From positions 1 to 40,080 of the forward strand of contig CAZYYC010000006.1 of NCBI GenBank assembly GCA_964650935.1: a stretch of 40,080 bases of DNA, given 5' to 3'. Made by a program: the position numbers and the translations under genes. Below, one piece after another: positions 1 to 40,080 of this stretch. The notes under the pieces were generated by a model that was not told the origin of the DNA, made no database searches, and saw nothing but the letters and a program-made list of their open reading frames with translations. Every line of letters begins with the position of its first letter. Within the stretch, counting starts at the first letter, position 1. The DNA comes from an uncultured Anaerolineales bacterium (GTDB taxonomy: Bacteria; Chloroflexota; Anaerolineae; B4-G1; SLSP01).

Positions 1-1764
1 TGCGGTGCGTCGCAGGAGCGACTTGTCGATCAGGTTGGAGAGCGCCGAGGGATCGGCACCCGTCACGGCACGCGCTGCCTCGCGGGTGAAGCCCCCGTGG
101 AAGACGGCGAGGGCACGGAAGGTGCGCCGGTCTGCCTCTGACAGCAGCCCCCACGAGCGGGCGAAGACGGCCCGGAGGCTCTGGTGGCGCTCCGGCAGAT
201 CACGTAGCGCCAGGGTGAGAAAGTCCAGGCTGGCGGCGACCTCGTCGGCGATCTCGGCACAGGAGAGCGTCTTGGTCCACGCCGCCGCAAGCTCGATCCC
301 CAGCGGTATCCCCTCCACCAACCTACAGATGCGCGAGATGGCCTGTACCTCGCCGCTGTCGGGCGTGAAGGCGGCGCTGATGCGCTGCGCGGTCTCGATG
401 AAGAGGATGGCGGCATCCGAGAGCTGGGCGTCGTCGTCATCGTGGGGCAAGCTCAGACCCTGCAGCTCGACCACCCACTCTCCGCGGGTGTTCAGTCGCT
501 CGCGCGAGGTCGCCAGCAGCTTGATCCGGGGAGCGCGGTCGAGGATGTCGGCCCACAGCTCCACGTGGTCCAGCAGGTGTTCGAGGTTATCCGGCACCAG
601 CAGCAGCTGCTTGTCGGACAGGTAGGCCAGCAGCTGCTCCCGTGGGCTGATCGAGCTCTGGGGATAGAACTGCGCGCCCAGGGCCTCGGCGATGCTCGCG
701 ATGATCGCGTCGGCGCCGGTGACGGAGACGAAGGGAATGAAGACGATGCCGTCGGCAAAGGCGGCGGTCTGTTCTGACGCGGCCTGGAGCGCCAGGCGGG
801 TCTTGCCGATGCCGCCCGGACCGGTGAGCGTGATCAGGCGACACTCGGGCAGCGTCAACAGCTCGTAGAGCTCGGCCAACTCGGCCTCCCGGCCCACAAA
901 GGTCGTGGTCTGGGCCGGCAGGGCACGTCTCGCCGGTGCCGGTACAGCGACGGGCGCGATCTCGGAGACGACCTGGGGTTTCTCCTCGCGGATCTCACCG
1001 GCACGGATGCGACGGTAGAGGCTGACGGTCTCGGGCGAGGGCTCAAGCCGGGCCGCGCGCAGGTTGCGGAGGAGCACATCGTACTGGTGGAGGGCGGCTG
1101 CGCGCTGCCCGGCTTGCGCATAGAGGGTCATCAGGGCACGTTGGGCAGGTTCGTGGAGGGCGTCGAGCTCCACCCAGCGTCTTGCCGCCGTCAGGGCGGC
1201 GTCGAACTCGCCGTGGCGGCTGTGGTGGCGCGTGAGCATCTCAAGGACCTGCATCGTATCGTGGCGCAGGTGCTCGGCCTGGAAGAACTGCCACTCCTCG
1301 AAGTCGGGACTGTCTCCGAGGGAGAAGCCCGCCATGAAGTCGCCATGGTAGAGGCTCACGATCTCGCTGAGGCGGGTGACGCAATCGCCACACACGCTTT
1401 CCGGTGGGTGGGCGTGGGCACGGACTGCGGTGAGGTGAGCCTCCATCTGGTGCACGTCGACCCAGGTCTCGTCGGCGAGGGCGATGGACTCCTGCTCGAC
1501 GGTGAGCCAGGGCGCCAGCGGCGTGCGGCTGATCTGCCACAGAGCGTTGCGGAGGTAGGCATAGGCGCGCGAGGTATCCGCCTCCGGCCACAGCAAGGTA
1601 GCCAGCGCTTCGCGGCTGTGCACGCGGCGGGTGACCCCCAGATACGCAAGCAGGGCGAGGGGCTTGCGGTGCGAGATGGTGATGACCTGACCGTCTACTT
1701 CGGCGTGTGGGGTCCCGAGGAGTACGAGCCGACCTTCAGCAGAGCCCGATGTTCCCTCGACCAT
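1..1764 (-). CDS. SARP-family regulator (OmpR-type winged helix + BTAD + NB-ARC/STAND P-loop NTPase); its 3' end runs off the window
   Basis: Not in the ORF track because it is open to the window edge. My translation of the minus strand from the ATG (complement of 1762-1764) reads MVEGTSGSAEGRLVLLGTPHAEVDGQVITISHRKPLALLAYLGV... This is followed by a BTAD-like helical region (...ALMTLYAQAGQRAAALHQYDVLLRNL...) and then Walker A LITLTGPGGIGKTRLALQA (complement of about 799-822). The + ORFs 5..625, 442..777 and 1087..1836 are antisense shadows of it. Confidence 0.8.
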   Translation of the reverse strand, partial: MVEGTSGSAEGRLVLLGTPHAEVDGQVITISHRKPLALLAYLGVTRRVHSREALATLLWPEADTSRAYAYLRNALWQISRTPLAPWLTVEQESIALADETWVDVHQMEAHLTAVRAHAHPPESVCGDCVTRLSEIVSLYHGDFMAGFSLGDSPDFEEWQFFQAEHLRHDTMQVLEMLTRHHSRHGEFDAALTAARRWVELDALHEPAQRALMTLYAQAGQRAAALHQYDVLLRNLRAARLEPSPETVSLYRRIRAGEIREEKPQVVSEIAPVAVPAPARRALPAQTTTFVGREAELAELYELLTLPECRLITLTGPGGIGKTRLALQAASEQTAAFADGIVFIPFVSVTGADAIIASIAEALGAQFYPQSSISPREQLLAYLSDKQLLLVPDNLEHLLDHVELWADILDRAPRIKLLATSRERLNTRGEWVVELQGLSLPHDDDDAQLSDAAILFIETAQRISAAFTPDSGEVQAISRICRLVEGIPLGIELAAAWTKTLSCAEIADEVAASLDFLTLALRDLPERHQSLRAVFARSWGLLSEADRRTFRALAVFHGGFTREAARAVTGADPSALSNLIDKSLLRRTA

Positions 1765-1893
1765 CACACTCAGTGTACCGCGTTTTTCTTTGCCTGCCAG
1801 GGCAAAAAAGACGGTGACAAGACGGTAAGGGTCTAGGATGGTGGTAGATGAGGGCCCGAACCAAGGAGGGATGATGAGCTATGGGAGACACGG

Positions 1894-2364
1894 GTGATGG
1901 TCGATGAGCAACAGGCGTTTTCCGAGAGGGTCATAGAGCGCCGATTGGTTGCGTACACGAGATTTCGCGGTGTGATCAACCTACCTTCGCGGATATGGAT
2001 GGTGCGAGACTGGGCCAGGGCCCACGGCGTGGAGCTTGTCGGTCCGCCCCAGTGCGTCTTCTTTCCCAACGGCGGCGACCGGGAGGGCGAGATCTGTGAG
2101 GTGCAGTGGGAGGTGGCCGCGGGGCTTGAGCCTGTGACGGGCGAGATAGGGCTCAAGTGGGCCGGGCCCGGCCGGGTCGTGGCGGCATGCCATCGGGATG
2201 GGGCCGCGGCGATTCCCGAGACGCTTCGTGCGCTGCGGTCTTGGGCCGAGGCCCGCGGGCTCCGGCTGAGCGGGGTCTGGCGAGAGGTCTATCACCCGGA
2301 CCGCACGCCATCGACCGGGGGCCGGATCACGGAGATCCAGCTCCCGGTCGATCGCGTCGCGTGA
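1894..2364 (+). CDS. Stand-alone GyrI-like (SbmC / AraC-MerR effector-binding fold) small-molecule-binding protein
   Basis: 156-aa ORF with a two-fold internal pattern typical of the GyrI-like fold (...RFRGVINLPSRIWMVRDWARAHGVELVGPP...EVQWEV, then ...IPETLRALRSWAEARGLRLSGVWREVYH...EIQLPV). GGGAGA lies 8 nt upstream of the ATG at 1897; the track start 1894 is a GTG. Divergent from the SARP gene. Confidence 0.55.
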   Translation: MMVDEQQAFSERVIERRLVAYTRFRGVINLPSRIWMVRDWARAHGVELVGPPQCVFFPNGGDREGEICEVQWEVAAGLEPVTGEIGLKWAGPGRVVAACHRDGAAAIPETLRALRSWAEARGLRLSGVWREVYHPDRTPSTGGRITEIQLPVDRVA

Positions 2365-2374
2365 GGGCTGCGGA

Positions 2375-3448
2375 TCAGGCGCGCCGGCGCCGGCCCACCT
2401 CCCGCAGGGTGGCGACGTCCTCGGGGTGAATGGCGCCGTCGGGCAGCGGGCCGGTGTTGAGCAGCAGGTTACAGCGTTGCGCTTCCGCGTCTGCCAGCAT
2501 CGCCATTACCTCGTCGGCCCCTTTATGGTTGCCGTCATCGGCTTGCATGTAGCCCCAAGCGCTGGGCTGCAGCGTATCGCAGATTTCGTTGTGCTTGTGC
2601 TGGTTCCGCTCCCAGGCCTGTTGCGCGACCTGCGCCTGGGCTTCCCCGATGCGCTCACGAACGCGGTCGGCGAGCGAGTGACCGTGGCGCTCCGGTGAGG
2701 CGAAGTCCTCGTCGCCCGACGCCCCTTGTTTGAAGGCGATCAGGGCCTGGGGCTGCAGCTCACGGATCATCGCGTAGGTCTCGGCGATGGGGAAGAGATC
2801 AGGTCGGGCATAGTAGCCCATAATCGGATCGAACCAGATGCCCGCGATCGGTCCATAGGCCGTCAGCAGTTCGCGTACCTGGGCGTGGACGAAGTCGATA
2901 TAGGGGCGAAAGTCCTCGTCCCTCCGCCAGATGTAGCGCGGTTCGGGTTCGGGGTAGTCGGGTCGGGCGATCTCAAAGATATCCCGCGAGTAGAAGTTGG
3001 GATGGCGCCAGTCGGCGGCATAGGAATAGTAGAGGAAGAGACCGAGCCCCTTCTCCTGACAGGCCTCAGCGAGTTCGCCGACGAGATCGCGGCGTGCGGG
3101 GCTCGCGGCGCTGCTGTAGTCGGAGGCGGCGCTCTCGAAGAGGCAGAAGCTGTCGTGATGGCGGGTGGTCAGGTTGACGTAGCGCATCCCGGCCTCCAGC
3201 GCCAGATCGGTGATCGCGTCGGCGTCGAAGGCCGCGGCGGTGAACTGCTGTTGCAGCTTCTCGTACTCGGCGAGGGGAATCGCCTCGCGGTACATCACCC
3301 ACTCGTGGCGACCGAGCAGGCTGTAGAGCCCGTAGTGCATGAAGAGGCCGAACTTGGCCTCCGCAAACCAGGCCCGCGCGGCGGCGCGTGGGTCGGTTGC
3401 ATAGAGCTCGGCGTGATCGGCCAAATAGGATGGTACGACGGGTTGCAT
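2375..3448 (-). CDS. alpha-L-fucosidase, glycoside hydrolase family 29
   Basis: GH29-type motifs AKFGLFMHYGLYS, RYVNLTTRHHDSFCLF and GLGLFLYYSY. I trimmed the track ORF (2375..3598) to the internal ATG at 3448 (MQPVVPSYL...), which has GGAGG 7 nt upstream and sits 11 nt after the stop of the upstream gene. Confidence 0.85.
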   Translation of the reverse strand: MQPVVPSYLADHAELYATDPRAAARAWFAEAKFGLFMHYGLYSLLGRHEWVMYREAIPLAEYEKLQQQFTAAAFDADAITDLALEAGMRYVNLTTRHHDSFCLFESAASDYSSAASPARRDLVGELAEACQEKGLGLFLYYSYAADWRHPNFYSRDIFEIARPDYPEPEPRYIWRRDEDFRPYIDFVHAQVRELLTAYGPIAGIWFDPIMGYYARPDLFPIAETYAMIRELQPQALIAFKQGASGDEDFASPERHGHSLADRVRERIGEAQAQVAQQAWERNQHKHNEICDTLQPSAWGYMQADDGNHKGADEVMAMLADAEAQRCNLLLNTGPLPDGAIHPEDVATLREVGRRRRA

Positions 3449-3459
3449 AGCTAACCTCC

Positions 3460-4203
3460 TCAGTGGGTCGTCGGCGGATGCAGATAGACACTCTGTTGGG
3501 CAAAGCTCAGGCTGAAGCCCAGGGACTCCGAGATGGCGTAGGAGCCGCTGTTGGTGACCAGACAGCGGTACTGGGCGATGATCGGTGCGTCGATACACCA
3601 GCGGCAGAGGGCACTGACCACAGCTCTGCCGAGGCCCCGGCGCCGGTAGGCCGGATGGGTGAGCACGCCGATGTCCATGAACCCGGTCAGGCGGAAGCCC
3701 GTCGCCGCCGCCGTGAGGCGCGGTCCATCGAAGCAGGCGAAGCCGATCTCGTCGTCGACCGCGATCTCGGCCTCCTCGACCTCGGCGTCGGTGCAGGCTG
3801 CCTGAAGCGCGGCCAGGGCCTCTGCGTCGTCTGCCGTCAGCGTGCGCAGCGCCAGGTGCTCGGGAGGGGGGCTGGGACGAAAGTCAGCCGGGTAGAGGTA
3901 GCGCAGGACGCTGTCCTCGACCCGTTCGATCCCGGCGTGGCCCAGCGTGGCCCGCAGATGGTGGGCGGTGATCGCCTCGGCGTCCACGCGGTCGCCGATG
4001 GCCTCCGCGACGAGGACCTCCAGGGCGGGGTCAAGGCGGGCGAAGGCGCGCGCACCGATGGTCCAGATATGCACGGCATGGGTGGAGGCGAACTCCGCCT
4101 CGGGCAGAATGACCGTACCCGGTCGGTGGAGCGCCGCGACCGGGTAGTCGAAGCGCTCGGCCCAGCTCTGATAGACGGCGTGTTCGAAGGCGTCGCGGTT
4201 CAT
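3460..4203 (-). CDS. GNAT-family N-acetyltransferase
   Basis: C-terminal acetyl-CoA motif THPAYRRRGLGRAVVSAL in a GNAT-like context. I trimmed the 369-aa track ORF to the ATG at 4203 (MNRDAFEHAV...); the upstream part is R/P-rich out-of-frame overlap with the preceding gene. The start overlaps the upstream stop as ATGA (4200-4203). Confidence 0.7.
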   Translation of the reverse strand: MNRDAFEHAVYQSWAERFDYPVAALHRPGTVILPEAEFASTHAVHIWTIGARAFARLDPALEVLVAEAIGDRVDAEAITAHHLRATLGHAGIERVEDSVLRYLYPADFRPSPPPEHLALRTLTADDAEALAALQAACTDAEVEEAEIAVDDEIGFACFDGPRLTAAATGFRLTGFMDIGVLTHPAYRRRGLGRAVVSALCRWCIDAPIIAQYRCLVTNSGSYAISESLGFSLSFAQQSVYLHPPTTH

Positions 4204-5498
4204 TGGGATCGGGCCTCGCTTTCCTCGAGATCGGGCGGCACGATGGCGTTGTGTTCCCGCAAGAGCACACGGATGGCCTCGATCGGGACGTCGCGCGAGG
4301 GGATGCCCAGCCGGACGCCGAGCGTCGCAGCGGCACCGGCGGCCTGGCCCATCGCCATACAGGAAGCCTCGACGCGGAGGGCGGAGTTGGCGAGTCGATC
4401 GCCGGCAACGGCCCTGCCCGCCACGAGCAAGCGACGGCTGCCCCGCGGCACAAGCGCCCCCAGGGGCACGGTGGGCACCCGTCCCGGCGGGACGAACTCG
4501 TGCTCGACGCCGTGCTCGGTGTGCACGTCGATGAAATAGAGGCTGTAGCAGATGGCGTCGTCGAAGCACCGGCCCGCGATGTAGTCGTCGTAGGTGACCT
4601 TGGTTTCCCCGACGATACGGTAGGTCTCACGGACCGCGGCTTGCGTAAACAGCTGCTGCACCGTGGCGCCGGCGCAGCCGGGCAGCGACTGGACAAAGCG
4701 CAGGAGCCGCAACAGCGCCCGGCGGCCCGCGATGTTGGCCTCGGTCTGGGTGACCGACGTCGTGGCGTCGGCGCCGAAGATGTGTTGTTGGTTGGCGCCG
4801 CCCCCGCGTAGGAAGGAGATGAAGAGGTCGTCCTCCGCACGCCAGAAGTCGCCGGGCTGCAGCCTGCCGTCCTGCATCGCGGCCTCAAAGCGCTCCTGAA
4901 CCACCTCGACATCGAGCTCGGCGGCGTCATAGCCGCCCAGCCGGAACATCAGGGTGCCCGGCTGACGCACCTCACCGCGCTCCCTGGGCAGATCCAACAG
5001 GCCGACCACGTCGGCATCGCCGGTCGCATCGATCACTTCGCGTGCATCGATCCGTCTGCGGATGCCCTTGCCGACGGTCCGGACGCGCCAACCCTCCTCC
5101 TGGGGCTCGATACCGACCAGGATCTCGTGGAAGTGGAGATCGACGCCGGCATCGAGGCAGGCCTCCTCGGCGATCAGGGCGTAGACCGCCGGGTTGACGT
5201 GAACGTGGGAGCTGGGGCGCGTCCGGCTGGGCGACGCGAAGTCGGGCCAAGGGGTGTGGTCGAGCGCCTTGGTCGCCTTGACCAGCTCCCAGCCGATCCC
5301 GGCGACGATCTGTTGATCGGAGCTGAAGAAGTAGGCCGGGGCGCTCACGCCGCCGGTGGTCATCGTCCCGCCGAGCTGGCCTGCCATCTCAACGATGGCT
5401 GTGCGCGCGCCGGCGCGTGCTGCCTGCAGTGCCGCGATGACGCCCGCGGTGCCGCCGCCGATGACGACGACATCGACCGTGTCGTGGTGGTCTTGCAC
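4200..5498 (-). CDS. FAD-dependent oxidoreductase (FAD_oxidored-type, glycan-locus associated)
   Basis: N-terminal dinucleotide-binding fingerprint DVVVIGGGTAGVIAALQAARAGARTAIVE. 432 aa. GGAGGAA upstream of the start. Confidence 0.8.
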   Translation of the reverse strand: MQDHHDTVDVVVIGGGTAGVIAALQAARAGARTAIVEMAGQLGGTMTTGGVSAPAYFFSSDQQIVAGIGWELVKATKALDHTPWPDFASPSRTRPSSHVHVNPAVYALIAEEACLDAGVDLHFHEILVGIEPQEEGWRVRTVGKGIRRRIDAREVIDATGDADVVGLLDLPRERGEVRQPGTLMFRLGGYDAAELDVEVVQERFEAAMQDGRLQPGDFWRAEDDLFISFLRGGGANQQHIFGADATTSVTQTEANIAGRRALLRLLRFVQSLPGCAGATVQQLFTQAAVRETYRIVGETKVTYDDYIAGRCFDDAICYSLYFIDVHTEHGVEHEFVPPGRVPTVPLGALVPRGSRRLLVAGRAVAGDRLANSALRVEASCMAMGQAAGAAATLGVRLGIPSRDVPIEAIRVLLREHNAIVPPDLEESEARSQ

Positions 5499-5537
5499 GC
5501 TGTTCCTCCGTCCCTTGTGGCTGGCTTGCGTATCAGG

Positions 5538-8720
<3,183 letters not shown>

Positions 8721-8728
8721 TGCACGCC

Positions 8729-9457
8729 TCACAGAACGTCGGGATTGATCGTCACCGCATAGTCGGGGACGACGTGGACGGCGTGGACCAAGGGCCAATA
8801 CGCCCCGCGCCACTTGCGGCTCAGTCCCAGCGTGAGATAGAGCGCTTCGGCGCCCAGGCGTTCGGCCAGCCCGTCCGCGTCGAGCGTGAGCTCGCCTCCC
8901 TGGGCCGTCAACCAGGTCTGCCCGAGGGCGCGCCATCTGAGATCGGTGACCGAGCATCCTCGGTCGCTCTGAGCTCGCGGGTGCTGTCGCTTGCAGTCGA
9001 GTGTGAAGCCCATCCGCGCGTCGTATCTGCCGGAGACGGGATCGAGACTGAAGCGCGCCCAGAGGTCGCGCGGTTGCACCAGGCAGAGCGAACGAATGTG
9101 GTCGCAGAGGACCTCCTCCGGGGCCCCATCGAGGTATTTGGGGAAGAAGGCGGCGCGACGCTCACCCTCCAACCGGCGTACGACGCGCGGGCGTTGGTGC
9201 ACGAAGTCGGTCACCCAGTCCTCGACGTGGGGCGGGTCGGGGCGGGCGGTGATGAGGTTGAGGGCCACGACGTCGCAACAGTGGATGAGGCGACCGTCCT
9301 CATCGGTCATATCGCCGGGCAGGACCGTGCCGAACTCCCGCGTCGGTCGGATCCAGCAGAGCCCCGTGGTCGGTGCGGGATCGCAGGAGAAGCCCGCCGT
9401 GCAGATTCCGCTGAGCATCTTGGTCATCGCCAGGATGAGCACTTCCTGAGTGGGCAT
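8729..9457 (-). CDS. Hypothetical protein, 242 aa, no family I can name with confidence (possibly an OB-fold-like nucleic-acid binder)
   Basis: Intact ORF with GGGAGG 6 nt upstream of the ATG. Composition is non-shadow. N-terminus MPTQEVLILAMTKMLSGICTAGF...GLCWIRPTREFG; C-terminal part ...VTDLRWRALGQTW...LYLTLGLSRKWRGAYWPLVHAVHVVPDY. It is wedged 8 nt upstream of recQ and 58 nt downstream of a DUF488 gene. Confidence 0.7.
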   Translation of the reverse strand: MPTQEVLILAMTKMLSGICTAGFSCDPAPTTGLCWIRPTREFGTVLPGDMTDEDGRLIHCCDVVALNLITARPDPPHVEDWVTDFVHQRPRVVRRLEGERRAAFFPKYLDGAPEEVLCDHIRSLCLVQPRDLWARFSLDPVSGRYDARMGFTLDCKRQHPRAQSDRGCSVTDLRWRALGQTWLTAQGGELTLDADGLAERLGAEALYLTLGLSRKWRGAYWPLVHAVHVVPDYAVTINPDVL

Positions 9458-9515
9458 CGTGCGCCTCCCTGTGGTTGGTGCGTGCGTTGGGGATCACCGA
9501 AGTCAGGTTCTTTGA

Positions 9516-9962
9516 CTACAGATGGACGATGGTCAGATCGGGTAGGTGAGCCTGCCAGATCTCGGCGACGAGGCGACGATGGCAGTGGGCGGCGTCGGCC
9601 TCCTTGCACAGCAAGCAGGGCGCGCGGTAGCGGGCCAGGAGCGCCTCACCGACGTGGGTGGCCTCACGGGCCTCGAGCAAGGGCAGGAACTGCTCTGCGT
9701 AGCGCATCCAGTCGCCGGCGCCCTTGGCCTTGTAGGCGTCGAGGATCTCATCGGAAGGCGCCAGCTCGGGGTGGTGTTCGTACGCGATCCCGAAGCCCTC
9801 GGGTAGCAGAAAGGCGAGGGTCTCCTTCTTGGTGTAGCCGGCGAGGTGTGAGGTGTTGCGCAGGCGGATGTCGATCACGGCGTCGACGCCTGCCTCACGG
9901 AGGCGGTGGATGAAGTCGGATAGGGGCCGCTTCTCGTAACCGATCGTGTAGAGCGTGGGCAT
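9516..9962 (-). CDS. DUF488-family protein (paralogue B)
   Basis: DUF488 signature as I know it: N-terminal LYTIGYEKR, VIDIR, and C-terminal CLLCKEADAAHCHRRLVAE. 148 aa. Confidence 0.8.
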   Translation of the reverse strand: MPTLYTIGYEKRPLSDFIHRLREAGVDAVIDIRLRNTSHLAGYTKKETLAFLLPEGFGIAYEHHPELAPSDEILDAYKAKGAGDWMRYAEQFLPLLEAREATHVGEALLARYRAPCLLCKEADAAHCHRRLVAEIWQAHLPDLTIVHL

Positions 9963-9975
9963 AGGATCGACCTCC

Positions 9976-10455
9976 TCAGAACAGCGTCAACTGCTCAGGC
10001 TCGAGAGTACCCTCGGCGAGCGTCCCGTCGGGCTGGATATGGAGCACGGTGGCGTCGCGTGCGAGCAGCGTCTGGGTGATCAGGAGGTGGCGATGGCAGT
10101 GGTGGAAATCGCCCTCGCTGCACATGACGGCCAGCCGCTCACTGCGCGCCAGGTCGAGCAGCTCGTCGATGCCCTGGAGATAGCCAGGGCGTTGGGCCAT
10201 CACCCCGTAATCGGGGGCGACCTGACCGGTCTCCGGGCGTCCGCCCAGACTGCCGCCCTTATAGAGGTAGTGGAACCCGGCCTCCTCGAGGTCGTGGCGG
10301 AGCAGCTCACGGTTGAACTGGCTCGCCCACTGGCTATAGGGCTGACTGCGGACATCGACGAGGAGGGTGATTTGATGCTGCTTGAGGAGCTCCATGAAGT
10401 GCTCAATGGCGTGGTTGCTGTGGCCGATGGTGAACAGTCGGACCGTCTCGGACAT
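9976..10455 (-). CDS. DUF488-family protein (paralogue A)
   Basis: LFTIGHSNH, LVDVRSQP, and C-terminal VMCSEGDFHHCHRHLLI. 159 aa. GGGAGG upstream of the ATG. First gene of the operon. Confidence 0.8.
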   Translation of the reverse strand: MSETVRLFTIGHSNHAIEHFMELLKQHQITLLVDVRSQPYSQWASQFNRELLRHDLEEAGFHYLYKGGSLGGRPETGQVAPDYGVMAQRPGYLQGIDELLDLARSERLAVMCSEGDFHHCHRHLLITQTLLARDATVLHIQPDGTLAEGTLEPEQLTLF

Positions 10456-10493
10456 CCCACCTCCCTGCGCGTGCTTGGTGGCCTACTGGGGAG

Positions 10494-10521
10494 ATTCTAG
10501 CTTGATATGGTTGGAGCACAA
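10494..10521 (-). promoter_or_regulatory. Putative sigma70-type promoter for the DUF488-RecQ operon
   Basis: On the minus strand: TTGTGC (complement of 10516-10521), 16-nt spacer, TAGAAT (complement of 10494-10499). The -10 is about 39 nt upstream of the ATG at 10455 and lies in a 212-bp intergenic region. Confidence 0.35.
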
Positions 10522-10667
10522 CTGCCGCTGGGGCGTGCGCGTCCGGCCGGTCGAAGGGCCGTCGTGCCCTTCAGCGAAGGCACTGCCGCGTCCGACGCCC
10601 CGAAGGCTGGGCTACAAGCGTGCAAGCCTGTGCGCGAAGCCCGGCTGCCGGGCAGGCGCGGGCAGGC

Positions 10668-11660
10668 TCAGTCGGGGTCCCAGAGGATGGCCTGGAGGGC
10701 CTGGACGTTGGTGATCGTGGCGGTGTCCTCACCGCGGAGCTCATCGGCTATGATCTCTGCACCGAACTCGTGGAGGAAGGTGAAGGCCATCGCGGCCCGG
10801 TAGAAGGTCGTGTCGGCGGTAAGGTCGCCGTAGCCCTCTGTGAAGGCGCGCAGGGCGCCGGCGTCGCGGCGTAGGGCGCTGAACCAAAGCGCGACCCACT
10901 CGTAGGCACGGGGGGCGATCAGGGCATCGGCGAAGTCGATCAGGCCCGAGATCGACCAACCCTGATCGTCTTCGACCAGCAGCACGTGGTCCTCGGTGAC
11001 GTCGCCGCTGACGAGGAGGAGCTCATCCTCAGCTTCGAGGAAGGGGTGCACGAAGCTCGGGATGGCGTCGAGCAGGGTTCGCGGCAGCACCCTGCGGTTG
11101 CGGAGCTTATCGAGGTTCTGGTGGAGGTAGCGCCGAGCGGTGGTGGGCCATGCGGCCTCCATCGCACCTAGTGGGCCCCACGCCGTGCGGGGTATGCTGT
11201 GAAGGGCGCGCACGCGATGGCCTAGGTCGCGGGCTATCGCGATCAGATCGCGGCGGGGCAGCTCCTCGCGCACTTCGCGGATCGGTTCGCCGGACAGGAA
11301 GCTGAGCACGACGTAGGGCCACGCGCCCGCCTCGCCCAGGGCGCCCTCCGCCAGCAGGACGGGCGCGCCGATCTCGGGCCGGCGGGTCAGGAGCGGGTGC
11401 AGCACACGCTCCAGCTCGAAATCCCCGATGCACATCGGGGCGTAGATCTTGACGACCGCTGCGTCGGGTCTGCGGGCGTTGATGACGAAGACGGCATTGG
11501 TGCCCGGATAGCCGGCGGTGATCGTGTGCGCGGGTAGATCGGCGCGGCGGCAGATCTCGCGCACGGCGGGCTCCCAGAGGTCGGCGTCGGTGAAGACTTC
11601 GCCCCACTCGGCCCAGGTTTTCACCGCAGGCAGGTCAGCTATATCGAAGTTGCTGTGCAT
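10668..11660 (-). CDS. Phosphotransferase-enzyme-family kinase (APH / choline-kinase-like fold)
   Basis: 330 aa. Catalytic-loop-like LVSGDVTEDHVLL and metal-binding GLIDFADA, as in aminoglycoside/small-molecule kinases. Confidence 0.75.
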   Translation of the reverse strand: MHSNFDIADLPAVKTWAEWGEVFTDADLWEPAVREICRRADLPAHTITAGYPGTNAVFVINARRPDAAVVKIYAPMCIGDFELERVLHPLLTRRPEIGAPVLLAEGALGEAGAWPYVVLSFLSGEPIREVREELPRRDLIAIARDLGHRVRALHSIPRTAWGPLGAMEAAWPTTARRYLHQNLDKLRNRRVLPRTLLDAIPSFVHPFLEAEDELLLVSGDVTEDHVLLVEDDQGWSISGLIDFADALIAPRAYEWVALWFSALRRDAGALRAFTEGYGDLTADTTFYRAAMAFTFLHEFGAEIIADELRGEDTATITNVQALQAILWDPD

Positions 11661-11732
11661 AGGCCTACCTACCGCGTGGGGTGCCCCACTCGGCCCAGGT
11701 TTTCACCGCAGGCAGGTCGGCTACGTCGAAGT
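11601..11732 (-). repeat. 50-bp direct duplication (47/50 identical, 82-bp period) of the 5' coding end of the APH-family gene, creating a 26-codon upstream ORF (11665..11745)
   Basis: Copy 1 at 11601-11650 lies inside the gene. Copy 2 at 11683-11732 lies upstream. The upstream copy reads MMEDDFDVADLPAVKTWAEWGTPRGR-stop, against the gene's MHSNFDIADLPAVKTWAEWGE... The uORF TAG ends 4 nt before the main ATG (11660). Confidence 0.9.
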
Positions 11733-11774
11733 CGTCTTCCATCATACTCGGTGCGGCTGACGATGTTGCGGGGT

Positions 11775-11795
11775 GGGCGGGACGGCTTCCCGCCC
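11775..11795 (-). terminator. GC-rich hairpin downstream of the flavodoxin-like gene (possible intrinsic terminator, no U-tract)
   Basis: gggcggga (11775-11782) pairs with tcccgccc (11788-11795) around a 5-nt loop. It lies 29 nt after the stop at 11824. Confidence 0.35.
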
Positions 11796-11823
11796 CATAT
11801 GGGTGCAAGCCGACTGAGCCGTG

Positions 11824-12303
11824 TTATCCAAAGAGCTTCTTGGTGAGTTGGGCGACGCGAATGCCCATCTCTCGAGCTTGGTCGAGTTGCTTCTCTCCGG
11901 GCTTGCCGACGGCGAAGGGGCCGAAGTGCGGGCCCTTCGTTGTGCCCTGGACGACCATGCCGCAGACGAGCATCGCGGTGATGATCGACATGTTGGTCAT
12001 CTCGTGACCGCAGCCGGCCCCGCCGGAGGTGGTGAAGGCGGCGCCGACCTTGCCCTCGAGCTGCCCGTAGACGGACTCGGTCTCGTCGAAGAGCGCCTTG
12101 ACCTCGGCAGCCATCTGCCCGAAATAGGTGGGCGAGCCGACGATGATCCCGTCGGCGTTCACCCAGTCCTCGACCGTGGTCTCCTGAAGGCGCTTGCGGA
12201 TGCACTCGACGCCTTCCACGCAGGTCACACCGTCGACTACGGCGTCGGCAAGGGCCTTAGTGTTGCCCGAGACGCTGAAGGTGGTTACCAGGATCCGTGT
12301 CAT
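11824..12303 (-). CDS. Flavodoxin-like / WrbA-type NAD(P)H-dependent FMN protein
   Basis: MTRILVTTFSVSGNTKALA..., GIIVGSPTYFGQMAAEVKALFD and GKVGAAFTTSGG fit the flavodoxin-fold FMN-binding pattern. 159 aa. Confidence 0.7.
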   Translation of the reverse strand: MTRILVTTFSVSGNTKALADAVVDGVTCVEGVECIRKRLQETTVEDWVNADGIIVGSPTYFGQMAAEVKALFDETESVYGQLEGKVGAAFTTSGGAGCGHEMTNMSIITAMLVCGMVVQGTTKGPHFGPFAVGKPGEKQLDQAREMGIRVAQLTKKLFG

Positions 12304-12315
12304 ATCATACCCTCC

Positions 12316-13134
12316 TTAGTCACTCCGCCAGAGCCCTTCGCGGAGGCTGGTGCCGTGCCCGCGGTAGAGATGCGGGTTCTCCAACCGGTGGTACACTTCG
12401 CGGATGGCGATGTCCGCCGCGGCGTCGAAGGTCTCGCGTCCGAACTCGGCGGTGGCATCCTGGGGCGCCATATGACCGCCGATGCCGATGAGGGTCTCGC
12501 CCTTGGGTGGGAGCAAGGTCAGGTCGACGGTGTCAGGGTGGAGCGCCATCACGTGCGAGGTCTCCCATCCGGCGGCGTGGTCGCCTGCATGGGGATAGGC
12601 TTGCTGGACAAGCAGGTAGTCGACGAAGGCCCAGGCCAGCATCCCGGCACGCTTGCTGTGCTCACGCTGATTGAACTGCAGCACCGCGGCGCGGGCGTGG
12701 TCGATGAGGGGGTAGTGCCCGGCGACGAGGACGCCGAGCTTGAAGCCCAGGCTCTCGGCCTCCGCCAGGATGTGGATGAGGAGCTTGTGGTAGTTGAGGG
12801 CTTGCTCGGTCGCCGAGAAGGGCTGGCGCTCGGGCAGGAAGTTGTCCGGAGAGAGCTCCATGCCGGCGGCGATGGCCTCGCGGTCGCCGGCGTTGGCCTC
12901 CATCAGGGCTTCCAGGCGGCTCTCGCCATAGTAGAGGGGTGGGAAGACCAGCCCGCCCCCCCGTTGGGCGCACATCAGGGCGAGGCCCTCGGCCTGCAGC
13001 GTATCAGCACCTACCGGGTTGTGAACGCCGTGCCACTCCAGGGTACCGATGGGGATGTAGGCGACGGGGCAGGCGTTGCGGCGCTCGACGATCTGAGCCG
13101 GACGCAGCATGTGATAGCGGACTTCGGGTGTCAT
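12316..13134 (-). CDS. Creatininase-family amidohydrolase
   Basis: IPIGTLEWHGVHNPVGADTL, VAGHYP and AGDHAAGWETS match the creatininase-family metal-ligand pattern. 272 aa. Confidence 0.8.
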   Translation of the reverse strand: MTPEVRYHMLRPAQIVERRNACPVAYIPIGTLEWHGVHNPVGADTLQAEGLALMCAQRGGGLVFPPLYYGESRLEALMEANAGDREAIAAGMELSPDNFLPERQPFSATEQALNYHKLLIHILAEAESLGFKLGVLVAGHYPLIDHARAAVLQFNQREHSKRAGMLAWAFVDYLLVQQAYPHAGDHAAGWETSHVMALHPDTVDLTLLPPKGETLIGIGGHMAPQDATAEFGRETFDAAADIAIREVYHRLENPHLYRGHGTSLREGLWRSD

Positions 13135-13220
13135 AGTGAACTCCTTTATCTCACCTTCCGGGTTGCCTGGAACGTTTCTTCCTGCGCAGGTGCCCGTGCT
13201 CAGTAACCCGGGAGGGACCG

Positions 13221-13997
13221 TTATGCGGTGCCCAGCGGATGGACCGGCGCCAGCTTCTCGATCAGGGCTGCATCCTCTTCGAGCTGGGCCAGACTGGTCA
13301 CGCCGATGGAGAGGCTGTGGACCGTGCCGAGGCCGAGCACGTAGTCGATGGCGCGCCGCACGTCGTGGGTCAGGGGCCCGCAGCCGAGCACCTTCATCGC
13401 GTAGATCGCCTTGCCGGCGTCATAGAGCTGCTTGATGACCGGGACGACCTCGTCGGGCCTGCCGTCCATGTTGACGCCGTCGTAGTTGATGCGGACGAGG
13501 ACGGTCTCTACCCAGGGGGTAGCCACCCCGGCGCGCAGCGCGCTCAGGCTGTGGCAGGAGAAGCCGACGCTGCGCACTTTGCCCGCCTCTTGAGCGCGGG
13601 TGAGCGCCGCCATCGGGCCCTCGAACTTCGTGGGCCAGTTGCCGTCACTGAGGCCGTGGAGCAGGACGATGTCGAGGACATCGGTCCCCAGCTCCTTGAG
13701 AAAGCGGTCGATCTCGCGCGATGTCGCTTTCTCCTTCTTGGCCGTCGTCTTGGTCGCGATCACCACCCGGTCGCGGGCGACGCGCTTGAGCGCTGCCGCG
13801 ACGTGCGGGTGCGAGCCATACTGATCGGCAGCATCCCAGAAATTGATCCCCAGGTCGAGGCCCTTCACCAGCAGGTCAGCAAGGCCTTCGATGCCCAGCG
13901 CGGTCTGCTCGGACCGTTTCGCCCAGCCGTGTGTCCCCGTGCCGATGGCCATGCGCGAGACGCGCAACCCGGTCTTGCCGAAATCAACACTATCCAT
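13221..13997 (-). CDS. Aldo/keto reductase
   Basis: FGKTGLRVSRMAIGTGTHGW, INFWDAADQYGSH and the later AKR-like blocks. I trimmed the track ORF (to 14087) to the ATG at 13997 (MDSVDF...), which has AAGGAGAG upstream. Confidence 0.8.
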   Translation of the reverse strand: MDSVDFGKTGLRVSRMAIGTGTHGWAKRSEQTALGIEGLADLLVKGLDLGINFWDAADQYGSHPHVAAALKRVARDRVVIATKTTAKKEKATSREIDRFLKELGTDVLDIVLLHGLSDGNWPTKFEGPMAALTRAQEAGKVRSVGFSCHSLSALRAGVATPWVETVLVRINYDGVNMDGRPDEVVPVIKQLYDAGKAIYAMKVLGCGPLTHDVRRAIDYVLGLGTVHSLSIGVTSLAQLEEDAALIEKLAPVHPLGTA

Positions 13998-14042
13998 TCG
14001 CTCTCTCCTTGATGGTCGGATAGGGGCCGACGTGCGGCTCAT

Positions 14043-14088
14043 CTTGCGAGGGTGTCCCGAGCCTGGCTCGGGCTCGCACCCTCGCAAG
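14043..14088 (-). terminator. Long imperfect GC hairpin between the RraA-like and AKR genes (terminator or processing/attenuation element)
   Basis: cttgcgagggtg (14043-14054) is the exact reverse complement of caccctcgcaag (14077-14088). An inner stem pairs cccgagcc (14056-14063) with ggctcggg (14065-14072). No U-tract. Confidence 0.35.
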
Positions 14089-14103
14089 GTGGGTGCGATG
14101 CCC

Positions 14104-14826
14104 TTAGGCGCGTCCCCACTTCTCGTAGGCGTCCTTGAAGGACATTCCGGCTGCCATATCCTCGCGCATACCCTGCTCGCGCCCCTCGATCTCCTCGGCC
14201 TTCTCGAGGACCTCCATCGCGATCTCCTGCGGGACGACGATGACGCCGTCAGGCCCGCCGACGATCCAGTCGCCGGGATGCACGGGTACCTGGCTGGTCA
14301 GGGTGCCGGGCATCGCGATGGTGACGTTGGTGTCGATGATCGACCAGCGCTTGTTCGACTCGATGGGTGAGGTGCCGCGAGCGCAGACGGTGTAGTCGGG
14401 GATGACCTCCAGGCCCAGCAGGTCGCGGATGTAGCCGTCGATCACGATGCCCTTGGCGCCCTTCTGCTGCAGGCTCCAGCTGGTCATCTCACCGAACTTG
14501 CCGGTGAAGGGCTCGCCGCCACCGTCGACCACGACCACACAGCCGGGGAAGATGACCTCGCCGGGCCGTTCCTTCTCTTTGCCCGCGGCCTTGGCCTTCT
14601 CGAAGTCGGCCTTCTTCTCCTCCTCCGTGCGGGGGTCGCGGGTGCCGCGCATCGTGACCGCCACGCCGGCGAGGTGCTGATGCGGGAAGAGAGGGCGTAT
14701 GCCCAGGTCGATACACTGGTCGCCATAGCCCATGGCATCCAGTGTGTCGTAGAGGTTGGCGATGCGGATCTTATCCCATCGTGCCTGAAGCTCCAGAATC
14801 GACGGTTGTTGGGTTTCCTCTGACAT
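14104..14826 (-). CDS. RraA-family protein (RraA / 4-hydroxy-4-methyl-2-oxoglutarate aldolase-like)
   Basis: ANLYDTLDAMG, GEMTSWSLQQKGAKGIVIDGYIRD and GDWIVGGPDGVIVVP fit the RraA/HMG-aldolase family. It carries a K/E-rich insertion (RTEEEKKADFEKAKAAGKEKER). Confidence 0.7.
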   Translation of the reverse strand: MSEETQQPSILELQARWDKIRIANLYDTLDAMGYGDQCIDLGIRPLFPHQHLAGVAVTMRGTRDPRTEEEKKADFEKAKAAGKEKERPGEVIFPGCVVVVDGGGEPFTGKFGEMTSWSLQQKGAKGIVIDGYIRDLLGLEVIPDYTVCARGTSPIESNKRWSIIDTNVTIAMPGTLTSQVPVHPGDWIVGGPDGVIVVPQEIAMEVLEKAEEIEGREQGMREDMAAGMSFKDAYEKWGRA

Positions 14827-14902
14827 GGTTGCCTCCTGTCGTGTCGAATGTTTCCGTTCTCCGGCTCGTCCCGATTGCGCTACAGACCATGCGTCGACGC
14901 TT

Positions 14903-15916
14903 CTAGCTTGCGAACTCCGCGTTGGCGCGTTCGAGAAGCGCCTTCATATAGCCGATGGAGAAGGCTGTACCGACGCGGTGGTCTTTGGCCATCAGCGGGA
15001 TGTGGTCGGCGATGGCGACTCCGTCGAACTCGACCTCGCGCAGCGCGCGCATGATTTTGTACATGTCCATATAGCCATCGTCGAGGAAGGTCTCGACGAA
15101 GTAGGGCAGCGGTTGGCTGACATTGCGGAAGTGGACCTTGAAGAGCTTGTCCTGCTCGCCGAAGTATTTGATCGTCTCAAAGACGTCTTTGCCCATCCAG
15201 TCGCCGCCCTCCAGCCAACAGCCGACGCAGAGGCAGATCCCGACGTTAGGGCTGTCGGCGATCTCCAGCGCCCGCTTGTAGCCCTCGAAGCTGCCGAAGA
15301 TGCAGCGCGGGATACCGCCGAGCTCGGGCACGGGTGGGTCATCCGGGTGGATGCCGATCTTGACGCCGGCCTCCTCCGCAACGGGAACAACCTGCTTGAT
15401 GAAGTACGCGAAGTTGTCCCAGATCTCGTCCTCGGAGTAGGTGCGCCCGTGAGTAAGGGGGGCCTCGAAGATCTCGCCGGCCCAGTGACCCTCACGAGCG
15501 GTCTCGAGGTTGAAGGCGCGGGCGGGGGCGCCGCCGCGCGTCGTCTCGCGCTCGGTGCTCCAGATGCCGTTGGCCATGTGGGCATAGGTCGTGTAGGGGA
15601 TCCCGGCCTTGCCCAGATTGCGCAGGTGCTGCTTGTACTCCTCAATCTTCTCGTCGCGGCCCGGCAGCCCCAGCGTGATCTTGGGCTGGTTGTGGACCGA
15701 GCTCGAGCCGAAGCCGTAGACCTTCAGCCCGTGCTCCGCGAAGAGATCGCGCCGGCTGGCGTAGTAGTCGTAGCCGGCGTGCTCACCATCGGTCCAGAGC
15801 ACGACGTAGTCGACGCCCATCTGCCGGATGAAGGCGAGATCATCCTCGGTGGGCTCGGGTCGGATCTGCGCTGCGATCTTGATGCCGGGTTCGATGTCAG
15901 GTCGGTCGATGAACAT
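14903..15916 (-). CDS. uxuA: Mannonate dehydratase (UxuA family, xylose-isomerase-like TIM barrel)
   Basis: UxuA-like blocks YTTYAHMANGIWST, VKIGIHPDDPP, GICLCVGCW and LFKVHFRNV. I trimmed the track ORF (to 15994) to the ATG at 15916 (MFIDRPD...), which has AAGGAGAC upstream. Confidence 0.75.
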   Translation of the reverse strand: MFIDRPDIEPGIKIAAQIRPEPTEDDLAFIRQMGVDYVVLWTDGEHAGYDYYASRRDLFAEHGLKVYGFGSSSVHNQPKITLGLPGRDEKIEEYKQHLRNLGKAGIPYTTYAHMANGIWSTERETTRGGAPARAFNLETAREGHWAGEIFEAPLTHGRTYSEDEIWDNFAYFIKQVVPVAEEAGVKIGIHPDDPPVPELGGIPRCIFGSFEGYKRALEIADSPNVGICLCVGCWLEGGDWMGKDVFETIKYFGEQDKLFKVHFRNVSQPLPYFVETFLDDGYMDMYKIMRALREVEFDGVAIADHIPLMAKDHRVGTAFSIGYMKALLERANAEFAS

Positions 15917-16111
15917 AAGTAGTGTCTCCTTGTTGGATACTGGATGCTTGGTTCTGTGTGTTCGTCTGGTCCATCTCCCAGCTATTGACGTCACCCTAGT
16001 CTTGCTTCGCTGACATCACGCGGGTCCGCGAAACACACCCTACCATTCTCTCGGTTCTGCACTAAGTCGCAAGTCCCTCGCCCCGGGTGTCGCGAATCGA
16101 GCCTCCGGGAT

Positions 16112-17221
16112 TTAGTATCCGGTACGCTGCCCGGTGACGAGTTCCCTTAGCACCTGCAGGTAGTCGAGTCCGAAGGCCTCGCCGGGCTCGATGGATGTAT
16201 CCTCGTGCCACTCGTTCCACGAGGTGATCATCACGATCCGTGCCGGTCCCGACGCGAGCCGCAGTGCATCCTGAAGCTGCGCCGCGAAGAGCTCGGGGCT
16301 CCTGGGGATGACGGGGTGGGCCGCCTCGGGGCGCACCGCCAGGTCATCGAAGCCCGGGATGACGCCGGGCACGAAGGCGACCTCCGCGCGCTCCGCGGTC
16401 TGCGCCCAGAGCTCGTAGCGTACGCGCACTTTGTCCTCGAAATCCGTTGCGATGCCGGCGACCGAGGTGTGCATGTTGTAGGCCGTGATGGCGTCGTAGG
16501 GGAGGATCCGGCTGGTGGAGGGCGCGTGCCAATAGACCTCGTCGCCGATCAGGAAGGGGTCGTGCCCCGTCTCGAGGGCAACCGCTGCGCGCACCTGGGT
16601 AAGCGCCTCGTCCACGTTGCCCGTGAAGGTGCGGGTCAGGTAGATGAAGAGGGCGGGACGCCCGTCGATGGTCAGGTAGTTGGGATGGCCGAAATAGGTC
16701 GTGGCGAGGTAGGCCCAGTCCTCACTCAGGCGCTCGACCAGCTGGTCATCCATCATCATCCTGTCCTGGTGCATGCCCAGAAGGGCAGGTGCCTCGTAGA
16801 GGATCGCGAAGCGGAAGGGATGACCCTCGAGGGCGCGCAGGAAGGGTCCTTGTGCGGCTCGATCCTCATAGCTATCGCGGCCCCACCAGCTCACGGCGAA
16901 GAAGTCGAGGCCATACGCCGATGCCCACGTGATATGCTGGTCGATGACCTCGATGTCCGTCGAGTCATACTCGCCGAGCTGTGGCATGCCGCGATATCCC
17001 TCGCGCCAATGGCGCCCGTCTGAGCCATACCAGGGGTAGTAGTAGGCTCCGACGAGAAGGGGGCTACCTGATGTGGCGGGCGATAGCGTCTCCGGCGTCG
17101 CGCTCGGCTGAGCTGCAGACATGGCCGGCGTCTCTGCAGGCGCCGGTGAGCTTGTAGACCCGCACGCACTCAGCGAGAGCAGGATGGCGAGGGCCACATG
17201 AGGGGTCTTGAGCCGTCTCAC
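16112..17221 (-). CDS. Secreted lipoprotein, GH99-like glycoside hydrolase (family assignment tentative)
   Basis: Signal peptide with lipobox LLSLSAC, followed by an S/P/A/T-rich linker. The catalytic-domain start LLVGAYYYPWYGSDGRHW and ...ITSWNEWHEDTSIEP resemble GH99-type domains. Confidence 0.55.
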   Translation of the reverse strand: MRRLKTPHVALAILLSLSACGSTSSPAPAETPAMSAAQPSATPETLSPATSGSPLLVGAYYYPWYGSDGRHWREGYRGMPQLGEYDSTDIEVIDQHITWASAYGLDFFAVSWWGRDSYEDRAAQGPFLRALEGHPFRFAILYEAPALLGMHQDRMMMDDQLVERLSEDWAYLATTYFGHPNYLTIDGRPALFIYLTRTFTGNVDEALTQVRAAVALETGHDPFLIGDEVYWHAPSTSRILPYDAITAYNMHTSVAGIATDFEDKVRVRYELWAQTAERAEVAFVPGVIPGFDDLAVRPEAAHPVIPRSPELFAAQLQDALRLASGPARIVMITSWNEWHEDTSIEPGEAFGLDYLQVLRELVTGQRTGY

Positions 17222-17373
17222 GATGCCGTGTGCTGTGTCAGCTTGGGCCGGCGTGCCCGATCGGCGCGCCGCACGATGTCTCTATACAGGATCATCACAT
17301 CGTCATTATGGCATCACCTGTGACCTCGTCAACCGCCCTCGTGGGAGTATACTCGCAGCGGAGGTGAACGCAT

Positions 17374-18489
17374 ATGAAGATCACGAAGCTGGAGACCCTA
17401 TTTGTCAAGCCGCGTTGGCTCTTCCTGAAGGTGCACACGGATGAGGGCATCGTGGGACTGGGCGAGCCCGTGGTTGAGGGCCGCGCGCAGACGGTCGCGG
17501 CAGCGGTTCAGGAGATCGGGCGCTACTTGATCGGTCAGGATCCACGGCGTATCGAGCACCACTGGCAGGCGATCTACCGCGGACAGTTCTACCGTGGTGG
17601 GCCGGTGTTGACGAGCGCCCTCTCAGGCATCGAGCAGGCGCTCTGGGATATCACCGGCAAGTGGTTGGGCGTACCTGTCTACCAGCTGCTGGGTGGTGCG
17701 GTGCGCGACCGCATCCGCATGTACGGCTGGCTGGGGGGTGAGACCTATGGCGACTACATCGAAAGCGCTAAGGTGAGCGCCGGACAGGGCTTCACGGCGC
17801 TCAAGATGGGCATCATCGGGGCGATGAACATCGTCGATACCCCCGCGGTGGTCGAGGAGAACGTGACGCGCTTCGCGATGATGCGTGAGGCGGTGGGCAA
17901 GGAGGTGGATATCGGCATCGACTTCCATGGGCGGGTGAGCCCGGCGATGGCAGTCCGGCTCGCGCGGGCGCTGGAGCCCTATGAGCCGATGTTCATCGAG
18001 GAGCCGGTACTGCCCGACAACGTCGATGTGATGGTGACGGTGGCGCGCAGCACGACGATCCCCATCGCGACGGGCGAGCGTCTCTTCACCAAGTGGGGCT
18101 TCCGCGAGGTCCTGGAGAAGCAGGCGGCGACGGTGTTGCAGCCGGATCTCTCCCATGCCGGCGGCATCCTGGAGTGCAAGAAGATCGCCGCGATGGGCGA
18201 GACCTACTTCGCCGCTGTGGCGCCGCATTGCCCGCTGGGGCCGATCGCGCTGGCGGCATGTCTGCAGTTGGATGCCTGCACGCCCAACTTCCTGGCGCAG
18301 GAGCATGTGACGCTGGGCGAAGGGTATCTCAAGGAGCCCTTCGTCATCCAGGGGGGCTATATCGACGTACCGACCGGGCCCGGGCTGGGGATCGAGCTCG
18401 ACGAGAAAGCGCTCGCCGACAAGTTCGATGACGGCTCGTGGGAGACGCCGCGCCTCTGGCACGCCGATGGGTCGGTGGCGGATTGGTGA
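17374..18489 (+). CDS. dgoD: D-galactonate dehydratase (enolase superfamily)
   Basis: The N-terminus MKITKLETLFVKPRWLFLKVHTDEGIVGLGEPVVEGRAQTVAAAVQEIGRYLIGQDPRRIEHHWQ closely parallels the DgoD sequence as I remember it. GGAGGTG lies 7 nt upstream of the ATG. Confidence 0.9.
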   Translation: MKITKLETLFVKPRWLFLKVHTDEGIVGLGEPVVEGRAQTVAAAVQEIGRYLIGQDPRRIEHHWQAIYRGQFYRGGPVLTSALSGIEQALWDITGKWLGVPVYQLLGGAVRDRIRMYGWLGGETYGDYIESAKVSAGQGFTALKMGIIGAMNIVDTPAVVEENVTRFAMMREAVGKEVDIGIDFHGRVSPAMAVRLARALEPYEPMFIEEPVLPDNVDVMVTVARSTTIPIATGERLFTKWGFREVLEKQAATVLQPDLSHAGGILECKKIAAMGETYFAAVAPHCPLGPIALAACLQLDACTPNFLAQEHVTLGEGYLKEPFVIQGGYIDVPTGPGLGIELDEKALADKFDDGSWETPRLWHADGSVADW

Positions 18490-18536
18490 GCAAGTAACGA
18501 GCAGTGACTGTTCGACACATAAGGAGGCTGTCCGCG

Positions 18537-19988
18537 ATGAGTTCAACCCGCCCGAACATCCTGTGGATCTGTACCGATCAGCAGCGCCATGATACGATCC
18601 GGGTGCTGGGGAACGCGCAAATCCGCACGCCGAACCTCGATCGGTTAGCCGACGAAGGCGTCGCGTTCCTGCGAGCCTACACCCAATGCCCCATCTGCAC
18701 GCCGAGCCGGGCGAGCTTTCTGACCGGCAGGTATCCGAGCACGATCCACGTCAACCGCAACGGCGACGGCTGGTTCCCGGAGCGTCCGGGGCTGATCACG
18801 CGGACGCTGCGCGACGTGGGGTACGACCTCGGCTTGGTGGGCAAGCTGCATCTCACGGCGGCGGATGGGCGCGTGGAGCAGATGCCCGAGGACCGCTACG
18901 GCTATCGCGTGCTCAAGTGGAGCCACCATCCGCAGCCGGAGTCCTTCTGGCCCACGGCGGAGCATGACTATCAGCAGTGGTTGGCGGATCAGGGCGTCGA
19001 CTGGGATACGGCGTACAACGCGGGTCTGGAGAGCGAGGCCGGACGCGCCTGGCACCTGCCCGGCTATTGTCGTCCGGGGATCGCTGCCGAGTATCATCAG
19101 ACGACCTGGTGTGCCGAGGAGGCCATCGCCTTTATGACCGAACCGCGCGAGGGGCCGTGGTTGATGAGCGTCAACCCCTTTGACCCGCACCCGGCGATCG
19201 ACCCTCCGCTCGCCTACCTTGAGCGGATGGACCCGGCCTCGGTGCCGCTGCCGCTCTTCCGGGAGGAGGAGCTGGAGGGCCAGCGCGCCTTCGGCGGCGT
19301 TGACTTCCAGACGGAGACACCGATCTCTCCCCACAGCTACGACGCCCGGCGGATGGTCGCCGCCTACTACGCGCAGATCGAGCTGATCGACGACCAGGTG
19401 GGGCGGATGTTGGACGCCCTCCAGGCGAGTGGTCAGCGCGAGAACACCCTCGTGATCTTCACCAGCGATCACGGCGAGACGTTGGGTGATCATGGGCTTC
19501 TATGGAAGGGCTGCCGTTTCTACGAGAGTCTGGTCCATGTGCCGCTGATCCTCTCGTGGCCCGGACACTTCGAAGCGGGGCTGCGCAGCAACGCGTTGGT
19601 AGAGCTGACCGACCTCGTGCCCACGCTGCTCGACGCCGCCGGCATGCCGATCCCGCCCCACGTGCAGGGGCGTTCGCTGATGCCGATCCTCACCGGGACG
19701 GCGAGTCCCGACGCGCATCGCGACTTTGTGCGCAGCGAGTACCACGATGCGCTCGATCGGCGCTTCGCCAGCCACGCTAATATGCTGCGGGATGATCGTT
19801 ATAAGCTGGTGGTCTATCACGGGCAGGAGGTGGGCGAGCTCTATGATCTGCAGGAGGATCCGGACGAGTTCGAGAACCTGTGGGATGCGCCTGAGCTGGA
19901 GGGGGTGAAGCTTGCGCTGATGAAGCAGCTCTTCGACGCGGTGATGCAGGGCGTGGATGAGGGGCTGACGCGGGTGGGGCGCTATTAG
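18537..19988 (+). CDS. Cys-type sulfatase (arylsulfatase A family), no signal peptide
   Basis: PNILWICTDQQRHD, the formylglycine motif CTPSRASFLTGR, and TSDHGE. I chose the ATG at 18537 (AAGGAGG 10 nt upstream) rather than the track start at 18504. Confidence 0.85.
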   Translation: MSSTRPNILWICTDQQRHDTIRVLGNAQIRTPNLDRLADEGVAFLRAYTQCPICTPSRASFLTGRYPSTIHVNRNGDGWFPERPGLITRTLRDVGYDLGLVGKLHLTAADGRVEQMPEDRYGYRVLKWSHHPQPESFWPTAEHDYQQWLADQGVDWDTAYNAGLESEAGRAWHLPGYCRPGIAAEYHQTTWCAEEAIAFMTEPREGPWLMSVNPFDPHPAIDPPLAYLERMDPASVPLPLFREEELEGQRAFGGVDFQTETPISPHSYDARRMVAAYYAQIELIDDQVGRMLDALQASGQRENTLVIFTSDHGETLGDHGLLWKGCRFYESLVHVPLILSWPGHFEAGLRSNALVELTDLVPTLLDAAGMPIPPHVQGRSLMPILTGTASPDAHRDFVRSEYHDALDRRFASHANMLRDDRYKLVVYHGQEVGELYDLQEDPDEFENLWDAPELEGVKLALMKQLFDAVMQGVDEGLTRVGRY

Positions 19989-20104
19989 CCGGATGGTGCT
20001 GCCTGGGGAATCCGGCTGCGGGCGAAGCGGCTTGCTGAGATCGTCGAGTTGACTTATGCTGGGGCCCGATGGCAGTGAAGAACACGATGAGGAGATGCGG
20101 ACAG

Positions 20105-21262
20105 ATGGGAGATTCCACACTGGCCTACGATATTACGAAGGATGATCTGAGCGCCTTTGACGGTAAGGGGCCGGCCTTCGTCACCTTCGGCGAGGTGATG
20201 GTGCGCGATACGCCGGCGGACAACGAGCGCCCCGAGCGAACCCGAACGGTCCACCTGTCGATGGCGGGCAGCGAGTACACGCTGGCGATGGGGCTATCGC
20301 GCTTCGGCATCCCCGCGGGTTTCGTGACCCGCGTACCGGCGAATCCCTACGGTTTGATGGTGCGCAACACCGCCCGCGAGAACGGGATGAACACCGACCA
20401 CTTCGTCTGGGCGCCCAAGACCGAGCCGATCGGCAGGTTCATCTACGAGATCGGTCGGACGCCGCGCAAGAACACCGGTGTCTACCAGCGGGCTTACTCG
20501 GCGGCATCGCGGTTGGACGCGGGGATGGTGAACTGGGCTGCGGCGCTCCACAATTGCACGCTTTTCCACACCTCAGGCATCAGCTTCGGATTGGCTCCGC
20601 ACAGCGGCTATGCCCACAATGGGTTGCTCGCCGCTTTCGAGGAAGCGGTCGGGCAGAAGCCGGCGGACTGTCTGGTCGGACTGGACTTCAACTACCGCGG
20701 GACCCTCTGGGGCGTCGAGGAGGCCCGCACGGTGATGACGCCGATCCTAACCGACCACGTCGACGTGCTGATCACGTCGATCGAGGATATGGCCCTGATC
20801 TACGGAATGGACTGTGGTCAGTACTCGGCGCAGCAGATCGTCGACGGCGACATCGGGCACATTGATGATGAGGACATCCAGGCGTTCGCGGCCCAGATCC
20901 ACGCGCGCTTCAACACCAAAATCGTCGCGATCACGATCCGCTACCCCGACACCTTCGAGCAGCACCGTTGGGAGTCGGCGGCGGCGGACGCCGAGGGCGC
21001 CCTCTACCGCTCACCGGCGGTCAAGCCGATCACGCTCTGGGACCGGCTGGGCGGTGGCGACACCTGGAACGCGGGCTTCTACTACGGCCTGCTTACGGAG
21101 GGCTTCACGGCAGCCGGCATCGAGAAGGGGGTCCTGGTCGGTGACGCGGCGACGCGGATCAAGCAGACGCTGATGTTTGACCTGCCGATCGTCAATAAGG
21201 ATGAGGTGCAGGCGTTGATGAAGGCCGATGTGCTCGGCGGCGGCAAGCGAACCGCGAGGTGA
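20105..21262 (+). CDS. PfkB-family sugar kinase (2-keto-3-deoxy-gluconate/galactonate kinase-like)
   Basis: N-terminal FVTFGEVMVR and GSEYTLAMGL, and C-terminal DRLGGGDTWNAGFYYGLL (PfkB anion-hole motif). The start is uncertain: in-frame candidates are the track start at 20069 (ATG) and the internal ATGs at 20087 and 20105. I chose 20105, which has GGAG 9 nt upstream. Confidence 0.75.
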   Translation: MGDSTLAYDITKDDLSAFDGKGPAFVTFGEVMVRDTPADNERPERTRTVHLSMAGSEYTLAMGLSRFGIPAGFVTRVPANPYGLMVRNTARENGMNTDHFVWAPKTEPIGRFIYEIGRTPRKNTGVYQRAYSAASRLDAGMVNWAAALHNCTLFHTSGISFGLAPHSGYAHNGLLAAFEEAVGQKPADCLVGLDFNYRGTLWGVEEARTVMTPILTDHVDVLITSIEDMALIYGMDCGQYSAQQIVDGDIGHIDDEDIQAFAAQIHARFNTKIVAITIRYPDTFEQHRWESAAADAEGALYRSPAVKPITLWDRLGGGDTWNAGFYYGLLTEGFTAAGIEKGVLVGDAATRIKQTLMFDLPIVNKDEVQALMKADVLGGGKRTAR

Positions 21263-21266
21263 TCCA

Positions 21267-21917
21267 ATGAACAAGCGTGAGAAGCTGGAACTGATACGGT
21301 CGACGGGCGTGGTCGCGATCATGCGAGCGCAGAGCTCGGACCAACTGATTGCAGCGGCGGACGCGATCAAGGAAGGGGGCGTGCGCGTCATCGAGGTAAC
21401 GATGACGACGCCCGGCGCGTTGGGCGTGATCGAGGAGGCGACCGATCGCTATGGTGACGAAGTCCTCTTCGGCGCGGGCTCGGTGCTCGACACGGAGACG
21501 GCACGGGCGGCGATGCTCGCCGGGGCCGGCTTCGTGGTCGCACCGACGTTGAGCGTGCCGGTGGTCGAGCTCTGCAATCGCTACGGCGTGCCGGTGATGC
21601 CGGGGATCTACACGCCGACCGAGGCGCTGACGGCCTGGGAGGCGGGGGCGGATATGGTCAAGCTCTTCCCGGCGAGCGTCGGCGGTCCGGATTTGATCAA
21701 GGCCATCCGCGCGCCGCTGCCGCAGTTGGAGATCGTGCCGGTCGGCGGCGTCGACCTCACGACGGCGGTCGACTTTATCCGTAAGGGGGCGGCGGCCCTC
21801 GGCGTGGGCAGCAGCCTGGTGAACCAGAAGTTGCTGGATGCCGGCGATATGGAGGAGCTGACCCGTCGGGCGGTGGCCTTCATCGCCGCGGTAAAGGAGG
21901 GGCGGGGCGAGTCGTAG
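21267..21917 (+). CDS. eda: 2-dehydro-3-deoxy-phosphogluconate / -6-phosphogalactonate aldolase
   Basis: VVAIMRA, GVRVIEVTMTTPGAL, GAGSVLD, VKLFPA and VPVGGV are KDPG-aldolase blocks. The ATG at 21267 is 4 nt after the kinase stop. The context next to dgoD suggests a DgoA role, but sequence alone does not discriminate. Confidence 0.85.
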   Translation: MNKREKLELIRSTGVVAIMRAQSSDQLIAAADAIKEGGVRVIEVTMTTPGALGVIEEATDRYGDEVLFGAGSVLDTETARAAMLAGAGFVVAPTLSVPVVELCNRYGVPVMPGIYTPTEALTAWEAGADMVKLFPASVGGPDLIKAIRAPLPQLEIVPVGGVDLTTAVDFIRKGAAALGVGSSLVNQKLLDAGDMEELTRRAVAFIAAVKEGRGES

Positions 21918-21946
21918 GCTCAGTGCCCTCTCTTGACGACCCATGG

Positions 21947-21977
21947 GCGCCCGAAGCTCTCACAGAGCTTCGGGCGC
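21947..21977. terminator. Perfect 14-bp-stem hairpin between the convergent eda and NurA-operon ends (bidirectional terminator candidate)
   Basis: gcgcccgaagctct (21947-21960) is the exact reverse complement of agagcttcgggcgc (21964-21977), with a cac loop. It sits in the 67-bp convergent gap. Confidence 0.6.
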
Positions 21978-21984
21978 TGATGCT

Positions 21985-22608
21985 CTAGCCCCCGTCGATG
22001 CGGCGGAGTATCTTCTCCAGCCGTACGGGGTCGCGGCCCAGATGCTGGGCCAGATAGCGCCCGGCGCTCAGCAGGTAGGCCTGACGATCGGCGCCATCGT
22101 CCGGTGCGGTTTGCTGCAGCACGGTGGGGATGAGCTCATCTGCAGGCAGGTCGCGGTTGTCCAGCAGCGTCCTCAGGAAATCAACGCTTGCCGTGATCCT
22201 GCGTACCTCTTCAGGGGAGCAGACGGTGATCTGGTGCAGGACCATCGGCGGCTGCGGCGGATAGCCGTAGAGATAGCTCTCGGCCTCGCGATAGCGGTAT
22301 CCGATGGCCACGACGGAGATCTCCACCGGCACGGCGCGGTTCTCCCGCTGGTCACGGATGATCTCCGCATACTCGGGCGCATCGGGCACCACGTTCGCGG
22401 CGAGATTGCGCAGGAAGGGGTCGTCCTGCAGCCGGATATCGTAGACGAGGCCGATCAGCTCCGCGGTCTCCTGTTGGATGGGTGCGCGTACGAAGGCGCC
22501 GAAAGTGGGGACCTCGGGCGCAGGGATGCGCGAGGCGATGACAAAGCCGCGGATGTCCGCGCGCAGCACGTTGCCGATGGTGATGGTCTGATCAGATCCC
22601 GACATCAT
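21985..22608 (-). CDS. NurA-associated 207-aa protein with a HerA-type HAS-barrel-like N-terminal domain and no ATPase domain
   Basis: AGGAGAG RBS. The start is 12 nt after the NurA stop. The pattern TITIGNVLRADIRGFVIAS...PTFGAFVRAPI...LIGLVYDIRL...VPVEISVVAIGY...YPPQPPMVLHQITVCSPEEVRRI parallels the HerA N-terminal barrel as I remember it. No Walker A or B anywhere in the protein. Confidence 0.6.
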   Translation of the reverse strand: MMSGSDQTITIGNVLRADIRGFVIASRIPAPEVPTFGAFVRAPIQQETAELIGLVYDIRLQDDPFLRNLAANVVPDAPEYAEIIRDQRENRAVPVEISVVAIGYRYREAESYLYGYPPQPPMVLHQITVCSPEEVRRITASVDFLRTLLDNRDLPADELIPTVLQQTAPDDGADRQAYLLSAGRYLAQHLGRDPVRLEKILRRIDGG

Positions 22609-22620
22609 CTCTCCTATCCG

Positions 22621-23790
22621 CTATCTGCGTCCCAAGAGGGCTTTCTGCTGAGCCTTCTCCGAAGGCAGCGCGAGGTGCCCGGACGCCAGAATCTCTCGCT
22701 GGATGGCCTGCTCCAACGCGGCCTTGTCCTGTGTCGTCACCAGCGCCTCTTCGTGTGCGCGCGCTAAGACATAGGGGTAGCCGTTCAACGCTGCCGCCTG
22801 GTGCAGCAGCGCAGCGTGGGCGACGGCAGGCGCGCGCCCATCGATGGTGGCCCAAGCCGGTATCTCGATGCGGGCGATCGTCGGGTGCTCACCGCTACCC
22901 ATGTGCACATAGCAGAACCAGATCTCCTGACCCTCCTGGGCGTGCCGGTCGTTGGTCGGCGTGGGACGCGTGAACCACGGCGTGCAGGCCCCGGGCGGAA
23001 GGAAGCTGACCATCAGATCCTCATCCGTCAGGTGGTGTAGCGGGCTCTCCCCGATACGTTCGCCGAACTCGTCGGGCCTCAGCCTGCTCGCCCAGAGCAG
23101 ATCGAGTAAAGGCCGTCCACCCGGGCGGTCGACGTAACCGACCGGATGACCGCCTCCGCGCTGCACACGCCGCATCGCCCCCATGTAGGTTCGGAGCGCA
23201 GACCCTGCATCCGGCACGCGGTCAGCATAGGGCCAGAGCAGCGGGCCGTCGAAGAGTCCAATGACCGGTCCCTGCGCATCCGGCGATGACGCGGCCACGA
23301 GATCCGCCAGGACCTCCATCTCCTTGACCATGCGCTCCATCCCCAGTGTCTCCGCCCCGATCAAGTAGCCGCGTTCATCGAAGAGATCGCTCTCCTCGTA
23401 ACGCAACCATTCGAAGGTCCTCGGTGTCGGTGCACTGCCGTCGTAGCGGAAGATCAGCGCGCCGACCTGCAGTAGGTAGTAGAGGGCCAAAGCGTGACGG
23501 TCGGGGAAGATCTGGGAGCCATCCACGCCGATGAGGACCGCGCCCGTGAGCGACTCCGGTGGACAGGCGATCGGGACATTGAGGGGCCGGTCTGTCACGG
23601 GAACCGCACCCGACCAAGGATCCGTTGAGCCGAGTAGGGGCTGAACGTGCCCGCGCAGCTCCTCGGCACCGGGCACCTCAGCCAGCCAACGTTGTGCAAT
23701 AGCCAGTGCATCCTGACGGGCCTGCCTGGTTGCCGCGGCCTGCCGTCCAAGAGCTGCGATGTCCTCACGGATGCGCTCTAGGCGTAGCAT
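22621..23790 (-). CDS. nurA: NurA-domain nuclease
   Basis: NurA catalytic blocks: VLIGVDGSQI (Asp motif), MVKEMEVLADL (Glu), IGLFDGPLL (Asp), and the C-terminal NGYPYVLARAHEEALV. 389 aa with a helical N-terminus. Confidence 0.8.
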   Translation of the reverse strand: MLRLERIREDIAALGRQAAATRQARQDALAIAQRWLAEVPGAEELRGHVQPLLGSTDPWSGAVPVTDRPLNVPIACPPESLTGAVLIGVDGSQIFPDRHALALYYLLQVGALIFRYDGSAPTPRTFEWLRYEESDLFDERGYLIGAETLGMERMVKEMEVLADLVAASSPDAQGPVIGLFDGPLLWPYADRVPDAGSALRTYMGAMRRVQRGGGHPVGYVDRPGGRPLLDLLWASRLRPDEFGERIGESPLHHLTDEDLMVSFLPPGACTPWFTRPTPTNDRHAQEGQEIWFCYVHMGSGEHPTIARIEIPAWATIDGRAPAVAHAALLHQAAALNGYPYVLARAHEEALVTTQDKAALEQAIQREILASGHLALPSEKAQQKALLGRR

Positions 23791-23831
23791 AGGGCCTCGC
23801 TTGACGTGGTCTCGTGTGGGGCCATAGGTCG

Positions 23832-23859
23832 ATTATAGCCGTCGCGTGGCGGGATACAA
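23832..23859 (-). promoter_or_regulatory. Putative sigma70-type promoter of the NurA operon
   Basis: On the minus strand: TTGTAT (complement of 23854-23859), 16-nt spacer, TATAAT (complement of 23832-23837). The -10 is about 40 nt upstream of the ATG at 23790. Confidence 0.45.
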
Positions 23860-23932
23860 GGACGTGAGCGTGTGAGGTCCGCCATTATCCCAAAGGTGCA
23901 GACAGGATTCTGACATAAAGTTGGGATTTATG

Positions 23933-23961
23933 TTGCATGTGCTGGGGATATGTTGTATAAT
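23933..23961 (+). promoter_or_regulatory. Putative dcw (Pmra) promoter
   Basis: TTGCAT (23933-23938), 17-nt spacer, TATAAT (23956-23961), in the only clearly AT-richer stretch of the window. The -10 is 90 nt upstream of mraZ. Confidence 0.55.
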
Positions 23962-23996
23962 GTGGGCGTTGGTGGGGAGAAGTGGGGAAATATGGG
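23962..23996 (+). promoter_or_regulatory. Array of four direct (G/A)TGGG boxes at exact 10-bp phasing: MraZ-operator-like
   Basis: GTGGG at 23962, 23972 and 23982, and ATGGG at 23992, starting immediately after the -10. Additional TGGG at 23922 and 23944 are roughly helically phased. Confidence 0.55.
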
Positions 23997-24050
23997 ACAG
24001 TAGGCCGGCTCCTCCCTATGGTTTCGCCATTCTAGTGGGGACTACTTATC

Positions 24051-24488
24051 ATGTTCTTGGGCCAGTTCACCTACACACTCGATAACAAAGGTCGGCTTAC
24101 GATTCCCTCGCGGTTCCGCGATGAGTTGCCGGCTGAGATCGTGGTAACCCGCGGACTGGATCGCTGTCTGTCAGTATACCCCATGGAAGTCTGGAAGGAA
24201 ATCTCCCAGAAGGTGACCTCGCTTCCCATCACGGACCCTCGCGGACGCACGCTGCGGCGCGTCTTCTTTGCCGATGCTGTCGCTGCTGAACTGGACAAAC
24301 AGGGACGCGTACTCATCCCTGATCGTCTGCGCGAGTACGCCGGGCTCGACCTCACGTCCGAGGTCCTGGTCGTTGGGCTTGACCGGTTCATCGAGCTCTG
24401 GGACCCGGAGCGTTGGGAACGTCAGAACAGCACCCAGACAGAGGTGATCGATGAGGACCCAGCGTTGTGGGCAGGTCTGCAGATCTAG
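24051..24488 (+). CDS. mraZ: Transcriptional regulator MraZ
   Basis: MFLGQFTYTLDNKGRLTIPSRFR..., and a second half-domain ELDKQGRVLIPDRLREYAGL (duplicated SpoVT/AbrB-type motif). First gene of the dcw cluster. Confidence 0.95.
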   Translation: MFLGQFTYTLDNKGRLTIPSRFRDELPAEIVVTRGLDRCLSVYPMEVWKEISQKVTSLPITDPRGRTLRRVFFADAVAAELDKQGRVLIPDRLREYAGLDLTSEVLVVGLDRFIELWDPERWERQNSTQTEVIDEDPALWAGLQI

Positions 24489-24541
24489 GCTGCGTGGTAG
24501 CTGTGCAACGCCCAGCCAATCGGCGGGGTCGTTGACAGGGC

Positions 24542-25486
24542 ATGGAACCGGTTGAGCACATCCCTGTCCTGACTGAGGACGTGGTGCGTGGACTGTCCGT
24601 CCGCGCGGGTGGGCGCTACCTCGATGCGACGATCGGCGGTGGCGGTCACACAAGGGCGATCCTTGAGGCGAGTGCGCCCGACGGGCGTGTGCTCGGTCTC
24701 GATGCAGATGCCGAGGCGGCGCATCGCGCGCAAACGCGGCTAGCGGCTTACGGTCAGCGGATCGTGGTGGTTCATGCGTCCTACGTCGACCTGCTGTCGG
24801 TCGCAAAGGGCGAGGGCTTCTACCCGTTGGACGGGGTGCTCTTCGACTTGGGTTTCTCGTCGTGGCAGATTGAGGATCCGGCGCGGGGGTTCTCTTTCAG
24901 CCTGTCGGGTCCGTTGGACATGAGGTTCAACACACAGTCGGGAGCCACAGCAGCCGACCTGGTCAACGAGCTATCCGAGGAAGACCTGATTGAGATCCTT
25001 TACACCTATGGTGAGGAGCCGCGGAGCCGCCAGATCGCGCGGGCGATCGTGCGGGCGCGACCGCTCTACACCACCGATGCGTTGTCCGACGTCGTGACCG
25101 AAGCCGTCGGCGGTCGACGCGGCGCGCTGCACCCGGCGACGAGGGTCTTCCAGGCGCTGCGGATCGCGGTCAACCGCGAACTGGCGTCGATCGAGACGGC
25201 GCTGCCGGACGCGGTCGCGGCCCTTAAGCCCGGTGGGCGGCTGGGGGTCATTTCGTTCCACTCGCTGGAAGATCGCATCGTCAAGCGTTTCTTGCAGCGA
25301 GAATCCCGGGACTGCATCTGTCCGCCCGAGATTCCGGTCTGTCAGTGCGACCACCGCCGTACGGTGCGTGTGATCGGCGCATCCGGGAAGGGACGAAAAC
25401 CGGTGGTGCCCTCGGCAGCGGAGGTCGCGGCGAATCCGCGGAGCCGCAGCGCGAAACTGCGATTGGCGGAGCGGGTGGACGGATGA
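24542..25486 (+). CDS. rsmH: 16S rRNA (cytosine1402-N4)-methyltransferase RsmH
   Basis: HIPVLTEDVV, YLDATIGGGGHTRAIL, FDLGFSSWQIEDPARGFSF and SFHSLEDRIVKRF. Confidence 0.95.
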   Translation: MEPVEHIPVLTEDVVRGLSVRAGGRYLDATIGGGGHTRAILEASAPDGRVLGLDADAEAAHRAQTRLAAYGQRIVVVHASYVDLLSVAKGEGFYPLDGVLFDLGFSSWQIEDPARGFSFSLSGPLDMRFNTQSGATAADLVNELSEEDLIEILYTYGEEPRSRQIARAIVRARPLYTTDALSDVVTEAVGGRRGALHPATRVFQALRIAVNRELASIETALPDAVAALKPGGRLGVISFHSLEDRIVKRFLQRESRDCICPPEIPVCQCDHRRTVRVIGASGKGRKPVVPSAAEVAANPRSRSAKLRLAERVDG

Positions 25487-25577
25487 GGGAGGCATCACCT
25501 TCCGGGCTGCCGAGGCGTGGGATAGACGGCGTGGAGGATCAACTGACAGCTAATACGGGACCTTTGGGAGCTTAACG

Positions 25578-25904
25578 ATGAGCGTGGTATGGCAGCAGAG
25601 TACGCACGGTGTGCCGCGACGGCAGGAGCGGCTCAACCAGGTAACGACGCGGGCCATCGTGGTGGGTGCACTGATCGCGACGGTGTTGGTGGGCTCGTAC
25701 CTCGCCTTGGGAGCGCTCAACGTGCGTCTCTCGCGCGAGGTCTGGTCGCTGCACGCGGAATTGGCGGCGCGGCAGCGGGAGATCAGCCGGTTGGAGATCG
25801 AGATCGCGCGGCTGAGCTCCATACCGGTGCTGCAGGAGCGCTCCGTCGCACTGGGGTTTGCCCCGGCCGAATCCATTGAGTTCATCGAACTGGGAGCGCC
25901 CTGA
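25578..25904 (+). CDS. ftsL: Cell division protein FtsL-like (bitopic, coiled coil)
   Basis: 108 aa. Single TM segment AIVVGALIATVLVGSYLALGAL followed by a heptad-like LHAELAARQREISRLEIEIARL. Canonical position between rsmH and ftsI. Confidence 0.7.
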   Translation: MSVVWQQSTHGVPRRQERLNQVTTRAIVVGALIATVLVGSYLALGALNVRLSREVWSLHAELAARQREISRLEIEIARLSSIPVLQERSVALGFAPAESIEFIELGAP

Positions 25905-25905
25905 T

Positions 25906-27636
25906 ATGTTGCGAGGGCCCGAGGCACGCCTACGCTTGGTCAGCGGATTGCTGATGCTGGCGCTGTTGCCGGTGTTGGGGCGGTTGGTCCTGCTGCAGAT
26001 TATCGAGCGCCCGCAGTGGGACGCCGAGGTCGAGACCCTGGTTCAGCGATCGTATGCCTTGCCCGTCCCACCGTCGGGTGTGATCACCGATCGCAACGAT
26101 GCGCTGCTGGTGGGCAATCAGCCCATTTACGACGTCGGTGCCGAAGTGGCCTTGATCTCTGACAAGCTCGCAGCAGCGCGCGAACTCGCGCCTCTCCTGG
26201 GACGCGACGTCCAGGATCTGCTGGAGGATCTGGAGATTGAGGGCTATCGCTGGTGGCCTCTGGCGTGGGGGGTGGGGGGCGAGGCTGCCGTACAGCTCGA
26301 GACACTGAAGGCGGAGAGGTACTACTGGCTGACACTGGAGCCGAAATGGCGCCGCTACTATCCTGAGGGCACGCTGGCGTGCCATGCCCTGGGATTTGTG
26401 AATGCCCAGGGCTATGGCTTCGGCGTTGAGGCCGCGCAGCAGCGCTTCCTGCGCCCCCAACCTTTCGAGCGCACGGGCGTGGTCGACGTGGTGTCGAACC
26501 CGTTCCCCGAGGAGCTCGCTCAAGGCGGATTGCGTGCCTACCCAGGCACCGACCTGAAGCTGACCATCGACCGGACGATCCAGGCTTTCGTCGAAGGCGA
26601 GTTGGCCAGGGCGATCGCCGAATATGGGGCCTACGGGGGCAACATCCTGGTCATCGACCCCCGCACCGGTGCGATCCTGGCGATGGCGAGCAGCCCCACC
26701 TACGAGCCCGGCAACTACGGCCAATACTCGGAGGCTCAGCGCCACCTCTTCGTCGATCCGATCATCAGCGTTCCCTACGAGCCGGGATCGGTCTTCAAGG
26801 TGATCACCGTCGCTGCAGCGCTGGACTCCGGGACGGTGGGGCGCGATTGGTCCTACTATGACAACGGCGCTGTTGAGTATGGCGGCGTCGTGATCCGCAA
26901 CTCGGACCGCCAGGCCCACGGCTATCAGAACCTCCAAGGCGTCATTGATCGCTCGCTGAACGTCGGAGTGGCGACGCTGAGCACGCGCCACATGGGTGCG
27001 GACCTCTTCTTCAAGTACGTGCGCGACTTTGGCTTTGGGCGCAAGACCGGGATCGATCTGACCGGCGAGGTCGCGGGGTTGGTGAGGCTGCCCACGGATT
27101 GGGACTGGACGGATAGCTCACTGGCGACGGTCCCCTTCGGGCAGGGCATCGCGGTGACACCCTTGCAGATGGCGACGGCGGTCTCGGCGTTGGCCAACCA
27201 CGGGACGATGATGGCGCCCTATGTCGTCGCCGAGCGCCACTACCCCGACGGGCGCGTGGTCACGACGCCCGTGCGCACGCTGGGCCAGCCGATCTCGCGA
27301 GCAACGGCCGACCACGTGGCCGAACTGATGGGCAACTACGTCGCGAACCGGTTGGAGAACGCACAGGTGCCCGGCTATCGGGTCGCGGGAAAGACGGGCA
27401 CGGCGCAGATCCCCGTCTCGGGCGGCTACGACCCCGTGAATGTGATGACGTCGTTTGTGGGCTTCGGGCCGTTGCCCGATCCCGAGCTCTTGATCCTGGT
27501 GAATATCGATCGACCCCAGAACCCGGTGCATCTGCGTTGGGGCACGCAGACGGCGGCGCCGCTCTTCCAGCGCGTTGCCTCGCGGCTGTTCGTGTTGCTC
27601 GGCATCCCGCCGATGGAGTTGGTGGCGAGCGAATGA
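25906..27636 (+). CDS. ftsI: Class B penicillin-binding protein / peptidoglycan D,D-transpeptidase FtsI
   Basis: N-terminal TM anchor. Transpeptidase motifs GSVFKV (SxxK), RNSD (SxN-like) and AGKTGTA (KTG). I chose the ATG at 25906, 1 nt after the ftsL stop; the track start 25858 overlaps ftsL. Confidence 0.9.
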   Translation: MLRGPEARLRLVSGLLMLALLPVLGRLVLLQIIERPQWDAEVETLVQRSYALPVPPSGVITDRNDALLVGNQPIYDVGAEVALISDKLAAARELAPLLGRDVQDLLEDLEIEGYRWWPLAWGVGGEAAVQLETLKAERYYWLTLEPKWRRYYPEGTLACHALGFVNAQGYGFGVEAAQQRFLRPQPFERTGVVDVVSNPFPEELAQGGLRAYPGTDLKLTIDRTIQAFVEGELARAIAEYGAYGGNILVIDPRTGAILAMASSPTYEPGNYGQYSEAQRHLFVDPIISVPYEPGSVFKVITVAAALDSGTVGRDWSYYDNGAVEYGGVVIRNSDRQAHGYQNLQGVIDRSLNVGVATLSTRHMGADLFFKYVRDFGFGRKTGIDLTGEVAGLVRLPTDWDWTDSSLATVPFGQGIAVTPLQMATAVSALANHGTMMAPYVVAERHYPDGRVVTTPVRTLGQPISRATADHVAELMGNYVANRLENAQVPGYRVAGKTGTAQIPVSGGYDPVNVMTSFVGFGPLPDPELLILVNIDRPQNPVHLRWGTQTAAPLFQRVASRLFVLLGIPPMELVASE

Positions 27637-29192
27637 TGACGCAAGGTGAGCGGTTTGCACTGGCTGACTTGATCGAGTCCGTCTACGGGTTGCGTCCGCG
27701 GCGGCTCGATGTGCCGATCACGCCGGTCATCGACTCGCGGGAGGCGCAGCCCGGGACCGTCTTTTTCGCCTTTGCGGGCGAGCATGTGGATGGTCACGAT
27801 TACGTCGATGACGCGCTCGCGCGCGGCGCCGTGGCCGTGGTGGTTCAGCGTGATGTCAGACCGTCGCGTCCCTGCACGGTCATCGATGCGCAGTCTGCGG
27901 ACCGATGGTCGGCGGATGACAACCCGGCGACGCCCGTGGTGCTTCGCGTCCCGGATGTGTTGAAAGCGCTGCAGGCCGCCGCTCGCTGGTGGCGGGCGCG
28001 CCTTACCGCACGTGTGATCGGGATCACAGGGAGTGTGGGGAAGACGACGACCAAGGAGATCGTGGCCAGGGTTCTCGAGCAGCGCTATCAGGTCGTGCGG
28101 AGCCAGGCGTCGTACAACAACGAGATTGGCCTTCCGTTGACGTTGCTGGGGCTCACGAGGGCCTGCGAGCGGGTGGTCCTGGAGATGGGGATGTATGTGC
28201 CGGGTGACATTCGCTTCCTGAGCGGCATCGCGCGGCCCGATGTGGGGATCGTCACCAACGTGTCGACGGTCCATGCCGAGCGCGCGGGTTCGATCGAGCA
28301 GATCTCCTTGGGTAAGCGGGAGCTGGTCGAGGTCCTGCCGCCGGCGCCCGTCGGCGTGGCGATCCTGAACTACGACGACGTGCGGGTGCGGGCGATGGGC
28401 GAGCACACGGCGGCCCGCTGTTTCACCTATGGTCTCTCGTCTCAGGCAGATGTGTGGGCCGACAATGTCGAGGGGCTGGGTATGGAGGGCGTTCGGGCGC
28501 GGCTGCACTACCGGGATGATCACATCTCTGTGCAGGTTCCGATGCTGGGCCGCCACAGCATTTTCGGCGTGCTGCGTGGGGCGGCGGCGGGCCTGGTTGA
28601 GGGGTTGACGTGGGATGAGATCATCGCGGGGCTGCAGGCGCGGGCGGTCCAACTGCGGCTGGTCACCGTGCCGGGTCCTGACGGCAGCCTGATCATCGAT
28701 GACTCCTACAATTCGAGTCCCCCTTCGGCGCTTGCTGCGTTGAGCCTGCTTGAGGATATGGGACGGGACGTCGCCGGTCAGAACCGGTCCGCCGGTCAGA
28801 ACCGGTCCGCCGGTCAGAACCGGTCCGCCGGTCAGAACCGGTCCGCCGGACGTACCGTTGCGGTGTTGGGCGATATGTTGGAGCTGGGCGCCTACGAGCG
28901 CGAGGGCCACCTGCAGGTGGGGTGCCGTGCGGCGGAAGTGGCGACAGAATTGGTCGTGGTCGGCGAGCTGGGGCAGTTGATCGGTGAAGGTGCGATGAGC
29001 TGCGGTATGGATGCGGTCCATATCCGTCAGGCGGTGAACAGTGAGGCGGCGATCGAGGTCGTCCGCGAGGTGCTGCAGCCGGGCGATGTGGTCCTGATCA
29101 AGGGATCGCGTGGGGTGAAGATGGAGACGATTGTGGCGGCGCTCACGGCGCAGACCCAGCCTTCGACTCCGCGAGAGTCAGGTGCGCGGTGA
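27633..29192 (+). CDS. murF: UDP-N-acetylmuramoyl-tripeptide--D-alanyl-D-alanine ligase MurF (with an in-frame repeat insertion)
   Basis: GITGSVGKTTTKE, YNNEIGLPLTLL, DDSYNSSP, VLGDMLELG and IKGSRGVKME. The ATG at 27633 overlaps the ftsI stop (ATGA). Confidence 0.9.
   Translation: MMTQGERFALADLIESVYGLRPRRLDVPITPVIDSREAQPGTVFFAFAGEHVDGHDYVDDALARGAVAVVVQRDVRPSRPCTVIDAQSADRWSADDNPATPVVLRVPDVLKALQAAARWWRARLTARVIGITGSVGKTTTKEIVARVLEQRYQVVRSQASYNNEIGLPLTLLGLTRACERVVLEMGMYVPGDIRFLSGIARPDVGIVTNVSTVHAERAGSIEQISLGKRELVEVLPPAPVGVAILNYDDVRVRAMGEHTAARCFTYGLSSQADVWADNVEGLGMEGVRARLHYRDDHISVQVPMLGRHSIFGVLRGAAAGLVEGLTWDEIIAGLQARAVQLRLVTVPGPDGSLIIDDSYNSSPPSALAALSLLEDMGRDVAGQNRSAGQNRSAGQNRSAGQNRSAGRTVAVLGDMLELGAYEREGHLQVGCRAAEVATELVVVGELGQLIGEGAMSCGMDAVHIRQAVNSEAAIEVVREVLQPGDVVLIKGSRGVKMETIVAALTAQTQPSTPRESGAR
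28773..28849 (+). repeat. Perfect tandem repeat, 4 full copies plus 5 nt of an 18-bp unit gccggtcagaaccggtcc, in frame within murF (encodes AGQNRS x4)
   Basis: Copies at 28773-28790, 28791-28808, 28809-28826 and 28827-28844 are identical, and 28845-28849 repeats the first 5 nt. 28773 is in the murF codon phase. Confidence 0.95.
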
Positions 29193-30586
29193 TGGCCCTG
29201 CCGAGTAGCGTCGTGATCCTCGGCCTGGCGCGTCAGGGCGCTGCATTGGCACGCTTCTTCGCTGAGCAGGGCGTCCACGTGGTTGTGTCGGACCGCCGGT
29301 CGCGAGACGAGCTGGCGGCGGCGATGGATGAGCTCGCGGATCTCGATCTGACCTACGTGCTGGGAGAGCATCCCACGACGCTGCTCGATGGCTGCGACCT
29401 GCTCTGTTTGAGTGGAGGCGTACCCGTCGATCTACCGTTGGTCGGGGAGGCGCGGCGCCGCGGCCTACCACTGAGCAATGATGCTCAGGAGTTCCTGACA
29501 CGGTGTCCCGCGCCGACCGTGGGGATCACCGGGTCCGCCGGCAAGACGACGACCACGGCGCTGGTGGGTCGCATCTTGGCGGCCTCAGGCGTTCGGACCT
29601 GGGTCGGTGGCAACATCGGTAACCCGTTGATCAACGAGCTACCGCGGATTGAGCCCAACGACCGGGTGGTGATGGAGCTGTCGAGCTTCCAGCTGGAGTT
29701 GATGCACGTGAGCCCTCCTGTGGCAGGGGTGCTGAATATCACGCCGAACCATCTCGATCGCCACAAGACGATGGAGGCCTATATCGCGGCCAAGCGCGCT
29801 ATCGTCGCTCACCAGGGTGAGGGTGATATCGCCGTATTGGGGTATGACGACGCTAACGCTCGCGCGTTGTCCGGGGCGACCTCGGCGCAGGTTCGCTACT
29901 TCGGTGCACAAGCCGACTTTCCAGGGCCGGGGGCCTATCTGAGCCCGGACGGGCGAATGCTGATGTTGCGGACCGCAGAACAGGAGATACCGGTGATCGG
30001 GCGCGAGGCCATCCGGTTGCGCGGCGAGCACAACGTGATGAACGTCCTGGCGGCGATGGCGCTGGCGGACGCGGCGGGCAGTGATCCCGAACCGATGCGG
30101 GGCGCTATTGAGACCTTTGAGGGCGTGTCCCACCGTCTGGAGTCGGTCCGACGACTCAACGGTGTGTTGTGGGTCAACGACTCGATCGCGACGGCACCGG
30201 AGCGGGTATTGGCTGCGCTGGAGGCGTTTGACGAGCCGCTGATCCTGCTGGCGGGCGGACGCGACAAGGACCTCCCGTGGGAGCGCTTTGCTGAGCGCGT
30301 CGTCGAGCGCGTTCGGGTGCTGATCCTCTTTGGCGAGGCTGCGCCCCTGATCCAAGACCACGTCGCGGCGGCGCGTGAGCGAGCGCACGGAACGGGGCAG
30401 GAGCTGGGACTGGCTGACATCGTGGTGGTCGAGGGCCTCGAGCGGGCGGTGGCGGCTGCGGCGAGCCGCGCCGTGGCCGGTGATGTGGTTCTGTTGTCGC
30501 CTGGGGGAACGAGCTTCGACGAGTTCCGCGACTTCGCGGAGCGCGGCGAGGCGTTCCGCACCTGGGTGAGCCGGATGGTAGCCTAG
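29189..30586 (+). CDS. murD: UDP-N-acetylmuramoylalanine--D-glutamate ligase MurD
   Basis: VVILGLARQGAALARFF, GITGSAGKTTTT, GVSHRLE and SPGGTSFDEF. The start is GTG 29189 or ATG 29192, overlapping the murF stop (29190-29192). Confidence 0.9.
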   Translation: MMALPSSVVILGLARQGAALARFFAEQGVHVVVSDRRSRDELAAAMDELADLDLTYVLGEHPTTLLDGCDLLCLSGGVPVDLPLVGEARRRGLPLSNDAQEFLTRCPAPTVGITGSAGKTTTTALVGRILAASGVRTWVGGNIGNPLINELPRIEPNDRVVMELSSFQLELMHVSPPVAGVLNITPNHLDRHKTMEAYIAAKRAIVAHQGEGDIAVLGYDDANARALSGATSAQVRYFGAQADFPGPGAYLSPDGRMLMLRTAEQEIPVIGREAIRLRGEHNVMNVLAAMALADAAGSDPEPMRGAIETFEGVSHRLESVRRLNGVLWVNDSIATAPERVLAALEAFDEPLILLAGGRDKDLPWERFAERVVERVRVLILFGEAAPLIQDHVAAARERAHGTGQELGLADIVVVEGLERAVAAAASRAVAGDVVLLSPGGTSFDEFRDFAERGEAFRTWVSRMVA

Positions 30587-30612
30587 TGTGGCATTGGGAG
30601 AGGTGATCGGCT

Positions 30613-31830
30613 ATGGCAAAACGTAAGGTGACGAGCTCTACGATGGATGGCGTGCTCCTGGCGACGGTGGTCGTCATGCTGGCTTTTGGACTGCTCTCGC
30701 TCTACAGTGCCACTTTCTATATCGGCAGCGGATTCTGGATGCGCCAGCTGCTTTGGATCGGCATCGGCTCGCTGGTGGCTTTGGTGCTCTATCAGGTTCC
30801 CTATCCTATGTGGCAGAAGCTGGCGCCGCTCATGATGGCGACGAATCTGCTATTGTTGCTGATCACCGTGCTCTTTGCCAAGCCGGTCTTCGGTGCCTCG
30901 CGTGGTCTAATCGATCTGTCGGTGGAGTCGCGCCATGTGGGGAGCCTCTTCGGGCTGGGGAGTTCGGTCCAGCCGGGCGTGTTGGCGCGCTTGATCGCCG
31001 TCATCTATATTGCCGCGTGGCTGGCCTCGAAGGGTGAGCAGCTGAATCAGGTGAAGTATGGCCTGGTGCCGTTCGGTATGATCATCGGGTTGGTGGGTGG
31101 GCTGGTGATGCTTCAGCCCGACCTGAGCACGGCGCTTCTGATCATCGTCACCGGGGTGGCGATGTTCTTCTTTGCGGGCGGTGACCCCATTCAGATTTTT
31201 GTCTCCATCCTGGCAGGTGGGGCTACGTTCGGCCTGCTGGCGTGGAACATGCCGCATGCGCGCCAGCGGCTCGAATCCTATCTGGCGTCACTGCAGAATC
31301 CGGACCTGATGCCCTACCACGTGCATCGGTCGGTGCAGGCGATCTCGCAAGGGGGTGTCTTCGGCGTAGGCCTGGGCGCCGGGCGGCTCAAGTTTGGCTA
31401 TTTGCCTTTCCCGCATACGGACAGCATCTTCGCCGTGGTGGGGGAGGAGGCCGGCCTGTTGGGGTGCCTGTTGGTGATCCTGCTCTTTATTCTGCTGGCC
31501 TATCGGGGCTTTCGGATCACGTTGGCGACGCCCGATCCCTTCGGGTCGTTGGTGGCGTTCGGTATCACGACAACGATTCTGATCGAGGCGCTGCTGAACA
31601 TCCTCGTGATGATCGGGTTGGTGCCGCCGACGGGCACCGCCCTGCCGTTCTTCAGCTATGGTGGCACGCAGATGTTGATCACGCTAGGCGGCACGGGCTT
31701 GTTGTTGGGCATATCGCGGGGGAAACCCAAGGGAGATTGGGATGCGCTTCTGGATGGTTGGTGGCGGGACGGCTGGGCACGTCTATCCGGCGCTCGCCAT
31801 AGCTCAGGCTTTGCCCAGAGTCGCCGCTGA
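30613..31830 (+). CDS. ftsW: Peptidoglycan glycosyltransferase FtsW (SEDS family)
   Basis: Multi-pass membrane protein with SEDS blocks QPDLSTALLI, LPFPHTDSIFAVVGEE and LPFFSYGGTQML. The last approximately 30 codons overlap murG. Confidence 0.9.
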   Translation: MAKRKVTSSTMDGVLLATVVVMLAFGLLSLYSATFYIGSGFWMRQLLWIGIGSLVALVLYQVPYPMWQKLAPLMMATNLLLLLITVLFAKPVFGASRGLIDLSVESRHVGSLFGLGSSVQPGVLARLIAVIYIAAWLASKGEQLNQVKYGLVPFGMIIGLVGGLVMLQPDLSTALLIIVTGVAMFFFAGGDPIQIFVSILAGGATFGLLAWNMPHARQRLESYLASLQNPDLMPYHVHRSVQAISQGGVFGVGLGAGRLKFGYLPFPHTDSIFAVVGEEAGLLGCLLVILLFILLAYRGFRITLATPDPFGSLVAFGITTTILIEALLNILVMIGLVPPTGTALPFFSYGGTQMLITLGGTGLLLGISRGKPKGDWDALLDGWWRDGWARLSGARHSSGFAQSRR

Positions 31831-32866
31831 CGCTCCCTCGGGTGCGCCGGAGCTGACATGGGTGGGGACGCTGGACGGTATGGAAGGCGACCTGATCCGA
31901 CGGGCGGGTATCCGCTTCGTCGGTATCCCCGGTGGTGGGCTGCACGGGGTCGCGCTGCTCAACGCGGTGCGCAACGGTTGGGAGCTGACACGGGCGATCT
32001 TCGTGGCGCGCAGGTTGCTGCGCGAGGAGCGTCCGGCGGCGATCCTGGCGACCGGCGGCTTTGTGAGCGGACCGGTGGCGCTCGCGGCCCGGCTGGAAGG
32101 GGTACCGCTGATGGTCTATGTGCCTGATGTTGAGCCTGCCCGCTCCGTGAAGGCGATTGCGCGGTTGGCGCAGCAGGTGGCCGTGAGTGTTGAGGATTCG
32201 TTGGCCTACTTTCCGCAGGGCAAGGCGGTCGTCACGGGGTATCCCCTGGGTGAGCGTGTGACGCGGTGGACGCGGGCGGCAGGTCGCGAGGCGTTGGGAC
32301 TTGAGGCCCAGGCTCCGGTGCTGTTGGTCTTTGGTGGGAGCCGGGGGGCGCGTTCGATTAACCGCGCGGTGATGGCGCATCTGCAGGCGCTGACGGCGAT
32401 GGCGCACATCATTCACATCAGCGGCACACTGGATTGGCCGGAGGTGGAGGCGGCGCGTGAGGCGCTGCCGGAGGCCGTACGGGCGCGCTATGAAGCTTAT
32501 CCGTACTTGAATGAACGCATGGGCGCGGCGATGGCGGCAGCCGATTTGGTTGTCTCGCGGTCCGGTGCCAGTGTACTGGGCGAGTTCCCGTACTTCGGCC
32601 TGCCGGCGATCCTGGTGCCCTATCCTTACGCTTGGCGCTACCAACGGGTCAACGCCGGATGGCTTGCGGATCGTGGCGCGGCGGTCGTGGTCGAGGACGC
32701 TGATCTCGCAGGGGTGCTCGTGGACACGGTCCGGGAGTTGCTCTCCGATGGGGCGCGACGGGAGCAGATGGCAGAGGCAGCCCGAGGGCTCGCGCATCGC
32801 AGTGCGGCGCTGCGGGCAGCTGAACTGCTGGTCGAGATGGGCGCGGGGCTCCCGCAGGCAGGTTAG
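31742..32866 (+). CDS. murG: Undecaprenyldiphospho-muramoylpentapeptide beta-N-acetylglucosaminyltransferase MurG
   Basis: MVGGGTAGHVYPALAIAQAL, ATGGFVSGP and VSRSGASVLGEF. GGGAG lies 6 nt upstream of the ATG at 31742. Confidence 0.9.
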   Translation: MRFWMVGGGTAGHVYPALAIAQALPRVAADAPSGAPELTWVGTLDGMEGDLIRRAGIRFVGIPGGGLHGVALLNAVRNGWELTRAIFVARRLLREERPAAILATGGFVSGPVALAARLEGVPLMVYVPDVEPARSVKAIARLAQQVAVSVEDSLAYFPQGKAVVTGYPLGERVTRWTRAAGREALGLEAQAPVLLVFGGSRGARSINRAVMAHLQALTAMAHIIHISGTLDWPEVEAAREALPEAVRARYEAYPYLNERMGAAMAAADLVVSRSGASVLGEFPYFGLPAILVPYPYAWRYQRVNAGWLADRGAAVVVEDADLAGVLVDTVRELLSDGARREQMAEAARGLAHRSAALRAAELLVEMGAGLPQAG

Positions 32867-32891
32867 GATCACAAGCGATGAGGAAGAGACG

Positions 32892-33422
32892 ATGGTGCCT
32901 TTAGAGACGGTGTTTCTCGGTCTGGTGTTGCTGTTTCTGATCATCGGCGCGCTCCGGGGTTGGGCCAAAGAGCTGCTCGTGGCCTTCAGCGTCGTCCTGG
33001 CGCGCTTCATCGAGTTCGTCGTCCTGATCTACGTGCCGGTGGTCAGCACGGCGTTGCAGACGCTGCAGCAGTCGGATCCGAAGACCTGGTTCTACGTGCG
33101 CCTGATGATCTTCATGCTCCTGGTCTCCTTTGGTTATGCGACGACGGTCATCTCGTCGCGACTGGGCTCGCGGGCGCGCAAGGAGAAGCTTGAGGACACG
33201 CTCTTGGGCCTCTTCCTGGGGGCCGTCAACGGCTTTTTGGTGATCGGGACGGTGTGGGGATTCGTCCACGAGATGGGCTACAACATCTGGGGCATCACGG
33301 GGCCGCAGAGTGAGGCCGCGCAGAACCTGCTGCGCTACCTACCGACGGAGTGGTTACAGGGACCGTCCCTCTTTGTAGGGGTCGCTGTGGCCTTTGCCTT
33401 TGTCCTGATTGTCTTCGTGTGA
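32892..33422 (+). CDS. CvpA-like small integral membrane protein (four predicted TM segments)
   Basis: 176 aa. MVPLETVFLGLVLLFLIIGALRGWAKELL... resembles the N-terminus of the colicin V production protein (CvpA) family. GAGGAAG upstream. The track ORF 32511..33422 was trimmed because its 5' part overlaps murG out of frame. Confidence 0.6.
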   Translation: MVPLETVFLGLVLLFLIIGALRGWAKELLVAFSVVLARFIEFVVLIYVPVVSTALQTLQQSDPKTWFYVRLMIFMLLVSFGYATTVISSRLGSRARKEKLEDTLLGLFLGAVNGFLVIGTVWGFVHEMGYNIWGITGPQSEAAQNLLRYLPTEWLQGPSLFVGVAVAFAFVLIVFV

Positions 33423-35890
33423 GTGAGGCTGTGATCGATAACGCGTCGGTTCAGGATCCCGTGGGCGCCGAGCGCCTGCCGGGTATCAGCGAGGTGCACA
33501 TCGTCGGCATCGGAGGTGCCGGCATGTCGGCCATCGCGCGGGTCCTGCGCGGATGGGGCGTGCGCGTGCACGGCTCGGACCGCGCGGCATCACCGCTGAC
33601 TGAGGCGTTGTGCGCGGAGGGCATTGCGGTGTCGATTGGGCACCGTGCGGAGAACATCGGCGCGCCCGATCTGGTGCTGGCGTCCTCCGCCGTGCCCGAT
33701 GATAACATCGAGCTGGCCGCTGCGCGAGAGCAAGGGGTCCGGGTAGCCCGCCGGCCCGAGTTCCTGACCACGCTGACCGCCGGCTATGACGTGATCGCTG
33801 TGGCGGGGGCGCACGGCAAGACCACGGTGACGGGCATGGTCACGCTGGCGATGCTGGAGGCGGGGCTCGATCCGACCTACATCGTGGGTGGGGTGATGGC
33901 CAACCTGGCGACGAACGCACGGGCCGGTGAGGGTCCGCATTTTGTCATCGAGGCGGATGAATACCGGCGAACCTTCCTGGCGCTTCACCCGACGATCGCG
34001 GTGGTGACCAACGTGGCCTTTGATCACCCGGACTGCTTTGAGGACCTGGGCTACGTGCGGCTGGCTTTCGGCGAGTTTGTGGACAACATCGTGCCCGGTG
34101 GGCTCTTGGTGGCCTGTGCCGATGATCCGATCGCTAGGTCGCTGGCGGCATCGCATCACGCTAACGGTGGGCGGGTCGTGCTCTATGGGATCTCCGAAGC
34201 GTCGGCGGATTGGCGCGCGCGCGACGTGCGCACCAACGACGCGGGCGGACTGACCTTTGCGGTGGAGCACCACGGGATACCGCAGGGGGAGGTGACCCTG
34301 CAGCTGCCCGGTGAGTACAACGTGCTCAACGCACTGGCTGTAGTGAGCGTGGCCTCCGAACTGGGCCTCGAAGTCGAGGTGGCACGCCAGGCGTTGGCGC
34401 ACTTCGAGGGCACAGCGAGGCGGTTCGAGGTCCTGGGGGAGGTCGGAGGGATCACCGTGGTCGATGACTACGCCCATCATCCCACACAGATACGCGGCGT
34501 GCTCCAGGCGGCGCGCGATCGCTATGGTGAGCGGAGGCTGGTGGCGGTCTGGGAACCCCATACCTTCAGCCGGGTTCGGGCGCTCTATCCCGACTTCATG
34601 GCCGGCTTCGACGCGGCGGATGAGGTGCTGGTGCTGCCCATCTATGCTGCCCGCGAGGTGGATGACGGCTCGCTGACCTCGCGCGATCTGGCGCGGGATC
34701 TGGCTGAGGCCGCTGCCCGACCTTCGCGAGGTCCTGAACGGCCGCGACGGTTCCGGAGCGCGGCGACGTTGGAGATGGCGGTGGAGGAGCTCGCCAGCAC
34801 GTGCCGCCCGGGCGACGTGGTGCTGCTGATGGGGGCGGGACGCGAGTATGTGGTCGGAAGGCAGCTGCTTCAGCGGTTGAGCTGCGTCAACGTCGACCAG
34901 CCCGCGTCGACGCTCAAGGCGCGCTCGCTCACCGAGCGCTCGCTTGACGCGATCGCCGAGGCACTGCCGGGTGTCGCCGAGCGTCATGCGTCTCTGGCGC
35001 GCTACTCGGGGCTGGGGATCGGCGGACCGGCTGATGTGCTGGTGGTCGCCCGCCGGCGCGAGGAGCTGTTGACGGCGGTCGCTAGGGCGCAGGCGTCGGG
35101 CCTGCCGTGGAAGGTGTACGGCGGGCTGACGAATATCTTGCTGCCCGATGCCGGCTTGCGGGGTGTGGTCGTGCTCAATCGCATTCAGGAGCTGACGTAT
35201 GGTGATGACTACCGCCTCACGGCAGGCGCCGGTGTGGTGGTGGTGCAGCTCGTCCGCGAGTTGCTGGCGCGCGGATGGGGGGGGCTGACCTGGGCTGTGG
35301 GCCTGCCGGGGACGGTGGGCGGCGCAGTGGTGAACAACGCCGGGGCCTTCGGCGGCGAGATCTCACGCGTGCTGGCTGCTGCGGATGTGCTGTGTCTTGA
35401 CGGCACGGTCGCGCGGGTGCCGGTGGACTGGTTCGACTTCCGCTATCGCTGCAGCAAGCTCAAGGGTGCTGGCGCGGCGTGGGTTGTCCTCAGCGCCGAC
35501 TTCCGGCTCCGACCGGGCGATCCGGACAAGTTGAGCGCCAAGGCGGAGGAGTACACCGAACGGCGCCGACGCTCCCAGCCGCCGGGGAGGACGCTCGGTT
35601 CGACCTTCAAGAACCCACCGGGCGATTACGCGGGACGCCTGATCGAGGCGGCGGGGATGAAAGGCGCGCGCTGTGGGGCCATCGAGGTGTCCACCCAGCA
35701 CGCCAACTTCCTGATGAATACCGGCGGCGGCACCGCGGCGGATTTCCGCGCGCTGATCGAGCGTGTGCAGGAGACGGTCAACCGGCAGTTCGGTGTGCTG
35801 TTGGAGCCGGAGGTCGAGATCGTGCCGGAGCCGCCAAGCGGCGTGGCCGGGATATCCGCGGAACGCGGCGTCGACTGCGTTGAGGACTAG
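33419..35890 (+). CDS. murC-murB: Bifunctional MurC (UDP-N-acetylmuramate--L-alanine ligase) :: MurB (UDP-N-acetylenolpyruvoylglucosamine reductase) fusion
   Basis: N-terminal half: HIVGIGGAGMSAIA, AVAGAHGKTTVT, EADEYRRTF and DDYAHHPT. C-terminal half: SGLGIGGPADVLV, YGGLTNILL, GLPGTVGGAVVNNAGAFG, GSTFKNP and STQHANFLMN. One continuous frame. The probable start is GTG 33419 (GTGA overlap with the upstream stop) or GTG 33431; there is no ATG before the Rossmann motif. Confidence 0.9.
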   Translation: MSEAVIDNASVQDPVGAERLPGISEVHIVGIGGAGMSAIARVLRGWGVRVHGSDRAASPLTEALCAEGIAVSIGHRAENIGAPDLVLASSAVPDDNIELAAAREQGVRVARRPEFLTTLTAGYDVIAVAGAHGKTTVTGMVTLAMLEAGLDPTYIVGGVMANLATNARAGEGPHFVIEADEYRRTFLALHPTIAVVTNVAFDHPDCFEDLGYVRLAFGEFVDNIVPGGLLVACADDPIARSLAASHHANGGRVVLYGISEASADWRARDVRTNDAGGLTFAVEHHGIPQGEVTLQLPGEYNVLNALAVVSVASELGLEVEVARQALAHFEGTARRFEVLGEVGGITVVDDYAHHPTQIRGVLQAARDRYGERRLVAVWEPHTFSRVRALYPDFMAGFDAADEVLVLPIYAAREVDDGSLTSRDLARDLAEAAARPSRGPERPRRFRSAATLEMAVEELASTCRPGDVVLLMGAGREYVVGRQLLQRLSCVNVDQPASTLKARSLTERSLDAIAEALPGVAERHASLARYSGLGIGGPADVLVVARRREELLTAVARAQASGLPWKVYGGLTNILLPDAGLRGVVVLNRIQELTYGDDYRLTAGAGVVVVQLVRELLARGWGGLTWAVGLPGTVGGAVVNNAGAFGGEISRVLAAADVLCLDGTVARVPVDWFDFRYRCSKLKGAGAAWVVLSADFRLRPGDPDKLSAKAEEYTERRRRSQPPGRTLGSTFKNPPGDYAGRLIEAAGMKGARCGAIEVSTQHANFLMNTGGGTAADFRALIERVQETVNRQFGVLLEPEVEIVPEPPSGVAGISAERGVDCVED

Positions 35891-35920
35891 ATTGGATCCG
35901 GAAAGCGATAGGATGTGTTG

Positions 35921-37132
35921 ATGGAGAAGCTAAGGGTTGCGGTGATTTTCGGCGGGCGATCGGGCGAGCACGAGGTGAGCCTGTCGTCGGCCCAATCGGT
36001 GATGCGAGCGCTGAACCCCGAGCGATACGAGGTCATCCCGGTGGGGATCACGCGCCAGGGCGCGTGGATCGTGGGACAGGATCCGATGCGGGCGTTGCTG
36101 CAGGAGGATTACACGGCGATGCGTGCGGCGGCGATCTTCGCCGATCCCTCGAAGTCGGGGCTGTGGGCCGGCGTGCACGGGGAGAGCCCCTCTACTGAGC
36201 CTGGCACGGAAGCGGGTGCGGAGTTGGCCGCGGCGGGCGGGGCCGAGCAGGGAGCGGCAAAACTGGCGACGCTCTCTCAGGTGGATGTGGTCTTCCCTGT
36301 TCTCCACGGCACCTTTGGTGAGGATGGGACGGTCCAGGGGCTATTGGAGCTGGCGGGCGTGCCCTATGTGGGGGCCGGGGTACTCTGTTCGGCCCTGGCG
36401 ATGGACAAGATTGCGTTCAAGGACGTGGTGACGTCGCACGGAATCCCGATCGCCGACTACGTCTGGTGTACGCGCCGGCAGTGGCTGACGGACCCCGAGA
36501 CGATTCTGAAGCGGGTCGAGTCGGAGCTGGGCTATCCCGTCTTCACCAAGCCGGCGAACCTCGGCTCGAGCGTCGGCATCTGCAAGTGTCGCAGCCGCGA
36601 GGAGCTGCGGCGTGGCCTCGATGAGGCGGCGGCTTACGATCGGCGACTGCTGGTGGAGGCCGCGGTGCCGGCGGCACGCGAGATCGAGGTCAGCGTGATC
36701 GGCAACGAGGATCCGAGTGCCTCGATACCCGGTGAGGTGGTCCCCAGCCGCGAGTTCTATGATTATATGTCCAAGTATCTCGACGATGGCGAAGCGGCTT
36801 CCAAGCTGCTCATTCCGGCGCCTTTGGACGCGGCGACCCAGTCGTTGGTGCAGGAGCTGGCCGTGCGCGCCTATCGAGCGATTGATGGGGCGGGTATGGC
36901 GCGGGTGGACTTTTTGGTCGATGGTGAGACGGATGAGGTCTTCCTGAACGAGATCAACACCATCCCGGGCTTCACACCGATCAGTATGTACCCGAAGCTG
37001 TGGGAAGCCTCGGGCGTTCCCTATGAGCGGCTGCTGGATTGGTTGATCGATCTCGCGCTGGACCGTCATCAGGAGAACGCGCGCTCGGTGCGTGTCTTCC
37101 GCCCGCTCAACAGCGGGCACGAAGCGGGCTAG
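35921..37132 (+). CDS. ddl: D-alanine--D-alanine ligase
   Basis: VAVIFGGRSGEHEVSLSSA, VFPVLHGTFGEDGTVQGLLE, FTKPANLGSSVGI and LNEINTIPGFT. ATG at 35921; the track start 35915 is a GTG. Confidence 0.9.
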   Translation: MEKLRVAVIFGGRSGEHEVSLSSAQSVMRALNPERYEVIPVGITRQGAWIVGQDPMRALLQEDYTAMRAAAIFADPSKSGLWAGVHGESPSTEPGTEAGAELAAAGGAEQGAAKLATLSQVDVVFPVLHGTFGEDGTVQGLLELAGVPYVGAGVLCSALAMDKIAFKDVVTSHGIPIADYVWCTRRQWLTDPETILKRVESELGYPVFTKPANLGSSVGICKCRSREELRRGLDEAAAYDRRLLVEAAVPAAREIEVSVIGNEDPSASIPGEVVPSREFYDYMSKYLDDGEAASKLLIPAPLDAATQSLVQELAVRAYRAIDGAGMARVDFLVDGETDEVFLNEINTIPGFTPISMYPKLWEASGVPYERLLDWLIDLALDRHQENARSVRVFRPLNSGHEAG

Positions 37133-37210
37133 CTCAGCCGGCAGTCCCAGCCTGGCGGCGATCGTTGGCGGAAATCGGATGATGCTGATAGAGAGACGGA
37201 GGGTGAATCT

Positions 37211-38176
37211 ATGAGGAAGACTCGCAGAGCTGGACCAAGTCAACGCTACTACCGCACCGCAGCCCTCTTGGGTCCTCAGGATCAGCAGATGGTGGTCCAG
37301 GCGCCGGCAGCCAGACGGGCGCCTGCAGCCAAGCGGGCGTCTGGAGCGAGGCACACGACGGCAGACGGGCGTTCGAGGACGACCCGGCAGGCCCCTGCGG
37401 CCAAGCGAGCGCCTGCGGCCCGGCGTTCACAGCGGGGTTACCGGGCGGAGGCGACGGTTGCACCGCGGACGCGAAGTCTTGTGATTCCCTGGCGGTTGTT
37501 GGTGCCGTTGCTGGCCCTTATCATCGTGGCGCTGTGGGTGGCGTTGGGCAACGCGTGGTATGTGATGTGGGATGACGTCAAGGTCTCCGGCATCTACGAT
37601 CCGATGCTGCGCCGGGAGGTGAAGATTGCCTCCGACCTGTTGGGATGGCACAGCTTTCTAGTTGAGCCGGAGACAGCCGAAGCGGCGGTGATGACCCTGC
37701 TGCCCCAGGCGACCGCCGTTGAGGTCACCTGCCGCCCGGTCCCGGCCCTCTGTGAGATCGCCATCACGGAGCGGGTGCCGGTCCTGGTGTGGATGGACGG
37801 CGCAACCGCTTACTGGGTCGATCGCGAAGGGATCTTCTATCCCGCCCAGGGCGAGCGACCCGACCTGCCCGTCATCCGTGGCAAGCGCCCGGTGGAGGGT
37901 GGGGCCCACACCCTGGCCGCGATCCGGCAGGGCGTCGCCGCGCTGACGGTACTGGGGGTGACGGCGGACCGCCTCGAGTATCTGCCGGAGCAGGGGCTGG
38001 TGTGGACGGATCCGGAGGGGCGTCACGTCGCCTTTGGCGTGGGTGCCGATATGGCCGATCGCTGGCAGACATACCAGGTGTTGCTCAATCATTTCGCCGT
38101 GAGGGGCATCTCACCGCAGGTGGTGGATGTGCGTTTCCCGGACGGTGCTACCTATTCTCAACAGCGCGCGTGGTAG
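37211..38176 (+). CDS. ftsQ: Cell division protein FtsQ/DivIB (POTRA domain) with an arginine-rich repeated cytoplasmic tail
   Basis: Basic N-terminal tail, a single TM segment LLVPLLALIIVALWVAL, then a POTRA-like VKVSGIYDPMLRREVKIASDL...ITERVPVLVW. Canonical position before ftsA. Confidence 0.75.
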   Translation: MRKTRRAGPSQRYYRTAALLGPQDQQMVVQAPAARRAPAAKRASGARHTTADGRSRTTRQAPAAKRAPAARRSQRGYRAEATVAPRTRSLVIPWRLLVPLLALIIVALWVALGNAWYVMWDDVKVSGIYDPMLRREVKIASDLLGWHSFLVEPETAEAAVMTLLPQATAVEVTCRPVPALCEIAITERVPVLVWMDGATAYWVDREGIFYPAQGERPDLPVIRGKRPVEGGAHTLAAIRQGVAALTVLGVTADRLEYLPEQGLVWTDPEGRHVAFGVGADMADRWQTYQVLLNHFAVRGISPQVVDVRFPDGATYSQQRAW

Positions 38177-38186
38177 GGGGTGTAGT

Positions 38187-39404
38187 GTGGAAAGATCGGT
38201 CGTGGGTATCGATATCGGGACTCATCGCATTCTGGTGCTGGTGGGGGAGATCGGCGAACAGGGGGAGGTACGCATCGTCGGGGTGGGGCACGTGCCGGCG
38301 AAGGGCATCAAGAAGGGCGTGGTTGTGAATGTAGCCCAGGCCACGGCGGCGATTGCTGACGCCGTCGAGCAGGCGGAGCAGAGCAGCGGTTACCAGATCG
38401 AGCGCGGCTTCGTCGGTGTGACCGGCGCGCACATCAGCTCACGCAACAGCACCGGTGTGGTCGGTGTCTCTCGGCGCGACCGCGGCATCGCGCCCGACGA
38501 TGTGGATCGAGTGCTGGAGGCGGCGGGGGCGATCGTGCTGCCGCAGAACCAGGAGCTGATTCACATCCTGCCGCGTACCTACACGGTCGACGGGCAGACG
38601 GGCGTGCGCAATCCTCTCGGTATGCACGGCTTCCGATTGGAGGTGGAGGCGCACGTGGTGATGGGATCCAGCACCGCGCTGCAGAACCTGCGCAAGTGTG
38701 TCCAGGGGGCGGGCATTCAGATCAGCGATCTGGTGATGACGAGCCTTGCGGCGGGCACCTCGGTCCTCTCGGACAACGAGAAGGAAATGGGTGTGGTGTT
38801 GGTGGATATCGGCGAGGGCACGGTCGACATCGCTATCTTCATTGAGGGGACGGTGTGGCACACGAAGTCGTTACCTCTGGGTGGGGAGTACGTCACCAAC
38901 GACATCGCGATTGGACTGCGACTACCGTCGCAGGTGGCGGAGCAGGTGAAGCTCAGCCATGGCCACGCCCTCTCCAACCAGGTGGCGGAGGATGAGCGCT
39001 TTGCCGTCTCGCCCTATGGCGAGGGGAATCCCGTCCCGATTCCACGCTGGAAGCTCGCCGAGATCATTCAGGCGCGCTGTGAGGAGATTTTGGAGAACGT
39101 GCAGCAGGAGATCAAGCGGTCGGGCTTCGACGGGCTGCTGCCTGCGGGATTGGTCCTCTGCGGCGGCACCGCCCAGCTTCCGGGGATGCGGGATCTGGCG
39201 CGCTCGATCTTCGAGCTGCCGGTGCAGATCGGGATCCCAAAGGGCATCTCGGGCTTGACCGATCGCGTGAGTGGCCCCGATGGGGCGGTGGCGGTGGGAT
39301 TGGTGAAGTGGACGCCAATGTGGGAAGAAGGAGGTGGGTGGCGAACCGTCAAGACGCCGTGGCTGACGCGGACGATGGGATGGCTGCGTAACCTACTACC
39401 CTGA
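38187..39404 (+). CDS. ftsA: Cell division protein FtsA (actin-like ATPase)
   Basis: VVGIDIGTHRILVLVGE, VVLVDIGEGTVDIAIF and LVLCGGTAQLPGM. The probable start is GTG 38187, 10 nt after the ftsQ stop and with a GGGGG purine tract upstream. The track start 38127 overlaps ftsQ. Confidence 0.9.
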   Translation: MERSVVGIDIGTHRILVLVGEIGEQGEVRIVGVGHVPAKGIKKGVVVNVAQATAAIADAVEQAEQSSGYQIERGFVGVTGAHISSRNSTGVVGVSRRDRGIAPDDVDRVLEAAGAIVLPQNQELIHILPRTYTVDGQTGVRNPLGMHGFRLEVEAHVVMGSSTALQNLRKCVQGAGIQISDLVMTSLAAGTSVLSDNEKEMGVVLVDIGEGTVDIAIFIEGTVWHTKSLPLGGEYVTNDIAIGLRLPSQVAEQVKLSHGHALSNQVAEDERFAVSPYGEGNPVPIPRWKLAEIIQARCEEILENVQQEIKRSGFDGLLPAGLVLCGGTAQLPGMRDLARSIFELPVQIGIPKGISGLTDRVSGPDGAVAVGLVKWTPMWEEGGGWRTVKTPWLTRTMGWLRNLLP

Positions 39405-39599
39405 GCATAAGCGTGTCGGCATCATCGATGGATATTGGGGACTTGAGACAGCGACAGAGTGTGAGGATGGAGAACTATGGGATCACGACCGAGCAGTGGA
39501 GGACTGAGGGAATCAAGTGGATTCGGGCGGCCGGCTGAACTCCGGTATTTGAGGTCATCATCACGGGATGGCAAGGTCCAGAAGCAAGGAGGGGCTGAG

Positions 39600-40080
39600 A
39601 TGGCAAGTCTAGCTGAGAACTTCGCGCAGATCAAAGTCGTGGGCTGCGGCGGTGGGGGCAGTAATGCCGTCAACCGCATGATTGAAGAGGGCCTCCAGGG
39701 CGTCGAGTTCATCGCGGTGAACACCGATGCTCAGGCCCTGATGACGTCGCAGTCGCCGAAGTGCCTGCGCATCGGTGATACGGTGACGCGCGGATTGGGC
39801 GCCGGCGGTAACCCTGAGGAGGGGCGCAAGGCGGCCGAGGAGTCCCAAGACGAGATCCGCGAGGTTCTCCAGGGCTCGGACATGGTCTTCGTCACTGCAG
39901 GGATGGGCGGCGGCACGGGCACCGGCGCTGCGCCGGTGATCGGACGCATCGCCAAAGAGGAGATCAAGGCGCTGACGATCGGCGTCGTGACGCGTCCCTT
40001 CACCTTCGAGGGGGCCAAGCGCAACCGGGTGGCGATGGACGGCATCGAGGCCCTGAAGCAGGTGGTGGATACGCTGATCG
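39600..40080 (+). CDS. ftsZ: Cell division GTPase FtsZ (N-terminal 160 codons; continues past the window end)
   Basis: Absent from the ORF track because there is no stop in the window. My translation reads [28 protein letters not shown]...NTDAQAL...[11 protein letters not shown]...[17 protein letters not shown] (tubulin signature). AAGGAGGGG lies 5 nt upstream of the ATG at 39600. Confidence 0.95.

Follow-up and report, generated by a model that had tools for sequence, protein, structure and literature searches.

The nurA-X locus

The window, the 40,080 nt stretch from an uncultured member of the Anaerolineales that was analysed here, carries a nurA nuclease gene and, 3′ of it, a short gene that we call X. 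The features of the locus are as follows.

23791–24050: divergent intergenic region between nurA and mraZ, 260 bp
22621–23790, minus strand: nurA, encoding a 389-aa NurA nuclease (Pfam PF09376)
22609–22620, minus strand: nurA-X spacer of 12 nt, with a GGAG Shine-Dalgarno-like motif at 22611–22614
21985–22608, minus strand: X, encoding 207 aa, 3′ of nurA
22222–22590, minus strand: X residues 7–129, a beta-barrel resembling the HAS-barrel, with residues 64–89 inserted as a helical hairpin, as predicted by AlphaFold2 and Foldseek
21988–22221, minus strand: X residues 130–207, a family-specific C-terminal domain of five helices
21947–21977: perfect inverted repeat of 14 bp with a 3-nt loop (GCGCCCGAAGCTCT-gtg-AGAGCTTCGGGCGC)

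The two genes share the same frame, and the GGAG motif lies 2–5 nt 5′ of the start of X. Gene callers place this start at the second ATG, which gives a protein of 206 aa (P0001). Gaps or overlaps between nurA and X are also short in most related loci. The coordinates and the spacing bear out a preliminary description of this DNA, and the perfect hairpin it reported, facing a convergent gene, can be read in the sequence between the stop codon of X and that of a KDPG-aldolase gene at 21917. This inverted repeat probably forms a hairpin at the end of the transcript; no T-tract accompanies it, and it was not called in a terminator scan. At the other end of the gene pair, the 260 bp intergenic region must hold the nurA-X promoter. 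It also carries a TATAAT sequence at 23956–23961 and, after it, three GTGGG repeats (at 23962, 23972 and 23982), facing mraZ. These repeats are putative MraZ boxes.

The NurA nuclease

The product of nurA matches PF09376 with an E-value of 2.9e-17 and a score of 63.4 bits (cutoff 21), over profile positions 3–252 of 254. An N-terminal helical extension of ~85 aa is followed by the RNase-H-like NurA domain at residues 86–349. A phmmer search returned no PDB sequence match for this protein. The motifs by which it had been recognised as a clear NurA (GVDGSQ, EMEVL, FDGPLL and YPYVLARAHEEA) are all present, and residues D90, E157, D181, Y340 and H346 are invariant in an alignment with eight homologues (A4), so the active site is intact. 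The first four of these correspond by motif position (GxDGSQ, E, D, PY), not by structural alignment, to residues D58, E116, D133 and Y298 of Sulfolobus NurA (PMC3326311). Judged by its sequence, 22621–23790 encodes a genuine NurA in which the catalytic residues are preserved. Small, exact metatranscriptome contigs from two runs map inside the gene, at 22898–23179.

The X protein family

X has no match in Pfam, NCBIfam or PADLOC. Its sequence does not contain the P-loop motif GxxxxGK[ST], and has only one lysine. The ATPase core of HerA (PF01935, a P-loop domain with Walker A and B motifs) is missing, and all that follows residue 130 is the five-helix bundle; X is therefore not a HerA, and the absence of a motor from this protein, remarked on when the sequence was first read, is confirmed.

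Genomes were scanned for relatives of X with alignment A1. The 253 homologues are all ~200 aa long, as are nearly all of the 592 clusters (at 50% identity) that make up the family. Members that carry names are all from Chloroflexota, and all are annotated as hypothetical proteins. One candidate, P0240 (3724 aa, 15 matched stretches), was rejected as a false positive, being a cell-wall repeat protein of fungal origin. The dN/dS values of X range from 0.07 to 0.26, and at the sequence level X is under purifying selection.

The preliminary description had raised the question of whether X could be a full-length herA cut short by a sequencing or assembly error. The small size of the gene is what such an error would produce, but the uniform length of the family argues against it, as does the recurrence of the two-gene layout in 57 species genomes. 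Contigs from eight independent sludge runs match this region, and none differs in length in a way that would lengthen the reading frame; the C-terminal domain is modelled with confidence as a helical bundle rather than a fragment of an ATPase. We regard the chance of such an artefact as negligible.

Predicted fold of X

The AlphaFold2 model of X has a pLDDT of 87 and a pTM of 0.82. When it was compared with solved structures by Foldseek, the best 50 PDB matches were all HerA chains (E-values down to 3.4e-5; 130–153 aligned columns), a comparison of a predicted model with experimental structures. Among the matches are the HerA-NurA complexes 9x1m and 7f6d, and also HerA chains of the defence type. 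In the model, the N-terminus of X has a HAS-barrel fold, in keeping with the resemblance proposed in the preliminary description. The barrel region ends at LPPQPP, a motif common to the whole family.

The Pfam HAS-barrel profile (PF09378) is matched by 25 of 74 family members, the best with an E-value of 2.5e-5, whereas the X protein of the window has no match even at E-values up to 1. The protein P0113 scores 12.7 bits against PF09378, for a cutoff of 25.2. Alignment of the X family to HerA by hhalign covered 28 columns only, at a matching strand of the HerA barrel and with a probability of 3%, so that the case for homology between X and HerA is based on fold and not on sequence. Searches of PDB sequences with X alone, or with profiles A1 and A2, gave only chance helical matches.

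The C-terminal domain has a pLDDT of 92–96 within the full model and 87.6 when folded alone. On its own it has no significant PDB fold match (best E-value 2.4), and no PDB sequence match was found for it.

nurA-X-herA operons in related lineages

Sister lineages carry the genes in the order nurA-X-herA (loci L060, L064/65, L066, L067, L068, L153, L154 and L155), and the same order is seen in ~42 of 50 metagenomic herA loci. The HerA proteins of the sister lineages are full length, between 544 and 588 aa, and have their own HAS-barrel (PF09378), with X sitting between nurA and herA. X is not a HerA that has lost its motor, nor does it take the place of HerA, as the relatives keep X together with a full-length herA. 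It is probably an extra, HerA-derived subunit. The position of X between nurA and full-length herA also points to an ancestral system of three parts, of which the window carries a derived version unlinked to herA.

Downstream of nurA-X-herA there is often an alkZ-mre11-rad50 group, and the Mre11 and Rad50 genes are found in this position in L067, L154 and L155. Toxin-antitoxin and PDDEXK genes are at times inserted in the three-gene operons.

In loci such as L130 and L107, nurA is separated from the other genes and X remains with herA. NurA is therefore not the only partner with which X is found. One could read this as the behaviour of a regulator or decoy that mimics the HAS face of HerA, keeping NurA idle or in reserve until the mimic is displaced by HerA or by DNA damage. 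X does resemble the NurA-binding part of HerA (from the fold matches; PMC9960219), it accompanies either partner after a split of the operon, and a second docking barrel seems redundant when the coexisting HerA has one of its own. Nevertheless, translational coupling and a presumed 1:1 dosage do not distinguish a decoy from a structural subunit, and the conservation of X in genomes with no herA adjacent to it (see below) fits a constitutive partner at least equally well. We consider a decoy role unlikely.

A clade in which nurA-X is unlinked to herA

A discrete Anaerolineae/Thermoflexales clade, made up of 57 species genomes that share the two-gene nurA-X layout, includes the window. The pairing itself, which the preliminary description had put forward as something to be checked in related genomes, is strictly conserved: nurA is directly upstream of X in every locus with enough upstream DNA (58 loci of 63, a count that includes a few duplicates and the herA-linked L060). 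No HerA homologue is present in the window, and none was found in the clade loci over the visible range, 10 kb on each side of nurA-X; the initial observation that no motor is encoded in cis thus extends to the clade. No third gene is conserved beside the pair.

Within the clade, X proteins are at least 57% identical to each other and at most ~52% identical to any herA-linked X, while clade NurA is at most 43% identical to the herA-linked forms. Both proteins lie on a long branch apart from those forms. Compared at the same NurA divergence, X retains more identity in the clade (58–63%) than in the three-gene loci (44–50%). At 80% nucleotide identity, no single clade reference reaches more than 9 of the 55 members.

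In ~45 of 56 clade loci, the region upstream of nurA carries mraZ, rsmH and ftsL of the dcw cluster and a PBP gene, in divergent orientation. This fixed position bears on whether the pair could act in anti-phage defence as a HerA-type module, comparable to Sir2-HerA or DUF4297-HerA. The defence-type chains among the fold matches of X would agree with that role, as would the toxin-antitoxin and PDDEXK insertions. Against it are the location beside the dcw cluster, the linkage of the relatives' operon to mre11, rad50 and alkZ repair genes, the lack of any PADLOC or PHROGs match for either protein, and a sequence conservation that is high and not that of fast-evolving genes. A defence function is very improbable.

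Orphan herA genes and a possible herA in trans

If NurA-X of the clade still requires a HerA, its gene would have to be located apart from the pair. Orphan herA genes exist in related Chloroflexota: in 8 of the 50 herA loci, neither nurA nor X lies within 6 kb. The orphan herA genes in L140 and L132 each follow a polysaccharide deacetylase gene, the products of which are 81% and 71% identical, respectively, to that of the gene immediately preceding nurA-X in clade locus L032. Given such orphans, and the anchor gene that two of them share with a clade locus, fission of the operon does occur.

A mirror-tree comparison of clade NurA and X with the sampled orphan HerAs gave r of at most 0.43, no support for linking these proteins to the clade. 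The clade profile is matched much better by herA-linked HerAs, those of the group around L068 (r 0.62–0.67). Two protein searches found no close relatives of the orphan HerAs, all hits being at most 67% identical. In eight sludge runs the organism of the window was present at a depth of 4–9, and one type of herA contig at a depth of 4–12 in seven of the eight, a dynamic range too small to link the two. An X cluster and a HerA cluster, both with longest contigs of 4286 bp, were considered as possibly one contig and proved to be different contigs.

Discussion

The explanation that we find most plausible overall, and hold to be probable, is that X is a HerA-derived third subunit, and that nurA-X has become separated from herA in the clade of the window. 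X would be paralogous to the HAS-barrel domain at the N-terminus of HerA, with a unique helical domain attached, and would constitute a third, previously undescribed subunit of the DNA-end-resection machine formed by NurA and HerA in Chloroflexota. By analogy with the HAS ring of HerA, and from the predicted fold, X may assemble into a full or partial ring of the HAS type, onto which the NurA dimer would dock. The ancestral order would have been nurA-X-herA, often followed by alkZ-mre11-rad50; in the clade, the nurA-X half would have split from herA to become a two-gene operon of its own, usually beside the dcw cluster. The low dN/dS of X, its closer conservation in the clade at a given NurA divergence and the invariant catalytic residues of NurA speak for a function that has been kept. 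Whether a HerA translocase encoded at another place in the genome still serves the module is a narrower matter, on which we lean only slightly towards the affirmative. Several findings weigh against the explanation: no herA was seen in any clade genome over the 10 kb inspected on each side of the pair, the clade profile does not follow that of the sampled orphan HerAs, clade NurA and X lie on a long branch, X may stay with herA when nurA is separated, the window protein has no Pfam HAS-barrel match, and the sequence homology between X and HerA is weak, as the hhalign result indicates.

A different outcome is that the clade lost herA altogether and that NurA-X acts independently of a motor, with the X ring, a HAS-barrel crown lacking an ATPase, as a passive clamp or scaffold holding the NurA dimer on DNA for nicking, or for flap or end trimming. 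Consistent with this, herA is absent within 10 kb in the 57 clade genomes, no third gene has stayed beside the pair, and the clade is not mirrored by the orphan HerAs that were sampled. Constraint on X is, in relative terms, stronger in the clade than where the gene sits in a three-gene locus, and the long, discrete branch of NurA and X would also fit a change of function after the loss of herA. NurA of D. radiodurans nicks DNA without HerA (PMC9960219). On the other side, absence of herA in cis is not the same as absence from the genome, orphan herA genes occur in related Chloroflexota (one group of them beside the anchor gene of a clade locus), and archaeal NurA and HerA need each other for activity (PMC3326311). 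Taken together, we judge motor independence to be possible but the less likely course. In its more specific form, the clade would have discarded the HerA motor, and NurA together with a HAS-barrel ring that has no motor would make up a toroidal nuclease complex, passive and independent of ATP, with a new role. This is a tentative proposal that we rate as unlikely. If it were true, the role might be coordinated with cell division, given the fixed place of the pair next to mraZ and the dcw promoter.

With X as a third subunit, the implications reach beyond this locus. NurA-HerA has been studied as a two-component machine, and a conserved third protein derived from the docking domain of HerA, present throughout a major bacterial phylum, would alter models of its stoichiometry and regulation; one possibility is a HAS ring stacked on, or competing with, that of HerA. 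The herA-unlinked clade offers a natural separation, a nuclease and docking ring with no adjacent motor, in which translocase-free NurA could be tested, and ~600 clusters of hypothetical proteins gain a testable function. A literature search found no account of nurA-herA operons with a third gene, or of a HAS-barrel protein that stands alone as a partner of NurA.

Among known systems, the closest is the NurA-HerA complex of D. radiodurans (7F6D), S. solfataricus and T. kodakarensis (9X1M). The nuclease is of the same PF09376 family with the same catalytic residues, the operons of the relatives encode a HerA of the same family (PF01935 with a HAS-barrel), often with mre11 and rad50, and the N-terminal domain of X shares the HAS-barrel fold by which HerA docks NurA in that complex. 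The described complex has two parts, with HerA and NurA in a 6:2 ratio, whereas here there is an additional HAS-barrel protein of 200 aa with a helical domain. HerA is encoded with NurA in the sister lineages but not in the window's clade, where herA is not next to nurA.

The HAS-barrel proper (PF09378), found in HerA and at the N-termini of the F1-ATPase alpha and beta subunits, has its beta-barrel fold in common with X. The G..V...G.V.DI and P.P motifs of X are collinear with those of HerA, and a third of the family gives sub-threshold to weak Pfam matches. X differs in standing alone, unfused to a P-loop ATPase, in the window protein falling below any Pfam score, and in adding a C-terminal helical bundle that has no PDB counterpart.

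Defence-type HerA systems (Sir2-HerA/Nezha, DUF4297-HerA and TdpAB) supply HerA chains that are among the best fold matches of the X barrel. In contrast to those systems, X has no ATPase, there is no Sir2, DUF4297 or TdpB partner and no PADLOC match, and the context of nurA-X is one of housekeeping and repair genes rather than a defence island.

Layout of the nurA locus

The window had been described, in a preliminary description, as carrying a NurA nuclease and, 12 nt further on, a small neighbour without a motor, followed by a hairpin and a convergent gene. This arrangement was confirmed, with both genes on the minus strand.

22621–23790, minus strand: nurA, encoding a 389 aa NurA (Pfam PF09376, E = 2.9e-17, well over the curated cutoff)
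21985–22608, minus strand: X, a 207 aa ORF starting 12 nt past nurA in the same frame, preceded by GGAG
21947–21977: perfect 14 bp hairpin 3′ of X, in the 67 nt gap to a convergent KDPG-aldolase gene

No T-tract accompanies the hairpin, and it was not called in the terminator scan. NurA belongs to the PF09376 family and, when aligned with eight homologues, shows five invariant residues: D90 (GVDGSQ), E157, D181 (FDGPLL), Y340 and H346 (GYPYVLARAHE). Matched by motif position, they correspond to the active-site set D58/E116/D133/Y298 of Sulfolobus NurA (PMC3326311), so that the protein looks catalytically competent from its sequence. Short exact contigs inside nurA were present in two metatranscriptome runs, which is weak evidence of expression. 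The mraZ-rsmH-ftsL-PBP genes, the start of the dcw cluster, run divergently from nurA. No HerA-like gene was found across the whole 40 kb window, in agreement with the earlier claim that no motor is encoded in cis.

The region 5′ of mraZ (23933–23997) contains a TATAAT at 23956–23961, with TTGCAT 17 nt before it, although the promoter scan made no call there. After it come GTGGG at 23962, 23972 and 23982, spaced by exactly 10 nt, and TGGGA at 23993, which we take to be a putative MraZ operator array; it shares a 260 bp divergent region with the nurA-X promoter. Two other large ORFs of the window were noted.

5538–8957, minus strand: RecQ-family helicase, 1139 aa, with DEAD, Helicase_C, RecQ_Zn_bind, RQC and HRDC domains
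33350–35890, plus strand: Mur ligase (MurC-like)-MurB fusion, 846 aa, with FAD_binding_4 and MurB_C, inside the dcw cluster

The RecQ-family protein, 13 kb from nurA-X, has an N-terminal extension of about 390 aa with no domain assigned, and is the only DNA-repair helicase among the large window ORFs scanned.

Predicted fold of X

X has no match in Pfam, NCBIfam, PADLOC or PHROGs, and sequence searches found none in the PDB. An AlphaFold2 model built with 49 homologues (pLDDT 87, pTM 0.82) consists of a beta-barrel with a helical hairpin insert (residues 7–129), followed by five helices (residues 132–206). When this model was compared with the PDB by Foldseek, the top 50 matches were all HerA chains (E down to 3.4e-5, 130–153 aligned columns), spanning archaeal and bacterial HerA-NurA complexes, TdpAB, Sir2-HerA and DUF4297-HerA; the likeness to a HAS-barrel proposed earlier is thereby upheld. 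At the sequence level the relation to HerA is weak, but the signs agree: of 74 family members, 25 match the Pfam HAS-barrel weakly (best E = 2.5e-5), and hhalign pairs the strand G..V......G.V.DI of X with the corresponding HerA strand. The C-terminal helical domain, folded alone (pLDDT 88), gave no significant fold match.

The window X itself falls below the Pfam HAS-barrel threshold and lacks the defining ATPase feature of HerA. A Walker A motif is absent, as the preliminary description had it, and helices follow the barrel. Because the ATPase core is missing, X is not a HerA; the model predicts a stand-alone HAS-barrel-like domain joined to a family-specific helical bundle, and X is best treated as a new family of stand-alone HAS-barrel-like proteins. 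The precomputed annotation of five family proteins (P0097, P0101, P0108, P0109 and P0113) carries PF26500.1, which gave no match in the local Pfam copy; part of the family may thus already fall under a recent Pfam entry.

A co-existing strain variant shows a substitution cluster at 22204–22384 (X residues ~75–135) in run X4 and partly in run X5. A 1 nt deletion at 22378 and a 1 nt insertion after 22384 form a compensated frameshift over two codons, within the barrel's helical insert, where conservation is poor.

X as a protein family

A word-indexed search returned 253 homologues of 200–215 aa, and an exhaustive profile search gave 592 clusters (50% identity), nearly all of them about 200 aa long, with no ATPase fusion among them. 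One long match, P0240, was a fungal repeat protein and was rejected as a false positive. All named members are hypothetical proteins from Chloroflexota. The family's uniform length rules out a truncated herA, and the region is matched by Logan contigs of eight independent sludge metagenomes; an assembly error in a full-length herA, an explanation raised earlier, is therefore rejected.

Operons containing nurA, X and herA

Outside the 50% cluster of the window protein, every X relative that could be placed on a sufficiently long contig is flanked by nurA and a full-length herA (e.g., loci L064/65, L060, L066, L067, L068, L153, L154 and L155). The HerA proteins of these three-gene loci are 544–588 aa long with PF01935, many also with PF09378. 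The earlier interpretation is supported in part: no herA lies in cis in the window, and X accompanies a full-length herA in these relatives. Three of the operons continue with alkZ-like, mre11-like and rad50-like genes.

AlkZ-like, Mre11-like phosphoesterase and Rad50/SbcC-like ATPase genes, 3′ of nurA-X-herA:
L154, 6278–11365
L155, 11945–16539
L067, 7593–13609

In L066, an 873 aa PHP-SMC_N fusion takes their place. Insertions were also seen: an MNT nucleotidyltransferase/HEPN toxin-antitoxin-like pair separating X from herA in L060 (5684–6468; a groundwater Chloroflexi MAG), a 123 aa PDDEXK_3 gene in the same position in L155 (6455–7950) and L066 (5581–5952), and a NUDIX gene between nurA and X in L155 (6455–7950).

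JGI metagenomes were scanned with a HerA profile, which gave 50 loci whose upstream sequence reached 2.2 kb or more. X lies upstream on the same strand in about 42, about 41 of which also carry nurA, and X is always the closer of the two to herA.

A clade without linked herA

One genome per GTDB species was scanned for clade-specific peptide patterns, which turned up 58 loci, every one in a Chloroflexota MAG (Anaerolineae, Thermoflexales); leaving out L060, a herA-linked outgroup, gave 57 clade loci. The pairing is conserved, nurA lying directly upstream of X wherever a locus extended far enough upstream. No HerA homologue occurs within 10 kb in the fetched clade loci, L060 excepted. Divergent mraZ, rsmH, ftsL and PBP genes lie upstream in about 45 of 56, while the downstream side is variable and no conserved third gene accompanies nurA-X in the clade loci.

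Within the clade, X proteins share at least 57% identity, against at most ~52% with any herA-linked X; for NurA, identity to herA-linked forms is at most 43%. The dN/dS of X (0.07–0.26) indicates purifying selection. At equal NurA divergence, X is conserved at 58–63% in the clade versus 44–50% in three-gene loci; clade X is no gene in decay. The clade sits on a long branch, which is equally compatible with a functional shift and with simple phylogenetic distance.

Proposed role of X and possible source of a motor

Solved structures of the complex show the NurA dimer docked on HerA's hexameric HAS ring (PMC9960219; PMC3326311). X reproduces this docking domain in its predicted fold and would be translationally coupled to nurA. 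It stays with nurA in the clade, and with herA in two loci where nurA is separated: L130 (5079–7617), with a glycosyltransferase and a LacI gene instead of nurA within 5 kb upstream, and L107 (57–7605), with a DDE transposase and metabolic genes between nurA and X-herA. Most simply, X would be a structural subunit touching both NurA and HerA, perhaps a ring of HAS type or an adaptor that joins the NurA dimer to the HerA hexamer, its unique helical domain supplying specific contacts. A decoy or regulator is less likely than such a subunit.

For the clade, we lean somewhat towards a herA encoded elsewhere in the genome, acting in trans. The operon does split in Chloroflexota, since neither nurA nor X lies within 6 kb in 8 of the 50 herA loci. 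In two orphan loci (herA without nurA or X nearby), herA is directly 3′ of a 340 aa polysaccharide deacetylase gene, whose product is 81% (L140) or 71% (L132) identical to that of the gene immediately preceding nurA-X in L032.

Deacetylase anchor:
L032, 4315–7367: deacetylase, then nurA-X, no herA
L140, 4684–7635: deacetylase, then herA, no nurA-X
L132, 2103–5003: deacetylase, then herA, no nurA-X

No remnants of the missing genes were found at this anchor, and the loci look like complementary halves, two outcomes of operon fission at one site. In seven of eight sludge runs a herA contig type was present together with the window organism, both at low and similar depth; the 4–12x range is too narrow to discriminate. 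Against a motor in trans, or neutral to it, is a mirror-tree test, which performs well on intact loci (r 0.77 within a locus, r 0.23 across loci). The test ties clade NurA+X to HerAs of the L068 group (r 0.62–0.67), and not to the sampled orphan HerAs (r at most 0.43); the L068-group HerAs looked up are all still in three-gene operons. Loss of herA, leaving a motor-independent NurA-X complex, is rather less likely, and other roles for NurA-X take up the little probability left.

Comparison with known systems

The literature searched yielded no account of nurA-herA operons with a third gene, nor of a HAS-barrel protein that partners NurA without a motor. HerA has an ATPase core and X does not. 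The window locus would work like, and derive from, the NurA-HerA end-resection system. The Chloroflexota nurA-X-herA-alkZ-mre11-rad50 arrangement corresponds, on the bacterial side, to the archaeal mre11-rad50-herA-nurA cluster.
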